Source: an uncultured Trueperaceae bacterium (GTDB lineage Bacteria; Deinococcota; Deinococci; Deinococcales; Trueperaceae). From it: a DNA stretch of 64,000 nt. The position numbers and the translations under genes are program-made. The DNA lies in NCBI GenBank assembly GCA_963815215.1, contig CAWFFU010000009.1, positions 32,001-96,000 on the forward strand, given 5' to 3'. The stretch's first letter is position 1, and the number at the start of each line of letters is the position of its first letter. Positions 1-64,000 of the stretch are shown here, piece by piece. Under the pieces are notes generated by a model that saw only the letters and a program-made list of their open reading frames with translations, was not told where the DNA came from and ran no database searches.

Positions 1-88
1 GTGTCGGTCGACGCGGGCGGCGCTTCGGCGCCGTCGCCGGCGATCGGCACGTTCGAGCGGCAGCCACCAGCTCTGGAAGGAGGTGCCC

Positions 89-436
89 ATGTCCGAAGCA
101 AACTACGACCTGAACGTCATCCTGGACCCGAATCTGAGCGAACCGCAGCTCCAGACCGAGAAGGATGCCGTCACGGCTCAGGTGGAACGCGCCGAAGGTG
201 AGATCGTGGCGTTGGACGAGTGGGGCAATCGTCGCCTCGCCTATCCGATCCGCAAGCTCAACGAGGGCTACTACCTGATCTACCGCCTACGCCTATCGAG
301 TGAGACGCCGAAGGCGATCGAAGCCGCCCTGCGCCAGCGTGATAACGTGATGCGCGTACTGGTGGTCAAGGACCGTCCCGAGTGGAAGACCCGCAAGGAG
401 TCGCGGGAGAAGGTGGTGGCCGAGGCCGGCGCCTAG
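89..436 (+). CDS. rpsF: 30S ribosomal protein S6
   Basis: WGNRRLAYPIRKLNEGYY motif; GGAGG SD before ATG 89; first gene of the rpsF-ssb-rpsR-rplI operon. Confidence 0.97.
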   Translation: MSEANYDLNVILDPNLSEPQLQTEKDAVTAQVERAEGEIVALDEWGNRRLAYPIRKLNEGYYLIYRLRLSSETPKAIEAALRQRDNVMRVLVVKDRPEWKTRKESREKVVAEAGA

Positions 437-477
437 CCGGCAGCGTGCCCCGTCTTCCTTGAGCCGAGGAGAGTTCC

Positions 478-1299
478 ATGGCACGAGGCCTGAACAACGT
501 GTACCTGGCCGGCACCCTGACGCAGGCGCCCGAGTTGCGCTATACGCCTGGGGGACTGGCCATCCTGGAGCTCAGCCTGGCAGGGAACGATCACGTCCTC
601 GGTGACGACGAGAAGATGCGCGAGCTGGCCTGGTACCACCGGGTCACCGTGTTCGGCGCTCAGGGCGAGTCCCTGGTGAACCAGCTCGAGGCCGGCATGC
701 CCGTGTTCGTGGAGGGCCGGCTCAACTACCGCAGCTGGGAGTCGCAGGACGGGCAGCGCCGCGCGGCGCTCGACGTCGTGGCGCAGCGTGTCGAGGTGCT
801 GACCGTCGGCGCGCGGGGCGGCGAGGCCACCGTGACCGACGCCAAAGGGCAGCATCGCCTGCGGAACGCGCTCAACGAGGTGCTGGTCATCGGCAACCTC
901 ACGCGCGACGCGGAGCTGCGCTACACGCCCAGCGGCAGCGCCGTCACGCGCTTCAGCGTGGCCGTCAACGAACGCTTTCGCGATCGCAGCGGCAACGACC
1001 AGGAGCGCACGCATTACGTCGACGTGAACGTCTGGCGCGAGCTGGCCGAAGGCACCGCGGAGCTCTCCAAGGGAGACCCGGTGTTCGTGTCCGGCCGCCT
1101 CGTCAACGACTCATGGACGGACAAGGACGGAAATCGGCGGTTCACGACGCGCTTGGAAGGCTCGCGCGTCGAGTTCCTGACCCGCGGTCCCGGTAGTGGT
1201 GGAGCCGGGACCCGCCCCGAGAAGGTGTCTCAGGGTGCCCAGGCGAGTCAGCTTGACATCGATGAAGAGTTCCCACCGGAAGAGGATCTGCCTTTCTAG
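478..1299 (+). CDS. ssb: Single-stranded DNA-binding protein with two tandem OB folds (Deinococcus-Thermus type)
   Basis: Two repeats (LNNVYLAGTL..ELRYTPGG and LNEVLVIGNL..ELRYTPSG); acidic tail EEDLPF. Confidence 0.97.
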   Translation: MARGLNNVYLAGTLTQAPELRYTPGGLAILELSLAGNDHVLGDDEKMRELAWYHRVTVFGAQGESLVNQLEAGMPVFVEGRLNYRSWESQDGQRRAALDVVAQRVEVLTVGARGGEATVTDAKGQHRLRNALNEVLVIGNLTRDAELRYTPSGSAVTRFSVAVNERFRDRSGNDQERTHYVDVNVWRELAEGTAELSKGDPVFVSGRLVNDSWTDKDGNRRFTTRLEGSRVEFLTRGPGSGGAGTRPEKVSQGAQASQLDIDEEFPPEEDLPF

Positions 1300-1575
1300 A
1301 TGCCACGAGAACGGGATTCGAAAGAGCGTCGCCGTCGCGGCGGCGGACGCCGCGGCCGTAGGCCGAAGGTCTGTGCTTTCTGCACGGGCGAAGCAGAGAT
1401 CATGGACTACCACGACGGAAGGATGTTGCGGCGCTTCATCAGCGACACCGCCAAGATCCTGCCCCGTCGTCGCACGGGCACGTGCGCCAAGCACCAGCGT
1501 AGGCTCGCAACCACCATCAAGCGTGCTCGCTCACTCGCCATCATCCCGATTACGGAGAAGTTGGTGCGGAAGTGA
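1300..1575 (+). CDS. rpsR: 30S ribosomal protein S18, zinc-ligand (C+) form
   Basis: KILPRRRTGTCAKHQRRLA..IKRAR motif; CAFC near the N-terminus. Confidence 0.97.
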   Translation: MPRERDSKERRRRGGGRRGRRPKVCAFCTGEAEIMDYHDGRMLRRFISDTAKILPRRRTGTCAKHQRRLATTIKRARSLAIIPITEKLVRK

Positions 1576-2021
1576 ACGTCATCCTGCTCGAACCCGTCGA
1601 CGGCCTCGGTGAGGCCGGCGAGGTCGTGCGGGTGCGCCCCGGGTACGCCCGCAACTTCCTGGTGCCACAGGGGCTGGCCCTGCCGGCCACCGAGGCCAAC
1701 CGTGCGGAGCTCCAGGCGCGGCTGGCGCAGCGTGCCCGCGTCCTTGCCGAGCGCAAGGGCGACGCCGAACGCCTGCAGGAGATGCTCGGCGAGGCGACCC
1801 TCGAGATCAGCGTGAGGGCCGGCGAGGAACGCATCTACGGCTCGGTCGGCAACAAGGACATCGCGCAGGCGCTCAAGGCCGCCTACGACGTCGTGATCGA
1901 CCGCCGCAAGATCGTGCTGCAGGAGCCGATCAAGACGCTCGGCGAGTACGTCGTTCCCTACCGCCCCCACCCCGACGTCACCATCGACCTGAAGGTCGTG
2001 GTGCGCGCCGACGAGGCCTAG
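1572..2021 (+). CDS. rplI: 50S ribosomal protein L9
   Basis: VILLEPVDGLG..V.VRPGYARNFLVP; IYGSV; GTGA overlap with rpsR. Confidence 0.97.
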   Translation: MNVILLEPVDGLGEAGEVVRVRPGYARNFLVPQGLALPATEANRAELQARLAQRARVLAERKGDAERLQEMLGEATLEISVRAGEERIYGSVGNKDIAQALKAAYDVVIDRRKIVLQEPIKTLGEYVVPYRPHPDVTIDLKVVVRADEA

Positions 2022-2080
2022 CCCAGGGCCAGGGCACGACCCGCGGCCCCCGGCACCCGCCGGCGGGCCCACGCTCGATC

Positions 2081-2127
2081 ACGACGCGGCCGGCAGGCTC
2101 CGGAGAGGAGCCTGCCGGCCGCGTCGT
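2081..2127. terminator. Perfect 21-bp hairpin between convergent rplI and pyk, probable bidirectional terminator
   Basis: acgacgcggccggcaggctcc-ggaga-ggagcctgccggccgcgtcgt; no U-tract on either side. Confidence 0.75.
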
Positions 2128-2144
2128 CGTGTCGGGAACGGTGC

Positions 2145-4954
<2,810 letters not shown>

Positions 4955-6052
4955 TCAGCCGGTCCGCAGGGGTACGACCATCGCCAGGTAGCTGGGGTCG
5001 CCGAGATCCGCGACCACGCTGGGTGCGGACGTGGGGCCGCCTCCGGAGAACGACAGCCGGACGTCGCCGGTCGCGGGCCCGAGGGCATCGACCAGGTACT
5101 TGGCGTTGTAAGCGAGGGCGATCTCGGGGTCCGTGCCCTCCTGCAGGACATCGATGGACTCCTGGGAACGCCCGTACGTCCCCTCGGCGGTGATCTGCAG
5201 CACCCCGTCGCGAACGAACAGGTCGACGCGGTTGTTGGCCGTCTTGTCGGCCATCAGCGCCACGCGCGACACCGCTTCGGCAAGCTTGGGCGCGTCCAGG
5301 GTGATCGATACCGGGAAGGTCTTGGGGATGATCCGCTCGTAATCGGGGAACGTACCGTCCATGAGCTTCAGGTTGAGGCTGAAGCTGCCGCTCTGAACGC
5401 TGAGCTGGCCCTCGGACAGGCCGAGGCGGGACTCCCCCTCGTCCAGGATCCGGGTGAGCTCGTCGACGCTGCGGCCGGGCACGACCACGTCGCCCTCCAG
5501 ACCGGTCGCGGCATCGAGATGGTAGTAGGCCAGGCGGAACCCGTCGGTCGCGACCGCCCGCGTCGTCGTCGGCCCCAGCTCCAGCTTGACGCCGCGGAAC
5601 ACCGCCTGGTAGTCCGCCACCGCCGCCGCATAGCGCACGCTTCCCAGGGCCTTGACGAGTTGGGCCGCGTCGAGCGCGCCTGTGAGGTGGTCGGAGAAGA
5701 CGAGTTGCGGTGCCGATGAAGGCGCCATCAGCTGGAGCTTGGTGGCGAAGGTCCCCGAGGACAGATCGAGCTCCTTGTCGCCGAACTCCAACTCGACCAG
5801 ATCGTCAGGGAGGGCACGGACCACCTGGCTGAAGACGTGCGCGGGGAGGGCATAACTGCCCTCGCCCTGGGCGTCGGCCGCGAAACGTGCGCGGATGTCG
5901 ACATCCATGTTGCTGCCGCTGAGTTCGATGCCGTCCTCGCTGGTGTCGATACGGAGCAGGCTCAGCCCGGGGTTGCTGCTTCGGCTCGGGATGATCCTCT
6001 CGACGTGGGCAAGCGTGTCGGCCAGGGTCTTCTTGGGAACGTGAACTTTCAT
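4955..6052 (-). CDS. dnaN: DNA polymerase III beta sliding clamp
   Basis: ATDGFRLA, GTFPDYERIIP, C-terminal MVVPLR; start at MKVHVPKK; lies downstream of dnaA. Confidence 0.96.
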   Translation of the reverse strand: MKVHVPKKTLADTLAHVERIIPSRSSNPGLSLLRIDTSEDGIELSGSNMDVDIRARFAADAQGEGSYALPAHVFSQVVRALPDDLVELEFGDKELDLSSGTFATKLQLMAPSSAPQLVFSDHLTGALDAAQLVKALGSVRYAAAVADYQAVFRGVKLELGPTTTRAVATDGFRLAYYHLDAATGLEGDVVVPGRSVDELTRILDEGESRLGLSEGQLSVQSGSFSLNLKLMDGTFPDYERIIPKTFPVSITLDAPKLAEAVSRVALMADKTANNRVDLFVRDGVLQITAEGTYGRSQESIDVLQEGTDPEIALAYNAKYLVDALGPATGDVRLSFSGGGPTSAPSVVADLGDPSYLAMVVPLRTG

Positions 6053-6189
6053 GCGTATCTCCCGTACGGCATTGTCTACGAGCATACCCGATAGGAACGC
6101 TGAACAACGCGTTCCGAGTGCCTTCTCGAGGCTTGTGATCGGAGCGAGGGAACCTCGGCAAGAGACGGGGGTGAGGGTGTTCTCCCAGG

Positions 6190-6420
6190 GAGAGTGGAAC
6201 CCCCTATAACCGTAGGGGCTGTGGAAACTGTGGAGAAGTGTAGGGAGCCCCGACGGCAACGTGATGGCGGCTGTGGAGGGTTCTGTGGATAAGGCGATGT
6301 GCGCTGTGGACAACACTTCTGATACTCCACAGGTATCCACAGGGCGAACGGGCGGTGAGGTTGTGCACAGGTTCGTCCACAGCCTGTCCACACGTTATCC
6401 ACAGACTTGTCCACAGGTGC
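6190..6420. other. oriC: Replication origin oriC, cluster of about 12 DnaA boxes
   Basis: Perfect TGTGGATAA 6284-6292 and TTATCCACA 6395-6403; degenerate boxes starting at 6220, 6229, 6272, 6305, 6323, 6333, 6361, 6373, 6384, 6407; dnaA-dnaN intergenic position. Confidence 0.93.
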
Positions 6421-6449
6421 CGGGGCCGGTCGGGCGGACCGCCCGACGC

Positions 6450-7784
6450 TCACATCAGGCTGGCTTTGAGGTCGCGGACGGTGCTCGCGAGCACCTTGTC
6501 GGACTGGATCTGGTCGCCCACCTTCTGGACCGCGTACATCACGGTCGAGTGATCGCGACCCGAGAAGTACTGCCCGATCTCCGGATAGGAGTGGGGCGTC
6601 AACTCGCGGATCAGGTACATGGCGATCTGACGCGGTACGACCAGCTCCTGGCGCCGCCCTTTGCCGCGCACGTCGACCGTGTCGACTTCGAAGCGTTCGG
6701 CCGTCACCCGCAGGATGTCGGCCATGGTCAGGCTCAACTCGCCGGGAGCGAACACGTCCGAGAGCGCCTTGGCGACCGTCTGCTGATCGAGGGTCGCCTG
6801 GTTCATCGAGGCGAACACGATGGCGCGCACCAGCGCGCCTTCCAGCTCACGGATGTTCGAAGTGACGTGGCGAGCGATGTAGTCGAGGACCTCCGAGGGG
6901 ACCTTGACGCCGCGATACTCGGCGTTCATCCTCAGGATCGCGATGCGTGTCTCCAACTCGGGGGCCTGGATGTCGGTGATCAGGCCCCACTCGAAGCGGC
7001 TGCGCAACCGCTTCTCGAGGGTGGGGATGTCCTTCGGGGGGCGGTCGGACGACAGGATGATCTGTTTGCCGGACTCGTAGAGGGCGTTGAAGGTGTGGAA
7101 GAACTCCTCCTGCGTGCGCTCCTTGCCGGCGATGAACTGGATGTCGTCGATGAGCAGGAGGTCGATGGTGCGGTAACGATCGCGGAAGGAGACCATGCGG
7201 TCCTCGCGGATCGCGTTGATCATCTCGTTGGTGAAGGCCTCCGTCGTCGCATACTCGATCACCAGGTTGGGATAGCGCTCGGTCACGGCGTGGCCCACCG
7301 CGTGCATGAGGTGGGTCTTGCCGAGGCCGGCGTCCCCGTACAGGAACAGCGGGTTGTAGGCGCGGCCCGGCGACTCGGCGACGGCCAGGGCGGCGGCGTG
7401 CGCCAGGTTGTTGTTGGGGCCCACCACGAAGTTGGAGAACACGTACTTGGGATTGAGGCGGGGCTTGGGGGCGGGCACCGCCGGCCCCGACTCCTGGTGT
7501 GTGCTGAACATGTCCTGCTGCTCGATGGTCTGGAACGGGACGACCTGGAAGGCCACGCGCGGCGTGTCCGCGCCGAGGTCGGTGAGGGCCCGCTCGATGA
7601 CCTCGGCATAGTGTCCCTTGAGCCAGTCGCGGGCGAAGGAGTGCGGCACACCGACCAGGAAGGCGCCGTTCTCGAAGCCGAGCGGCTTCACCTGGCGGAA
7701 CCAGGTGCGGAACTCGACCTCCGGGATCTCTTCCCGGAGCGCCTCGAGGATGTCCTCCCAGATCGCTTCGTCGCGGCTCAGCAT
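6450..7784 (-). CDS. dnaA: Chromosomal replication initiator DnaA
   Basis: [52 protein letters not shown]; start assigned at MLSRDEAIW. Confidence 0.98.
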
Positions 7785-8250
7785 TCCAGCGGTGGTCCTC
7801 TCGCCCGCCGCAACGGCGGGCCGGGTCGCATACTTGGTGAGACGCGCACGGCCGGGGAGGCCTAGGTCGGGATGGTCCCGGCTGGCACGGCGTATCGGGC
7901 GCCGGGGATGACCCTGGCGCGGGCCGCGCCGAACGGCTCCGAGGCCGGTCCGGTGCGGCGGTTCAGGGACGCAGTCTAGCAGAACCCGGCGGGCGGTCCG
8001 GGGGGTGGTTGGAGGCGCCGCCGGCAGGGCGTGACGAACGGTGCGGAGGCTGCGGCGGAGGCGCCGGAGGCATTCGGGTAGCGGGGCGGATCGGGGGGCG
8101 GACGCTGCTCGGACGGGGCGGGTTGCGGAGGCTAGGTGTGGGGCGCATGCGGCGGGGTAGGCTGCCGGGGTAGAGGAGGGAGGCTCGCGAGGCGCGGCCC
8201 GCGCCCCCTCGGGACGGACAGGGAAGGACCGACAGGGAAGGGTGGAAGGC

Positions 8251-10068
8251 ATGCAGTTCGACGTGATTGTCGTCGGCGGCGGTCACGCCGGGATCGAGGC
8301 CAGCGTCGCGGCCGCGAGACTGGGAGCGCGCACGGCGTTGGTGCTGCCGAACCCGGACACGATCGGCGTGATGCCGTGCAATCCGGCCATCGGCGGTCCC
8401 GGCAAGTCGCAGCTGGTGTTCGAGATCGTGGCGCTCGGCGGGGTGATGGGGCAGCTCGCCGACGAGACGGCCATCCACGCCCGCACGTTGAACGCGAGCA
8501 AGGGTCCGGCGGTGCAATCGCTGCGCGTGCAGAACGAACGTGACGGGTACGCCGTGGCGGCGCGCGCGCTGGTGGAGTCGACGACCGGTGTGGAGATCGT
8601 CCGGGCCGAGGTGGCATCGCTGACGGTGGAGGACGGGGCGGTGGTGGGGGTCGAGACCACCGATGGCCGCAGACTGCGGGCCCCGAGCGTGGTGCTGTGC
8701 ACCGGCACCTTCCTCGCCGGCGTGGTCTGGTACGGCAAGCAACAGCGGCCGGCGGGGCGCCAGGGGGAGGCTCCGGCGCGGCACTTGTCCGCCAGCCTGC
8801 GGGCGAGCGGGCACGAGCTGATGCGCTTCAAGACCGGCACGCCGCCGCGCATCCGCGCCGACTCGGTCGACCTGGGCGCGCTGCAGGAGGTCCCCCCCGA
8901 CGACCCGCCGCGGAGCTTCACGGGCACGGCCGGGCCCAGGGTCCGGCACTCGCCCACCTGGCTGACGCGCACCACTGCGCGCACGCACGAGCTCATCAAC
9001 GCCAACCTTCAGGCCTCGGCCATGTACGGCGGGGAGATCGAGGGGCGGGGACCGCGCTACTGCCCGTCGATCGAGGACAAGGTCGTGCGCTTCGGCGACC
9101 GCGATCATCACCTGCTGTTCGTCGAGCCGGACGGCGTGAACACCAGCGAGCTCTACCTGCAGGGGTTCTCGAGCTCGATGCCGCCCGTGTTGCAGGACGA
9201 CATGATCCGTACCTTGCCGGGCTTCGAGCGCGCCGTGATCCAACGCTACGCCTACGCGGTCGAGTACGACGCGCTCGACCCCACGCAGTTGGCGGTCACC
9301 ATGATGTCGCGCCGTCTGCCCGGGCTGTTCAGCGCGGGGCAGATCAACGGCACCAGCGGCTACGAGGAGGCGGCGGCGCAGGGTTTGGTCGCGGGCGTCA
9401 ACGCGGCGCGGTTCGCGGCCGGCGCGGAGTTGGTGACCGTCCGGAGGGACGAGGGCTACATCGGGGTGCTGCTCGACGATCTGGTGAGGTGGGGAGTCGA
9501 TGAGCCGTACCGGATGTTGACGTCGCGGAACGAGTTCCGATTGCTGCATCGACAGGACAACGCGGCCGAGCGGTTGAGCGCGAAGGGTCATCGCTGGGGC
9601 CTGGTGGACGAGCGGCGGCTGGCCGCCGTGCGGGCCAGCGTGGCGCGGGTCGAGCGGGAGGCGGCCCGGCTGGGCTCGGTTCGCCATCAGGGGGATCCCG
9701 GCACCAAGATCCTGTGCCGGCCGGGCATGGATCATGCCGCGGTGACGGCCTTGGTGGGGGCGCCGGACGAGCCGCTCGACCGGGACGAGGTCGAGCGGGT
9801 GGAGATCGTGGTCAGGTACGCCTCGTACATCGAGCGTTCCAAGAAGCACCTCGACGAGCGGAGTGAGTACGAGGGGCTGAGCCTGGCGGGGGTCGACTTC
9901 GAAGGGGTCGCGAGCCTGTCAACCGAGGGGCGCGAGGTGCTGCAACGCGGGGCGCCGCACACGCTGGGCGCGGCGCAACGTCTGCGCGGCGTGCGCGATA
10001 GCGACGTGACGGCTCTCCTGGTGCACATGAAGACGCGCGGTGTTTCACGTGAAACTGTCGCCACCTGA
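8251..10068 (+). CDS. mnmG: tRNA uridine-5-carboxymethylaminomethyl modification enzyme MnmG (GidA)
   Basis: [56 protein letters not shown]. Confidence 0.97.
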
Positions 10069-10654
10069 AGCGCTCGGCCGATACCGGGCGCTACTCGACC
10101 GCTACCACCGGACCCTCGACCTGGTCTCGGACCGCGGCCTGGGCGATCTCGACCGGCTCCTGGCCGAGGCGGACCGGTACGCCGACGTGGTGGGGCGGGT
10201 TGCGCCGGACGCGCGCACGTTACTGGACGTGGGGTCGGGGGCCGGGTTGCCGGGCGTGGTGTTGGGCGTGAGGCTCTCGGGAGTACGGGTGGTGTTGAGT
10301 GAGCGGCGGCGCAAACGCGCGGCCTTCCTGACGCTGGTCTGCGCGCAACTCGGGCTCGACAACGTCGAGGTGGTGCAGGGGGACGTGACGGAGCTGGTGG
10401 GGCTCGATGCGGAGGTGGTGGTGGCGCAGGCCGTCGGCACGTTCGAGGAGGTGGCCTGGCTCACACGGCGGGCGAGGCGTGTCGGCTCGGTGTTGCTCAG
10501 CCGCAAGGGTCCGAGCTGGCGTGACGAGGTGGCGGCGGTCGAGGCCGCTGTTGGCGCGGCCGTGACCGTGGTGGCCGAGGAGCCTCTCGGACACCGTGGT
10601 ACCCTCGTCGCACTGCGCTTCGCAGGAGGAACGGCTTGCCCATCATCGGTGTGA
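10040..10654 (+). CDS. rsmG: 16S rRNA m7G527 methyltransferase RsmG (GidB)
   Basis: [15 protein letters not shown] motif, E.RRKRAAFL; lies between mnmG and parA; start GTG 10040 or 10049. Confidence 0.92.
10041..10056. promoter_or_regulatory. parS: parS site 1, inside the mnmG/rsmG overlap
   Basis: TGTTTCACGTGAAACT, 15/16 match to TGTTTCACGTGAAACA. Confidence 0.9.
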
Positions 10655-11394
10655 TCAATCAGAAGGGCGGCGTGGGCAAGACCACGACGGCGGTGAACTT
10701 GTCCGCGGCCCTGGCGGAGCGGCGCCGGATCCTGCTCGTCGACCTCGATCCGCAAGCGAATGCCAGCAGCGGGGTCGGGATCCATCGTCCGTTGCGCACC
10801 GTGTACGACGTCTTGAGCGGGCGGGCGTCGGCGCGGCAGGCGGTGGTGCGGTCGCTGCAACCGAACCTGGCGGTGCTGCCGGCGTCGGCGGATCTGGCGG
10901 GTGCAGCCGTCGAGCTCGACGCGAGCGCCGACAACCTGCTGTTGCTTGCGCGCTCGTTGATCGGCGTGCGGCCGAACTTCGACTTCATCGTGCTGGATGC
11001 GCCGCCATCGATGGGAGCGCTGACGCTGAACGCGCTGGCGGCTGCCGATCACCTGATCATCCCGCTGCAGTGCGAGTACTATGCACTCGAGGGGATCGCG
11101 GGGATGATGGACACGGTGGAGCGCGTGCGGGGGTCGCTGAATCGCGAGCTGAGGATCTTGGGGATCCTGTTGACGATGTTCGACAGCCGCACGAAGCTGT
11201 CGCAGCAAGTGGAGGAGAACGTGCGGCGACACTTCCAGCGGGAGGTGTTCAGGACGGTGATCCCGCGCAGCGTACGGCTGGCCGAGGCGCCGTCGTACGG
11301 ACAGTCGGTGCTCGAGTACGCACCGATGTCGTCTGGCGCGCTGGCGTACCAGAGCCTCGCGGAGGAGGTCATCGATCGTGTCAGCCAAGGCTAG
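10636..11394 (+). CDS. parA: Chromosome partitioning ATPase ParA/Soj
   Basis: NQKGGVGKTTT, DLDPQANAS, PLQCEYYALEG, RLAEAPSYG. Confidence 0.96.
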   Translation: MPIIGVINQKGGVGKTTTAVNLSAALAERRRILLVDLDPQANASSGVGIHRPLRTVYDVLSGRASARQAVVRSLQPNLAVLPASADLAGAAVELDASADNLLLLARSLIGVRPNFDFIVLDAPPSMGALTLNALAAADHLIIPLQCEYYALEGIAGMMDTVERVRGSLNRELRILGILLTMFDSRTKLSQQVEENVRRHFQREVFRTVIPRSVRLAEAPSYGQSVLEYAPMSSGALAYQSLAEEVIDRVSQG

Positions 11395-12196
11395 GGGTCT
11401 GGGGCGGGGTCTGGATGCGTTGCTGCCCAAGGTGCAGGGCGGGGTTCAGCAGATCGCGGTGGAGCGGCTGGTGGCTTCACCGCATCAGCCGCGCAAACGG
11501 ATGGACGAGGCCGCGATCGCTGAGCTGGCGGCGTCGATCGCCGAGCGAGGGGTGCTGCAACCGATCCTGGTACGTCCCCGCGGCGACGACTTCGAGATCG
11601 TAGCCGGGGAGCGGCGGTTCCGGGCTGCGCAGCGCGCGGGGCTCGGGAGCATTCCGGCCGTCGTGCGCGAGCTCGACGACCGGGAGACGCTCGAGGTCGC
11701 GATCGTCGAGAACCTGCAACGTGAGGACCTGAATCCGGTCGAGGAAGCGCAGGCGTTCAAGCAGCTGATGGACTTCGGGCTGAATCAGGAGCAGGTGGGC
11801 CGCGCGGTGGGAAGGTCCCGCAGCGCCGTGGCCAACAGCCTGCGCCTGTTGACGCTGCCAGGGGAGGCGGTGGACGCGCTCGAGCGCGGCGACATCTCCG
11901 CGGGACACGGGCGGGCGGTGCTGGCGCAGGGTGAGGACGACCGACTGTGGGCCCTCGACCGGATCCTCTCGCGCGGGTTGTCGGTGCGGGAGGCGGAGGC
12001 GCTCAAGCGTCCGACGGGGGGCAGAGGTGCGCGCGGGAGCGGCGACGGTCGCTATGTCCGGCTCGAGGAGGATCTGAGTCGGCACGCCGGCACACAGGTG
12101 CGGATCCGCGGCGGCAAGCGCGGCCACATCGAGTTGCACTTCCACACCGAGGATGAGTTGACGCGTCTGTTGGAGTTGCTCGGCTACCAGGCGTAG
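11378..12196 (+). CDS. parB: Chromosome partitioning protein ParB/Spo0J
   Basis: [52 protein letters not shown]. Confidence 0.97.
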
Positions 12197-12226
12197 GCGG
12201 GGTCGAGCGCGCAGCAGCGCTGCAGA

Positions 12227-12242
12227 TGTTTCACGTGAAACG
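12227..12242. promoter_or_regulatory. parS: parS site 2, downstream of parB
   Basis: TGTTTCACGTGAAACG. Confidence 0.9.
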
Positions 12243-12456
12243 GGTGTACCGCCGAGTCCCTACAGGCTGTTCCTGGGGCTCGGGAGCCGTGTCGCTGGTG
12301 GTACCATGCCGACGGAGCCTGCGGGGTCCCCCCTCGCGCGGCGCCGGCGCCCTCCGGGCTCGCTGCGACCCTCGAAGTCGAGCTCGGGTGGGTGGCGCCC
12401 CACGGCGATGCCGGAACGGACCGCAGGCGAACGATGTGTTGATGCGAGGAGATCCT

Positions 12457-13434
12457 ATGAAGAACCCAGTTCGCGTAGCGGTGACCGGCGCGGCGGGACA
12501 GATCGGCTACGCGCTGCTGTTCCGTATCGCATCCGGCGAGATGTTGGGCAAGGACCAGCCCCTCATCCTTCAGTTGCTCGAGATCCCCCAGGCGATGAAG
12601 GCCCTGGAGGGCGTGGTGATGGAGCTCAACGACTGCGCCTTCCCGCTCGTGCGCGGTATCGAATCGTCCTACGATCCCAACGTGGCGTTCAAGGACGCCG
12701 ACTTCGCACTACTCGTGGGCTCGCGCCCCCGCGGCCCGGGCATGGAGCGCAAGGATCTCCTCGAGGCCAACGGCGCGATCTTCACGGTCCAGGGCAAGGC
12801 GTTGAGCGACCACGCGTCCCCCGACGTGAAGGTCCTGGTGGTCGGGAACCCGGCCAACACGAACTGCCTCATCGCGCTCAACAACGCACCCAAGCTGAAG
12901 CCCGAGCAGTTCACGGCCATGACCCGACTGGATCACAACCGGGCCATCAGCCAGCTCGCGGACAAGGCGGGAGCGCAGGTAGTCGACGTCGAGCGCATGA
13001 TCATCTGGGGCAACCACTCCGCCACGCAGGTTCCGGACGTGACCCACGCCACGGTGGGCGGACGTCCCGCCACGGAGCTGGTGGACGCGGATTGGGTCGC
13101 TGGGAGCTTCATCCCGACCGTTCAGAAGCGGGGCGCCGCCATCATCCAGGCGCGCGGAGCCTCGAGCGCCGCCTCGGCCGCCAACGCCGCGGTCGACCAT
13201 GTCCGCAGCTGGGCTCTCGGCACGCCCGAGGGTGACTGGGTGAGCATGGGCATCCCCAGCCGCGGCGACTACGGTGTGCCGGAGGGTTTGGTGTTCTCCT
13301 TCCCCGTGCGGGTCGCCGACGGCGCGATCGAGGTCGTCCAGGGCCTGGACATCCCCGAGCCCGTCCGTCAGCGTATGTCGGTCACGCAGACCGAGTTGGA
13401 GGAGGAGCGGGCGGCGATCCAGAGCCTGCTCTAG
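12457..13434 (+). CDS. mdh: Malate dehydrogenase (Thermus/cytosolic type)
   Basis: [55 protein letters not shown]. Confidence 0.97.
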
Positions 13435-13565
13435 GCCGGCGTTCGGGGTCGTTGGCGCGCTTCGTGCGTGCGCGACGGCCGTCCGGACGGTGGTGGTCCC
13501 GGGGCCGCGCGGTTGTCGAGCGCGGCCCCGGGTCGGTGCCGGGGGCGGGCCGCGACATCGGAAGA

Positions 13566-13594
13566 AATCGGAAGCGTTCCGATTATGCTATGCT
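13566..13594 (+). promoter_or_regulatory. 19-bp operator palindrome next to an extended -10 element of the Fur-family gene
   Basis: AATCGGAA-gcg-TTCCGATT (13566-13584) followed by TGcTATGCT (-10 at 13589-13594). Confidence 0.65.
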
Positions 13595-13642
13595 CTGCGC
13601 AGCGCGGGGAGCCGCGACGTGGGTCGGGGAAGGTTTGCAGAC

Positions 13643-14173
13643 GTGGCACGAAGCGAGCGCTCAACAACAGATCCCGGGAGACCGGATGGCACCGGTGTGG
13701 CCGGATCCCGAGGGACGGGCGCCGAGCCGGCAGCCACGGGGCCGCGCTCCGTGCTCAAGGAGTACGGCCTGCGCTTCAGCCGGCCACGCGAACGGATCGT
13801 GGCGTACCTGCTCGAAGAGGACAAACACGTCAGTGCTGAGGGGCTCTACCTGGCGCTCAAACAGCGCGGGGAGAACCTGAGCCTATCGACGGTCTACCTG
13901 AACCTCAACGTGCTGGCCGAGGCGGGGCTGGTCCGGGAGTTCAAGGGTGCGTCGGGGCAGGCCTTCTTCGACAGCAACGTCACGCCCCACTACCACGTGA
14001 TGTGCCGGCAGACGGGCGAGATCCTCGACGTCCCGGCGCCTACCGTCGACGGCAAGCCGCTCGGCCGTTTCCTCAAGGAGGCGATCGAAGCCGCCACCGG
14101 CTGGAAGGTCGATGAGCCGCGCCTGAGCCTCACGGGGTTGTCGCCCGAGGCGCAGGAGACCGACGACGATTGA
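13643..14173 (+). CDS. Fur-family transcriptional regulator (PerR/Irr-like)
   Basis: HVSAE.LY..SLSTVYLNLNVLAEAGLV..FDSNVTPHYHVMC; start uncertain (GTG 13643). Confidence 0.88.
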   Translation: MARSERSTTDPGRPDGTGVAGSRGTGAEPAATGPRSVLKEYGLRFSRPRERIVAYLLEEDKHVSAEGLYLALKQRGENLSLSTVYLNLNVLAEAGLVREFKGASGQAFFDSNVTPHYHVMCRQTGEILDVPAPTVDGKPLGRFLKEAIEAATGWKVDEPRLSLTGLSPEAQETDDD

Positions 14174-14226
14174 CCCGGCGTTCGTGCCCGCCCACGGGTG
14201 GCGGGCGAGCCGGTAGAATCCTCAGC

Positions 14227-15075
14227 ATGACCCAAGGAGAGTTCGCCCCCCGCGGCTTCGCCGTGCGGGAGCCGGTTGGCAACGACGATCTGCGCGCACT
14301 CGAGGACCTCCAGGTCGAAGTGTGGGGGTTCGACGAACGCGAGGCGGTCCCGGCCAGCCATTTCCGGGCGGTGCACCACGCCGGAGGCATGGTGCTCTGC
14401 GCGTACCTCGAGGACCGGCTGATCGGCTTCGCCTACGGCTTCCCGGCGCTCCCTCACGGCGCCTGGACGCACGGCGTGGGGCTCCACTCGCACATGGTCG
14501 GGGTGGGGCGCAGCAGGCAAGGGACCGGCGTGGGCCGTGCGCTCAAGTGGGCGCAACGCGACTGGTGCCTGGAGCGGGACATCCCCTGGATGAACTGGAC
14601 CTTCGACCCCATCCAGGCCCGGAACGCCAGGCTCAACTTCTACCACCTGGGGGCGCTGAGCCGGGAGTACCTGGTCGACTTCTACGGCACCATGCCCGGC
14701 AGCCTCGGTGGGAACCAGGCGAGCGACCGCTTGATGGCCTTCTGGGACCTTAGGTCGCGCGACGTCACCCTTCGTGCCGAGCGCTACGCGGTCGGGTTGG
14801 CGCCGGAGCCGGCGCCGCTGAGGCCCGCACCGTGGTGCCTGCGGCGGGGTCCGGACGGCGAGCCGCAGCGGGTGGGGGTTCCGGCCGATACGGACGCGTT
14901 GCGGGTGGCCGTACCGGAGGACGCGAACCGCCTGCTGCGCGAGGACCCGGGGGCGGCGACGCGCTGGCGCACGGCCGTGCGCGAGGCGATGGCCCCCGCC
15001 ATCGCCGACGGCTTCGTGGTGACGGCGTTCGAGGGAGAGGGCTACCTGCTCGAGCGCGGCGAGCGGGAGTCATAA
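14227..15075 (+). CDS. GNAT-family acyltransferase (COG3375-like)
   Basis: LHSHMVGV..QGTGVGRALKWAQR..WTFDP.QARNARLN..LGA..DFYG..SDRL; leaderless TAGAAT 7 nt upstream. Confidence 0.85.
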   Translation: MTQGEFAPRGFAVREPVGNDDLRALEDLQVEVWGFDEREAVPASHFRAVHHAGGMVLCAYLEDRLIGFAYGFPALPHGAWTHGVGLHSHMVGVGRSRQGTGVGRALKWAQRDWCLERDIPWMNWTFDPIQARNARLNFYHLGALSREYLVDFYGTMPGSLGGNQASDRLMAFWDLRSRDVTLRAERYAVGLAPEPAPLRPAPWCLRRGPDGEPQRVGVPADTDALRVAVPEDANRLLREDPGAATRWRTAVREAMAPAIADGFVVTAFEGEGYLLERGERES

Positions 15076-15118
15076 CGCGGAACTTGAAAGTCCAGCTTCG
15101 ACGAATAGAAAACCAAAC

Positions 15119-15147
15119 TTGACAAAATGACAAGTCGCCCCTATGAT
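15119..15147 (+). promoter_or_regulatory. Sigma70-type promoter of the SHOCT/DUF4097/DUF2089 operon
   Basis: TTGACA-17 nt-TATGAT in an AT-rich patch; AAGGAGG SD at 15155. Confidence 0.85.
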
Positions 15148-15163
15148 TCTGGTCAAGGAGGCG

Positions 15164-15388
15164 ATGACCGTGTACGGATGGACCCACGAGCGGATCGGCC
15201 ACATGCGCATCGACGAGCTGCGCAGGCAGGCGTTCGTCGGCGCCCAGATCCGAAGGGCGCGCGGCCGGGTCGGCTCGCGCATCGCCGCGACATTGCGCGC
15301 ATGGGCCGAACGGCTGGAGGCTCCCACGGGCATCATGACGGGCCCGTGGCGCGAGGACTTCCGGCCGCGTGCGGCGCGGCGCGTTTAG
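15164..15388 (+). CDS. Small basic hypothetical protein (74 aa)
   Basis: Strong promoter and SD immediately upstream; HMRIDELRRQA..RIAATLRAWAERLE amphipathic pattern. Confidence 0.65.
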   Translation: MTVYGWTHERIGHMRIDELRRQAFVGAQIRRARGRVGSRIAATLRAWAERLEAPTGIMTGPWREDFRPRAARRV

Positions 15389-15514
15389 CGCGACGCCGCG
15401 CCGAGCGTGAACGCGCCCGGCCTGTCGCGAGAGCGGCGCAGCGTCGAGAGCGAGGCGCAGCGACGAGGTTGAGCGACGAGATTGAGCGACGAAGTCCAGA
15501 GACGAGGCCATGAC

Positions 15515-16489
15515 GTGAACGAGAGCGAACGCATCCACAAGATGGTCGAAGCGGGCACCATCACCGAACGTGAGGCGGAACGTCTGCTGAGCGTCCTGCG
15601 CGAGATCGACCAGGCCGACGGCGAGCTCGCGGCCAGCGCGGCGGCGATGGAGGACGAGGCCCGGCGGGTCGAACGCCTGGACGGGCCGGAGCCGGCGGCC
15701 GCGGCCGCCGATGCCGGCACAACCGCGGCCGGAGACGCAAGCGCGACCGAAAGCGCGGGCCGGGAACCGGTCCCCGGCGCGGTTCCGGTTCCGGCGGCCG
15801 AGGCACCCGCCGGATCGCGTGGGCCCGCGTCCGCGGAGCCGGGCGCCGCCGCCCCCCGGGACACCCGCTGGGTGCGTGTCTCGCTGCTGGCCGGCGACGT
15901 GAGCGTCCGGGCCGACCCGGACGTCGACGAGGTGGTGGTGCGCGGCGACACCGAGAGCGTGCGGGTCGAAGCCACGGCCGACGGCTTCACGGTCGGACAC
16001 GCCAAGGGTGAGGGGCAGGAGAGCTGGGTCGACCGCTTCCTCTCTCGCATCCGCTCGGGCCACGTCGAGCTCCGCGTGCCGGCCGGCTACGGCGTCGATC
16101 TGGCCGTCACCGCCGGCGACGTCGAGATCCGCGGGGTGCCGTTCCTGCGGGGACGGCTGACGTCGGGCAATCTCGACGCGCGCGGCCTGCAGGGCATCGA
16201 CTTCACCACCGCCGCCGGCGACATCAACGTGGAGATGACGCTGACCGAGGGCCGGCATAGCCTGCGAGCCACCGCCGGCGACGTCAGCGTGCGCCTCGGG
16301 GCGGGCTCGGACGTCGAAGTCGACGGCTCCGTCTCTATCGGCAGCGCCTCGGTGCGCGCGCCCGGCTTCGAGGTGGACCGCCGCGGCGTGGGGCAACGGT
16401 TCCGGGGTCGGGTCGGGGCCGGCCGCGCCCGGCTCGATCTGCACGTCACGACGGGCGATGTGGATGTGAAGGTGAGCGATGAACGCTAG
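15515..16489 (+). CDS. SHOCT-like N-terminus plus DUF4097 (Toastrack/LiaG/YvlB-like) beta-repeat protein
   Basis: ERIHKMVEAGTITEREAERLL; repeated (T/S)AGD(V/I)x(V/I) beta units. Confidence 0.8.
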   Translation: MNESERIHKMVEAGTITEREAERLLSVLREIDQADGELAASAAAMEDEARRVERLDGPEPAAAAADAGTTAAGDASATESAGREPVPGAVPVPAAEAPAGSRGPASAEPGAAAPRDTRWVRVSLLAGDVSVRADPDVDEVVVRGDTESVRVEATADGFTVGHAKGEGQESWVDRFLSRIRSGHVELRVPAGYGVDLAVTAGDVEIRGVPFLRGRLTSGNLDARGLQGIDFTTAAGDINVEMTLTEGRHSLRATAGDVSVRLGAGSDVEVDGSVSIGSASVRAPGFEVDRRGVGQRFRGRVGAGRARLDLHVTTGDVDVKVSDER

Positions 16490-16886
16490 CGAGGAACGAC
16501 GCCGGATCCTGGACCTGCTGGCCGCCGGACAGATCAGCGCCGAGCAGGCGGCCGAGCTGCTGGAAGCCGTGGGGCCGGGGGGCGGGTCGCTACCGGCTGC
16601 TCCGGTCAAGGGTATCGCCCGGCTTCTGCGCATCTCGGTGGATGCCACCCGGCCCGACGGCAGTCGAGAGGCCACCGTTCGGATCAACGTCCCGCTGGGC
16701 CTGGCGAAGTTCGCCGGGCGCTTCCTGCCGCCCGAGGCGCGCCGCGAGCTCGAAGGGCAGGGGATCGACCTGTCGTCGTTGCTCGACTCCCTGAACGCCG
16801 ACGTGCCCGACGGCCGTCTGGTGGACATCGACGCCACCGACGAGGAGAAGGGCACCACCGCCAAGATCATCATCGAGGTGGTCTGA
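16479..16886 (+). CDS. SHOCT-like domain protein
   Basis: EERRRILDLLAAGQISAEQAAELLEA; LLRISV..VRINVPLGLA..LVDID..IIIEV. Confidence 0.8.
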   Translation: MNASEERRRILDLLAAGQISAEQAAELLEAVGPGGGSLPAAPVKGIARLLRISVDATRPDGSREATVRINVPLGLAKFAGRFLPPEARRELEGQGIDLSSLLDSLNADVPDGRLVDIDATDEEKGTTAKIIIEVV

Positions 16887-17338
16887 TGCTTCGGTTCCGG
16901 CGCCTGGATGGCCCCGGCCTCCGTGCCTACGTCGACGAGCTACGGCCGCGTGTGCTGGTCGTGCGCATCCGTGCCAAGCGGTTCCGCCTGCTGTGGGCGG
17001 TCCCCATGGCGCCCTTCGAGGAGCTGCTCGCCTTCGCATTGGGGCTGGCCTTGCTGGTCCCGACGGCGGCGCGGTTCCTGCCCGAGGCGAGGCGCGCCCG
17101 GTTCGAACGCCGCGGCGGCCTCGTGGCGGCCGCGAGCCAGGCGGCGGCCGGTGCCTACGTCGTGAGGGAGTCCGGTGATCCCGGCAGCGTAGCCGCTCAG
17201 GAGCTGCCCCAGGGACTTCTCGCCCGGCTCTCGCTCATCGCCGCAGGAGGCCTCGGCGAGGCGCTGCGGCTCCCGCCCGGCACGCCCTACCTGAGCGTGC
17301 AGGGCGAGGGCGTGACCATCGACGTGCGCCCCTACTGA
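16886..17338 (+). CDS. Hypothetical protein with one hydrophobic segment
   Basis: TGATG coupling to the upstream gene; GC3-rich frame; FEELLAFALGLALLV. Confidence 0.6.
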   Translation: MLRFRRLDGPGLRAYVDELRPRVLVVRIRAKRFRLLWAVPMAPFEELLAFALGLALLVPTAARFLPEARRARFERRGGLVAAASQAAAGAYVVRESGDPGSVAAQELPQGLLARLSLIAAGGLGEALRLPPGTPYLSVQGEGVTIDVRPY

Positions 17339-17379
17339 GCCGTGCGCACCTTGCCAGATCCGAACGAGGGAGACGCATC

Positions 17380-17763
17380 ATGACGAGACTTCCCATGCCC
17401 ACCGCCTGCCCGGTCACCGGCGAGCCGCTGACCGTGACACGGCTGGAGTGCGAGGCCAGCGGCGTGGCGATCGAAGGTCGCTTCACGCCCAACGAGTTCG
17501 CCTTGCTGCCCGAGGAGCAGCTCGAGTTCCTGCGCATCTTCGTGAAGGTGCGCGGCAACCTGAAAGAGGCCGAGCGGGTGCTGGGGCTGAGCTACCCCAC
17601 CGTCCGGTTGCGTTTCGACACCCTGCTGCGGGCGCTCGGCTACGAAGCCGGCCCCGACGCCGGTGAGGAGCGATCGGGCGTGCTGGAGCGGCTGGAGAAG
17701 GGCGAGATCAGCGCCGAGGAGGCCACCCGGCAGCTGCAGACGCTCAAGCGCCGCGGCGCTTGA
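17380..17763 (+). CDS. DUF2089 family protein (Zn-ribbon/HTH/SHOCT-like), probable regulator
   Basis: CPVTGEPL.VTRLEC..IEGRF..FVKVRGNLKEAERVLGLSYPTVRLR..LEKGEISAEEA. Confidence 0.88.
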   Translation: MTRLPMPTACPVTGEPLTVTRLECEASGVAIEGRFTPNEFALLPEEQLEFLRIFVKVRGNLKEAERVLGLSYPTVRLRFDTLLRALGYEAGPDAGEERSGVLERLEKGEISAEEATRQLQTLKRRGA

Positions 17764-17986
17764 GCGGCCCGGCACTCGCCCGCGACCGCGAGCGGCGGCC
17801 CGAGCGTCAGTCCGGGCGGCGGCTCGAGCGGCGCCGACGGGCGAGCCGGCTCGGGTTGCGCCCCTTCGAGCCCGGTGGGCCGCAAGCAGCGCGCCGGTTC
17901 ATCGAGAAACGGGCAGTGGGACGCAGATTCTGCCGTGCATCCCATACCACGGCGGGCCCGGAGGGCTTCGGTATACTGACCACTTG

Positions 17987-19210
17987 ATGGCGGACTACTA
18001 CGAGATGCTCGAGGTCGAACGTGAAGCGGACGGGGCCCAGGTCAAGGCGGCCTACCGGAAGCTGGCCCTGAAGTACCACCCGGACCGCAATCCCGGCGAC
18101 CGCGAGGCCGAGGAGCGCTTCAAGAGCATCAACGAGGCCTACGCGGTGCTCTCCGATCCCGAGAAGCGCAGCCGCTACGACCGCTTCGGCAGCGTGGACG
18201 AGTCCGCCACCTTCAGTGGCGACATCTTCGACATCTTCGCGTCGGTGTTCGGCGGCAACATGGCGGGCGCACGGCCGCGCCAGCGCGGTCAGCCCGGCGA
18301 GGATCTCGAGGCCCAGCTCAGCGTCACCCTCGAGCAGGCGCGTGAGGGCGAGACCGTCGAGATCGAGCTCAACCGTTACACCACCTGCGAGCGCTGTCAT
18401 GGCGATCGGGCCGATCCCGACGGCGCCGGCAAGCAGTCCTGCCCCACCTGCCACGGCGCCGGTCAGGTGCGCGCCCAGGCGCAGTCCTTCTTCGGCACGG
18501 TGGTGACCACGCGCAGTTGCCCGCAGTGCCACGGGCTGGGGGAGATCGTCACCGAACCCTGCACCTCCTGCGCCGGTCTGGGTCGCAAGGAGAGCCGCGA
18601 ACCGGTCGAGGTGAAGCTGCCGCGCGGCATCGACGGGGGCTACCGCCTGCGCGTGACGGGCGCCGGCAACGCCGGCGTCGACGGCGGCCCGCCCGGCGAT
18701 CTGTACCTGTTCATCGACATGGCGCCGCACGAGCACTTCCGGCGCGACGGCGACGACCTGTGGTTCGACCTCCACGTGGGGCTGGCGCAGGCGACGCTGG
18801 GCTCGAGCTTCGAGGTCCCGACCCTGGACGGGCCCGAAGTGGTCGACGTCCCCGCCGGCACGCAGTCCGGCTCCGAGGTGCGGCTACGCGGCCGGGGGAT
18901 GCCCCGGTTGCGCCAGATCGGCAGCGGCGACCAGGTGGTGCACATCGTCGTCGACACGCCCAAGCGGCTGTCGGCCAGAGCCCGCGAGCTGCTGCTGGCC
19001 TACGCCGACGAGGCCGGCGAGGAGATCCACGAGCGCGAGACGCTGCTGGAGCGGGTCAAGCACCTGTTCGGCGGCCGGCGCAAGGATCGAGGCGCCGGGA
19101 GCGCCGCGGACGACGGCTCCGAGCACAGCCGCGAGGGCACGGGGGCGCACCGCAGCAAGGTCGGTGGCGCCAAGGTCGGTAGCGCCAAGGTCGGCAGCGT
19201 CGACGAGTAG
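17987..19210 (+). CDS. dnaJ: Molecular chaperone DnaJ
   Basis: J domain with YHPDRN; four CxxCxGxG-type repeats; GDLY C-terminal domain. Confidence 0.96.
   Translation: MADYYEMLEVEREADGAQVKAAYRKLALKYHPDRNPGDREAEERFKSINEAYAVLSDPEKRSRYDRFGSVDESATFSGDIFDIFASVFGGNMAGARPRQRGQPGEDLEAQLSVTLEQAREGETVEIELNRYTTCERCHGDRADPDGAGKQSCPTCHGAGQVRAQAQSFFGTVVTTRSCPQCHGLGEIVTEPCTSCAGLGRKESREPVEVKLPRGIDGGYRLRVTGAGNAGVDGGPPGDLYLFIDMAPHEHFRRDGDDLWFDLHVGLAQATLGSSFEVPTLDGPEVVDVPAGTQSGSEVRLRGRGMPRLRQIGSGDQVVHIVVDTPKRLSARARELLLAYADEAGEEIHERETLLERVKHLFGGRRKDRGAGSAADDGSEHSREGTGAHRSKVGGAKVGSAKVGSVDE
19155..19199 (+). repeat. 3 x 15-bp tandem repeat encoding KVG(G/S)A at the DnaJ C-terminus
   Basis: caaggtcggtggcgc caaggtcggtagcgc caaggtcggcagcgt. 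Confidence 0.85.
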
Positions 19211-19216
19211 CCCCCG

Positions 19217-20155
19217 CTAGCTCCGTTCTTCGCCTTGCAGCGCCTCCCGGCGGCGGCGCAGCCACACCCGCAACTCGCCCTCCACCTGCTCCGCGACCTC
19301 GGGGACGTGCCGGGCCTCCGGCTCCTTGCGGAACCAGGTGCGCTGGCGGCGCGCGTACTGCAGCGTCGCGATGGTGACGGCGAGCTCCGCCTCATCCAGC
19401 GTGCTGCGGCCCGCGAGGTGGGTGGCGACCTCCTTGTAGCCGATCGCCTGGAGCGCGGTCGGCTGCTCGGGGTAGGCCTCCAGCAAGGCGCGTACCTCCT
19501 CGACCAGGCCGTTCTCGAACATGTGCCGCGTGCGCTGCCGGATGCGCGGCCGTAGGGCATCGAGCGTCGGCAGCAGCGCGACCTTGTCGTAACGGAACGC
19601 GGGGGTGGTGTGCGGGAAGGCGCTCGGAGGGCGCCCCGTGCGTCGAAGCACCTCGAGCGCGCGGATGACGCGGCGCGGGTTGCGCTGGGCGCGCGCGGCG
19701 TCGCCGGGGCTGAGGCGTTCGAGCTCCGCCACCATCCTCTCCAGGCCGTTCTCCTCGAGATCCTTCCAGAGCGGCGCCTGTGCTTCCGGATCGGCCGGCG
19801 GCGCGGTGGGGAGCCCCTCGGCCAGGGCCCGGATGTAGAAACCGGTGCCCCCGACCACGAGCGGCAGGCGTCCGCGCGCCAGCACGGCCGCCAGCGCCGC
19901 CTCGGCGGCATGCACGTAGTCTGCGACGGAGAAGGCCGTGGCCGGGGTGACGATGTCGAGGAGATGGTGCGGCACCCGCTCGCGCTCGTCGCGGGCGGGC
20001 TTGGCGGTGCCGATGTCCATGCCTCGGTAGACCTGCATGGCGTCGGCGGCAACGATCTCGAGACCCAGGTCTTCGGCCAGGAGCATCGCCAGGGAGCTCT
20101 TGCCGGAGGCCGTGGGCCCGCCGAGAATCGGGATGAGAACGGCCGCAGAGGCCAC
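19217..20155 (-). CDS. miaA: tRNA dimethylallyltransferase
   Basis: GPTASGKS, DAMQVYRGMDIGTAKP, VGGTGFY, RRVIRALE, QAIGYKE, YARRQRTWF. Confidence 0.97.
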   Translation of the reverse strand: MASAAVLIPILGGPTASGKSSLAMLLAEDLGLEIVAADAMQVYRGMDIGTAKPARDERERVPHHLLDIVTPATAFSVADYVHAAEAALAAVLARGRLPLVVGGTGFYIRALAEGLPTAPPADPEAQAPLWKDLEENGLERMVAELERLSPGDAARAQRNPRRVIRALEVLRRTGRPPSAFPHTTPAFRYDKVALLPTLDALRPRIRQRTRHMFENGLVEEVRALLEAYPEQPTALQAIGYKEVATHLAGRSTLDEAELAVTIATLQYARRQRTWFRKEPEARHVPEVAEQVEGELRVWLRRRREALQGEERS

Positions 20156-20202
20156 GTGCCTACGCTAACAGACCCCTCGGAGGCGGGTGCTAAACTCGCC
20201 GC

Positions 20203-20586
20203 ATGGAGATCGAGAAGTTCGGCTCGGGCGCCGACATCGAGGAGCTCCTGGCGGTGCGCGACCGGATCGAAGCGCTCACCCAGACGGGTTCATCGGGCGA
20301 CAGCATGTTGCCGAGGGTGGACCTGCTCGACCTCGGCGACGCCTACCAGATGTTCGTCGAGGTGCCGGGCGTGTCCCTCTCGAGCCTCGAGGTCGCCCTT
20401 CAGGGCCGGGACCTGGTCGTCGCGGGGCTGCGCGAGAACCTGCCCGACGAGACCGGCATCGTGTTCAGCGAGCGGCCCAACGGACCGTTCCAGCGCACCG
20501 TCGAGCTGCCCGGCGAGGTCGACCGCGAGGCCACCACCGCCCACCTCCACTCCGGCCTGCTCGTCGTCAATCTGCCCAAGGCCTGA
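20203..20586 (+). CDS. Small heat-shock protein (Hsp20/alpha-crystallin)
   Basis: PRVDLLD..VEVPGV..SERPNGPFQRTVELP..GLLVVNLPK. Confidence 0.9.
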   Translation: MEIEKFGSGADIEELLAVRDRIEALTQTGSSGDSMLPRVDLLDLGDAYQMFVEVPGVSLSSLEVALQGRDLVVAGLRENLPDETGIVFSERPNGPFQRTVELPGEVDREATTAHLHSGLLVVNLPKA

Positions 20587-20635
20587 CCCCGACGGTGACG
20601 CGCCCGTCGCCGAGCGGCCGAGCCGGTGAGCGTTG

Positions 20636-21746
20636 GTGAGGCTCCCGGTGGAGCACGTCCCCTTCCCGGTCGAGCCCCGCTACAGCGTGCGCCCCACGCT
20701 GCGCCGTTGGGAGGCGGGCGACCGCGGGCATCTGCGCCTCGACGCGCGCTACCCCGAGTACCTGACCGAGAAGCTCCGACTGCTGCGCAGCGACCCCGCC
20801 GGTTGCCGTGTGCTGGCGCCCGACGTCGACCGCCGGGCTCTTGCCGGCGCGCTCCTGCACGTCGCCGAAGGGCTGGCGCTCGACGCGGCGATGCACGGGG
20901 CGCAGGCCGGTGCTGCAGGACGGGGCGCAGGACGGGGCGGGACCCGAGGCGCCGGCGCCAACCGCCCCCGCCCCCATCGTGGTCGATGACGGCGGCGTGC
21001 GCTTCCCCCTGCTGGGCATCGCCCTGCACGGACCCGGCTGGGACCTCTCCCGGCACGAGCCTGCCACCCGCGTCGCCGGCCTGTCCTCCGATCTCCTGGC
21101 GCGCGTCGGCGACCACCTGGCCGGGCTCGAGCCGCTCGAGCGGCTGGCCGACGCCCTCGCCCTGGCCGTTCAGGAGGACCTGGTGGTGATGGCGGGCGCG
21201 GCTCCGCCCGAGCCCGCCGGACGATCGGCCCCGGTCGCGCCGACCGCGCCGGCGGACGGCCGCGCCGAGCTGCTGCACGTGTGCTTCCCCAGCGCCTGGG
21301 ACCCGGCGGCGCGGGCCGGCGCCGGCTTCGCCGCGCTGCATGCGCCGGTGCCGCACAATGGGGCCCTGCTGTCGGCGGCGGGCCGGGTGGTGCAGGCGAT
21401 GGTCGCCAAGGGACCCTTCGTGCGTTACGTGTGGAGCCTCGCGGCCGACGACGCCCTCGACCGCAACCCGCGCCGCCTCGGCGAAGGGGTTCCGGCGAGC
21501 GAGCCGGCGGGCGTGTGGTTCCGCGTCGAGCGCCAGACCGTCCTGCCGCTGACGGCGTCGCAGCGGGCCCTGTTCACCATCCGCGTGTACCGCGCCCCGC
21601 TGCCGAGCGTGCTGACCTCGCCGGAGCGCGGCGCGGTGCTGGCGTCGGCGCTCCGTTCGATGGACGCTTCGCTGCTGGCGTACAAGGGCGTGGGCGGTCT
21701 GCGCGCGGCGCTACTGGCGTACCTCGACGACCGAAACGCCGGCTGA
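20636..21746 (+). pseudogene. DUF3445 / heme-dependent oxidative N-demethylase alpha-like gene split by a +1 frameshift near 20914
   Basis: N-part in the 20636 frame (YPEYLTEKLRLL); C-part in the 20808 frame (VQEDLVVM, CFPSAWDP, LHAPVP, FVRYVWSL, WFRVERQT, LFTIRVY). Confidence 0.75.
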
Positions 21747-21778
21747 GCTCCCGGCGCGCTCCGGGTCACGGCAGTCCC

Positions 21779-22657
21779 TCAGGGGATCGACACGTCCAGG
21801 TCGCCGTGCACGCCGCCCAGCACCACGACGTCGTTGTTGTTCAGGTAGTAGCGCAGCCGGCTGCCCTCCAGCACGTCCTTGCCCTGGGTGCTCCGGGCGG
21901 GCGAGCCGGCGAGCAGCGCCACCCCGGCGGCCTCGTCGAGCTCGAGGCTGTCGGCGGTGGTCACCCGGTCCTGGGAGGTCACCTTGACGTTGCCCATCAG
22001 GGTGGCGTGGCGGGTCTGGGTATCGAAGCGCATGCTGTCCGCGCTGGCGGTGAGCGCCGGCGAGTCGCCGGCGGCGGCACGGACGAGTTCGATGGGGCCG
22101 TCCATGGTGCCGGTGTCGCTGCCCTGGTCGAGGAAGAAGCGGGTGCCGCGCACCGTGGTGCGCCCCTGCACCATCGTCACGCTCGGCGCCTTCGTGCGCT
22201 GCTCGCTGCCGATGCAGCCCGGCCGGTCGAGCGTCACGGTGCCGTCGTAGAGCTCGAGCGTCTGGTCCTCGCCGGCGGCGGCGTTGCTGCCCCCGGCCGC
22301 CTGCTCCGGCGTCAGCACGATGGCGACGTTCGAGCGCAGCTCGGTGTCCTTGCCCACGCGGGTGTCGACGTAGCCGGGAGCGGGACCGTAGAGCAAGGCC
22401 TGCCGCTTGCCGGTCTGGCAGTTCGGGTTGTTCCCGATGAACCGCGCGCCGTCGGCGTACTGCGCCTTGAGGGTCACCACGATGGTGGTGTCCTTGCGCG
22501 TCAGCGTCACCTGCGACTCGGTCTGGGCGAGCGCGGTGGACGCCAGCAACAGCGCGCCCACCGCGCCGAGCGCGCGCCGGGCGAGGCGAACGGCCCGCGC
22601 GGGCGCTGCGGTGCGCCGGCCGTCCGCCGCCGGGTGCGGGACCCGGCGCGCGCCCAT
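21779..22657 (-). CDS. LptA/OstA-like beta-jellyroll periplasmic protein
   Basis: Signal peptide (ALA-Q); ATLMGNVKVT..ADSL..QGKDVLEGSRLRYYL. Confidence 0.75.
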   Translation of the reverse strand: MGARRVPHPAADGRRTAAPARAVRLARRALGAVGALLLASTALAQTESQVTLTRKDTTIVVTLKAQYADGARFIGNNPNCQTGKRQALLYGPAPGYVDTRVGKDTELRSNVAIVLTPEQAAGGSNAAAGEDQTLELYDGTVTLDRPGCIGSEQRTKAPSVTMVQGRTTVRGTRFFLDQGSDTGTMDGPIELVRAAAGDSPALTASADSMRFDTQTRHATLMGNVKVTSQDRVTTADSLELDEAAGVALLAGSPARSTQGKDVLEGSRLRYYLNNNDVVVLGGVHGDLDVSIP

Positions 22658-23685
22658 CAGGGGGTCGAGTTACCCGAGTTGCCCGCGCCGCTGCCGGCGG
22701 CCGGCGTCATGGCGAACGCCGCCTTGTCGAACGCGCTCGGCGCCGAGGCGTCGATCGCCTCGAAGTAGTCGTACTTGACGTCCTGCTTGATGCGGTCGGC
22801 ACGCAACGAAGAGCCGTTCTTGCTGTCCACGGCGGTAGCCGGCTGGCCGGGCGTGCCGAGCACCTCCGCGATCGCCTGGCTGTCGTCGAAGAACACGGTG
22901 GCGCCCTTGCTGGTGATGGTGCCGTCCACCACGGTCACGTTGCCGGTGGCGTAGAGCTTCTTCTGATCGGTGAGGACCCGGATCTCGTCGGCGGTGATGA
23001 TGAGCTTCTTGCCGTCGGCGTCGGTGCGGGTGATGGTGGCCTGGCCGCCCTTCTGGGTGAGCTCGCCGAGGTTGCGCTTCTCCTCGAACACCAGCGTGCC
23101 CGCCTCGGCCGCCTGGTTGCCGTTGACGAGCGAGACATGCCCGCTGCTGGTCGAGCGGTCGGTGTCGACGTCGAACTCGACCCGATCGGCCGTGATGTGG
23201 ACGGCATCGCCGCCGGTCTTCTCTGGCGCCACGGTGATGTCGGCACCGCCTGTCAGCGTGCCGAGGCCGCTCGCCTCGCTGTAGGTGAGCTCCGGGCCGC
23301 TGGCGGTGAGGCGTCCGCGCTCCACCTTCACGCCGCCATCGAAGGTGGCGGTGCGCTGGCCGCCCTTGAAGATCGAGACCCCGTCCGGCGCCTTCAGAAC
23401 GGCATGGTGCCCGTAGATGGTGAGCGTCGAGACGGTGGCCTTCATGCCGAACGGGTCGGGGTGCTGGTACACGATCGGCCCGAAGCGGAGGTTGCCGGAC
23501 TGGGTACCGCCGCTGTCGTTGATGGTGATGACGCGCTTCTGGTTCGTCTGGGTGGGCGCGTTGGGGCTGGCGGGCGCACCCGCGGAGCCGCCGCCGCCCG
23601 CGGGCGGCGGGCTCTGGTCCTGCGCCACGCCGATCGCGGTGCTCGCGACCAGCAACAGCAAGAGGAGGAAGCGTGGCGATCTCAA
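22657..23685 (-). CDS. Long LptA/OstA-like periplasmic protein
   Basis: Signal peptide LLLLLLVASTAIGVA-Q; repeated ATFDGGVKVERG / ITADRVEFD / YATGNVTV units; TTG start overlaps the upstream stop. Confidence 0.75.
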   Translation of the reverse strand: MRSPRFLLLLLLVASTAIGVAQDQSPPPAGGGGSAGAPASPNAPTQTNQKRVITINDSGGTQSGNLRFGPIVYQHPDPFGMKATVSTLTIYGHHAVLKAPDGVSIFKGGQRTATFDGGVKVERGRLTASGPELTYSEASGLGTLTGGADITVAPEKTGGDAVHITADRVEFDVDTDRSTSSGHVSLVNGNQAAEAGTLVFEEKRNLGELTQKGGQATITRTDADGKKLIITADEIRVLTDQKKLYATGNVTVVDGTITSKGATVFFDDSQAIAEVLGTPGQPATAVDSKNGSSLRADRIKQDVKYDYFEAIDASAPSAFDKAAFAMTPAAGSGAGNSGNSTP

Positions 23686-24251
23686 GGGGACTCCTTCCCG
23701 GGCGACGACACGACGAACTCGCCGTAACCGACCGTGCCGGGACCTCCGGCCTGGAACGTAGTGAAGTCGAAGCCGATGCGCATGTCCTCGAACACGATGG
23801 TGTTCTTGTCGGGGTCGGTGACGGTCACGCGCGGGACCTCGAAGGTGCCGCTGCGCTGGTTGATGAGCACCTGACGGCCCTTGGCGCCGACCATGTCGAG
23901 GTTGACGTCCTCGCTCACGAGGTGAGCCTGGATGTGCTCGCCGTGCAGGTTGTCGTTGCTGTCGATGACGATGCGATCCGACGCCAGCGTGAAGTCGGTC
24001 TTGCCGTCCACCATGCGCCGACCGTCCTGGATGTTGCGCAGGGTCGTGTCCTGCTTGTTCGGGTCGTAGCGGACATCGGGTGAGCGGAACGACCACACCG
24101 CAGTCGGGTCGGCCTGTGGGTAGAGGGCGACCGTGGCGTCGTGAAGATCGATCGTGACGTTGGGGACCGGCCGCTGGCGTTGTGGCAGCAGGGCCACCAC
24201 CACTAGCGTGGCGATCACCGCCACCAACGCGAGAAGAGCCACTCTGGGCAC
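23682..24251 (-). CDS. LptC-like membrane-anchored protein
   Basis: Single N-terminal TM helix then a beta-rich domain; first gene of the lptA-like cluster. Confidence 0.6.
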   Translation of the reverse strand: MPRVALLALVAVIATLVVVALLPQRQRPVPNVTIDLHDATVALYPQADPTAVWSFRSPDVRYDPNKQDTTLRNIQDGRRMVDGKTDFTLASDRIVIDSNDNLHGEHIQAHLVSEDVNLDMVGAKGRQVLINQRSGTFEVPRVTVTDPDKNTIVFEDMRIGFDFTTFQAGGPGTVGYGEFVVSSPGKESP

Positions 24252-24395
24252 ACCCGAATCTACCAGCGCAGGGTGCTGAGAAGGGTGACGTCGTGCGCTG
24301 GAGTCTTCATGCGGCCCGCGGCGGGCCGGCGCGGCCGCCCGCGCAGGCCGGCCACGCTCCGGTCCGGAGCGCGCCCGGCAACGGGGATGCGCCGC

Positions 24396-24872
24396 CTACT
24401 CGTAGTGGACCGAGACCACCTTGTAGTTGATCTTGTTCGCGCCCAACGGAAGCTCGACCCGATCGCCCGCCCGCTTGCCGAGCAGGTTCTGCCCGAGCGG
24501 GGACTCGTCGGAGATCTTGTTGTCGAGGACGTCCGCTTCGTGCGTGCCGACCAGATGGAAGACGATGCGATCGCCGGTGGTGTCCTCGAGCTCGAGGCTG
24601 GCACCCAGGCGGGCGGCGGCGTTCTCGCCCTCTTCGGCTTCCACGACGACGGCTCGGTGCACGATCTCCTCCAGATCCGCGATGCGGGCTTCGTTCGCGC
24701 TCTGCAGTAGACGCGCTTCGTCGTACGCGGCGCTCTCCCGGAGGTCACCGTCGGCGATGGCTGCTCCCATGTAGTTCGAGAGCTCCTCGCGCTTCTCCTC
24801 CTTCAGATAGCGCAACTCCTCTTTGATCTTCTCCAAGCCCTTGGGTGTCAGGTAGATGGCTTCCTTGGCCAC
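24396..24872 (-). CDS. greA: Transcription elongation factor GreA
   Basis: LTPKGLEKIKEEL, DGDLRESAAYDEA, ISDESPLG..LLGK; TATAAT on minus strand at 24965-24970. Confidence 0.93.
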   Translation of the reverse strand: MAKEAIYLTPKGLEKIKEELRYLKEEKREELSNYMGAAIADGDLRESAAYDEARLLQSANEARIADLEEIVHRAVVVEAEEGENAAARLGASLELEDTTGDRIVFHLVGTHEADVLDNKISDESPLGQNLLGKRAGDRVELPLGANKINYKVVSVHYE

Positions 24873-25062
24873 GGCTTCACTCACCTCACAGCTCTCGTGC
24901 GTTCGAGCCGAGATCCACACGGCATCGGCCCGAGCGGCCCGGCAAGAACCGGGTCCGGGTCTGGATTATACGTCCGGTCGCCTGGGTCCCGGACGGCTCC
25001 GATACGCGCCCTCCCGGCGACGTCCACGAGCGCCGCGCTGGACGGGTCGGGTAGGCTCGAGC

Positions 25063-26241
25063 ATGAACGCAGCGAAGCGGACTCCGACGAGCGGCGTGAC
25101 GAGCGGCGCGCCGCGCAGCCTGGCATGGCTCGAGCGCCTGGTCCGCACCGACTCGGTCAACCCCGCGTTGGTGCAGGGCGCCGCAGGGGAGGGCGCCATG
25201 GCCGACCTGGTGGCGGCGTGGGGCGAGCAGCGGGGGCTGGAGGTCACGCGGCTCGAGCCGCAAGCCGGCCGCCCCAGCGTGGTGCTCGTCGCGCGCGGCA
25301 GCGGCGGCGGCGCGAGCCTCATGCTCGACGCCCACCTCGACACGGTGGGCGTCGAGGGGATGGACGCGCCCTTCGAGCCGCGCCTCGAAGGCGGCCGGCT
25401 CTACGGCCGCGGCGCGCTCGATATGAAGGCGGGGCTGGCCGCCGCCATGAGCGCGCTCGAGGCCGCGGCCGCCGCCGACCTGCGGGGCGACGTGCTGTTG
25501 GCCGCCGTCGCCGACGAGGAGCACGCTTCGATCGGGACCGAGGCGGTCCTGGAGCGTTTCGGCGCCGACGCCGCCATCGTCACCGAGCCCAGCAACCTGG
25601 AGCTGCAGCTGGCGCACCGCGGCTTCGCGGTGTTCGAGCTGGAGACGTTCGGGGTGGCGTCGCACACCTCGCAGCCCGAGCGCGGGGTGAACGCGGTGAC
25701 GCACATGGGACGCGTTCTCGCCGGGATCGAACGCCTCCAGGCCGCGCTGACGGAGCGGGCCCCTCATCCGTTGACCGGTCACGGGGTCGCCCAGGTGGTG
25801 CGCATCGAAGGGGGCGAGCAGCTGTTCGTGACGCCGGCCGGGTGCCGCGCCAGCTACGAGCGGCGCACCCTGCCCGGCGAGTCGCGCGCACAGGTCGAAG
25901 CGGAAGTGCAGGCGGTGCTGCAGGGCGCGGCACAGGGCGCGCCCGGTTTCCGAGGCCATGCCGAGCTGACGCTGCTGCGCGAGCCGTTCGAAGTCGACAG
26001 CGACGCGCTCGTCGTGCGGCTGGCCGAGGCGCACGCCCGCCGCGTGCTGGGGCGCGAGGCCGTCGTGGCGGGCGCCCCCTACTGGACCGATGCCGCCCTG
26101 CTGCAGGCCGCCGGCATCCCCACCCTGGTGCTGGGGCCGTCCGGCGAGGGCATGCACGCCGCCGACGAGCACGTGGAGCTGTCCAGCGTGGCTGCGCTGG
26201 AGGCGATCCTGGACGGCGTGATCGCGGAATTCTGCGCGTGA
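25063..26241 (+). CDS. M20 metallopeptidase / ArgE-DapE family deacylase
   Basis: AHLDTV, LYGRGALDMKAG, ADEE, VTEP, HAADEHV. Confidence 0.9.
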   Translation: MNAAKRTPTSGVTSGAPRSLAWLERLVRTDSVNPALVQGAAGEGAMADLVAAWGEQRGLEVTRLEPQAGRPSVVLVARGSGGGASLMLDAHLDTVGVEGMDAPFEPRLEGGRLYGRGALDMKAGLAAAMSALEAAAAADLRGDVLLAAVADEEHASIGTEAVLERFGADAAIVTEPSNLELQLAHRGFAVFELETFGVASHTSQPERGVNAVTHMGRVLAGIERLQAALTERAPHPLTGHGVAQVVRIEGGEQLFVTPAGCRASYERRTLPGESRAQVEAEVQAVLQGAAQGAPGFRGHAELTLLREPFEVDSDALVVRLAEAHARRVLGREAVVAGAPYWTDAALLQAAGIPTLVLGPSGEGMHAADEHVELSSVAALEAILDGVIAEFCA

Positions 26242-26261
26242 GGCGTTCTGCGCGTGAGGCG
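26230..26261 (+). repeat. Perfect 16-bp tandem duplication that includes the M20 stop codon
   Basis: ttctgcgcgtgaggcg x2. Confidence 0.8.
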
Positions 26262-26278
26262 CGCGTAGCCGTCAGCGC

Positions 26279-28852
26279 CTACGGTTCGGGCGCGCCGTCG
26301 GTCCCGCCCGCCGGCACCACCGCGCTCGCCTCCCGCCACCGTCCGTCCCCGTCCTGCCGGAACGGGATCCACAGCAGCCCGACGTAACGGGTGGTGATGT
26401 CACTGCTCCTGGGCAGCACCCGCACAGGCTCGAGCTCCAGCGCGTCGGCGTCCTTCAGCTCCAGCGCGTCGAGCGCGGTCTTGAGCTCGTCCTCGAGGTC
26501 GCGGAGCTGCGCCTGCACCTGTTCGACGACCTGCCGGGCGCGCTGAGCGTCGGCGCTCTCCTTGGGCACCCGGTTGATGCTGCGCAGCGCGGTGCTGACA
26601 CCCGTCGCCGAGGCGCCGCGGCGCCCCAGGAAGGAGCCGAGCAACGCCGTCCCGACGCTGATGGCGGCGTCGACCTTGCGCTGGCCGGCCTGCTGCGTTT
26701 CGCGCTGCGCCGCCCGCTCGGCGCGGCTCAGGCGCCCGCGGAGCGTGTCCATCTTCGCCTCGAAGCGCTGCCGGAGCTTCTCGCGCTCGGCGTCCCGGAC
26801 CTCGCGTGCCGCCTGCCGGCAGCGCACGCGGAAGTCGCGTTCACTCTCCCCGACGGTGCCGGTGAGCTTGGGCGCGCTGCAGCGCCACAGCGTCAACGCC
26901 GCCTCGCCGCGCAGGTGCCGTTCGAACAGCTTCGTCCAGGCGGCGACGGAGGCCCCGGTCAGCGGCACCTCGGGCAGCGGGCGGTAGCCCACGCCCGCCT
27001 GGGGGTCACGACTCAGCGCGTTGAGATCGAGGGGCCCGGAGCGGCCCTCGACCCATTCGATGGGGGCCGGCCCGTCGACCGGTTCCACCACCCGGCCCAC
27101 ACGCCGCCGCGCGTCGACGTCCAGCGTGGCGCGCACGTACGCCACGTCGGCGATGCCGGCCACGTGGAGCACGTACGCCGCGCTGTCGGCGGGACCGCCG
27201 GCGGGACCGTCGAGGGGAGCGAAGAGTTGCGGGACGTCGGGCGGGAGCACAGGCGGCGCTACGGCGGAAGGCGTCGTCGCGGCCGCGCCCGGCGGCGCGG
27301 GGACGGCCGCGGCGGCTGCACCGTCCGCGTCGGCCGCATCGTTCACGCCGGCTGTGGCGGCGGTGGCGCCCGTGGAGCGCGCCGTCGTGGGCGCCGGCGC
27401 ACCCGCAGTGGACCTGGACCCGGACCCGGACCCGCCGGCCGCCACCGGGTCCGGCTGCGCCTCGGGCAGCCGCCGCAGCTGCTCGCGCGACAACGGCCCG
27501 GCCAGGTAGGACATCGCCCAACGCGTCTGGAACAGCACCGGTTGGCGGTCGTGGACGTTGTGCAGCAGGAAGGTTCGCTTGGGCAGACCACTGATCAACG
27601 CCTCGAGGGCGGCGGGGTCCGGCGCGTCGGAAGCGGCGCCGCGCAGCCCCTCCATCACCCGCGCCTTGTCGCGCTCGGTCTGCAACCGGCCGATGAACCA
27701 GCTGCCGGCGTTGGCCAACCCCTTGTAGTCCAGATCGACCGGATTCTGGGTCGCCAGCGCCAGCCCCACCCCGAAGGCGCGCGCCTGCTTGAGCAGGGTC
27801 AGCAGCGGCTTCTTGGTTGGGGGTTGCGCTACCGGCGGCATCAGCCCCATCAGCTCGTCGACGTACAGCAGCGCCCGCAGGCTGGTCGTTCCGCGCTGAG
27901 CGCGCGTCCAGGCCACCACCTCGTTGAACAGCAGCGCCAGGAAGAAGGTGCGCTCCGCTTCGGACAGGTGGCCGACGGTCAGCACCGCCACGCGCGGCCG
28001 GCCGGCCGGATCGTAGAGCAGGCTCTGCACGTCCAGCGCATCGCCCTGCGTCCAGATCTCGAAGCCGGGGGCGGCGAGCAGGTTGTTGAGCCGGAGCGCC
28101 AGCCCCATGCGCTCCCTGGCGGGGTAGACGGTGTCCAGCTCCATCACGCCGATGGTGCGCACCGGCGGCCGCTGCACGTCGCGGATCAGGTCGGCGATGG
28201 TGAGATCGGTGCCGGCGCGCCAGGCGTGGTCGAGCAGGGTGGACAGCAGGATGTGGTCGCGGCTGGTCAGCGGATCGGCATCGATGTCCAGCAAGGTGAG
28301 CAGCGCGGTGACGGTGGTCTCGAGGCGCTCGCCGAGCAGGTCGGGGTCCGCCAGGACCTCGGCGCTCGGCGCGGCGAAGGAGCGCAGCACCGACAGCGGC
28401 CGGCCGGCGCTCGAGCCCGGCGTGTACACCCGTAGCTCGGCGGCCGCCTTCAGCCGCGCGATGCGGTCCGGCTGCATGCCCCAGGCGGCCAGCCCGTCGC
28501 GCCAGGTCTGTGCCTGAGCGGCGGCGTAGGCGGCCGCGGTGAGGCCCCGGCGATCGGCTTCACCGGCGTCCACCCAGGGCTCGAAGTCCTCCGGCCGCAG
28601 CTCGGGGAAGGCCAGCGCCAGGTTGGTCAGGTCCCCTTTGGGGTCGATCGCCAGCACCGGCACTCCGTCCAGGGCGGCCTCCTCGATGAGGTCGATGCCC
28701 AGGCCGGTCTTGCCGCTGCCGGTCATGCCCACGATGACGGCGTGTGTGGTGAGGTCGTTGGCGTCGTAGAGGAGATCTTGGTCGGTGAGGCGGTGGCCTT
28801 CCGGCTCCACCTCGCGCCCCAGGTAGAAGGCGCCGAGCTTCTCGAAATCCAC
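26279..28852 (-). CDS. HerA/FtsK-like (DUF87) P-loop ATPase with coiled-coil C-terminus
   Basis: THAVIVGMTGSGKT, IDPKGD, LLYVDE, LKQARAFGVG..LATQNP.DLDYK. Confidence 0.88.
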   Translation of the reverse strand: MDFEKLGAFYLGREVEPEGHRLTDQDLLYDANDLTTHAVIVGMTGSGKTGLGIDLIEEAALDGVPVLAIDPKGDLTNLALAFPELRPEDFEPWVDAGEADRRGLTAAAYAAAQAQTWRDGLAAWGMQPDRIARLKAAAELRVYTPGSSAGRPLSVLRSFAAPSAEVLADPDLLGERLETTVTALLTLLDIDADPLTSRDHILLSTLLDHAWRAGTDLTIADLIRDVQRPPVRTIGVMELDTVYPARERMGLALRLNNLLAAPGFEIWTQGDALDVQSLLYDPAGRPRVAVLTVGHLSEAERTFFLALLFNEVVAWTRAQRGTTSLRALLYVDELMGLMPPVAQPPTKKPLLTLLKQARAFGVGLALATQNPVDLDYKGLANAGSWFIGRLQTERDKARVMEGLRGAASDAPDPAALEALISGLPKRTFLLHNVHDRQPVLFQTRWAMSYLAGPLSREQLRRLPEAQPDPVAAGGSGSGSRSTAGAPAPTTARSTGATAATAGVNDAADADGAAAAAVPAPPGAAATTPSAVAPPVLPPDVPQLFAPLDGPAGGPADSAAYVLHVAGIADVAYVRATLDVDARRRVGRVVEPVDGPAPIEWVEGRSGPLDLNALSRDPQAGVGYRPLPEVPLTGASVAAWTKLFERHLRGEAALTLWRCSAPKLTGTVGESERDFRVRCRQAAREVRDAEREKLRQRFEAKMDTLRGRLSRAERAAQRETQQAGQRKVDAAISVGTALLGSFLGRRGASATGVSTALRSINRVPKESADAQRARQVVEQVQAQLRDLEDELKTALDALELKDADALELEPVRVLPRSSDITTRYVGLLWIPFRQDGDGRWREASAVVPAGGTDGAPEP

Positions 28853-28982
28853 GTTTTCCCCTCCCCATCGCGTTTCTAGGTGCTGGGAGTATAGCCCGGC
28901 GGCGCGCCGAGCGCCGCCGCCGGTGCCCGCCGAGCGAGGCCGTGGCGCCGGGCGACTCGGGCGCGCGGCGGCCGCGAGCGCC

Positions 28983-29633
28983 TCAACCCACGTGCCGGCG
29001 CAGCCAGCCGACCAGCGGCTCGCCGTCGGCGAACACCGCCAGGATGCGGTCTCCGGCCTCGGGCGTGAACACCCACGGCTCGAGCCGCCAGTTGCGCACC
29101 GCTGCCAGCCCCTTGCGGCGCAGCAGGTCGATGCGCGGGTGGTCGGGTTCGAAGCCGCGGGGGGCGCGCTTCAGCTCCTCGCCGTGGAGGGGATATCCCT
29201 TGGCGCTCAGCTCCGCGACGATGCGCTCGAGCTGGCGGCCGCTCGGGTCCGCCGCCACCGCCTGGCGGAAGGCCGCCAGCGCCTCGCCCTCCATGCGGTA
29301 GGCGCCGACCGCGACGAACATGCCTTCGGCGTCGAGGTGCACGTGGCGGCCACCGACCGCGCGCGGGCCGCGCCCCCCGAACGACACCGCCGCGTTCAGC
29401 TTGTACGGCCGCTTGTCCTTGCTGAAGCGCACGTCGCGGTGCGGCCGGTAGAGGTGGCCGTCGCCGAACAGCCCGGAGAGGGAGCGCTCGAGCTCCTGCA
29501 TCGGCGCGCGCACGTGCTCCTCGTAGCTCGCGCGGTGCGCGTCGAAGAAAGCCTTGCTGTTGTCCGCGGCGAGCTCGCGGAAGAAGGTCACGGCCTCGGG
29601 GTGGAATCCCTGGAACGGAGGCGGTTCGGCCAT
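28983..29633 (-). CDS. DUF2461 family protein
   Basis: FFRELAADNSKAFF..YRPHRDVRFSKDKRPYK..LKRAPRGF..DHP..DLLRRK. Confidence 0.9.
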   Translation of the reverse strand: MAEPPPFQGFHPEAVTFFRELAADNSKAFFDAHRASYEEHVRAPMQELERSLSGLFGDGHLYRPHRDVRFSKDKRPYKLNAAVSFGGRGPRAVGGRHVHLDAEGMFVAVGAYRMEGEALAAFRQAVAADPSGRQLERIVAELSAKGYPLHGEELKRAPRGFEPDHPRIDLLRRKGLAAVRNWRLEPWVFTPEAGDRILAVFADGEPLVGWLRRHVG

Positions 29634-29701
29634 GGCTCCAGCCTAGCCGAGAGCCGCGGGGCACACCACGTCGCCTGTGGCGCGGTGCGTGCAGCGGGGC
29701 A

Positions 29702-30292
29702 TCAAGGCTCGAGGCGCACGCGCAGCGCGCCCAGCAGCCCCAGCGCATCCGGCAGGGCTACACGCATGCCGGCGAGGCGGTTGTCGCAGGGGTCGACGCG
29801 GTAGTTACGGGCGCCCCGCAGGTCGGCGTCGCGTAGATCGATGCGGTGGAACACGGCGGCGTCGAAGTCCGTGCCGGTGAGGTCCACGCCACGCAGGTCG
29901 CACGCCTGGAACTCCGCCTCGCGTGCGGTGCAGTCGCGCAGGACGCAGCTCCGCAGGTCGAGATCGCGGAAGCTCGCGAGTGTCAGGTCGCAGCCTTCCA
30001 GGCTGAGCGAGATCCCCACGGCGTCACGCCGCACGTTGCCGAAGCGCACGCCCGTCAGCCGGCAGTCGCGGAAGGTCGTCCAATGGAGCAGCGCATCGGA
30101 GAGGTCGACCATGGCGAGCTCGCACCCCTCGAAGGTGCAGTCGGTGAGGTGAGCACCCCGCAGCGAGGCCTCGGAGAGGTCGCAGCCGTGGAAAGCGCAG
30201 TCGCTCACGAGGGCGCCCGCAAGGTCGGGCAGATCGCCGTCGCGGCCGGTGAAGGTGGCGCCTTCGATGCGGATCGGCTCCTGCCGGGACAT
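29702..30292 (-). CDS. Pentapeptide repeat protein (Qnr/MfpA-like fold)
   Basis: Continuous CDLSE/ASLRG/CTFEG/ADLRG pentapeptides. Confidence 0.9.
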   Translation of the reverse strand: MSRQEPIRIEGATFTGRDGDLPDLAGALVSDCAFHGCDLSEASLRGAHLTDCTFEGCELAMVDLSDALLHWTTFRDCRLTGVRFGNVRRDAVGISLSLEGCDLTLASFRDLDLRSCVLRDCTAREAEFQACDLRGVDLTGTDFDAAVFHRIDLRDADLRGARNYRVDPCDNRLAGMRVALPDALGLLGALRVRLEP

Positions 30293-30482
30293 GGGCCCCA
30301 GTGTAGGCGAAGGCGACCGATCGAGCCCGGCGGTGCGTCGCCCGTCGCGTTCAGAACAGCGTCACACCGACCGCGAGGTGCGTGGAGTGGAGGGTGGCGG
30401 CGATGCTGGTGGCGCCCTGCTCGATCGCGGCACGCGAGGCGTTCCGACGCCGCACGGGCTGCTGCTAGAATCGAAGCCGCAC

Positions 30483-30559
30483 GGGCCCTTAGCTCAGTCG
30501 GTCAGAGCAGTCGACTCATAATCGATCGGTCGCTGGTTCAAGTCCAGCAGGGCCCACCA
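30483..30559 (+). tRNA. tRNA-Ile2 (anticodon CAT, lysidine type)
   Basis: 77-nt cloverleaf GGGCCCT..AGGGCCC-A-CCA; anticodon loop CT-CAT-AA; closely resembles E. coli ileX as recalled; TGcTAGAAT promoter at 30463-30471. Confidence 0.9.
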
Positions 30560-30673
30560 CGGTTTCCTCGTCGGTGACGGCACTTCTGCGACTGCGTTTG
30601 ACGTCTGTTGGTGGACGTTCGTGGCATCTGTGTGCCGATTGCTTGAACGTCAACTGGTTCCTGAGCCTCGAGT

Positions 30674-30721
30674 GACCTCCTCGCCTGTGTTCCGTGCTGG
30701 CTCAACGCCCGGGGTCCTGTC
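30674..30721 (+). repeat. 48-bp direct repeat, copy 1
   Basis: gacctcctcgcctgtgttccgtgctggctcaacgcccggggtcctgtc; 45/48 identical to 34062-34109. Confidence 0.9.
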
Positions 30722-31137
30722 CGGTGCGCCGCGTGAGCGGCCCCGCCTCGCGCGGCTGCCGCCGTCTTGTGGGGTCCGCCGGGCCACATCCATGGTCGGC
30801 GGGTCGGCAAGCAGTGGCTCTGCTACGCCAGGGGTAGGGTCGACTTCGAACGGAGTGTGACTTGGCTGCCAGGCCTCGGGCCCAATAGCGCTTCCTGTCG
30901 TATCGGTCGTGGGGTTTGCCAGTGGGGGTGCGGGTGCTGGGGGTCTGGCGTGATTGTGAACATTCCGTAGGCGTTGGGTGGGCGGAGTATGTTGCCGTAT
31001 GGAAGGACTGTCAATGTATCGGGTTCTGCACGTCGTCGTCCGAAGTGTCGTGGCTGGGTGCGTGCGGGCAACCGGGGGAAGCAGCGAGACCATAACGCTT
31101 GTCGAGATCCATCGGGCATGACCGTTTGGAGGCCGTT

Positions 31138-33837
31138 GTGAGGTACCGTCTTTCCCTCGTCGTGGTTGCGTTTGGAGTGGCCGTCCTCATCGCGGGGTGC
31201 ACCCAGCAGCCTGCGCCCGCCCCGATGGTGACCTCGTTGACGTCGAGTGCGGTGACGCTCGCCGCTTCCGGTGGGTCTGCGACCCTGAGTTGGAGCGGAA
31301 GCAACGTCACGGACTACAGCCTGACGGTGACTCCGAGCGCGGGCGTGATGGTGAACGGGACTGCCTACCGTGGCAGCGTCGACCTCGCGACCAGCACCGG
31401 CGCGAGCGTGACACTGCCGAGCAATGGCACCAGCAGTAGCGTTGCCTACACGTTCACGTTGACGGCGGCCGGAGGCAGGGGCACGACGGCATCGACGAAG
31501 ACCATCAAGGTGACGGTGGGAGCGGCTGGCCCGAGCATCGCTAGCTTCACGGCTAGCCCGAGCAGCGTGAGTAGCGCAGGTGGGTCCTCGAACCTGACTT
31601 GGACTGGCGGCGGCGTGACGGATTACAGCCTGACGGTCAGCCCGAGCGCGGGCGTGCAGGTCAATGGTTCTGCCTACAGTGGCAGCGTTGATCTGGCGAC
31701 CAGTACCAGCGCCACGGTGACGCTGCCGAGCACCAGCGGCGCGACCGGGGTGACGTACACCTTCATCCTGACGGCGTCGGGTGTCAGCGGCACCACGCCG
31801 GCCACGGAGACCGTTACGGTGGCGGTGGGGACTGCCGACCCGGCGATCGGCAGCTTCACGGCTAGCCCGGCGAGCGTGAGCGCTTCGGGCGGGTCCAGTA
31901 GCTTGTCGTGGACCGGTAGCGCGGTCACGGATTACAGCCTCACGGTGAGCCCGAGCGCGGGCGTGACGGTCAACGGGACTGCCTACAGTGGCAGCGTCGA
32001 CCTTGCGACCAATACCAGCGCCACGGTGACGCTGCCGAGCATCAGCGGCGCAACGGGGGTGACGTACACCTTCACTCTGACGGCAGCGGGTGCGAGCGGC
32101 ACGGCGCCGGCCACGAAGACCGTCACCGTCGCCCAGACGCCGAACCAGCTGTCGGTCTCGCCGACCAGTGTGACGCTCGACAGCTCCACGCCCCAGAGGG
32201 TCGTCACGCTCAGCAACACCAGCAACGCCGTGACCTCCTGGACCGCCACGCCGTCGGACACTCACGCGTCCGTGAGCCCGGCCCAGGGCACGCTCGCGGC
32301 CGGGAGCAGCACCTCAATAACGGTCTCGGTCGATAGCACCGGCCTCAGCCAGGGCCAGACGATCACGCCGACGGTCACCTTCGATTCCGGCGTCGGCACG
32401 GCCACCCTCGACGTGAGCTTCACGATGACGGTCGGCAGCCTCGCCCAGTGCGGGCAGATCCCCACGACGCTGTCGCTGGGGTCGATCGCAGGCAGCGCGA
32501 CGCCGACCTCCGCGCCCGTCCACCCCACGGCGGTGGCGCCCGACGGCCGGAGCTACGTCCCGGGCGAGGTGCTGGTGAGCTACAACGCGGCGGCCGCGCC
32601 CCAGAGCGCGGGCGGCGCGGCCGCCACGCTGCAGCAGCTCTCGGCCGACGTGCGCTCGAGCTACGGGCTCCAGCTGGTGCGGGCGGGCGCGCCGGGCGCG
32701 CCCGATCTGGTGCGGGCGAGCGACGCGGTGGCGGCGCTGGCTCGCCTGCGCGCCGACCCGCGCGTGAGCGCGGCGCAGCTCAACTACTACCTGAAGCCGA
32801 TGGCGTTCACGCCCAACGACACCTACTACGGCCAGGAGTGGAACCTGCAGGAGTTCGGCCTGGAGCAGGCCTGGAGCACCGAGACCGGCGCCAGCCACCG
32901 GACCGTCCTCGCGGTGATCGACACCGGCGTGCAGATGAACCACCCCGACCTGCAGGCCAAGATCGTCGGCGGCTGCGACTTCTACGCCGGCGACAACGAC
33001 CCCACGCCGGGCCCCGGCATCGACCACGGCACGCACGTGGCCGGCATCGCCGCCGCCATCGGCAACAACAACCTGGGCGTGGCGGGCGTCGCCTTCGGTC
33101 CGCAGGTCATGATCGAGCCCATCAAGGTCTTCGACGATGCCGGCGGCGGCGCCACCACCAGCATCCTGATCGACGCCATCCGTTGGGCCGCCGGCCTGGC
33201 GGTGAGCGGCACCGCCACCAACCCCAACCCCGCCGACGTCATCAACATGAGCGTGGGGGCCCCCGGCGACCAGCCGCTGATCGACCAGGCCGCCACCGCC
33301 GCCTTCAACGCGGGTTCGCTGCTGGTGGCGTCGTCGGGCAACTACGGAACCGGCGCGCCGTTCCCCACCAACCCCGGCGTGCTGAGCCCCGCCAACGCGC
33401 CAGCCGTCATCGCGGTCGGCTCGGTCGACAGCGACCACCACATCTCCGGCTTCTCGGCCTACAGCACCGGCGCCGGTTACGCCACGGGCGTCGAGGTGAT
33501 GGCGCCGGGCGGCTTCGAGGTGTCGAGCAGCTACCCCGGCAACGCCTGCCTCTACCACTACTACACCACCACGTCATCGGACTACGGCGTCCTCAGCACC
33601 TACACCGGCAGCAACTACGGTTGCGATGTCGGCACCTCGATGGCGTCACCGTTCGTCGCCGGCGTGGCGGCGCTGCTCAAGAGCCACACGCCGAGCCTGA
33701 CGCCCACGCAGCTGCGTCAGACGCTCGACGGCACGGCGCTGTTCGAAGGGGGCATGACGACCGACGAGTACGGCCACGGCATCGTCTGCGCCGACCTGGC
33801 GCTGGACCCGCTCAGCGTCACCCAGTGCGGGCAGTAG
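31138..33837 (+). CDS. Subtilisin-like S8 serine protease lipoprotein with three tandem Ig-like repeats and a BACON-like domain
   Basis: Lipobox LIAG-C; 103-aa S/T/G-rich repeats; catalytic IDTG, HGTHVAG, GTSMASP; YVPGEVLV prodomain. Confidence 0.92.
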   Translation: MRYRLSLVVVAFGVAVLIAGCTQQPAPAPMVTSLTSSAVTLAASGGSATLSWSGSNVTDYSLTVTPSAGVMVNGTAYRGSVDLATSTGASVTLPSNGTSSSVAYTFTLTAAGGRGTTASTKTIKVTVGAAGPSIASFTASPSSVSSAGGSSNLTWTGGGVTDYSLTVSPSAGVQVNGSAYSGSVDLATSTSATVTLPSTSGATGVTYTFILTASGVSGTTPATETVTVAVGTADPAIGSFTASPASVSASGGSSSLSWTGSAVTDYSLTVSPSAGVTVNGTAYSGSVDLATNTSATVTLPSISGATGVTYTFTLTAAGASGTAPATKTVTVAQTPNQLSVSPTSVTLDSSTPQRVVTLSNTSNAVTSWTATPSDTHASVSPAQGTLAAGSSTSITVSVDSTGLSQGQTITPTVTFDSGVGTATLDVSFTMTVGSLAQCGQIPTTLSLGSIAGSATPTSAPVHPTAVAPDGRSYVPGEVLVSYNAAAAPQSAGGAAATLQQLSADVRSSYGLQLVRAGAPGAPDLVRASDAVAALARLRADPRVSAAQLNYYLKPMAFTPNDTYYGQEWNLQEFGLEQAWSTETGASHRTVLAVIDTGVQMNHPDLQAKIVGGCDFYAGDNDPTPGPGIDHGTHVAGIAAAIGNNNLGVAGVAFGPQVMIEPIKVFDDAGGGATTSILIDAIRWAAGLAVSGTATNPNPADVINMSVGAPGDQPLIDQAATAAFNAGSLLVASSGNYGTGAPFPTNPGVLSPANAPAVIAVGSVDSDHHISGFSAYSTGAGYATGVEVMAPGGFEVSSSYPGNACLYHYYTTTSSDYGVLSTYTGSNYGCDVGTSMASPFVAGVAALLKSHTPSLTPTQLRQTLDGTALFEGGMTTDEYGHGIVCADLALDPLSVTQCGQ
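31230..32130 (+). repeat. Three intragenic domain repeats with a 309-bp period
   Basis: ga(c/t)tacagcct(g/c)acggt anchors at 31312, 31621 and 31930. Confidence 0.9.
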
Positions 33838-34061
33838 CCTGGCGCTGACCGTGGACGGGCGCCTGCGCCCGGTGGCAGCCGAGCGCCAGCAGCCGATCGA
33901 ACGGGGCGCGGGTCTCGACACCCTCGGCCACGATCACAGGTCGAGGTGACGGGCGAGGCCAAGGGCGGCCTCCATCGTGAAGTTGCGTGACGCCGTACCA
34001 CTGTGTTCGTCAGGCCACCGGTCTCGCTCGTGTGTCATCGTCGGGCCCTGCCGGCCACGTC

Positions 34062-34109
34062 GACCTCGTCGCCTGTGTTCCGTGCTGGCTCAACGCCTGG
34101 GGTCATGTC
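34062..34109 (+). repeat. 48-bp direct repeat, copy 2
   Basis: gacctcgtcgcctgtgttccgtgctggctcaacgcctggggtcatgtc. Confidence 0.9.
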
Positions 34110-34188
34110 ACTCGGCATCGAGCCCGTCCGTCTGGCCGGGACCCGCTGCGTTGCCCCTCGATCGTGCCGGTGTCGATCGCCTCTCCGC

Positions 34189-35991
34189 TCAACGGTCGTC
34201 CCCGCCACGGCCTGGACGGTCGTTCGTCCGCTCCTCCCAGCGCCTCGCCGCCGCCACGACCCGCTCTCGCTGCTTCAGGGCGACGGCTGCAGGCAGGCTG
34301 CTCCAGGCCTGGAGCAGCGCACCCGGTCCGTACGGCGGGCTGTAGTACTCGACCGGCGAGGCCCACCCCTGCGCCAGGCCGTACTCCCACCAGCGCAGCA
34401 GGGGATACTCCCAGCCCGGCATGCCCGCCTTCAACAGCAGATCGGCGTAGACTCCGTCCCAGTAGGGCCAGTCGGCGCCGTTGTGATAGCGGTAGGCGAA
34501 CGCTGATTTGCTTCGCAGGTCGCGCCGCCGGCGGTACGGCGGCCAGACGCTCATCACGCCCCAGTCGCCGTAGGGCTGCTCCGCGTTGTGCCGGGTCTCG
34601 AGGGAGCGCCGTACGGCCTGCAGCAGCGCCCGCGCCTGCGCGGCGTCGGCCAGACCGAAGCGGACAGCCGTGAGGGTATCGATGGCGAGATGGTCTTCGA
34701 CGAAGCCGTCCTCCGAGACGTACTCCACGTAGTGCCCCCGGCCGGCCTGCCACAGCCGTCGATCCGCCACCGTCCGAACGCGCCCGGCGCGTTCCAGCGC
34801 TCCGTCGCGCAGGGCGTCGTCGACGCCCTCCGCCAGCACTGCGATCGCTCGAAGCGCGCCGTGGTAGAGCGCAACGTCGTAGGTGACCGGCCCCGAGCGG
34901 TACACGTTGTCGGCCCAGTCACGGTCGTTCCGCGGCTTCTCCGGCACGCCGTCGCGGTCGCGGTCGAGGCCATCGTAGCGGTGGTAGATAGCCTGCAGGT
35001 GCCCCCGATACGCCGAGACCTGCTCGCGGTCGCCGGTCGCGGCCACGTACTCGGCGAGGAGCAGTACGAACAACGCAGGCGAGTCGAAGTGATCGCTCCA
35101 CCAGTCCAGGGGACGTCGGTGGTCGCGCGCGCGACCGCGGTCCTCCGACCGGAGCGACTCCCACGCGTGCGCCTGGAACGGACCCGGCACGATGACGCCG
35201 CTGGGCGCCTCGCCGGTCTCCTGCACGCCGGATGCCAGGTGCGCCAGCAGGCCGCGCACGCTCTCGGGCGTGACCTGCAATAGTGCCTGCGCCGTCCAGT
35301 AGCCGTCCCGGTAGTAGCTGCGCGCCGGTAGCGAGTATCCCGGGCCCGCCGCGACCCCCGCGAAGCCGCCGTGGGGATCGCGCTTCACGGCCGACAGCGC
35401 GGCGTGGAGTCCGAACGCCGCCATGCTTCGGAGCAGCTGGGAGGCCTCGGGGAGGCAGTCGCAGCGCTGCTCGTAGTCGTGCGCCTCGCGGAGCAGCGTC
35501 TCGTCGGGAAGCGCCAGCGCGCGCCGGGCTTCCTCGAGGTCCTCGCCGGCGGCCAGCCGGATGCCGTCGGTCTGCCGGCGGACGAGGAGCACGCCCCACG
35601 GCAGACGGTAGGCGCGGCCCGCAGGCGTGTCCTCCACCAAGGCGCGCACGGGTTCGCGCACGGAGGCGGAAGGTCTGAGGGCGGGCACCACCCGGACGCC
35701 GGCTGGCGCGAGCCCGTCGAGCAGCAGCGTCGGACACGACCGCGCCACCACCACGCGGTAGGCGGGCGTCTCCAGCGTGTTCGGCCGGACCCGCCAGGGT
35801 CCGGCGGGCTGTGGGCCTGCTGCCCCGGGCCCTGCGGTACCTGGGAGGGTGAGGTGCCCCATCGCGCCGCAACCCCAGAGCGCGACCTCGAGGCGGCCCC
35901 CGTGCACACGCCCCTCCAATCGCGGCGCCGCGAACGGCCACGTGACGGGGCGCTCGGACTGGAGCGTGGTGCCGTCTCGAACGGCGATCAT
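34189..35991 (-). CDS. (alpha/alpha)6-barrel glycoside hydrolase (glycogen-debranching GDE_C / GH63-like)
   Basis: SYYRDGYW, DWADNV, YHNGADWPYWDG, LQAWS motifs; ATGA overlap with the GH31 gene. Confidence 0.75.
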   Translation of the reverse strand: MIAVRDGTTLQSERPVTWPFAAPRLEGRVHGGRLEVALWGCGAMGHLTLPGTAGPGAAGPQPAGPWRVRPNTLETPAYRVVVARSCPTLLLDGLAPAGVRVVPALRPSASVREPVRALVEDTPAGRAYRLPWGVLLVRRQTDGIRLAAGEDLEEARRALALPDETLLREAHDYEQRCDCLPEASQLLRSMAAFGLHAALSAVKRDPHGGFAGVAAGPGYSLPARSYYRDGYWTAQALLQVTPESVRGLLAHLASGVQETGEAPSGVIVPGPFQAHAWESLRSEDRGRARDHRRPLDWWSDHFDSPALFVLLLAEYVAATGDREQVSAYRGHLQAIYHRYDGLDRDRDGVPEKPRNDRDWADNVYRSGPVTYDVALYHGALRAIAVLAEGVDDALRDGALERAGRVRTVADRRLWQAGRGHYVEYVSEDGFVEDHLAIDTLTAVRFGLADAAQARALLQAVRRSLETRHNAEQPYGDWGVMSVWPPYRRRRDLRSKSAFAYRYHNGADWPYWDGVYADLLLKAGMPGWEYPLLRWWEYGLAQGWASPVEYYSPPYGPGALLQAWSSLPAAVALKQRERVVAAARRWEERTNDRPGRGGDDR

Positions 35992-38294
35992 GCGGGGAGG
36001 TCCCAGCGTGCGGGGAGCTCGCGCCAGCCCTCGCGCTCCGTCTCCTCGCCGGCGGCGCTGAGCCCTGCGCCGAGTCGTAGCGGGCGGGTCTCGCCAGCGG
36101 GCAGCCGTAGCGTGACGCTGCGGTCGGGGAGCGGGTAGCGGTGCTCGAGCGCCTCCGCCTCGACCACGATGGCGCCGGCGTCATAGCGCACGCGGAGATC
36201 CAGGAGGGTGCGTTCGCCGCGTTGGTACGCCAGGCTCTCGCCGTCGTCGGCGTAGAGCCGGAAGGCCGTGGCGCCCTCGCCCAGGTGAGGGTAGATACGG
36301 AGCTCCGCGACGCGCCCGTCGCGGCGCGCGCGCCCGTCCGGCGCGAAGCCGAGCGGCAGGATGGCGCCGGCCCGGACGAAGGCCGGCACCGCCTCGAGCG
36401 GGTATGGCACCGCGTGGCGCCCGGAGGGGTAGTAGCGGGCGTCCTGAAGGCGGTACCAGCCCAGCTCGCCGGGCAGGAGCGTCTCGGCCTCGCGCACGCC
36501 CGGCCCGAACGCCTCTCCTGGCACCAGGACGGCCGGGCCGAGCAGGAAGCTGAAGGGTTGCTCGTAGGCCTCGGGCGTGTCGAAGGCGTAGAACAGCGGG
36601 CGCATCACGGGCGCGCCCGTCTCGCCGTGCTCGAAGAACAGGCTGTAGAGGTAGGGCAGGAGGCGGTAGCGCAGCCGCAGGGCCTCGCGCACGGCCGGAA
36701 GCACCTCCGGGTGGCTCCACGGCTCGGTCGGCGGCGTCTTCCACGAGTGGATGACGAAGCGCGGGAAGAACACGCCCTGCTGCACCCAGCGCAGGAACAG
36801 CTCCGCGTCCGGGGCGGGACCCGCGAAGCCGCCCACGTCGTGGCCATGGTTGGCGAAGCCGCTGAGGCCCAGTGACAACCCCATGGGCGTGTTGAAGTGC
36901 AGCGACCGCCAGTCCGAGCGGTTGTCGCCGCTCCACGTCTGGGCCAGGCGCTGGACGCCCAGCGACGCCGAGCGGCTGATCACGAACGGGCGGCGCCGCG
37001 GCCGCGCCGCCTCGCACGCCCGGTACGAAGCGAGCGCCATGGCGCGCATCTGCGATGCCGGATGGGCGGGCTCCCCGCCGGCCGTGAAGGCGTCCTCGAG
37101 CGCGAACTCGTTGTTGTCGTTCCATATGCCTTCGATGCCGACGTCCAGCAATTGGGTCGTGACGCGCTCGCGCCAGTAGCGGGTGGCGACCTCGTTGGTG
37201 AAGTCGAGGAAGCTCCCCGCCCCACCCCAGAAGTCCCCGTGGTGGGGCGTACCCTCGGCCGTCCGCAGGAACGCGCCCTGCTCGGAGAGGGAGGCGTAGT
37301 CGGGATGGTCCTCGAGCATGCCGGGCTTCACGTTCGCTACGACTCGGAGCCCGCGCTCCGCCATCCTGCCCACGAGGCCGCGCGGGTCCACGATGCGGTC
37401 CGACCACGTGAACACGTAGCGGCGACCCTGTCGCAGGGTATAGCCCGACGACAGGTGCATGCCGTCCACGGGGATGCCCTCCCGCTCGCAGCGGTCCGCG
37501 AAGGCGATCAGCGCGGCCTCGGGGTCGTCGGCGTCGGCGTAGGCCATGCCCGAGGCCAGGTAGCCGAGACTCCAGCGCGGCGGGAGCTGCGGTCGGCCCA
37601 GCAGCCCCGTCAGGCGCCGCAGCAGCGTTGGCAGGTCGGGCGCGACGAGCACGTAGTACGTGAGGCCTCGCCCCCCCGCCTCGACGTAGCGGAAGGGCCC
37701 CAGATAGTTGTGGATCTCGGCGCCCAGGTCGAACACCATGGGGAAGGGCATGTCGTATACCAGCGCCGCCCAGCGGCCCTCGGGGCGGCGCAACAGCAGG
37801 ACGGGCCAGTGCTTGTAGAGGGGGTCGCCGAGCTCCGCGTCGTAGCCCAGCGCGTCCCTTGGCTCGAGCCGGTAGCGCCTTCCGGTGCGCTCCAGCGCCC
37901 CGCTGACCTCGCCCACGCCGTAGAGGCGCTCGCCGTCGGCGCGCACCTGCCGATGCGTCAGGCCGGAGCCTCCGAGGACATAGGCGTGTGTCGGGTGGTC
38001 GGCGAGAAAGGCGTTGCCGTCCACCTCCCAGTCCAACGACAGCGGCGCGCCTCGGAGCGTGACGCGGAGGCCGTCGAGTTGCACGGTCCACCGGCCGTCC
38101 TTGCTGGCGATCGAGGCCGGCGCGTGGCGCGGCGCTGCCACCGCTTCCTCCCACGACGCGTCGCCGACGATGAGCCGCACCTGGGCGACGCCGCTGGAGA
38201 CGGCCGACAGCCGGAGCGTGGCGTCGCCCACGTCCCAGCGGGCACCCTCGCGGTCCGCACCCGCGTAGCGGGCGCCCGTCAGTGTGACGCTCAT
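35988..38294 (-). CDS. Glycoside hydrolase family 31
   Basis: DPLYKHWP, PRWSLGY, GIWNDNNE (nucleophile), WSGDN (acid/base), HDVGGF, RYRLLPYLY. Confidence 0.92.
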   Translation of the reverse strand: MSVTLTGARYAGADREGARWDVGDATLRLSAVSSGVAQVRLIVGDASWEEAVAAPRHAPASIASKDGRWTVQLDGLRVTLRGAPLSLDWEVDGNAFLADHPTHAYVLGGSGLTHRQVRADGERLYGVGEVSGALERTGRRYRLEPRDALGYDAELGDPLYKHWPVLLLRRPEGRWAALVYDMPFPMVFDLGAEIHNYLGPFRYVEAGGRGLTYYVLVAPDLPTLLRRLTGLLGRPQLPPRWSLGYLASGMAYADADDPEAALIAFADRCEREGIPVDGMHLSSGYTLRQGRRYVFTWSDRIVDPRGLVGRMAERGLRVVANVKPGMLEDHPDYASLSEQGAFLRTAEGTPHHGDFWGGAGSFLDFTNEVATRYWRERVTTQLLDVGIEGIWNDNNEFALEDAFTAGGEPAHPASQMRAMALASYRACEAARPRRRPFVISRSASLGVQRLAQTWSGDNRSDWRSLHFNTPMGLSLGLSGFANHGHDVGGFAGPAPDAELFLRWVQQGVFFPRFVIHSWKTPPTEPWSHPEVLPAVREALRLRYRLLPYLYSLFFEHGETGAPVMRPLFYAFDTPEAYEQPFSFLLGPAVLVPGEAFGPGVREAETLLPGELGWYRLQDARYYPSGRHAVPYPLEAVPAFVRAGAILPLGFAPDGRARRDGRVAELRIYPHLGEGATAFRLYADDGESLAYQRGERTLLDLRVRYDAGAIVVEAEALEHRYPLPDRSVTLRLPAGETRPLRLGAGLSAAGEETEREGWRELPARWDLPA

Positions 38295-40975
38295 GGCGCC
38301 CTCCCCTCGGCCGCTCCGAGCGCCGGCCCGGCACCGTCGAAGCGCAGCGGGATGACGTGTCGGAGGCCGGCGTGCTCGAGCACCATCGCGGCGTCACCGA
38401 GCTCCGTCCGCGTATAGCGGTTGTGGTAGTGCTGGAAGGCCGCGGTGTCGACGAGCGCGCCGTCCACCTGCAGGCCTTCGAGCCAGCCGAGCGTCAGCTC
38501 GCTGCCGTCGGCAGGCCGCCAGCTCAGGCGAGGGCCCTCTGCCGCGACCGGCGACGGGCCCTCGCGCAGGCGCTCGCAGAACGCCTGGAACGTTCCGTCT
38601 TCCGCCGCGCTTCCCACCGTGCACAGCCACGCAAGGCCGGCGCCGCGGCTGCGCAGCTCCTGCCGGGCGAAGCGGCCCTCCTCGGTGAGCGCGAGCGGGC
38701 CGTCGCCCCACAGGGCCACGTAGCCCGAGCCGTGGCGCGCGAACGCCCACGCCCCCTCGACGCTCCAGACGTCGAAGCTCTCGACAGGGAAGTAGGCGTG
38801 GGTGAAGCCCAGCCCCACGGCGTCGTCGAGGCGGTACAGGCAGAGCACGGTGCGGCCGTGCATGCCCACCTGGGGCAGCCGCGCCGAACCGGCCCAGAAG
38901 TTCGGACGGGCCTGGCCGTGCTCGAGCCGGTTGCCGGGGTAGGTGGTGAAGACCACCGCCTCCGGGCCGAGGGTGGCTTGCCAGAGGTGCTCCTGGATGC
39001 CCATCGCACCGGGGCGGTGGTCCAGGGCGGCGGCGAGCTGGTAGTCCGGCGTGCGTCGGGTGAGCGTGCGCACGTCCCAGCCGTCTGCGCGCATGTCGGC
39101 TTCGGGAAGGAAGTCGCCGCGGGCGTGGGCGTAGGTGACCAGCGCCTCGGGCAGGTCCGCGCCGATGGCCTGGATCACGTCCGGAACGCGATAGCGCTCA
39201 CTCATCGCGAGCAAACCGGGCGCGCGCGTCTCGCTGTTGAAGGTGCCCGTTCCCCACGCCAGGCGCTGCAGACCGGCGGTGGCGTCGTTGCGGCCCGATC
39301 TCAGCGCCCCCACGTAGCAGCGGCCATGCGTGCAACCCTGTGTGCCTCGGAAGGACTGCGCGGCCAGCATGAAGAACAGCTTGTCGAGGAGGCTCCGCGC
39401 GCGTTGGGACACGCCCTGTTCGTCGGCGAACTCCACCAGCGCCAGCAGGGCGAAGGCGTCCATCGCGAGATAGGCGTTGGAGTCCCACTCGGAGAACCCC
39501 GAGCGCAGCCGGCGCTCGATCCAGGCGAGGATCCGGCTGCGCGCGGCGGGGAGCTTCGCCGCGCCGGTGATGCCGCTGTTGCTGAAGGTGAGATCGGGCC
39601 ATCGCTGAGCTGCCAGGTACTCGCTGGCGTGGAACAGGATCTGGTGATTCTCGGTGAAGTAGCACATGGCGTCGAGGCCAGGCTCCTCGAGCCAGTACTT
39701 GAAGTGACGGAAGGCGTCGCGGATGGCCTCCAGGTCCCGGGCGTCCAACGCGGGGCTGTCGGCGAACCAGTACACGACCGCCAGCAGGCCCAGCGCGTGG
39801 AAGTCGGCGGTGTCGCGCCGCTCGTTCAGGAAGCGCAGCGAGGTCGCCACGGCCTCGCGCGCGATCCTGGGCGTGTGTCCGAGGCGCACCGCGGCCGCGC
39901 TTCCGAGCACGTCCGCGTCCATCCGTGCCAGGTGCGCCAGCGCCTCGCGCCGCCGCGATTCGTAGCTGCCGTAGGGCGTGTCGCGGTAGGCCACGAGCGC
40001 GGGCACGACCTCGTAGCGGCGCTCCAGGGGCAGGTCGGTCGCTGGCCGGATCACCAGGTCCACCCGTCCCTCGCTCAGGGTGGAGGCCACGGCGTGGCGC
40101 ACGCCACGTGCCAGCGGCAGCGCGACGCTCTGCCCGGGTTCGGCCGTGAACGTCCCGAGGTGCGAGCGGATGGGCGGATCCGACGCCAGCTCCGCCGTGA
40201 CCGTGAAGCTCACCGCAGAGCCGGCTCCGGCGGCCACGCTGGCGGCCGCCTCCTGCTCCTCCACCACGAAGCGGCTCACCTGAACGGCGCCCACGCAACG
40301 CTCGGCCTCGTGCCAGGCGCCCTCCGAGCGATCGCCGATCGGCACGCGCACGTTCAGGCCGGCCGGGTCCAGGAACCGCAGCCCGAGCGCCAGGCGTGCC
40401 TCGCGCAGCCCGATCATGTCGCCCCGCAGCCAGAGGCCGTGCACGCCTTCGTCCAGAGGGAGCGAGACCCGCACCGCGTAGGGGTGCACGTAGCTGAACG
40501 GCCGCCGGTGGTGGTGGACGAGGCGTCCGTCGAGCCACAGGTGGGCGGGCCCGATCGTGATCAGTTCGACGTCGCGAGGTCGTGCCTCGTCACAGACGAT
40601 CTCGGTGTACAGGTGGCCGCTGAATAGGGCGGGGGTGTGACTGAAGCGGCTGAAGTCGGCCGTGTCATCGTCCGGTGCCAGGTAGCGCCAGCGCATGCCA
40701 TCTCCCTCGGCCCCAGTCACCGTGGGGGCGGGGTCGATCACGTCGAGGGCGGGATCGAGCGCCTCGTAGATGCGGCTCTTGGCGGCCTGCACACGCGCGT
40801 CCCAGGCCCAGTAGTTGAGGGTCCAGCGGCCGCGTTCGCCGAAGGGCGGGCCGCTCGGCGCGAACGCCTCGGCTAGCGCCCCGTCGGCCGGGATCGGCGT
40901 GACCGAGGGACCGGAGGCGAGCCAGTGCCGGACGGCGCCGTTGGTTTCGAGGGGGTAGGTCGCGTGGTTGCTCAT
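38291..40975 (-). CDS. Large uncharacterised protein (~894 aa), possibly a carbohydrate-active alpha-barrel plus beta-sandwich enzyme
   Basis: GC3-rich ORF coupled to GH31; motifs FTENHQILFH, EWDSNAY, HGRCY, QEHLWQATL, RPNFWAG, THAYFP. Confidence 0.8.
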   Translation of the reverse strand: MSNHATYPLETNGAVRHWLASGPSVTPIPADGALAEAFAPSGPPFGERGRWTLNYWAWDARVQAAKSRIYEALDPALDVIDPAPTVTGAEGDGMRWRYLAPDDDTADFSRFSHTPALFSGHLYTEIVCDEARPRDVELITIGPAHLWLDGRLVHHHRRPFSYVHPYAVRVSLPLDEGVHGLWLRGDMIGLREARLALGLRFLDPAGLNVRVPIGDRSEGAWHEAERCVGAVQVSRFVVEEQEAAASVAAGAGSAVSFTVTAELASDPPIRSHLGTFTAEPGQSVALPLARGVRHAVASTLSEGRVDLVIRPATDLPLERRYEVVPALVAYRDTPYGSYESRRREALAHLARMDADVLGSAAAVRLGHTPRIAREAVATSLRFLNERRDTADFHALGLLAVVYWFADSPALDARDLEAIRDAFRHFKYWLEEPGLDAMCYFTENHQILFHASEYLAAQRWPDLTFSNSGITGAAKLPAARSRILAWIERRLRSGFSEWDSNAYLAMDAFALLALVEFADEQGVSQRARSLLDKLFFMLAAQSFRGTQGCTHGRCYVGALRSGRNDATAGLQRLAWGTGTFNSETRAPGLLAMSERYRVPDVIQAIGADLPEALVTYAHARGDFLPEADMRADGWDVRTLTRRTPDYQLAAALDHRPGAMGIQEHLWQATLGPEAVVFTTYPGNRLEHGQARPNFWAGSARLPQVGMHGRTVLCLYRLDDAVGLGFTHAYFPVESFDVWSVEGAWAFARHGSGYVALWGDGPLALTEEGRFARQELRSRGAGLAWLCTVGSAAEDGTFQAFCERLREGPSPVAAEGPRLSWRPADGSELTLGWLEGLQVDGALVDTAAFQHYHNRYTRTELGDAAMVLEHAGLRHVIPLRFDGAGPALGAAEGRAP

Positions 40976-41030
40976 CACACTCCAGGTCGAGGGGGTCCTG
41001 CGCACGGCAGCCGGCGCATGCCGGGCGCGG

Positions 41031-41915
41031 CTACACGTGGGCGAGGTAGCGGGCTTTCATCAGCTCGAGCACGGCGTCACCCGGCTGCTCCCAGAGCTCT
41101 CGGTTGAAGATCTCGCACTCGATGGGTCCCCGGTAACCGGCCCGGTCCACCGCTCGCCGGAACTCCCGGAGCCCGATCCAGCCGTCCCCCATCATGCCCC
41201 TGCCTTCGAGCACCGCCGGCAACGGGGTGATCCAATCACTCACGTGGAACGCGAAGATCCTGTTCCCGGCGCGTGTGATCTCGGCCCCGGCGCGGGGGTC
41301 CCACCAGACGTGATAGGCGTCCACGACGACGCCGACGGTGGGATCGTCGGCGGGGAAAGGCTCGTTGAGTCGGTCGGCGGCGTCGTTGGCCTGGCCCAGG
41401 GTGACCACGACACTGCGATCGGCGCAGAACATGGGGTGGAGGGGCTCGATCCCCAGCCGCACGCCCCGCTCGCGAGCGTCTGGGGCGATGGCGGCGATAC
41501 CGTCCCACACCATCTCGCGCGCCGCGGCCACGTCGCCGCCGGGGTGGATGCCTCCACAAACCAGCACCAGTGTGTCGGCCCCCAGCTCGGCGCACTCGTC
41601 GATGGCGCGGCGGTTGTCGTCGAGCCGCGCCGCGCGCTCAGCCGCGGTGGCGGCCGGGAACATCCCGCCGCGGCACAGGCTCGAGCAGTGCACGCCCGTC
41701 TCGCGCAGCGCTCGCACGCTGTCGCGCAGGCCCTGGGCGGCCACCTTGTCGCGCCACAGGCCGACCCAGCCGAGGCCCGCCCGGGCGCAGCCCTCCACCG
41801 CTTCGGCCACGCTCCAGTGGTACGTGGTGTACTGGTTGAGGCTCAGCCGGCCGAGGTCGGGCGGCGACTCGTCGGCGCCACGCTCCGATGCGGCCCCGGC
41901 AGCGCCCGCCCTCAC
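41031..41915 (-). CDS. Sugar phosphate isomerase/epimerase (xylose-isomerase-like TIM barrel)
   Basis: SSLCRGGMF, IEPLHPM, VDAYHVWWDP, FHVSDW, RGMMGDG.I, ECEIFN. Confidence 0.88.
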   Translation of the reverse strand: MRAGAAGAASERGADESPPDLGRLSLNQYTTYHWSVAEAVEGCARAGLGWVGLWRDKVAAQGLRDSVRALRETGVHCSSLCRGGMFPAATAAERAARLDDNRRAIDECAELGADTLVLVCGGIHPGGDVAAAREMVWDGIAAIAPDARERGVRLGIEPLHPMFCADRSVVVTLGQANDAADRLNEPFPADDPTVGVVVDAYHVWWDPRAGAEITRAGNRIFAFHVSDWITPLPAVLEGRGMMGDGWIGLREFRRAVDRAGYRGPIECEIFNRELWEQPGDAVLELMKARYLAHV

Positions 41916-43078
41916 GCCACGCCCCTGTCCGCCAGCACTCGCGCCATGCGGGCGGCCGCGTCCTCCGGGTCGCGCAGCAGTCCTGCCCGGTCGGCCAGCC
42001 GGAAGACCGTCCCCAGGTGCGCCGGCGAGCGCCGGTCCTCCATCCCGCCCAACATCCGGACGTGGTCCTGGTGGCCGTTGAGGTAGGCAAGCAGCACGAT
42101 CCCCACCTTGTAATCGAATGTCGGCTCGGCGAAGACGTGCCGCGATAGGCGTTCGGCCGGGGCGAGGATGGCGTCGTAGCGCTCGGGGCGGCCGGCCTCG
42201 AGCGCTGCCATGGCGGCCGCCGCGGCGGGCGCGATGGCGTCGAAGATTCCCAGCAGGCCGTCGCTGTGGCCGTGCGCGTCGCCCTTGATGAGGCGCGGGA
42301 AGGCGAAGTCGTCGCCGCTGTACATGAGCACCCCCGCGGGCAGCCGGCGCCGCAGCTCGATCTCCTTCTCGGCGTCGAGCAGGCTGATCTTCACGCCGTC
42401 AACCTTGCCCGGGTGCTCCGCGATGATGCCGAGCAGGGTGGCGGCCGCGGCGGAGAAGCCGCTGGCGCCCCAGTAGCCCGCCAGCGCCGGGTCGAACATC
42501 GGCCCCAGCCAGTGGAGGATGACCGGCGCCGACACCTGCCGCAGGACCCGCCCGTACACCGCGGCGTAGTCCTCGGCGCCGCGTGCGACGGCGGCGAGCT
42601 GGCGCGAGGCCATCATGATGACCCGCCCGCCGCACGCCTCCACGTGGGCGACCTGCTCCTCGTAGGCGGCGCCGATGTCGTCGAGCGTGAGGCGAGGGCT
42701 CTCGTCGGGGAGCTGGTCGGTCCCCGCGCCGCAGGCGATGCGGCCGCCGGCGCTGCGCGCCTCGGCGCACGCCCGCCGGATCAGCTCGCGGCTGGCGGGG
42801 TGATCCAGGCCCATGCCGCGCTGGGCGGTGTCCATGGCCTCGGCCACGCCGAAGCCGTAGCGCCACAGGTGGTGGCGGTAGCGCAGGGTGGCGTCCCAGT
42901 CGAGGGCGGCCGGCTCACCGGGGCCGCGCGCGGCGGACGGGTCGGCCACCACGTGGGCGGCGGCGTAGAGCACGCGGCTGGTGAAGGGGCGCTCCGGCGG
43001 AGGGTAGGCGGCCGCACCACGCAGCCGGTAGCGCTCCAGGCGGCCGTCCTCGGTGGGGAGGTCGATGACGGTGGCCAC
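41912..43078 (-). CDS. DUF993 family (dihydrodipicolinate-synthase-like) protein
   Basis: YAAAHVVADP, GVAEAMDTAQRGMGLD, LHWLG.MFDPAL.GYWG, GVKISLLD, YSGDDF. Confidence 0.88.
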   Translation of the reverse strand: MATVIDLPTEDGRLERYRLRGAAAYPPPERPFTSRVLYAAAHVVADPSAARGPGEPAALDWDATLRYRHHLWRYGFGVAEAMDTAQRGMGLDHPASRELIRRACAEARSAGGRIACGAGTDQLPDESPRLTLDDIGAAYEEQVAHVEACGGRVIMMASRQLAAVARGAEDYAAVYGRVLRQVSAPVILHWLGPMFDPALAGYWGASGFSAAAATLLGIIAEHPGKVDGVKISLLDAEKEIELRRRLPAGVLMYSGDDFAFPRLIKGDAHGHSDGLLGIFDAIAPAAAAAMAALEAGRPERYDAILAPAERLSRHVFAEPTFDYKVGIVLLAYLNGHQDHVRMLGGMEDRRSPAHLGTVFRLADRAGLLRDPEDAAARMARVLADRGVA

Positions 43079-43085
43079 GGCCCGG

Positions 43086-44258
43086 CTAGCGTCCTAGCTC
43101 CGGCACGTCGACCCAGCGCCGCTCGCGCCAGGAGGCGTGTGCCAGCTCCGCGAGTTGCACGCCCTTGGCGCCCTCCAGCAGGGTGTGGGGGAAGGGCGCG
43201 CCGCTCGCCAGGTGGCGCAGGAAGGCCTCCCATTGCGCCCGGAAGCCGTTGGGGAACGGCTGGTTGTCGGGGACCTCCTGCCAGCCGCCGAAGAAGTCGA
43301 TGGGGCTGGGCACGTCGGGGTTCCACACCGGCTTGGGGGTGGCGCTCCGGTGCTGGGCCTTGCACGAGCGCAGGCCCGCGACCGCGCTGCCCTCGGTGCC
43401 GTCCACCTGCAGGGCGACCAACTCGTCGCGGTAGACGCGCGTGGTCCACGACGAGTTGATCTGGGCGACGATCCCGCCGTCCAGTTCGAACAGCGCGTAG
43501 GCGGCGTCGTCGGCGGTGGCGGCGTAGGCCGCGCCGTGCTCGTCACGGCGATCCGGGACGTGGGTGGCGCCCAGGCACAGCACCGAACGCACCTCGCCGA
43601 AGAGATGGTCGAGCAGGTAGCGCCAGTGCGGCAGCATGTCGAGGATGATGCCGCCGCCCTCCTCGCGGCGGTAGTTCCAGCTGGGGCGTTGGGCGGGTTG
43701 CCAGTCGCCCTCGAACACCCAGTAGCCGAACTCGCCGCGCACCGACAGGATGCGGCCGAAGAAGCCGCCGTCGATCAGGCGCTTGAGCTTGAGCAGGCCG
43801 GGCAGGTAGAGCTTGTCCTGCACCACCCCCGTTCGCACCCCGGCACGGTCGGCGAGCGCCGCCAGGTCGAGCGCCTCAGCGAGCGTGGATGCCACCGGCT
43901 TCTCGGTGTAGACGTGCTTGCCGGCGGCGATGGCCTTGCGCAGGTTGTCGGGGCGGAGCTGCGTAGTGACCGCGTCGAAGTAGACGGCGTCGTCGGGATC
44001 GGCCAGGCAGGCGTCCAGGTCGTCGCTGAGGCGCTGGATGCCGGTCTCGGCCGCCAACGCCTGCAGCTTGGCCGGGTCGCGGCCCACCAGGATGGGGTCG
44101 GGGAGCAGGCGGCGGCCGCCGGGCAGCGTCACGCCGCCGTCCTGGCGGATGGCCAGGATCGATCGCAGCAGGTGCTGGTTCTTGCCCATGCGGCCGGTGA
44201 CGCCGTTCATGATGATGCCGATGCGCTCGGGCTCGCGCGCGGCCCCGGTTGCGCTCAT
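43086..44258 (-). CDS. Gfo/Idh/MocA oxidoreductase
   Basis: IIMNGVTGRMG, KHVYTEKP, VVQDKL, WNYR..GGGIILDM.PHW. Confidence 0.9.
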   Translation of the reverse strand: MSATGAAREPERIGIIMNGVTGRMGKNQHLLRSILAIRQDGGVTLPGGRRLLPDPILVGRDPAKLQALAAETGIQRLSDDLDACLADPDDAVYFDAVTTQLRPDNLRKAIAAGKHVYTEKPVASTLAEALDLAALADRAGVRTGVVQDKLYLPGLLKLKRLIDGGFFGRILSVRGEFGYWVFEGDWQPAQRPSWNYRREEGGGIILDMLPHWRYLLDHLFGEVRSVLCLGATHVPDRRDEHGAAYAATADDAAYALFELDGGIVAQINSSWTTRVYRDELVALQVDGTEGSAVAGLRSCKAQHRSATPKPVWNPDVPSPIDFFGGWQEVPDNQPFPNGFRAQWEAFLRHLASGAPFPHTLLEGAKGVQLAELAHASWRERRWVDVPELGR

Positions 44259-45343
44259 GGCCCGCCTCCCGTCGCCCGCGACCTCGCCCGGTCGGCGTGC
44301 GCCTGGGCGTGCAGTGCCAGCTCGGCCGCGGCGAAGGCGTGCGCCTGCGTCATAGCGGTCTCGCTGCGGTTCAGGCAGTCGAGGATGAGCCGGCCGAAGA
44401 ACGGGTAGCCCACCTTGCCCTGCACCTGCAGATGCTGCTCCCCCTCGGCGGTCACCAGGTAGATGTGGTCGCTGCCGGGGCCGCGCGCCACGTCGACGTA
44501 CTTGCGCAGCTCCAGGGTGCCCTCGGTGCCGAGCAGCAGCAGCCGCCCGTCCCCCCAGGCGCTGAGGCCGGCCGGCGTGAACCAGTCGACGCGCACGTAG
44601 CCGGAGCTGCCCGTGTCGGTCACCACGCCGGCTTCCCCGAAGTCCTCCAGCTCGGGGTGCTGCGGGTGGCCGAAGTTCTCCACCCGGGCGTGCTCGACGG
44701 TGGCGCCGGCGGCGCCGCTGAAGAACAGCACCTGCTCGAACTGGTGGGAGGCGATGTCACACAGGATGCCGCCGTAGCGCGCCTTCTCGAAGAACCAGTC
44801 GGGCCTGGGGTTGAGGCCCAGCCGGTGGGGGCCGAGGCCCAACACCTGCACCACCCGCCCGATGACGCCCGCCTCGACCAGCTCGGCGGCGAACACGGCG
44901 CACTCGACGTGCAGCCGCTCGCCGTAGTAGACCAGGTACTTGCGGCCGGTCTCGGCGACCTTGGCTCGCGCCGCGTCGAGCTGAGCCAGGCTCGTGAACG
45001 GCCCCTTGTCCACGAAGACGTCCTTGCCGCTGTCCATCACGCGCAGACCCAGCGGGCCGCGCTCGCTCGGGACGATCGAGGACGCCACCAGCGCGATCTC
45101 GGGCGCCTCCAGGACTTCTTCCTCGCTGCCCGCGGCCGCCGCGCCAGGGAACCGCTCCAGCAGCGCCGCGACCTTGGCGGGGTCGCGGTCGTGGACGAGC
45201 CTCAGCTCGCCGCCGGCCTGGCTGAGGCCGTCGCACATGGCGCGGATGTGGGGATGATCGAGCCCCACAGCGGCGAAGAGGAACTCGCCGCGCTCGCACG
45301 CCGGCGCGGGCGGGCCAGAGGGCTCGAGCAGCGCCCCCGGCAC
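44255..45343 (-). CDS. Gfo/Idh/MocA oxidoreductase (YteT-like)
   Basis: GLDHPHI, GKDVFVDK, YGERL, GPHRL, YGGILCDIASHQ, VDWFTP.GL..WGDGR. Confidence 0.88.
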   Translation of the reverse strand: MPGALLEPSGPPAPACERGEFLFAAVGLDHPHIRAMCDGLSQAGGELRLVHDRDPAKVAALLERFPGAAAAGSEEEVLEAPEIALVASSIVPSERGPLGLRVMDSGKDVFVDKGPFTSLAQLDAARAKVAETGRKYLVYYGERLHVECAVFAAELVEAGVIGRVVQVLGLGPHRLGLNPRPDWFFEKARYGGILCDIASHQFEQVLFFSGAAGATVEHARVENFGHPQHPELEDFGEAGVVTDTGSSGYVRVDWFTPAGLSAWGDGRLLLLGTEGTLELRKYVDVARGPGSDHIYLVTAEGEQHLQVQGKVGYPFFGRLILDCLNRSETAMTQAHAFAAAELALHAQAHADRARSRATGGGP

Positions 45344-46527
45344 TCAGGCTCCCGTCCCGTGCGCCGCGCCGGCTCCCTGCACGACGTTCCCGTGCGCGGC
45401 GTCTCCGGACATGGCGTCGTAGAAGGAGTCGCCCGGGGTGATGCTGCCGCGCTCCACGCGCGTCCCGGTGAACGCCGACGCGTACAGGCTGGCGAGGAAC
45501 TCCAGCGTCGCGCGGGCCCCGGGGCCGCTGGTGAGCGGCCGCTCGCCGCGCTCCAGGCAGTCGAGGACGTGGCTCAGCTGCGCCTGGTGGAGCGAGGGCA
45601 CGTCGGGCGGCAGGGCTCGCCAGCGCGCCAGTTCGGCGTCGTCGGGCGAGCCGTCCGGCAGGGTGTAGCGCCAGTCGTCGTTGCGGTAGCCGTAGAGGTG
45701 GTGGAGCTCCACCGTCGCCCGCGCGAAGTCCAGGCGCAGCACGCTCTCCTGGCGGGGCGAAACCGCCGAGTTGAGGATGGTGCCGAGCGCGCCGCTCTCG
45801 AAGCGAACGCTCGCCACCGCCACGTCCTCGACCTCGATGGCGTGCCCCAGCGTGCCGGCCATGGCGCTGACCTCGGCCCAGGGGCCGAAGAGCCACAGCA
45901 GCAGGTCCATGGCGTGGATGCCGTGGATCATGCTGGTGCCGCCCAGCTCGGTGGCCCAGCTGCCGCGCCACGGCACCGCGTAGTAGGCGTCGTCGCGGTA
46001 CCAGGTGGTCTGGCACAGCCCCAGCATGGGGCGGCCGAGGGCGCCCTCGGCGATGAGTCGCTGGAGGTGCCTGGCGCCCGCGCCGAAGCGCCACTGGTAG
46101 ACGCTGCTGCAGGTCGCGCCGGAGCGGGCCTCCGCCTCCTGGATGGCGTCCAGCTCCCGCAGGGAGCCGGCCAGCGGCTTCTCGCACAGCACCCAGGCGC
46201 CCGCCTCCAGCGAGCGGATGCACTGCGCCGAGTGCAGGCTCGGCGGCGTGCAGATGAGCACCAGCTCGGGGCGCTCGCGCTCCAGCATGGCGTCCAGGTC
46301 GCTATGCACCGCGGGCACGCCGTGCGCCTCCGCGAACGCCCTCGCCCTGGCCCCGTCGATGTCGACGGCCGCCACCAGCTCGGCGCGGTCCTGCTCCGCG
46401 CGCAGCGCGGCGGCGTGCTGCGCGGCGATGGCGCCGGTGCCTACGATCGCCGTCCTCACCCGGCGGCTCCCCGGCCCCCCCGCGCCCGGCGCACCTGCTC
46501 CCCGCCCGCCCGCCCCCTCGCAGGCCA

Positions 46528-46528
<1 letters not shown>
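45344..46528 (-). CDS. Gfo/Idh/MocA oxidoreductase
   Basis: AIVGTGAIA, VLCEKP, YQWRF, WRGSWATELGG..HGIHAMD; start ATG 46528 or GTG 46459. Confidence 0.88.
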
Positions 46529-47580
<1,052 letters not shown>

Positions 47581-47643
47581 GACAGCCCTCCCGGGTTACG
47601 CCCCGACGCTCCGGCGTCGACGGACGGGCTCTGGCGCGAAGGA

Positions 47644-48672
47644 TCAGGTGGCATCGGAGCGCCTTCCCGCCCATAGCTGGACCAGCGTGAGCACCAGCAG
47701 CACCAGGCCCAGGAGGACGGACGCGGCGGCGGCCAGGCCGAACCTGCGGATCTGCGAGGCGAACGCGGTGTTGTAGATGTACTGAACGATGAAGGTCGTG
47801 GCCGTGCCGGGCCCGCCGCCCGTGAACGCGAAGACCTCGTCGAAGAGCTGCACGGCCCGGATGAGGGCCAGCACCAGCACGACGAGAAGGGTGGGCATCA
47901 GGAGCGGCAGGGTGACATAGCGGAACGATTGCCACGCGCCGGCGCCGTCGATGGCTCCGGCCTCGTAGAGCTCCGCGGGGATCGATTGCAGTCCCGCCAG
48001 AAGGATGAGTGTGTAGAAGCCCATCGTCGCCCAGGTGGTGGTGAACACCACCCAGAACATCGCCCAGTGGGCGTTCAGCAGGAAGAGCACCTTGTGGCCC
48101 CCGAGCATCTGGATGAATGCGTTCAGCAGACCCTCGCGTTGGAGGATCCACTTCCAGATGAGCGCCACCACGACGGGAGACAGGAGCACCGGGTAGAAGA
48201 ACACGCTCCGGAAGAACCCGCGGAAGCGGAACGTGCGGTTGAGCACCATGGCGGTGATCAGCGCGAACAACACGAGCGCGATGAGCTGGGCCGGGACGAA
48301 GATAAATGCGTTGTGCACGGCGCGCCAGAAGGTGTCCTCCTGGCAGGTGCTGGGCTGAAGGAAATTCCCGCAGTTGAAGATCCGCTGGAAGTTGCTGGTT
48401 CCCACGAACGGCCGGTTCTGCGGGAACAGGTTCGTGCCTCCGGTGAACGCGTAATAGAAGTTGAGCAGCATCGGGAACAGCACGAAGATGCCGAAGATAG
48501 CGAGGTTGGGCAGCAGGAACACCCACGGCATGCGCTTCACGCCGATGGCGCGCTGCACCGGTGCCATCACAAGGTCGAGGGTGTTCATCAGGAAGGTGAA
48601 CAGCCCCCGCAAGGCGCGGCCCGGCACGCTCAGCACTCCCTTCAGCGCACGAGGAACGGACTCTGCTCGCAA
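47644..48672 (-). CDS. Carbohydrate ABC transporter permease (MalF-like)
   Basis: LAGLQSIPAELYEAGAIDGA EAA loop; TGGGPG. Confidence 0.93.
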   Translation of the reverse strand: MRAESVPRALKGVLSVPGRALRGLFTFLMNTLDLVMAPVQRAIGVKRMPWVFLLPNLAIFGIFVLFPMLLNFYYAFTGGTNLFPQNRPFVGTSNFQRIFNCGNFLQPSTCQEDTFWRAVHNAFIFVPAQLIALVLFALITAMVLNRTFRFRGFFRSVFFYPVLLSPVVVALIWKWILQREGLLNAFIQMLGGHKVLFLLNAHWAMFWVVFTTTWATMGFYTLILLAGLQSIPAELYEAGAIDGAGAWQSFRYVTLPLLMPTLLVVLVLALIRAVQLFDEVFAFTGGGPGTATTFIVQYIYNTAFASQIRRFGLAAAASVLLGLVLLVLTLVQLWAGRRSDAT

Positions 48673-48686
48673 TGCTTCCTCCTCGA

Positions 48687-48720
48687 GGTACCCGGTGGAG
48701 GGGAGCCTCCACCGGGTACC
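48687..48720. terminator. Perfect 15-bp hairpin between the SBP and first permease genes (mRNA stabiliser or attenuator)
   Basis: ggtacccggtggagg-ggag-cctccaccgggtacc. Confidence 0.75.
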
Positions 48721-48746
48721 GGTCCGATCTCAGGGAAGGAACGTGC

Positions 48747-50021
48747 TCACTGCGACGAGCCCGCCGCGGAGAGCTGCTCGTCGATGTCTTGTTGGATGCG
48801 CTGGACGGCCTGGTCCATGGTCAGCTCGCCGACCATGACCTGCGTCAACCGGTCGCGGATGGCGTTGAAGTAGGTGGTGTTGTACTTGTACGCCTGCAGC
48901 TTGTAGGCCAGCGGGGCGAGCTTCGGGACCTGGCTGGAGAACGTCTGCAGCGCCGCCTTGGCGAACTGGTTGTCGGTCTGGAAGTCGATGCCTTGCTTTG
49001 CCAGGCTGAGGGACCCGGGGATGAAGAGGGTGCGCGCGTAGAACTCCGCGAGGTTGTCGGGCTGCGTCAAGAACTCCATGAGCTTCGCGACCGCCTCGGG
49101 GTGCTTAGTCTCCTTCAGGGCGACCAGAGCAGCGCCACCAGGCATGCCCGTGCAGGCGGCGGGGCCGCAGGGGTTGGGCACGGCGACCCAGTCGAAGGCG
49201 TTGCCGATCTTGCTGGCGAACTGGCTGATCTGCCAGCTGCCGGACATGTAGAAGACGATCTGGCCGTTGATGAAGTCCTGGTTTCCGGCTGCGTACTGGC
49301 CCGAGGTACCGATCCAGATGCTCGGGTCCATGGTGCCGTCCTTGTTCCACTGCACCAGGAGCTGTGCCATCTTGCGGAAGCCCGCGTCGTCGATCTTCGG
49401 CTTGCCCTGCGCGTCGAAGAACTTGGCGCCCATGCTGACCGCCGGACCGGCGAAGCGGTGCCCGGAACGGTCCATGGCCATGGCGAAGGGGGTGCCCGTG
49501 GCCTTGGCCACCTTGCGGCTCACGTCGGCCCACTGCTCCCAGGTGGTGTCGCCCTGCGGCAGGGGGATCCCGGCCTGGTCGAAGAGCGTCTTGTTCACGA
49601 AGGGGCCCGTGACCGTGAGCTGCGTCATGTAGCCGGGGATCGCCTTGGAGCCCGGGGGCCGCATCCAATCGAGGAACGGCCCGAAGTTCGTCTCCCAATA
49701 GCTCGAATCCTTGAGGTACGGCGTGAGGTCGAGGTAGTACTTCTCGAGACCGCCGAGGTCCGTCACGCGCGCCAGGTCGGGGCCCTGGCCAGACGCCAGC
49801 TGCAGCGGCAGTGACTGCAAGATGCCCTGCGCGTACGAGACGGTGTCCAGTGTGACGGTGATGTCGGGGTTCTGGGCCTCGAACTTGTTCAGCAGGTCCT
49901 GCATGACCTGCCCCTCGTTGCCGTCGTTGTACCAGGCGATGCGCAGGTGGGTCTGCGCCAGGGCGGTCATCCCGCCCATCATCGCGGCGAGTAGCAAGAA
50001 CATCCGCATGCGTCGAATCAT
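48747..50021 (-). CDS. Carbohydrate ABC transporter substrate-binding protein (family 1)
   Basis: Signal peptide ALA-Q; WYNDGNEG, GQGPDLARVTD, FVNKTLF, SGSWQ; AGGAGG SD. Confidence 0.92.
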   Translation of the reverse strand: MIRRMRMFLLLAAMMGGMTALAQTHLRIAWYNDGNEGQVMQDLLNKFEAQNPDITVTLDTVSYAQGILQSLPLQLASGQGPDLARVTDLGGLEKYYLDLTPYLKDSSYWETNFGPFLDWMRPPGSKAIPGYMTQLTVTGPFVNKTLFDQAGIPLPQGDTTWEQWADVSRKVAKATGTPFAMAMDRSGHRFAGPAVSMGAKFFDAQGKPKIDDAGFRKMAQLLVQWNKDGTMDPSIWIGTSGQYAAGNQDFINGQIVFYMSGSWQISQFASKIGNAFDWVAVPNPCGPAACTGMPGGAALVALKETKHPEAVAKLMEFLTQPDNLAEFYARTLFIPGSLSLAKQGIDFQTDNQFAKAALQTFSSQVPKLAPLAYKLQAYKYNTTYFNAIRDRLTQVMVGELTMDQAVQRIQQDIDEQLSAAGSSQ

Positions 50022-50250
50022 CGTTCCTCCTCAGGGTACGCGGTCGGTCCGCGTCGTATGGGGGCGTTCGGGTCTGGCCTCTTCCGGCTCGTCGTGTCCT
50101 CCTCCCACAAGCTGACGGTGTGGCCGGTCGTGTGCCTTCGCCGGGTGGGCGCAACGGCGACGGGCCGGATCCCGGGCCGTGAGGTGGCGCCGGGTGCGAT
50201 GGCGGCCGGCGGGTAGCCGGCACGCGCGGAGGGTGCGGGCGCCCGGCGCG

Positions 50251-50931
50251 TCACAACGGCGCCCTCGCGAGGTGCCCTCGTGCTTCGAGGTGCTCGGTGT
50301 AGGCGGCCAGGGCCGCCCGGTTGTGCTCGCGCAGGCCGCGCTCGGTGGCAGCCGGGTCGCGCCGCTTCAGGGCCGCCAGCAGGGCCACGTGGTCCTGCTG
50401 GGCCTCGGGGATGCGGCGCGAGAACACCTCGTCCAGGAAGTGACGCCGCAGCCGGTCCCAGTGGTCCAGGGCGATGTCCAGCACCCTGGCGGCGAGGCCC
50501 GTCCCCGAGCGCTCGCCGATGAAGTGGTGGAGTTGCTTGTTGCGGAGCGACCAGGCCTCGGCATCGCGCATCGACGCGCCCATGGCCGCTACGAAGCGCT
50601 CGAGCCAGGCCAGATCGTCGTTAGCCAGTCGCTCGCACGCCGCCCGACTGGTGATGATCTCCATCGCTTCGAGCACCTGGAACACCTCGCGGACGTCCTT
50701 GGCATGCAGCTCGGTGACGCGCGCACCGACGTGCGCCTCGAGCGTGACGAAGCCCGCCGCCTCGAGGCGGAACAGCGCCTCGCGGATTGGGATCTGGCTC
50801 ACCCCCAGCTGCTCGGCGAGGTGGTCGATCACGAGGCGCGATCCCGGCTCCAGCTGGCCATCCAGGATCAAGGTGTGCACGTGGTCGTACACCTGCTCGT
50901 TCTTGCTCTTGAAGACGCGAGCGCCTTCCAC
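50251..50931 (-). CDS. GntR-family regulator (FCD domain)
   Basis: LEPGSRL..LAEQLGVSQIPIREAL..LE..GFV; NKQLH; DHVALL. Confidence 0.92.
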   Translation of the reverse strand: MEGARVFKSKNEQVYDHVHTLILDGQLEPGSRLVIDHLAEQLGVSQIPIREALFRLEAAGFVTLEAHVGARVTELHAKDVREVFQVLEAMEIITSRAACERLANDDLAWLERFVAAMGASMRDAEAWSLRNKQLHHFIGERSGTGLAARVLDIALDHWDRLRRHFLDEVFSRRIPEAQQDHVALLAALKRRDPAATERGLREHNRAALAAYTEHLEARGHLARAPL

Positions 50932-50957
50932 GAGGCCTCCAGCGAACTGACGTTTCG

Positions 50958-50975
50958 TACATCCTATAGGATGCA
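50958..50975. promoter_or_regulatory. Palindromic operator overlapping the -10 of the gntR-led operon
   Basis: Perfect 14-bp CATCCTATAGGATG (50960-50973) containing TAGGAT on the minus strand. Confidence 0.7.
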
Positions 50976-51048
50976 GGCGTCCACGGCAACGGGGCTGCGC
51001 TCGCCGAGGTACTCCAGTTGCCGCGTCGCCGGGACCTCCTGCCGCCCC

Positions 51049-52194
51049 TCAGGGCGTCAGCGTCGCGTCGAGCCAGTCGAAGGCCGCATCCTGCATCTCG
51101 ACGTCGAAGCGATGCGGGCCCGGGTAGAACCGGCCCTGGTAGCCGCCGGCCGCGCCGGCGGTGGCGTAGGTGCGCCGTATGGCTGCGTCGGCGGCCCGCA
51201 TGCCGGCCACAGGGAAGAGGGCGTCGTCCTCGGCATACTGCACCAGCAGCGGGCGCGGCGCGGCGCACGCCGCCACGTCGGGCCAGTCGCCGTGGCGGGC
51301 GAGCCCGGGCGGGAACATCATCCAGGTGTGGGCGTGGACGTGCGCGTCCAGCAGTGCGCCGTAGGTGCTCATCATGCCGACGACGACCGTCGCCGCCAGC
51401 CCGTCGTGCGTCGCGGAGAGGAGTGCGGCGCGCGCTCCGCCGCCGGACAAGCCGATGGCACCCAACCGTCCGCCATCGACCTCCGGCCGGGAGGCCAGGT
51501 AGCTCAGCGCGACGCGGTCCTCGTAGCTCACCAGGGCCGCGATCGAGGTGCCGAGCGCGGCGCAGTACTTCGCCACCAGGTGCTCGTGGAGCTCGGCGGC
51601 GGCGTTGTACCGGGCGACGTCGTCGGGTTCTCCCCTGTCCCGGTAGCCGGCGACCGCGCCCGCCACCAGCTCGGGTGTGCGCTCCGGCATGGTGGCGAGC
51701 GCGAAGCGCCTGCTGCCCCACAGAAAGACGTCGGGCACCAGCACCACGAAGCCGCGCTCGGCCAGGCGGTTGGCGAAGGCGACGCCCCCGTAGGCCCGCT
51801 CGCGGAGCCGCCGCACGGCCTCGACGGGCGCTTGGTCGTCGTCGGCGACCTTCTCTTTGCCGAGCAGCTTGAAGTTGCCGTGGTCGTGCAGCGCCAGCAC
51901 GCCGGGGAGCCTGGCGGCGGTCGGGGACGCCGGCCGCAGCAGCCACGCGCGCGTGCGCGGCCCGTACCCCACGCTCCACGACAGCTCCTCGCCCCGGACG
52001 CCACCTTGCTGCCAGCTGCGCTCCACCACCGGGTCCTGCGGCGCCTCCGGGCGGAAGCCGACGTCCAGGAGCTGCCGGATGCCGGCAGGGGAGACGCCGG
52101 CCGACCGCGGCGGCTCCCGCGAGCCGCGCAGGCCGCCCGTGGCGTCGACCAGGTCGCTGAAATCACCGAGGTGTCGGTATCGCTTCTGCGCCAC
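51049..52194 (-). CDS. Alpha/beta hydrolase (dienelactone hydrolase / acetyl-esterase-like)
   Basis: VLALHDHG, GLSGGG nucleophile elbow, DALF, GPHRF. Confidence 0.85.
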   Translation of the reverse strand: MAQKRYRHLGDFSDLVDATGGLRGSREPPRSAGVSPAGIRQLLDVGFRPEAPQDPVVERSWQQGGVRGEELSWSVGYGPRTRAWLLRPASPTAARLPGVLALHDHGNFKLLGKEKVADDDQAPVEAVRRLRERAYGGVAFANRLAERGFVVLVPDVFLWGSRRFALATMPERTPELVAGAVAGYRDRGEPDDVARYNAAAELHEHLVAKYCAALGTSIAALVSYEDRVALSYLASRPEVDGGRLGAIGLSGGGARAALLSATHDGLAATVVVGMMSTYGALLDAHVHAHTWMMFPPGLARHGDWPDVAACAAPRPLLVQYAEDDALFPVAGMRAADAAIRRTYATAGAAGGYQGRFYPGPHRFDVEMQDAAFDWLDATLTP

Positions 52195-52520
52195 CAGCGT
52201 TCATCCTCGCCTTCGTGCGCGAGCGGCGGCCGCCGCTCGGGGTGGCTCGAGCGTACTTCCCCGGGGACGACCGCACCCGGGAGCCCGCCGCAGGGGCGGG
52301 TTGCCCGCGCCGCCGTCCGTGGCGGTGGTGACGTTCAGGTGGCTGCCGTCGGGCCACACGTGCTCCTCGGCGTGTACTGCCTCGCATTGGGGGTTCCGTA
52401 CAACGACTCTGAGCGGGGGCCTGCGATGCCTCGTGGTCGCGTTGTCTGGCTGTCGGCGCCGGTCTTGCTGCTGGTGGTGGGGTTGGCCGCCCGCTCACGG
52501 CGAGCGGGAGCGGGTCGCCT

Positions 52521-53711
52521 TCAACGCCCCGCGCGTGGGTCCAGATACGGTAGCGGGTCGATGGGCTGGTTGTGCACCCGTATCTCGAAGTGCACGTGGG
52601 GACCCGTCGAGTCGCCGGTGCTCCCCACGCGCGCGATCAGCGCTCCGGCCTGAACCGTCTCACCGCGTTGGACCAGCAGCACCGATGCGTGCCCGTAGTA
52701 GTAGTCGGTGTCGCCGTTGCGGATGATGATGCACAGACCGTAACCGCCGTTCCATCCGGCCAGCGCCACGGTGCCGCCTACGGCGGCGTGGATCGGCTCA
52801 CCGATATGGCCCGCGATGTCGAGGCCCGTGTGGAAGTTGGACCCGGCAACGCGCAACAGACGGTACCCGAAGTAGGACGTGATGCGTCCCTGGATGGGCC
52901 ACAGCATGGACTTCATGGAATTGGGTTGCGGCCCCCCGGCCGGCGGGGCGGCACGACCGAGCTCGTTGGGTAGCACGATGGTGAGACTCTGACCCGGGAA
53001 CAGCTCGGTGGAGGACAGCCCGTTGGCGCTCATCAGCGCGGCGACCGTGGTGCCGTTCGCGTGCGCGATCGACCACAGGCTCTCGCCCTTGGTGACGCTG
53101 ACTGTCGGGGGTGCTGCCCCGCCCACGTCGGTACTGGCCGAGGCGTACTGCCCTGGCACCCTCAACGTCTCGCCCGGCTGCAACGTGGCGTTCGCAGTGA
53201 TGCCGTTGGCACCCGTCAGGGCGGCGACCGTGATGCCATGAGCCTGGGCGATACCCCAGAGCGTGTCGCCCGATCGGACCGCGACACGCAACGCCGGGGG
53301 CGTGCTCTTCCCGGGGCGCAGGACGAGCTTCTGGCCCGGGCGAATGACCGAGCCGGAGAGATGGTTGTAGGCGATCAGATCCTCGACGCTCAAGTGAGAC
53401 CCCAGCGCGATGCTGTAGAGCGAGTCCCCCGGTTGAACCACGTAGGTGACGGGATTCGCGTCGCTCCCAGAAGGCAGTTGCAGGGCGGTCCCCGGCTGCA
53501 GATGGTCACCGGCGAGATGGTTGGTGGTCTTCAGCGCCTCCACCGTAGTGCCGTAGCGCTGCGCGATGGCCCAGAGGCTGTCACCGGGCTGCACAGTCAC
53601 GCTGGCGACCGGCCCAGGCGTGGACGTGCCGCCGTCGGCGAAGGAAACACCGACCAGCGTCGAGAGAAGGATCGCGACCATGAGAAGGAAATGCCGAATC
53701 GTAGGCACCAT
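52521..53711 (-). CDS. Secreted 4xLysM plus M23 peptidoglycan endopeptidase
   Basis: Signal peptide; four GD(S/T)L(W/Y)-type LysM repeats; HTGLD and HVHFE zinc motifs. Confidence 0.93.
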   Translation of the reverse strand: MVPTIRHFLLMVAILLSTLVGVSFADGGTSTPGPVASVTVQPGDSLWAIAQRYGTTVEALKTTNHLAGDHLQPGTALQLPSGSDANPVTYVVQPGDSLYSIALGSHLSVEDLIAYNHLSGSVIRPGQKLVLRPGKSTPPALRVAVRSGDTLWGIAQAHGITVAALTGANGITANATLQPGETLRVPGQYASASTDVGGAAPPTVSVTKGESLWSIAHANGTTVAALMSANGLSSTELFPGQSLTIVLPNELGRAAPPAGGPQPNSMKSMLWPIQGRITSYFGYRLLRVAGSNFHTGLDIAGHIGEPIHAAVGGTVALAGWNGGYGLCIIIRNGDTDYYYGHASVLLVQRGETVQAGALIARVGSTGDSTGPHVHFEIRVHNQPIDPLPYLDPRAGR

Positions 53712-53983
53712 CACACCCTAACCGGCTGAGGCGCACCGACGCCCCGAGAAGCCGCCGATGGAGTCCCGAGGACGATATCCGACACCGAATCCGACCTTAT
53801 GAGAGGTCCGTCTCAGCATGCCCGCTTCGACTCCCATGATGTGTGCATCCGGTTCCCTGGGCCCATGGCTTCCCACGCGGTTGGTTCCCGGATCACGGGG
53901 GTCGCGCGTCGGCCGAGGTCGCGGGAATGCCTTCTCACCTGTTGCACACATCGCTCCTCATGCCGCAGTGGTATTTTCGCCGC

Positions 53984-54844
53984 ATGCGATGGTGGCTCGC
54001 GATCCTCTCGATGGCCCTTGCCCCGGCCACCTTCGCTCAAGCTCCCGCCACGCCTCCCGTTCCCACCTGCGCCGTCGCCGACGTTTCCACTGCCTTCACG
54101 GGCTACGACCAGTGGCCGTACACCATGGTCGACACCCACTTCCGGCTGCCCGCCGACTACGCCCCGCCCGACCTCGTCTCCACCAGCGAAGCGGGCCTGA
54201 ACGGCGACCAGCGACTGCGAGCCTTCGTCATCCCGCATCTCGGAGCCCTGGCCGAAGCCGCCGCCGCCGCGGGCCATCCCATCGCCGTCCAGAGCGGCTA
54301 CCGCTCCTACCACACGCAGGTCGTCACGTTCGACTACTGGGTGAAGGTCGACGGCTACGCCTACGCCCTGAAGTCCAGCGCCAGGCCGGGGCACTCCGAG
54401 CACCAGCTCGGCACCGCCCTCGACATCCGCGCGAAGGGCGGCAAGGCACCGTGGGACTATCAGGACTGGGCGGCCACGCCGACCGGCTCGTGGGTCGCGG
54501 CCAACGCCTGGCGGTACGGCTTCGCGATGAGCTACCCGAAGGGCGAAGAGGCCACGACCTGCTACATGTACGAGCCCTGGCACTACCGCTTCTTCGGCCT
54601 CGCCGAAGCGAAGCGCATACACGACGCCGCCACGACCACCCGCGCGTACCTGTGGGCGCGCTGGCAAGCCAGTCCCCAGGCGACGACGGCGTCAGCGGCC
54701 AACCCGTCCAGCATCACCGTCCAAGCCGGGGACACGCTCTGGAGCCTCGCGCAACGCTACGGCACCACCGTCACCGCTCTACGGAAGGCCAACGGCCTGA
54801 CCAGCGACATGCTGAACGTCGGCGCGACCCTCGTCCTACCCTAG
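53984..54844 (+). CDS. M15B (VanY-like) D,D-carboxypeptidase with C-terminal LysM
   Basis: SGYRSY, SARPGHSEHQLGTALD, YEPWHYRF; LysM GDTLWSLAQRYG; start MRWWLAIL after leaderless TATTTT. Confidence 0.9.
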   Translation: MRWWLAILSMALAPATFAQAPATPPVPTCAVADVSTAFTGYDQWPYTMVDTHFRLPADYAPPDLVSTSEAGLNGDQRLRAFVIPHLGALAEAAAAAGHPIAVQSGYRSYHTQVVTFDYWVKVDGYAYALKSSARPGHSEHQLGTALDIRAKGGKAPWDYQDWAATPTGSWVAANAWRYGFAMSYPKGEEATTCYMYEPWHYRFFGLAEAKRIHDAATTTRAYLWARWQASPQATTASAANPSSITVQAGDTLWSLAQRYGTTVTALRKANGLTSDMLNVGATLVLP

Positions 54845-54911
54845 GAGCGCCGGCGCTCGGAGCTGGACCCTTCCGACACGTGGACGAGGTCATATGCCGA
54901 GCGTATCGACC

Positions 54912-55442
54912 TCATGATCGATCGGTCGCCGTCGGCTCCGCGGCGATCACCCCGAGCTTGAGCATGGTCCGGCGCAGCGATCTGAGATCGGCGTTGGTGA
55001 GGCGGCCGGTGAAGTGCTCCTCGATCTTGCGGTGGTGCTCCGCCGCGAGCCGGTCGCAGGTGGTGCGGCCCTTCTCCGTGAGCGCGGCGTAGGAACCGCG
55101 CCGATCGCCGGGCACCGGCTGGCGTTGCACCAGCCCCGCTCTCTCCATGCGGTCGACCAGGCGGGTGAGGCCGCTGCGGGTGAGGACGACGGCGTCGGCC
55201 AGGTCCTGCATCCGGAGGCGTTGCTCGGGGGCGTAGGCGAGCTGGATCAGCACGTCGTACCAGGACAGGGAGAAGTCGTCGCCCTTCATGTCCTCCTCGA
55301 AGGCGCGGAGCAGGCCTGTGACGGTCCGCAGCGTCAACTCCCACACCTGCGCCCCGAGCTGCGCGTCGTCGGCTCGCGAGGTGCCGGAGGAGGCGTCCTG
55401 GGCCTCGGCAGCGGACGTCGTCGGGTTGCGCGAGGTCGGCAT
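54912..55442 (-). CDS. MarR-family transcriptional regulator
   Basis: LSWYDVL..LRMQDLA..TRSGLTRLVDRME..GLV.R..DRRG..LT.KG. Confidence 0.93.
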   Translation of the reverse strand: MPTSRNPTTSAAEAQDASSGTSRADDAQLGAQVWELTLRTVTGLLRAFEEDMKGDDFSLSWYDVLIQLAYAPEQRLRMQDLADAVVLTRSGLTRLVDRMERAGLVQRQPVPGDRRGSYAALTEKGRTTCDRLAAEHHRKIEEHFTGRLTNADLRSLRRTMLKLGVIAAEPTATDRS

Positions 55443-55464
55443 GCCTCAGTATGTCGACTGAAAA

Positions 55465-55520
55465 TTGTAGGCGCAATGATTGACAACGCAACCACAGTCT
55501 GCTAGTGTCTGCCCACGCAA
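55465..55520 (+). promoter_or_regulatory. Sigma70 promoter overlapped by three TTG-N6-CAA-type boxes (probable MarR operators)
   Basis: TTGACA (55480)-17 nt-TAGTGT (55503) with extended TG; boxes ttgtaggcgcaa 55465, ttgacaacgcaa 55480, ctgcccacgcaa 55509. Confidence 0.75.
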
Positions 55521-55715
55521 TCAGCGCGTTAACGAGGGATCGAAGCGGCGGCAGGGTCCTGCCCGGCGTAGGCGGAGATCAACGGCAAGGCGGGCGTGAC
55601 CCGCCGGTCCGAGGTCGGCTACCTCGACCGCGTCGCCAAGGCGGCCCCGTAGGCACGCCTTGGGCGTGACTCGATAGGCCCCGCGGGACGATCGAGCGGT
55701 CGGAAGGGGGCCCAG

Positions 55716-56687
55716 GTGGAGATCGTCTGGTTCGACGAGGAACGCAGTCGAGACGTCGCCCTGGTGGGAGGGAAGGCCGCGAGCTTGAGTCGTCTGGCGG
55801 CCCGCCACCGGGTGCCGCCCGCGTTCTGCCTCACCACGGCGGCGTACGACGTCTGGAGTCGCACGGCACGGCCCGCGCACCGTCAAGGGACGCTCCCGTT
55901 GCCACAGACGCTGCGCGCGTCGCTCCGGCAGGCCTACGACGAGCTCGGGCGGCGCTGCGGGGTCGACGCGCTGCGCGTGGCCGTACGTTCGTCGGCCGTC
56001 GACGAGGACGGTGCCGAGGCTTCGTTCGCGGGCCAGCACGAGACCTTCCTCAACGTGATCGGGATGGACGCCGTCGGCGAGGCCCTGATCCGTTGCTGGA
56101 GCTCGGGGCGCAGCCAGCGCGCGCTGGCCTACCGCCACAGCAGCGGCCTGGACGGCGAGCGGATCCGGCTGGCCGTGCTGGTACAGCAACTCGTGCCGGC
56201 GGACGCCTCGGCCGTCGTGTTCAGTGCCGACCCCGTCAACGGTCGACGCGACCAGGTCCTGATCGACGCCAGCTTCGGGCTCGGCGAGAGCATCGTCGGG
56301 GGCTCGGTGACGCCCGACGCCTACCGCGTGGACAAGCGCTCGGGGGTCGTGGTCGACCGCACCATCGGCTCCAAGACCGTCATGCACATCCCGGCGCCCG
56401 GGGGTACCCGGGAGGTGCCGGTGCCCCGTCCGCTGCGTGCGCTACCTGCCCTGACCGACGAGCAGTGCGCTTCCTGCGCCGCCCTCGCCACCTCCCTAGA
56501 GGCCGAGATGGGTCACCCCGTCGACGTCGAGTGCGCGTTCCACGACGGCCGGCTCTACCTGCTGCAATGCCGCCCGATCACCCGTCTGCCGGCGGACCCG
56601 GCCGAGGCGCAGGCTCCCCGCCTCGACGAGGAGGTGGAGGCCGAGCCCGATCATGACGACCCGCTACCGCCGCATCCCCAGGCCTGA
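55716..56687 (+). CDS. Stand-alone ATP-grasp (PPDK_N) subunit of a dikinase-type phosphotransferase
   Basis: VGGKAASL, VAVRSSAVDEDG..SFAGQHETFLNV, GLGESIVGG..TPD, DVECA..LLQCRPIT. Confidence 0.9.
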   Translation: MEIVWFDEERSRDVALVGGKAASLSRLAARHRVPPAFCLTTAAYDVWSRTARPAHRQGTLPLPQTLRASLRQAYDELGRRCGVDALRVAVRSSAVDEDGAEASFAGQHETFLNVIGMDAVGEALIRCWSSGRSQRALAYRHSSGLDGERIRLAVLVQQLVPADASAVVFSADPVNGRRDQVLIDASFGLGESIVGGSVTPDAYRVDKRSGVVVDRTIGSKTVMHIPAPGGTREVPVPRPLRALPALTDEQCASCAALATSLEAEMGHPVDVECAFHDGRLYLLQCRPITRLPADPAEAQAPRLDEEVEAEPDHDDPLPPHPQA

Positions 56688-56714
56688 CCGGTGGACCCCA
56701 GGAGGAGAGAAGCC

Positions 56715-58418
56715 ATGACCGACTCGCACGCTGCACCCTTCACCGCTGTGCCCATCCCGACGCCCGAGGACTTCCCGCTGACGTGGGACGATCCGATGGA
56801 AGCGAAGCTCCAATGGGTGCGCGACCGCATGCACTTTCCGCAGGTCGTGTCGCCCGCCCTGGACCTGTTCTTCGAGGCCCACAACGCCGGCTTCGTCCAC
56901 GCCTTCGCGCTCTACGAGATGCCGCTCGAAGCACTGGTGCTCCGCCGCATCAACGGCTACGCCTACAGCGCCACGGTCCCCCGGCAACTGACGCACGACG
57001 AGATGGCGGCCATGGGCCAGCGCGCGCAGCACAACCTCGGGGCGGCCATGATGCGCTTGGCCGGACACTGGAACGATGACCTGCTGCCCGAAGTGAAGGA
57101 GCACCTGCGCTTCTGGCAGGACGCCGACCTGTCGGGCGCCTCGCTCGATCAGCTCGTCGCCCTCGCCGAGGAGACGCGTCGGCGCTGGAAGCGGCTGTGG
57201 GAGATCCACTTCGAGCTGATGGTCCCGACGCTGCTCGCCGGCTCGCTGTTCCAGGACACCTACGCCGACCTCTTCGGCGTCGAGCAGGCGTTCGACGCCT
57301 ACACGCTGCTGCAGGGCTTCGGCAACAAGACCACCGAGATCAACGTCGCCCTGTGGCGTCTAGCGCATGAGGCGAGCGAGGACGTTCGCGAGGTCGTCCT
57401 CGGCACGGGAACGCCCGGTATCGCGGGCGCTCTCCGCGCGACCGACTCCGGGCGCCGCTTCCTGGAGGCCTTCGACGCCTACCTGCAGGAGTACGGCCGG
57501 CGCAGCGAGACGTGGGAGCTGGGCATCCCGACCTGGCTCGAGGACCCCACGCCGGTCTGGCGCATGTTGCGCGAACACCTCGCGCAGCCGGAGACCGACC
57601 CCGAGGCCGAGCTGACCCGCCTGGCCGAGCTGCGCGAGGCCGCCGTGGCCGACACCCGCGCCCGGCTCGCCGACTACCCTCGGCCGGTGGTCGAGCACTT
57701 CGAAGCCATGCTCCGCGCGGCGCAGGCCGGCGTGGTGCTGTCCGAGGACCACGGCTTCTACATCGACTTCGACGGCGCCTACCACGTCCGCCGGGTGCTG
57801 CTCGAGCTCGGGCGGCGCATGGCGGCCGCGGGCGCGTTGGCGTCCGCCGACGACGTCATGCTGCTCACGCTCGATGAGGTCCTGGAGTCGGTGCACGAGC
57901 AACCGATCGCCGACCGCCGCGCGCTCGTCGAGGAACGTCGTCGCGAGCTCGCCCGCTTCGGCGCCGTGCAAGAGCCCGAGATGGTGGGTACCCAGCAGGC
58001 CGGCCCGCCGCCGGAAGACCCGGTCGGCCGCGCCATCGGGCGCTTCTTCGGCACGCCTCCGCAGGAGAGCGCCGATCCCGAGGTCCTGAAGGGGCATGCC
58101 GGCTCGCCCGGCGTGGCAAGGGGCGTGGCACGCGTGGCGCGGTCGCTGTCCGAGGCCCAGAACGTGCGCCGGGGGGAGATCCTGGTCGCGGCCATGACCG
58201 CCCCGTCGTGGACGCCGCTCTTCGGCACGGTCGCGGCGGTCGTCACCGACACGGGCGGCGTGCTGTCGCACAGCGCTGTGGTGGCGCGCGAGTACGGCAT
58301 CCCGGCTGTGGTCGGCACGCTCCGGGCCACCGCGCTCGTCCACGACGGGCAGATCATCGAGGTCGACGGCGCCGCCGGCACGGTGCGCCTCGTCACGGCC
58401 GGCGCCGAGTTGGCTTGA
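56715..58418 (+). CDS. Substrate-binding plus phospho-His swivel subunit of a dikinase-type phosphotransferase (RPH / phenylphosphate-synthase-like)
   Basis: FDAYLQEYGRR..W.EDP central domain; GSPG.ARG, T.PSWTPLF, GGVLSHSAVVAREYGIPAVVG; no PEP-binding barrel. Confidence 0.88.
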   Translation: MTDSHAAPFTAVPIPTPEDFPLTWDDPMEAKLQWVRDRMHFPQVVSPALDLFFEAHNAGFVHAFALYEMPLEALVLRRINGYAYSATVPRQLTHDEMAAMGQRAQHNLGAAMMRLAGHWNDDLLPEVKEHLRFWQDADLSGASLDQLVALAEETRRRWKRLWEIHFELMVPTLLAGSLFQDTYADLFGVEQAFDAYTLLQGFGNKTTEINVALWRLAHEASEDVREVVLGTGTPGIAGALRATDSGRRFLEAFDAYLQEYGRRSETWELGIPTWLEDPTPVWRMLREHLAQPETDPEAELTRLAELREAAVADTRARLADYPRPVVEHFEAMLRAAQAGVVLSEDHGFYIDFDGAYHVRRVLLELGRRMAAAGALASADDVMLLTLDEVLESVHEQPIADRRALVEERRRELARFGAVQEPEMVGTQQAGPPPEDPVGRAIGRFFGTPPQESADPEVLKGHAGSPGVARGVARVARSLSEAQNVRRGEILVAAMTAPSWTPLFGTVAAVVTDTGGVLSHSAVVAREYGIPAVVGTLRATALVHDGQIIEVDGAAGTVRLVTAGAELA

Positions 58419-59902
58419 ACTCGCGCGAGACCGCCAGGGAGGAGGTCCGCCTCGTCGTCGCCGTCGCCCTGACGACGATGCTGGCGCCCCTCAACTCGAC
58501 GATGATCGCGGTGGCGCTGCCGCCCATCGCGGCCCAGTTCCACGCTAGAGCGTCCGTTCCCTGGCTGGTGACGGGCTACCTCATCGCCATGGCCTCGCTC
58601 CAACCGGTCGCCGGCAAGCTCGGCGACCGGTTCGGACGTCGGCCTCTGCTGCTCGGTGGCCTCGCCTACTTCGCGCTCGCCTCGCTGGGCGCCGCCCTCT
58701 CTCCGAGCTTCGGCTGGCTGCTGGCGTTCCGCATCCAGCAAGGCATCGCAGGTGCCCTCGCCTTCCCCAACGGCGCCGCGATGCTGCGCGAAGCGATCCC
58801 GGATGCCCGGCGAGGAGGCCGCTTCGGCCTGATCGGCGCGGGGGCGGGCCTGGCCGCCGCGGTGGGACCGCCGCTCGCCGGCGTGCTGGTGTGGTCGAGC
58901 GGCTGGCCGTCCATCTTCTACGTCAACGTGATGCTCATCGTGCCGGCGGCCTGGCTGGGATGGCGCGCCTTCCCCCGCGCCCGCCCCCGCCCCGCGCGGG
59001 GCGGGGCGCAGGGCCCGTCCCGGCGCCCCTTCGACCTACTCGGAGCGACGCTCCTGTCGGTCACGCTGATCACGGTGGCCGCCGAGCTCACGCACCATGG
59101 GCCGCTCGGAACGTGGGGCGTGGTGGGCTGGGCGTTCGCGGTCATGGCATCGATCGCCTTCGCGGTAGTGGAGTGGCGCCACCCGGACCCTGCGGTGCAG
59201 CTCCGGCTGTTCGGGCGCAGGGCCTTCGCGGCGGCCAACGCGTCGGTCGCCACCAGCAACTTCGCCATGTACGTGACGCTGCTAGCGGTGCCGCTGCTGC
59301 TGACCGATCGTTCGGGTACCAGCATCGGGGCCGGTGCGGTGCTGGCCGCCATGTCGGGCGCGATGTTCGTCGCCTCGCCGGTCGGTGGAGCGCTGGCCGA
59401 TCGCTGGGGGCGCCGCCGTCCGGCGCTGTTGGGCCTCAGCCTCCTGGTCGCCGGCACGCTCTTGCTGGCCGTGGCCGGATCGGACATCTCGATCCGCGTG
59501 CTGGTGGGGGCATTGATGCTCGTCGGCCTCGGCATCGGCACCGGTACCGCCGCCCTGCAGACGACCGCCGTGGAGGCCGCCCCGGCGCGCGATGCCGGCA
59601 TGGCCTCGGGGGTCTACACGACCAGCCGATACCTGGGTAGCATCGTCGGCTCGGCCCTGCTCGCGCGCCTGGCGGCCGGGACCGGTGCGCTCGCGGGGCC
59701 GGCGTTCATCGGGACCGTGTTCGTCCTGGTCGCGGTCGCCGCCGTCCTGGCGCTGGTCGCCGCCTTCGGGCTGCAGGATCGCCCCGCGGCTCGGCCCGGA
59801 TCCGCGCCGGAGGCGGTTGGGGCAGGGGCGGTTGAGGCAGGGGCGGTTGAGGCAGGGGCGGCAGGGGCCGGGGCGGCAGAGGCCGGGGCGTCGAGAGGCT
59901 AG
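58415..59902 (+). CDS. MFS efflux transporter (DHA2/EmrB-like)
   Basis: LNSTMIAVALP, GKLGDRFGRR, RIQQG, GPPLAG..WPSIFYVN; TTGA overlap with the upstream gene. Confidence 0.92.
   Translation: MNSRETAREEVRLVVAVALTTMLAPLNSTMIAVALPPIAAQFHARASVPWLVTGYLIAMASLQPVAGKLGDRFGRRPLLLGGLAYFALASLGAALSPSFGWLLAFRIQQGIAGALAFPNGAAMLREAIPDARRGGRFGLIGAGAGLAAAVGPPLAGVLVWSSGWPSIFYVNVMLIVPAAWLGWRAFPRARPRPARGGAQGPSRRPFDLLGATLLSVTLITVAAELTHHGPLGTWGVVGWAFAVMASIAFAVVEWRHPDPAVQLRLFGRRAFAAANASVATSNFAMYVTLLAVPLLLTDRSGTSIGAGAVLAAMSGAMFVASPVGGALADRWGRRRPALLGLSLLVAGTLLLAVAGSDISIRVLVGALMLVGLGIGTGTAALQTTAVEAAPARDAGMASGVYTTSRYLGSIVGSALLARLAAGTGALAGPAFIGTVFVLVAVAAVLALVAAFGLQDRPAARPGSAPEAVGAGAVEAGAVEAGAAGAGAAEAGASRG
59813..59887 (+). 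repeat. Five degenerate 15-bp tandem repeats encoding A(V/A)(E/G)AG at the MFS C-terminus
   Basis: gcggttggggcaggg gcggttgaggcaggg gcggttgaggcaggg gcggcaggggccggg gcggcagaggccggg. Confidence 0.85.
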
Positions 59903-60002
59903 CGTGCGGAGCGGGCCGGGCGGCCCGGAACCGGTCTGCAAGCACGGGTGGGATCGTCTCGCCGGCGCTCGACGCGACGGCTCCGACGCCGCGCCCCGAT
60001 CC

Positions 60003-60051
60003 ATTGAAATCTCTTCAATATCTTGACGTCGCTTTCTGCGTCCCATACAAT
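60003..60051 (+). promoter_or_regulatory. Sigma70 promoter with upstream palindrome for the M24/peptide-ABC operon
   Basis: ATTGAA-atctc-TTCAAT (60003-60019); TTGACG (60023)-17 nt-TACAAT (60046). Confidence 0.8.
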
Positions 60052-60095
60052 CCGCCCAACCCGATGTCGGCTGCAAGCGACGCCAGGAGGGCACG

Positions 60096-61292
60096 TTGTC
60101 TCGTCTCGGTCAAGAGAAGTCCCGTCAGGCGCTCGCTTTCGTCCCCAAGGACGATGCCTGGATCTTCGTCACGCGCGAGGGAAGCGATCCCGGCGCCCGG
60201 CTGGTGTTCGACGCCGCGGTCAGCGGCGAGGCGGCCTTCGTCCTGCGTCCGGGGCGAGGTGCGCTGGCGCTCGTCGCCAACTACGACGCCGGTCACGTCG
60301 AGCGGCTCGGGGTGTTCGACGAGATCCGCAGCTACGACCGCTCGTTCGCGAACGCCTTCACCGCCTGGCTGCGTGAGCTGGCGCCCGCTACCGTCCACCT
60401 GAACTACAGCGAACGCGACATCCTGTGCGACGGCCTCACGCACGGTCAGTTCCTGCGCACGACGCGTCTCCTGGGCGAGGCCCTGCCGGGCGTCGCGGTC
60501 GCGAGCAGCGAGCCCTACCTGCGCGAGGTGCGCGGCCGCAAGACCGCCGAGGAGGTGAGCCGGCTGCGTGAGGCGATCCGCGGCAGTGGCGCGCTCTACG
60601 CGCGCATCCGGCGCGAGCTGCGGCCCGGCATGAGCGAGCGCGAGGTGCAGGCGCGCATGAACGCCATCGCGGCCGAGCTCGGCTTCGGCGTCCACCTCGG
60701 CGACTACGGCGGCCCGTTGGTGTGCATCAACCGCGTCGGACTCGCCCACCGTGCGCCGGGGGACGACGTCCTGCAGGAGGGCGACCTGCTCATCCTCGAC
60801 CACGGGCTCGAGCACCAGGGGTACCACTCCGACATCGCACGCACGATCTACCTCCCGCGCCGGGGCGAGACGGAGCCGCCGGCCGCGGAGGCGGCCGCCT
60901 TCGCCTCCGCCCGTCAGGCCATCGAGGCGGCGTTCGCCGTGCTGCGGCCCGGCGTCAAGGGTTACGAGGTCGACGCCGCTGCGCGCCAGACCCACCTGGA
61001 CAACGGCTATCCCGAGATCAGCCACGCCACCGGCCACCAGATCGGCCGCTTCGTCCATGACGGCGGCACGACGCTGGCGCCCCGTTGGGAACGCTACGGC
61101 GACGCTCCCGAGGGCGAGGTCGCGGCCGGCAACGTGTTCACCCTCGAGCCCACCATCCTGATGTCGCCCGCGCCCTCCATGCTGGTCGAGGAGGACGTGC
61201 TCGTCACCGACGCCGGCGCGCAGTGGTTGAGCGAGCGCCAGCTCACCTTGTGGATGGCGGGCGACGACCGACCGCCTCCATCCGCGTCCTAG
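60096..61292 (+). CDS. M24 family (Xaa-Pro-like) metallopeptidase
   Basis: RGRKTAEEV, DHG..GYHSDIART, HATGHQIG..VHD, TLEP, VEED; AGGAGG SD. Confidence 0.9.
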   Translation: MSRLGQEKSRQALAFVPKDDAWIFVTREGSDPGARLVFDAAVSGEAAFVLRPGRGALALVANYDAGHVERLGVFDEIRSYDRSFANAFTAWLRELAPATVHLNYSERDILCDGLTHGQFLRTTRLLGEALPGVAVASSEPYLREVRGRKTAEEVSRLREAIRGSGALYARIRRELRPGMSEREVQARMNAIAAELGFGVHLGDYGGPLVCINRVGLAHRAPGDDVLQEGDLLILDHGLEHQGYHSDIARTIYLPRRGETEPPAAEAAAFASARQAIEAAFAVLRPGVKGYEVDAAARQTHLDNGYPEISHATGHQIGRFVHDGGTTLAPRWERYGDAPEGEVAAGNVFTLEPTILMSPAPSMLVEEDVLVTDAGAQWLSERQLTLWMAGDDRPPPSAS

Positions 61293-61298
61293 CACCGA

Positions 61299-61387
61299 CC
61301 GCCGCGCCCGCCGCGCCCGCCGCGCCCGTCGCGCCGGAAACGCCCGCCCCCCGCTCCGTCGCCGCCCGCTCCGCCGCCGCCCGCTCA
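61299..61387 (+). repeat. C-rich low-complexity intergenic repeats (9-bp and 15-bp units)
   Basis: cgccgcgcc x3-4; cccgctccg(t/c)cgccg x2. Confidence 0.6.
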
Positions 61388-61417
61388 CGCTCGCGGGCCC
61401 ACCCACCAGGAGGCACC

Positions 61418-63061
61418 ATGCGTAACCGAACGATCCTTCTCGCCGCCGCTCTCCTCGCGGCGCTCGTCACGACGAGTGCGCTGGCGCAGAGCTGCCCCGC
61501 TACCGGCGGCACCGCGACCATCGCGCAGTGGAGCGAGCCCGGCAACCTCAACCCGCTCATCTTCCCGACGACGTACGACACCAACGTCGAGGAGCTCGTG
61601 TTCGCGCGCCTCATCCGCCCGACCTCCACGCTGAGCTTCGAACCGGACATGGCCGAGAGCTGGACCGTGTCGCAGGACGGCCGGACCATCACCTTCAAGC
61701 TGCGCCCCGGCCTCACCTGGCAGGACGGGCAGCCGCTCACCGCGAAGGACGTCGCGTTCACCTTCACCTCGATGGCCGATCCCAAGTACGCGGGTGGCCA
61801 GTACGCGTCGATCGCGCCGCTCGAGGGCGCCAAGGCCTACCACGACGGCCAGGCCGCCACGGTTTCGGGCATCAAGGTGATCGATGACCGCACCATCTCG
61901 TTCACCACCACCGAGCCGTTCGCGCCGTTCCTTCCCGTCATCGGCGGCGTGTTCATCCTGCCCGAGCACATCTACGGCAAGATCCCGGTCCAGGACTGGC
62001 AGAAGGACCCCACCAACCACGCGCCGGTGGGCTCCGGCCCCTTCAAGTTCGACACCTACAAGCCGGGCGAGTACATCAAGGTCTCGGCGTTCGACGGCTA
62101 CTGGCAGGGACGCCCCTGCCTCGACAGCCTCATCGTGCGTTTCGGCGATCAGAACACCATGCTGGCCGCTCTCCTCAACGGTGAGCTGGACGCGGCGCCG
62201 GTGCCGATCGACGGGGCCCAGAGCGTGAAGGGCAAGGCGGGGTTGAAGCTCGACGTGGTGAGCACGTTGAACTTCCAGTACATCGGGACCAACCTGCGCA
62301 ACCCCATCCTGGCCGACCCGGCCGTGCGCCAGGCGATCGCCGAGGCGGTCAACCGCAAGGCCATGGTGCAGGGCCTGCTGAAGGGCTACGGCACCACGCT
62401 CGACACCATCTTCCCGGTCAACCACTGGGCCTACCCGAAGGACGTGCAGCCGATCCCCTACGACGTCGAGCAGGCCGCCAAGCTGCTCGAGGACGACGGC
62501 TGGAAGCTTCAGGGCGGCGTACGCGTCAAGGACGGACAGCCGCTCAAGCTGCGCCTGTTCGTGCCGACCGGGAACCAGGTGCGCGAGCGCACGGCCCCCA
62601 TCATCCAGGCCAACCTGCGGCAGATCGGCATCCAGGTCGACATCCAGACGATGGACTTCCCGACGCTGGTGACGCACCTGCTGCCCAAGGACGCGCAGGG
62701 AACGCCGCGCCCGGTCAACGCCACGGACTTCGACCTGTTCCTGCTCGGCTTCGGCATCGAGCGCGACCCCAACGAGTACCTCAGCTACCTCACGGCCGCC
62801 GACCAGCCGCCGAACGGCTACAACTTCATCGGGGTCAACGATCCCCAGGTCGAGAAGCTCATGAACGAGGGCAGGACCACCATGGACCAGGCCGCGCGGG
62901 CCAAGATCTACCAGCAGGTGGGCCGGCTCATGCGCGCCAACCTGGACTGGATCCCGCTCTACCAGGCGCAGGACCTGTACGGCGTGTCCGACAAGCTGCA
63001 CGGGTTCCAACCCGACATCCGCGGCGTGAACCCGAACGTGGCGCACTGGTACCTCCAGTAG
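61418..63061 (+). CDS. Peptide/oligopeptide ABC transporter substrate-binding protein (family 5)
   Basis: Signal peptide ALA-Q; PDMAESWTVS.DG..FKLR.G..WQDG.PLTA.DV.FT; PVGSGPFKF. Confidence 0.93.
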   Translation: MRNRTILLAAALLAALVTTSALAQSCPATGGTATIAQWSEPGNLNPLIFPTTYDTNVEELVFARLIRPTSTLSFEPDMAESWTVSQDGRTITFKLRPGLTWQDGQPLTAKDVAFTFTSMADPKYAGGQYASIAPLEGAKAYHDGQAATVSGIKVIDDRTISFTTTEPFAPFLPVIGGVFILPEHIYGKIPVQDWQKDPTNHAPVGSGPFKFDTYKPGEYIKVSAFDGYWQGRPCLDSLIVRFGDQNTMLAALLNGELDAAPVPIDGAQSVKGKAGLKLDVVSTLNFQYIGTNLRNPILADPAVRQAIAEAVNRKAMVQGLLKGYGTTLDTIFPVNHWAYPKDVQPIPYDVEQAAKLLEDDGWKLQGGVRVKDGQPLKLRLFVPTGNQVRERTAPIIQANLRQIGIQVDIQTMDFPTLVTHLLPKDAQGTPRPVNATDFDLFLLGFGIERDPNEYLSYLTAADQPPNGYNFIGVNDPQVEKLMNEGRTTMDQAARAKIYQQVGRLMRANLDWIPLYQAQDLYGVSDKLHGFQPDIRGVNPNVAHWYLQ

Positions 63062-63152
63062 CGCGCCGACCGACGCCCTGACCTCCAGCACCCGTGCCGC
63101 CGCGGCGGCACGGGTGCTCCCCACAAGCCCCCTCGCCCCCCGGGGTCCGACC

Positions 63153-64000
63153 ATGCTGCCGTACATCCTTAGGCGCCTCGCCCAGAGCCTGTTGATCCTG
63201 CTGCTGGTGTCGTTCGTCGGCTTCGCCATCACGCTGTCGGCGCCCGGCAACGCACTGCAGACCTTCATCGACCCGAACGTGTCGGTGACGGACCTGAGGG
63301 CCGCCGAGGCGCGCCTGGGGCTGGACCAGCCGGTGCCGGTGCAGTACCTGCACTGGATGGGTCAGGTGCTGTCCGGCAACCTCGGCTACTCCATCCGCAC
63401 CGGCAGGCCGGTGGGGGCGTTCGTCGCCAGCCGCCTGGGTCCCACCTTCACCCTGATGGGGACCGCCTTCGCCATCACGCTGGCGCTGGCGTTGTGGCTG
63501 GGCGTGCTCTCGGCGGCCCGGCCCTATTCGCTGCTGGATTACGGCGTCACCGGGGCCTCGTTCGCGGGGATCAGCGTCCCCAGCTTCTTCTCGGCCATGG
63601 TGCTCATCTACCTGTTCGCCCTGCGCCTCGGTTGGCTGCCCACCTCCGGGCTGCTCAGCTACGGCACGACCTACAGCGGCTGGGCGCTGGTGGCGGACCA
63701 CGTCCGCCACCTGGTGCTGCCGGTGGTGGTGCTCGTGCTCACCGGCACGGCCGAGCTGGTGCGCCACGTGCGCGGCGCCGTCATCGAGGCGCTGCAGCAG
63801 GACTACGTGCGCACCGCCAAGAGCAAGGGGCTGGCGTGGCGCGCGGTGCTCAACAAGCACGCCTTGCGCAACAGCCTCCTGCCCGTCATCACCCTGGTCG
63901 GGGTGGCGCTGCCGCGCCTGCTGGCGGGGTCGGTGGTGGTCGAGGTGGTGTTCGCATGGCCCGGCATGGGCCAGTTGCTGGTGCAGTCGGTCTTCGCCCG
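63153..64000 (+). CDS. Peptide ABC transporter permease (OppB/DppB-like), truncated by the window end
   Basis: Read manually: MLPYILRRL..LGLDQPVPVQY..GNLGYS..QDYVRTAKSKGL..HALRNSLLPVIT..VEVVFAWPGMG. Confidence 0.92.
   Translation, partial: MLPYILRRLAQSLLILLLVSFVGFAITLSAPGNALQTFIDPNVSVTDLRAAEARLGLDQPVPVQYLHWMGQVLSGNLGYSIRTGRPVGAFVASRLGPTFTLMGTAFAITLALALWLGVLSAARPYSLLDYGVTGASFAGISVPSFFSAMVLIYLFALRLGWLPTSGLLSYGTTYSGWALVADHVRHLVLPVVVLVLTGTAELVRHVRGAVIEALQQDYVRTAKSKGLAWRAVLNKHALRNSLLPVITLVGVALPRLLAGSVVVEVVFAWPGMGQLLVQSVFA

What the first reader, a model, noticed from the sequence alone, without database searches (positions are those of the whole stretch)
54912..59902. MarR-controlled two-subunit dikinase-type phosphotransferase plus MFS exporter: candidate small-molecule phosphorylation/efflux system
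Seen: an ATP-grasp gene (55716-56687) and a separate gene with a large helical central domain and His swivel (SHSAVVARE) but no PEP/pyruvate barrel. The second gene is translationally coupled to a DHA2 MFS pump, and the unit is divergent from marR with repeated operator boxes. Known: this domain set defines rifamycin phosphotransferase RPH and B. subtilis YvkC flavonoid phosphate synthetase (single chains; yvkC lies near an MFS gene and a regulator), while Thauera phenylphosphate synthase splits it into two subunits as here. Inference: an inducible detoxification module that phosphorylates an unknown phenolic or antibiotic and exports it; I know of no characterised Deinococcota example.
Basis: partly seen in the sequence, partly recalled or inferred. 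Interest (0 to 1): 0.75.

Follow-up and report, generated by a model that had tools for sequence, protein, structure and literature searches.

The report
Split RPH-like dikinase wired to efflux pump
Four genes encode a two-part ATP-driven enzyme that probably adds phosphate to an unknown small molecule, a membrane pump read off the same message and a repressor; it is a plausible but untested drug or toxin defence unit built from already known kinds of parts.

Summary
These genes are present:
- marR (54912-55442, minus strand)
- subunit A, an ATP-grasp-only gene (55716-56687)
- subunit B (56715-58418), a helical substrate domain plus His-swivel with no PEP/pyruvate barrel
- a roughly 14-helix MFS gene (58415-59902) that overlaps the stop of B by 4 nt

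The split is real. It has its own stop, Shine-Dalgarno sequence and ATG, and it recurs in independent assemblies. Relatives in the same bacterial family carry A and B fused in one 833-843 aa protein, again overlapping an MFS gene.

The model of B (pLDDT 90.6) matches only Listeria rifampin phosphotransferase over its full length. A and B score far below the NCBIfam cut-offs for RPH, PigC, RedH and PEP synthase.

Two-component dikinases of this design are already published (PpsAB, CreHI, HpeHI, AcvAB), and all of those are catabolic. Here the kinase-pump unit stands alone, is patchily distributed, and recurs in Actinomycetota at about 50% identity for all three genes. Its nearest clade-mates include C-terminal domains of NRPS megasynthases.

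Best reading (about 0.5): a MarR-controlled defence cassette that phosphorylates and pumps out an unknown xenobiotic or natural product. The substrate and the direction of transport are inferred, not shown. I rate it a new variant of a known kind, of moderate interest.

The parts
54912..55442 (-). marR-family repressor gene (176 aa), divergent from the dikinase-pump operon
   Evidence: Pfam MarR_2 57.4 bits (cut-off 27) and MarR 43.9 bits. All NCBIfam named MarR equivalogs score far below their cut-offs; the best is HpaR at 39.8 against 121. The nearest solved chains are 3zmd and 3zpl, both MarR-family. Orthologues at 63-68% identity sit divergently next to A in L005, L007 and L101.
55443..55715 (.). 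273-bp control region. It holds a palindromic box TTGTAGGCGCAA (55465-55476), a -35-like TTGACA (55480-55485), ACGCAACC (55486-55493), a -10-like TAGTGT (55503-55508), CGCAATCAGCG (55516-55526), and then a roughly 190-nt GC-rich leader.
   Evidence: The boxes at 55465-55476 and 55516-55526 are conserved in L005 and L007. The region has no Rfam match at E<=1. The leader fold is no better than shuffles, z -0.60. Operator function is inferred.
55716..56687 (+). Subunit A: stand-alone ATP-grasp (nucleotide-binding) subunit, 323 aa, with a roughly 29-aa acidic, Pro-rich tail after the domain
   Evidence: PF01326 at 261 bits, covering profile positions 2-324 of 328. PDB hits: PEP synthase 8a8e 204 bits, RPH 169-170 bits, HpeI 9GOJ 152 bits. 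Residues 3-294 align to residues 5-286 of fused relatives.
56700..56705 (+). Shine-Dalgarno AGGAGG for subunit B, 9 nt upstream of the ATG at 56715
56715..58418 (+). Subunit B: substrate-binding helical domain plus phosphohistidine swivel domain, 567 aa. The ORF is also open from GTG at 56691.
   Evidence: Only PF00391 is found. The AlphaFold model has pLDDT 90.6 and pTM 0.89. Foldseek matches RPH-Lm 5FBT/5HV1 at E 1e-20, TMq 0.69-0.72, about 590 columns and 20% identity; all other hits cover the swivel only. By sequence, residues 224-559 match RPH 543-865 at E 8e-28.
58167..58379 (+). Swivel (PEP-utilizers mobile) domain. It carries the motif TDTGGVLSH at 58245-58271, with the His519 codon at 58269-58271.
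   Evidence: T511, G514, G515, L517, S518 and H519 are invariant in 43 aligned homologues. The motif T/SxxGGxxxH and the His role are as described for HpeH, RPH and PpsA in PMC12167813 (sections 8 and 10 read).
58415..59902 (+). MFS transporter, 495 aa from TTG at 58415 (TTGA overlap with the stop of B). It has roughly 14 hydrophobic segments and is DHA2-like.
   Evidence: MFS_1 at 246 bits. TIGR00711 EmrB/DHA2 scores 184.3 bits against a 230.2 cut-off, and the other top NCBIfam hits are efflux pumps. The nearest solved chains are QacA 96.7 bits, EmrB, Rv1410-type, NorC-type and EfpA. A hydropathy scan gives 12 distinct peaks (14 rows listed, two of them one-residue duplicates) at a cut-off of 1.3 in a 19-residue window; about 14 helices is my estimate, and the DRxGRR motif occurs at residues 71 and 329. 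Start choice follows the orthologue alignment.

Best explanation
What it is. This is a self-contained, MarR-repressed defence cassette.

Shown by homology:
- Subunit A binds ATP.
- Subunit B carries the swivelling His519. In the published RPH/PpsAB/HpeHI mechanism this His takes the beta-phosphate of ATP at A, with AMP and Pi released, and then delivers it to a hydroxyl of a small molecule held in the RPH-type helical substrate domain of B.

Shown by sequence:
- The MFS gene is translated from the same message by re-initiation at an overlapping stop/start.

Inferred:
- The pump is a DHA2-type drug/H+ exporter.
- The substrate is a xenobiotic or natural-product antibiotic, possibly peptide-like or phenolic, that also relieves MarR repression at the GCAA boxes.
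- The cell then both pumps the compound out and phosphorylates whatever gets in.
For: 1. Domain and fold identity.

2. A and B are partners.
- They are adjacent in every Trueperaceae/Deinococcales orthologous locus whose upstream flank is present: L005, L006, L007, L009, L101, L102 and L104.
- Relatives at 40-42% (B) and 51-52% (A) identity are single 833-843 aa proteins with both domains. The join falls exactly where the window's genes split.

3. The kinase-pump link is conserved.
- An MFS at 78-83% identity follows B in L005, L006, L007, L008, L009, L102 and L104.
- An MFS at 47-51% identity follows B in two Actinomycetota loci, L010 and L013, where A and B are equally diverged.
- An MFS at 42-43% identity follows the fused enzymes in L106, L107 and L108.
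- A stop/start overlap of 4 nt occurs in the window, L005, L007, L102, L104 and L108, and of 1 nt in L106.

4. The pump's best matches are exporters.

5. marR lies divergently in the window, L005, L007 and L101, with conserved boxes.

6. The flanking genes differ between loci and include no aromatic-catabolic genes.

7. Distribution is patchy.
- Orthologues at >=70% identity occur in 5 of the 300 other Deinococcota genomes searched, all within the 102 of the window's own family.
- The second family gave 1 of 112, a weak hit; the third gave 0 of 62.

8. In the tree, the window's starred 17-row clade includes an NRPS-fused B domain and a fused enzyme.
- At least 6 of the best 150 cluster representatives are NRPS-type proteins ending in this domain.

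9. Characterised non-catabolic relatives inactivate or modify xenobiotics: RPH (PDB titles) and YvkC/FpsC, which acts on flavonoids (PMC10221552, passage).
Against: - There is no experimental datum for this clade, and the substrate is unknown.
- All four characterised two-component dikinases (PpsAB, CreHI, HpeHI, AcvAB) start catabolic pathways (PMC12167813; PMC12624787, passages).
- MarR regulators also control aromatic catabolism. The best, though very weak, NCBIfam hit of this MarR is the catabolic regulator HpaR.
- The pump misses the curated DHA2 cut-off, 184 against 230 bits, so the direction of transport is not established.
- A phosphorylated product is anionic and is not a typical DHA2 substrate.
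- marR was not found with this query near A in L006, L009, L102 or L104. One orthologous copy, L101, has marR-A-B but no MFS.
- Several clade-mates lack an adjacent MFS: L054; L014 (NRPS-linked); and the Chloroflexota loci L011, L012 and L018, plus L062, which was dropped from the tree. L016 ends within B, so its downstream side is unknown.
- No close relative lies on a known plasmid; the best is 31% identity.
Confidence: 0.5

Rival explanations
1. Scavenging or catabolic entry. The MFS imports a phenolic or similar compound, or the compound diffuses in. A/B then phosphorylates it to trap it, as proposed for HpeHI, and later pathway steps are encoded elsewhere.
For: All characterised two-component dikinases are catabolic, and trapping by phosphorylation is proposed in the Discussion of PMC12167813 (read). 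MarR-type regulators commonly sense phenolics; the best named hit is HpaR at 39.8 bits. The next-nearest clade, at 30-33% identity, sits in catabolic-looking clusters with Amidohydro_2, beta-oxidation genes and sigma54 regulators.
Against: No catabolic genes flank the cassette in the window or in any of the orthologous loci examined, and the flanks differ between loci. The pump's best NCBIfam and PDB matches are exporters. A is less similar to HpeI (152 bits) than to PEP synthase (204 bits) or RPH (169 bits). The window's clade is separated from the catabolic-looking clade by a long starred branch.
Confidence: 0.2
2. Export of a self-made phosphorylated product. A/B phosphorylates an endogenous metabolite or pro-drug and the MFS secretes it. 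This would resemble producers that export inactive phosphorylated antibiotics, an example I recall and did not look up.
For: Translational coupling sets a fixed enzyme-to-pump ratio. Clade-mates are fused to or adjacent to NRPS genes.
Against: No biosynthetic genes lie near the cassette in the window or its orthologues. A repressor of the MarR type fits induction by an outside compound better. DHA2-like pumps are not known to me as carriers of phosphate esters (recalled).
Confidence: 0.12
3. A true rifamycin phosphotransferase (RPH orthologue) that happens to be split.
For: RPH is the only full-length structural match of B, and some sources label homologues 'rifampicin phosphotransferase'.
Against: NCBIfam RIF_Ptrans_rph scores are 225.5 bits for A plus 151.2 for B, against a cut-off of 999. 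NF000283 scores are 172 plus 112 against 1700. Identity to RPH-Lm is 20% in the structural alignment. The same genome has a separate fused paralogue that is much closer to RPH, at 787 bits, and it is only 32% (B) and 39% (A) identical to this pair.
Confidence: 0.07
4. The split is an assembly or sequencing artefact, or a decaying pseudogene.
For: One orthologue (L009) has B in three frames, and L054 also shows a frameshift.
Against: The window has a clean stop, SD and ATG. The same two-gene layout is seen in L005, L007, L101, L102 and L104, and in Actinomycetota loci L010 and L013. Of the best 150 cluster representatives, 122 are of stand-alone B size. High third-position GC supports both ORFs in the orthologues.
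Confidence: 0.01

Closest known systems
Two-component small-molecule dikinases: HpeHI (Rhodococcus), CreHI (Corynebacterium), PpsAB phenylphosphate synthase (Thauera) and AcvAB (Sphingobium)
   Same: Both have a separate ATP-grasp subunit plus a subunit with an RPH-type substrate domain and a His swivel, and neither has a PEP/pyruvate barrel. Both carry the T/SxxGGxxxH motif with Ser before the His, as in PpsA and CreH. The expected chemistry is ATP -> AMP + Pi + phospho-substrate through a phospho-His (PMC12167813, sections 8 and 10 read).
   Different: The published enzymes all open aromatic catabolic pathways and lie in catabolic clusters. This pair lies with a pump and a repressor only. 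A scores lower against HpeI (9GOJ, 152 bits) than against PEP synthase or RPH. B could not be compared with HpeH, CreH or PpsA directly, because no sequence was available to the tools. A is 323 aa and B is 567 aa, against 40.6 and 71.1 kDa for HpeI and HpeH.
Rifampin phosphotransferase RPH (Listeria RPH-Lm, PDB 5FBS/5FBT/5HV1)
   Same: It is the only full-length fold match of B, with the same three-domain logic and the same phospho-His swivel. It is a defence enzyme rather than a catabolic one.
   Different: RPH is a single chain. Identity is about 20%. NCBIfam RPH models are missed by a wide margin. No pump is part of the RPH definition.
YvkC/FpsC flavonoid phosphate synthetase of Bacillus subtilis
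   Same: It is a promiscuous ATP -> AMP + Pi phosphotransferase acting on plant polyphenols (PMC10221552 and PMC13099321, passages).
   Different: It is a single chain, and no sequence or model was available for a test.
PigC/RedH prodiginine ligases
   Same: They share the ATP-grasp and swivel domains and have comparable NCBIfam partial scores.
   Different: They are single-chain condensing enzymes inside pigment gene clusters. Scores are 209+147 against a cut-off of 1300, and 222+158 against 1350. No such cluster is present here.
DHA2 (14-helix) drug/H+ antiporters such as QacA and EmrB
   Same: They are the best NCBIfam and PDB matches. The protein has roughly 14 hydrophobic segments and the DRxGRR loop motif.
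   Different: The score is below the TIGR00711 cut-off. No known DHA2 pump is described, in the papers I searched, as translationally coupled to a dikinase.

Membership tests
Two-component small-molecule dikinases (PpsAB/CreHI/HpeHI/AcvAB type) | The ATP-grasp subunit and the substrate-plus-swivel subunit are encoded as two adjacent genes | tested here: met
   The layout is conserved in L005, L007, L101, L102, L104, L010 and L013.
Two-component small-molecule dikinases (PpsAB/CreHI/HpeHI/AcvAB type) | The large subunit has the RPH-type substrate domain plus a swivel and lacks the PEP/pyruvate barrel | tested here: met
   Pfam finds only PF00391. Foldseek gives a full-length match to RPH only.
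Two-component small-molecule dikinases (PpsAB/CreHI/HpeHI/AcvAB type) | Catalytic His in a T/SxxGGxxxH motif | tested here: met
   TDTGGVLSH, with His519. The motif is invariant in 43 homologues.
Two-component small-molecule dikinases (PpsAB/CreHI/HpeHI/AcvAB type) | Close sequence kinship with the characterised members (about 45% pairwise among HpeH, CreH and PpsA) | tested here: inconclusive
   Only HpeI (9GOJ) could be compared: A scores 152 bits, lower than against PEP synthase (204) or RPH (169). No HpeH, CreH or PpsA sequence was available to the tools.
Two-component small-molecule dikinases (PpsAB/CreHI/HpeHI/AcvAB type) | Embedded in an aromatic catabolic gene cluster | tested here: not met
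   The neighbours are marR, an MFS, an M24 peptidase and VanY/LysM and M23/LysM cell-wall enzymes. The flanks of orthologues vary.
Two-component small-molecule dikinases (PpsAB/CreHI/HpeHI/AcvAB type) | ATP -> AMP + Pi + phosphorylated substrate, abolished by mutating the His | not testable with these tools
   This needs a biochemical assay.
Rifamycin-inactivating phosphotransferase (NCBIfam NF041857, NF000283) | Score at or above the curated cut-off | tested here: not met
   NF041857: A 225.5 plus B 151.2 against 999. NF000283: 172 plus 112.4 against 1700.
Rifamycin-inactivating phosphotransferase (NCBIfam NF041857, NF000283) | Single polypeptide carrying all three domains | tested here: not met
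   Two genes.
Rifamycin-inactivating phosphotransferase (NCBIfam NF041857, NF000283) | Rifamycin phosphorylation | not testable with these tools
   This needs a biochemical assay.
PigC / RedH ligases (NF052631, NF052632) | Score at or above the curated cut-off | tested here: not met
   PigC: 208.6 plus 146.9 against 1300. RedH: 221.6 plus 158.4 against 1350.
PEP synthase / PPDK | C-terminal PEP/pyruvate-binding barrel and a family HMM score above the cut-off | tested here: not met
   No barrel family was found. PEP synthase scores are 237 for A and 104 for B against 598. The genome has true PEP synthase (1151 bits) and PPDK (1268 bits) elsewhere.
YvkC/FpsC flavonoid phosphate synthetase | Sequence kinship or activity on flavonoids | not testable with these tools
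   No model or sequence is held.
DHA2 MFS efflux (TIGR00711) | Score at or above the curated cut-off | tested here: not met
   184.3 bits against 230.2.
DHA2 MFS efflux (TIGR00711) | 14 transmembrane segments | tested here: inconclusive
   The hydropathy scan gives 12 distinct peaks (14 rows listed, two of them one-residue duplicates) at a cut-off of 1.3; two further weak segments are my own reading. The protein aligns over residues 10-421 with the 14-helix QacA.
MarR family | Winged-helix MarR domain above the Pfam cut-off | tested here: met
   MarR_2 at 57.4 bits against 27.

The most novel reading that the evidence does not exclude
The dikinase-pump unit, whether split or fused and always read through an overlapping stop/start into a DHA2-like MFS, is an undescribed type of resistance determinant against a phosphorylatable non-ribosomal peptide-type natural product. 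On this reading it descends from the self-protection or tailoring domain that myxobacterial NRPS megasynthases carry after their thioesterase, and it has been passed between Deinococcota and Actinomycetota. A bolder variant is that enzyme and pump act as one vectorial machine, with phosphorylation coupled to transport.
Probability: 0.18. Interest if true: 0.75.

Novelty: new variant of a known kind. Interest (0 to 1): 0.45.

Why it matters
If the reading is right, antibiotic or xenobiotic phosphorylation by RPH-type dikinases reaches well beyond rifamycins and Firmicutes/Actinomycetes. It would also come as a compact, transferable enzyme-plus-pump cassette, which resistance-gene catalogues would currently label only 'PEP-utilizing enzyme' and 'MFS transporter'.

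The pairing gives a handle for finding substrates. The MarR ligand, the pump substrate and the kinase substrate should be the same or related molecules, and the NRPS-fused relatives point to where such molecules are made.

If the catabolic rival is right instead, this would be the first two-component phenolic kinase outside the known pathways, and the first in Deinococcota. Either way the enzyme design itself is already in print, so the gain is in function and context, not in mechanism.

Tried and rejected
- Riboswitch or leader RNA in the 273-bp region: no Rfam match at E<=1 over 54500-60500. The fold of 55515-55720 is no better than shuffles, z -0.60. Rejected.
- Promoter and terminator scan over 54700-60300: it found only a site at 60023-60051, before the next gene, and no terminator. 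The promoter-like site I describe fails that tool's -10 rule.
- Mobile carriage: tblastn of B against 72,556 plasmids gave 233 records but none close. The best was 31% identity, and 4 records covered >=80% of the query.
- Earlier scan notes at this place and by sequence: nothing found.
- I used NCBIfam cut-offs, PDB sequence hits and an unanchored tree instead.
- The tree is a 'quick' IQ-TREE run with several long branches (L085, L086 and the own-genome fused paralogue used as outgroup). L062 was dropped for an internal stop. L009, L016, L054 and L008 were excluded by the >=500-residue single-alignment filter.
- The MFS label needs 2 changes on that tree, so a single origin is neither shown nor excluded.
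- Heterodimer prediction: not run. Fused relatives already show that A and B belong together, and a pass would rest on likeness to solved RPH.
- P0191 (5532 aa) could not be scanned because it exceeds the size limit.
- My GC3-based ORF picking mis-called some genes, for example the MFS in L010. For those loci I rely on tblastn.
- L100, L103 and L105 were fetched but not analysed, because their contig lengths equal those of L005, L006 and L009. I did not count them twice.
- Supplements not seen: Figs S8-S16 of PMC12167813 (alignments, models) and Datasets S2/S3 of PMC12624787 (570 genomes with AcvAB/HpeHI homologues). They might list Deinococcota members or pump-linked examples.

Full report
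**1. What is in the window**

Four genes sit between 54912 and 59902.
- marR (54912-55442, minus strand) has a clear MarR domain.
- Gene A lies 273 bp away on the plus strand (55716-56687). Its 323 residues are a complete PPDK_N ATP-grasp domain and nothing else (PF01326, 261 bits, profile positions 2-324 of 328).
- A ends with TGA at 56685-56687. AGGAGG follows at 56700-56705 and an ATG at 56715, so gene B has its own ribosome-binding site.
- B (to 58418; 567 aa from the ATG) has one Pfam hit, the PEP-utilizers mobile domain near its C-terminus. It has no PEP/pyruvate barrel. The motif TDTGGVLSH places the phospho-carrier His at residue 519.
- The MFS frame overlaps B. Its TTG at 58415 shares TTGA with the stop of B.

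**2. The split is real and sits at a domain boundary**

- The two-gene layout recurs in independent assemblies. These are L005, L007, L101, L102 and L104 from Trueperaceae/Deinococcales-type genomes at 71-81% identity for B, and L010 and L013 from Actinomycetota at 45-53%.
- Of the best 150 representatives in a search of 1.84 billion proteins, 122 have stand-alone B size, 13 have fused A-B size, 10 exceed 1000 aa and 5 are short.
- In the same bacterial family as the window, a sister group encodes A and B as one 833-843 aa protein carrying both Pfam domains (L106, L107, L108).
- Window A residues 3-294 align to fused residues 5-286, and window B residues 8-561 align to fused residues 279-831. 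The split therefore falls exactly between the domains, and A keeps an extra acidic, Pro-rich tail.
- These fused relatives show that A and B act together. I ran no further search on it.

**3. What the enzyme is**

- A 43-sequence alignment gave a confident model of B, with pLDDT 90.6 and pTM 0.89.
- Foldseek against the PDB finds Listeria rifampin phosphotransferase as the only full-length match: E 1e-20, TM 0.69-0.72 on the query, about 590 columns and 20% identity. Every other hit covers the swivel domain alone.
- By sequence, B 224-559 matches RPH 543-865.
- A matches PEP synthase (204 bits), RPH (169-170 bits) and HpeI (9GOJ, 152 bits).
- Curated NCBIfam models are all missed by a wide margin, even when the two halves are summed. 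RPH scores 225+151 against 999, PigC 209+147 against 1300, RedH 222+158 against 1350, and PEP synthase 237 and 104 against 598.
- The genome holds a true PEP synthase, a true PPDK and a separate fused RPH-like gene (787 bits against the 999 cut-off). That fused gene is only 39% (A) and 32% (B, C-terminal part) identical to this pair.

The pair is therefore a member of the RPH-like small-molecule dikinase superfamily, but it belongs to none of the named families.

**4. What is already known**

- PMC12167813 (abstract, sections 8 and 10, and passages read) describes HpeHI. It explicitly defines a two-component subfamily together with CreHI and PpsAB.
- In that subfamily the small subunit is the RPH ATP-grasp domain, and the large subunit is the RPH rifampin-binding domain plus the swivel domain.
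- The His attacks the beta-phosphate of ATP, the gamma-phosphate is released, and the phospho-His phosphorylates a phenolic hydroxyl.
- The large subunit alone can pass phosphate between substrates, and the two subunits form no stable complex.
- PMC12624787 (passages) adds AcvAB.
- All of these enzymes open catabolic pathways.
- The window's B shares the T/SxxGGxxxH motif and, like PpsA and CreH, has Ser before the His.

The enzyme design is therefore not new. My literature searches found no paper in the held library on a Deinococcota member or on a dikinase wired to a pump.

**5. The conserved context is the new element**

- An MFS gene follows B in the window and in L005, L006, L007, L008 (partial), L009 (where B is frameshifted), L102 and L104, at 78-83% identity.
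- It also follows B in the Actinomycetota loci L010 and L013 at 47-51% identity, where A (52-53%) and B (45-51%) are equally diverged.
- It follows the fused enzymes of L106, L107 and L108 at 42-43% identity.
- In the window, L005, L007, L102, L104 and L108 the MFS start overlaps the kinase stop by 4 nt, and in L106 by 1 nt.
- The three genes thus travel and diverge as one unit across two phyla and across the split/fused divide.
- There are exceptions:
  - L101 is a second copy in one genome and has marR-A-B without an MFS.
  - L054 has a sodium:dicarboxylate symporter gene upstream of A and no MFS; L016 shares that upstream gene, but its contig ends within B, so what follows is unknown.
  - L014 is NRPS-linked.
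  - Four Chloroflexota loci show B without an adjacent A or MFS within the flanks held.
- marR is divergent from A in the window, L005, L007 and L101 only.
- Two boxes of the intergenic region, TTGY-N4-GCAA and CGCAAYCARCG, are conserved among the window, L005 and L007.
- The flanking genes differ from locus to locus, and none is an aromatic-catabolic gene.

**6. The pump**

- Its best NCBIfam hit is DHA2/EmrB, at 184 bits against a cut-off of 230. The rest of the top list is almost entirely drug exporters.
- The nearest solved chains are QacA (96.7 bits over residues 10-421), EmrB, a mycobacterial lipid exporter, a NorC-type pump and EfpA.
- Hydropathy suggests about 14 helices, and the DRxGRR loop motif is present twice.
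- This favours export but does not prove it.

**7. Distribution and relatives**

- Of 301 Deinococcota genomes searched (G000 included), 28 have any match at E<=1e-30.
- Orthologues at >=70% identity occur in 5 other genomes, all in the window's family. The second family gave 1 of 112, a weak hit, and the third gave 0 of 62.
- No close relative lies on a known plasmid.
- In a quick maximum-likelihood tree of 85 B-type sequences, the window falls in a starred 17-row clade. That clade holds the Trueperaceae group, the two Actinomycetota cassettes, two Chloroflexota genes, metagenomic proteins, a fused enzyme, and the C-terminal domain of a Nannocystis punicea NRPS.
- A long starred branch separates it from a 63-row clade. 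Five sampled loci of that clade encode A, an Amidohydro_2 protein, unknown proteins and B, together with beta-oxidation genes and sigma54 regulators.
- At least six of the best 150 representatives are NRPS-type proteins that end in thioesterase followed by this B domain.
- A Bacillus cereus megaplasmid has NRPS-A-B-thioesterase.

**8. Reading**

- Shown: the identity and fold of the parts, the reality of the split, the partnership of A and B, the conserved translational link to an MFS, and a conserved footprint in front of the operon.
- Inferred from homology: the phospho-His dikinase chemistry.
- Inferred from context: export, repression by MarR, and a xenobiotic or natural-product substrate.

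I put 0.5 on the defence-cassette reading, 0.2 on scavenging or catabolic entry, 0.12 on export of a self-made phosphorylated product, 0.07 on a true rifamycin enzyme, and 0.01 on an artefact.

Earlier notes of this scan describe other split dikinases, as one-to-many arrays in ultra-small bacteria, with the same closest known families. They agree that the design is widespread, but none involves a pump.

**9. Verdict**

This is a correct observation and a sensible but unproven interpretation. The enzyme type is already published. The hard-wired kinase-pump cassette and its kinship with NRPS-borne domains are, as far as my searches reach, undescribed. I rate it a new variant of a known kind, with interest 0.45.

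Noticed in passing
L014:21-6659 (Nannocystis punicea); proteins P0134, P0159, P0171, P0190, P0203, P0174: NRPS megasynthases (C-A-(MT)-T-TE, some with TubC docking domains) end in the RPH-type substrate-plus-swivel 'B' domain. In L014 a P450 gene and a separate ATP-grasp gene (51% identical to window A) follow. This suggests on-line or post-release phosphorylation of a non-ribosomal peptide. I did not search the literature for it.
   Followed up: partly
L086:1-7367 (Bacillus cereus megaplasmid): The annotated order is NRPS, then a stand-alone ATP-grasp gene, then a stand-alone B gene (27% identical to window B), then thioesterase, PPTase and ABC transporter. This is a split dikinase inside a biosynthetic cluster.
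   Followed up: no
L022, L031, L057, L067, L079 (five loci sampled from a 63-row clade): B homologues at 30-33% identity were examined in these five loci. In L022, L057, L067 and L079 the order is ATP-grasp, Amidohydro_2, unknown proteins, B and an unknown 370-aa protein; L031 has no ATP-grasp or Amidohydro_2 gene within the flank held. L022 and L031 carry sigma54 two-component regulators, and L031, L067 and L079 carry beta-oxidation genes. The 63-row clade comes from sulfate reducers, syntrophs, Pelotomaculum, Acidobacteriota and Alphaproteobacteria. It looks like an uncharacterised kinase-dependent catabolic pathway.
   Followed up: partly
L087:1826-4690 (-), own genome, another contig: The same genome has a fused 954-aa RPH-like gene scoring 787 bits on the NCBIfam rifamycin phosphotransferase model (cut-off 999) and 928 bits on PRK06241.1-3 (cut-off 945). 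It is a second, distinct small-molecule dikinase.
   Followed up: partly
L106:3231-7138, L108:3162-7165, L107:2649-6532 and 6677-9869: Fused A-B enzymes followed by an overlapping MFS gene occur in other genera of the window's family. L107 has two such units in tandem, and the MFS of the second is truncated and joined to a glycosidase fragment.
   Followed up: partly
L101 and L102 (two contigs of one genome, G171): One genome has two copies of the pair. One copy has a divergent marR but no MFS, and the other has the MFS but no marR within the flank. This hints that regulator and pump can be separated.
   Followed up: no
L005:2024-2467, L007:3143-3598: A conserved small ORF lies between marR and A in two orthologous loci. 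Its last roughly 92 residues are 86% identical between them, and it has no Pfam hit at 1e-5. It is absent from the window (no tblastn hit better than E 0.4).
   Followed up: partly
P0127, P0121, P0262: Other fusions of the B or swivel module occur: B plus ThiF plus nitroreductase (1242 aa), two B modules in tandem (1123 aa), and a protein with five swivel domains (1832 aa).
   Followed up: no
window 52521-54844 and 60096-61292: The cassette is flanked by cell-wall enzymes, an M23 peptidase with four LysM repeats and a VanY-type D-Ala-D-Ala carboxypeptidase with LysM, and downstream by an M24 peptidase with its own promoter-like site at 60023-60051. No link to the cassette is seen in orthologous loci.
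   Followed up: no
window 58437-58445: A strong Shine-Dalgarno-like GGGAGGAGG lies inside the first codons of the MFS gene, with no standard in-frame start within 30 nt downstream. Its meaning is unclear; it could be a pause or internal re-initiation signal, or chance in GC-rich DNA.
   Followed up: no
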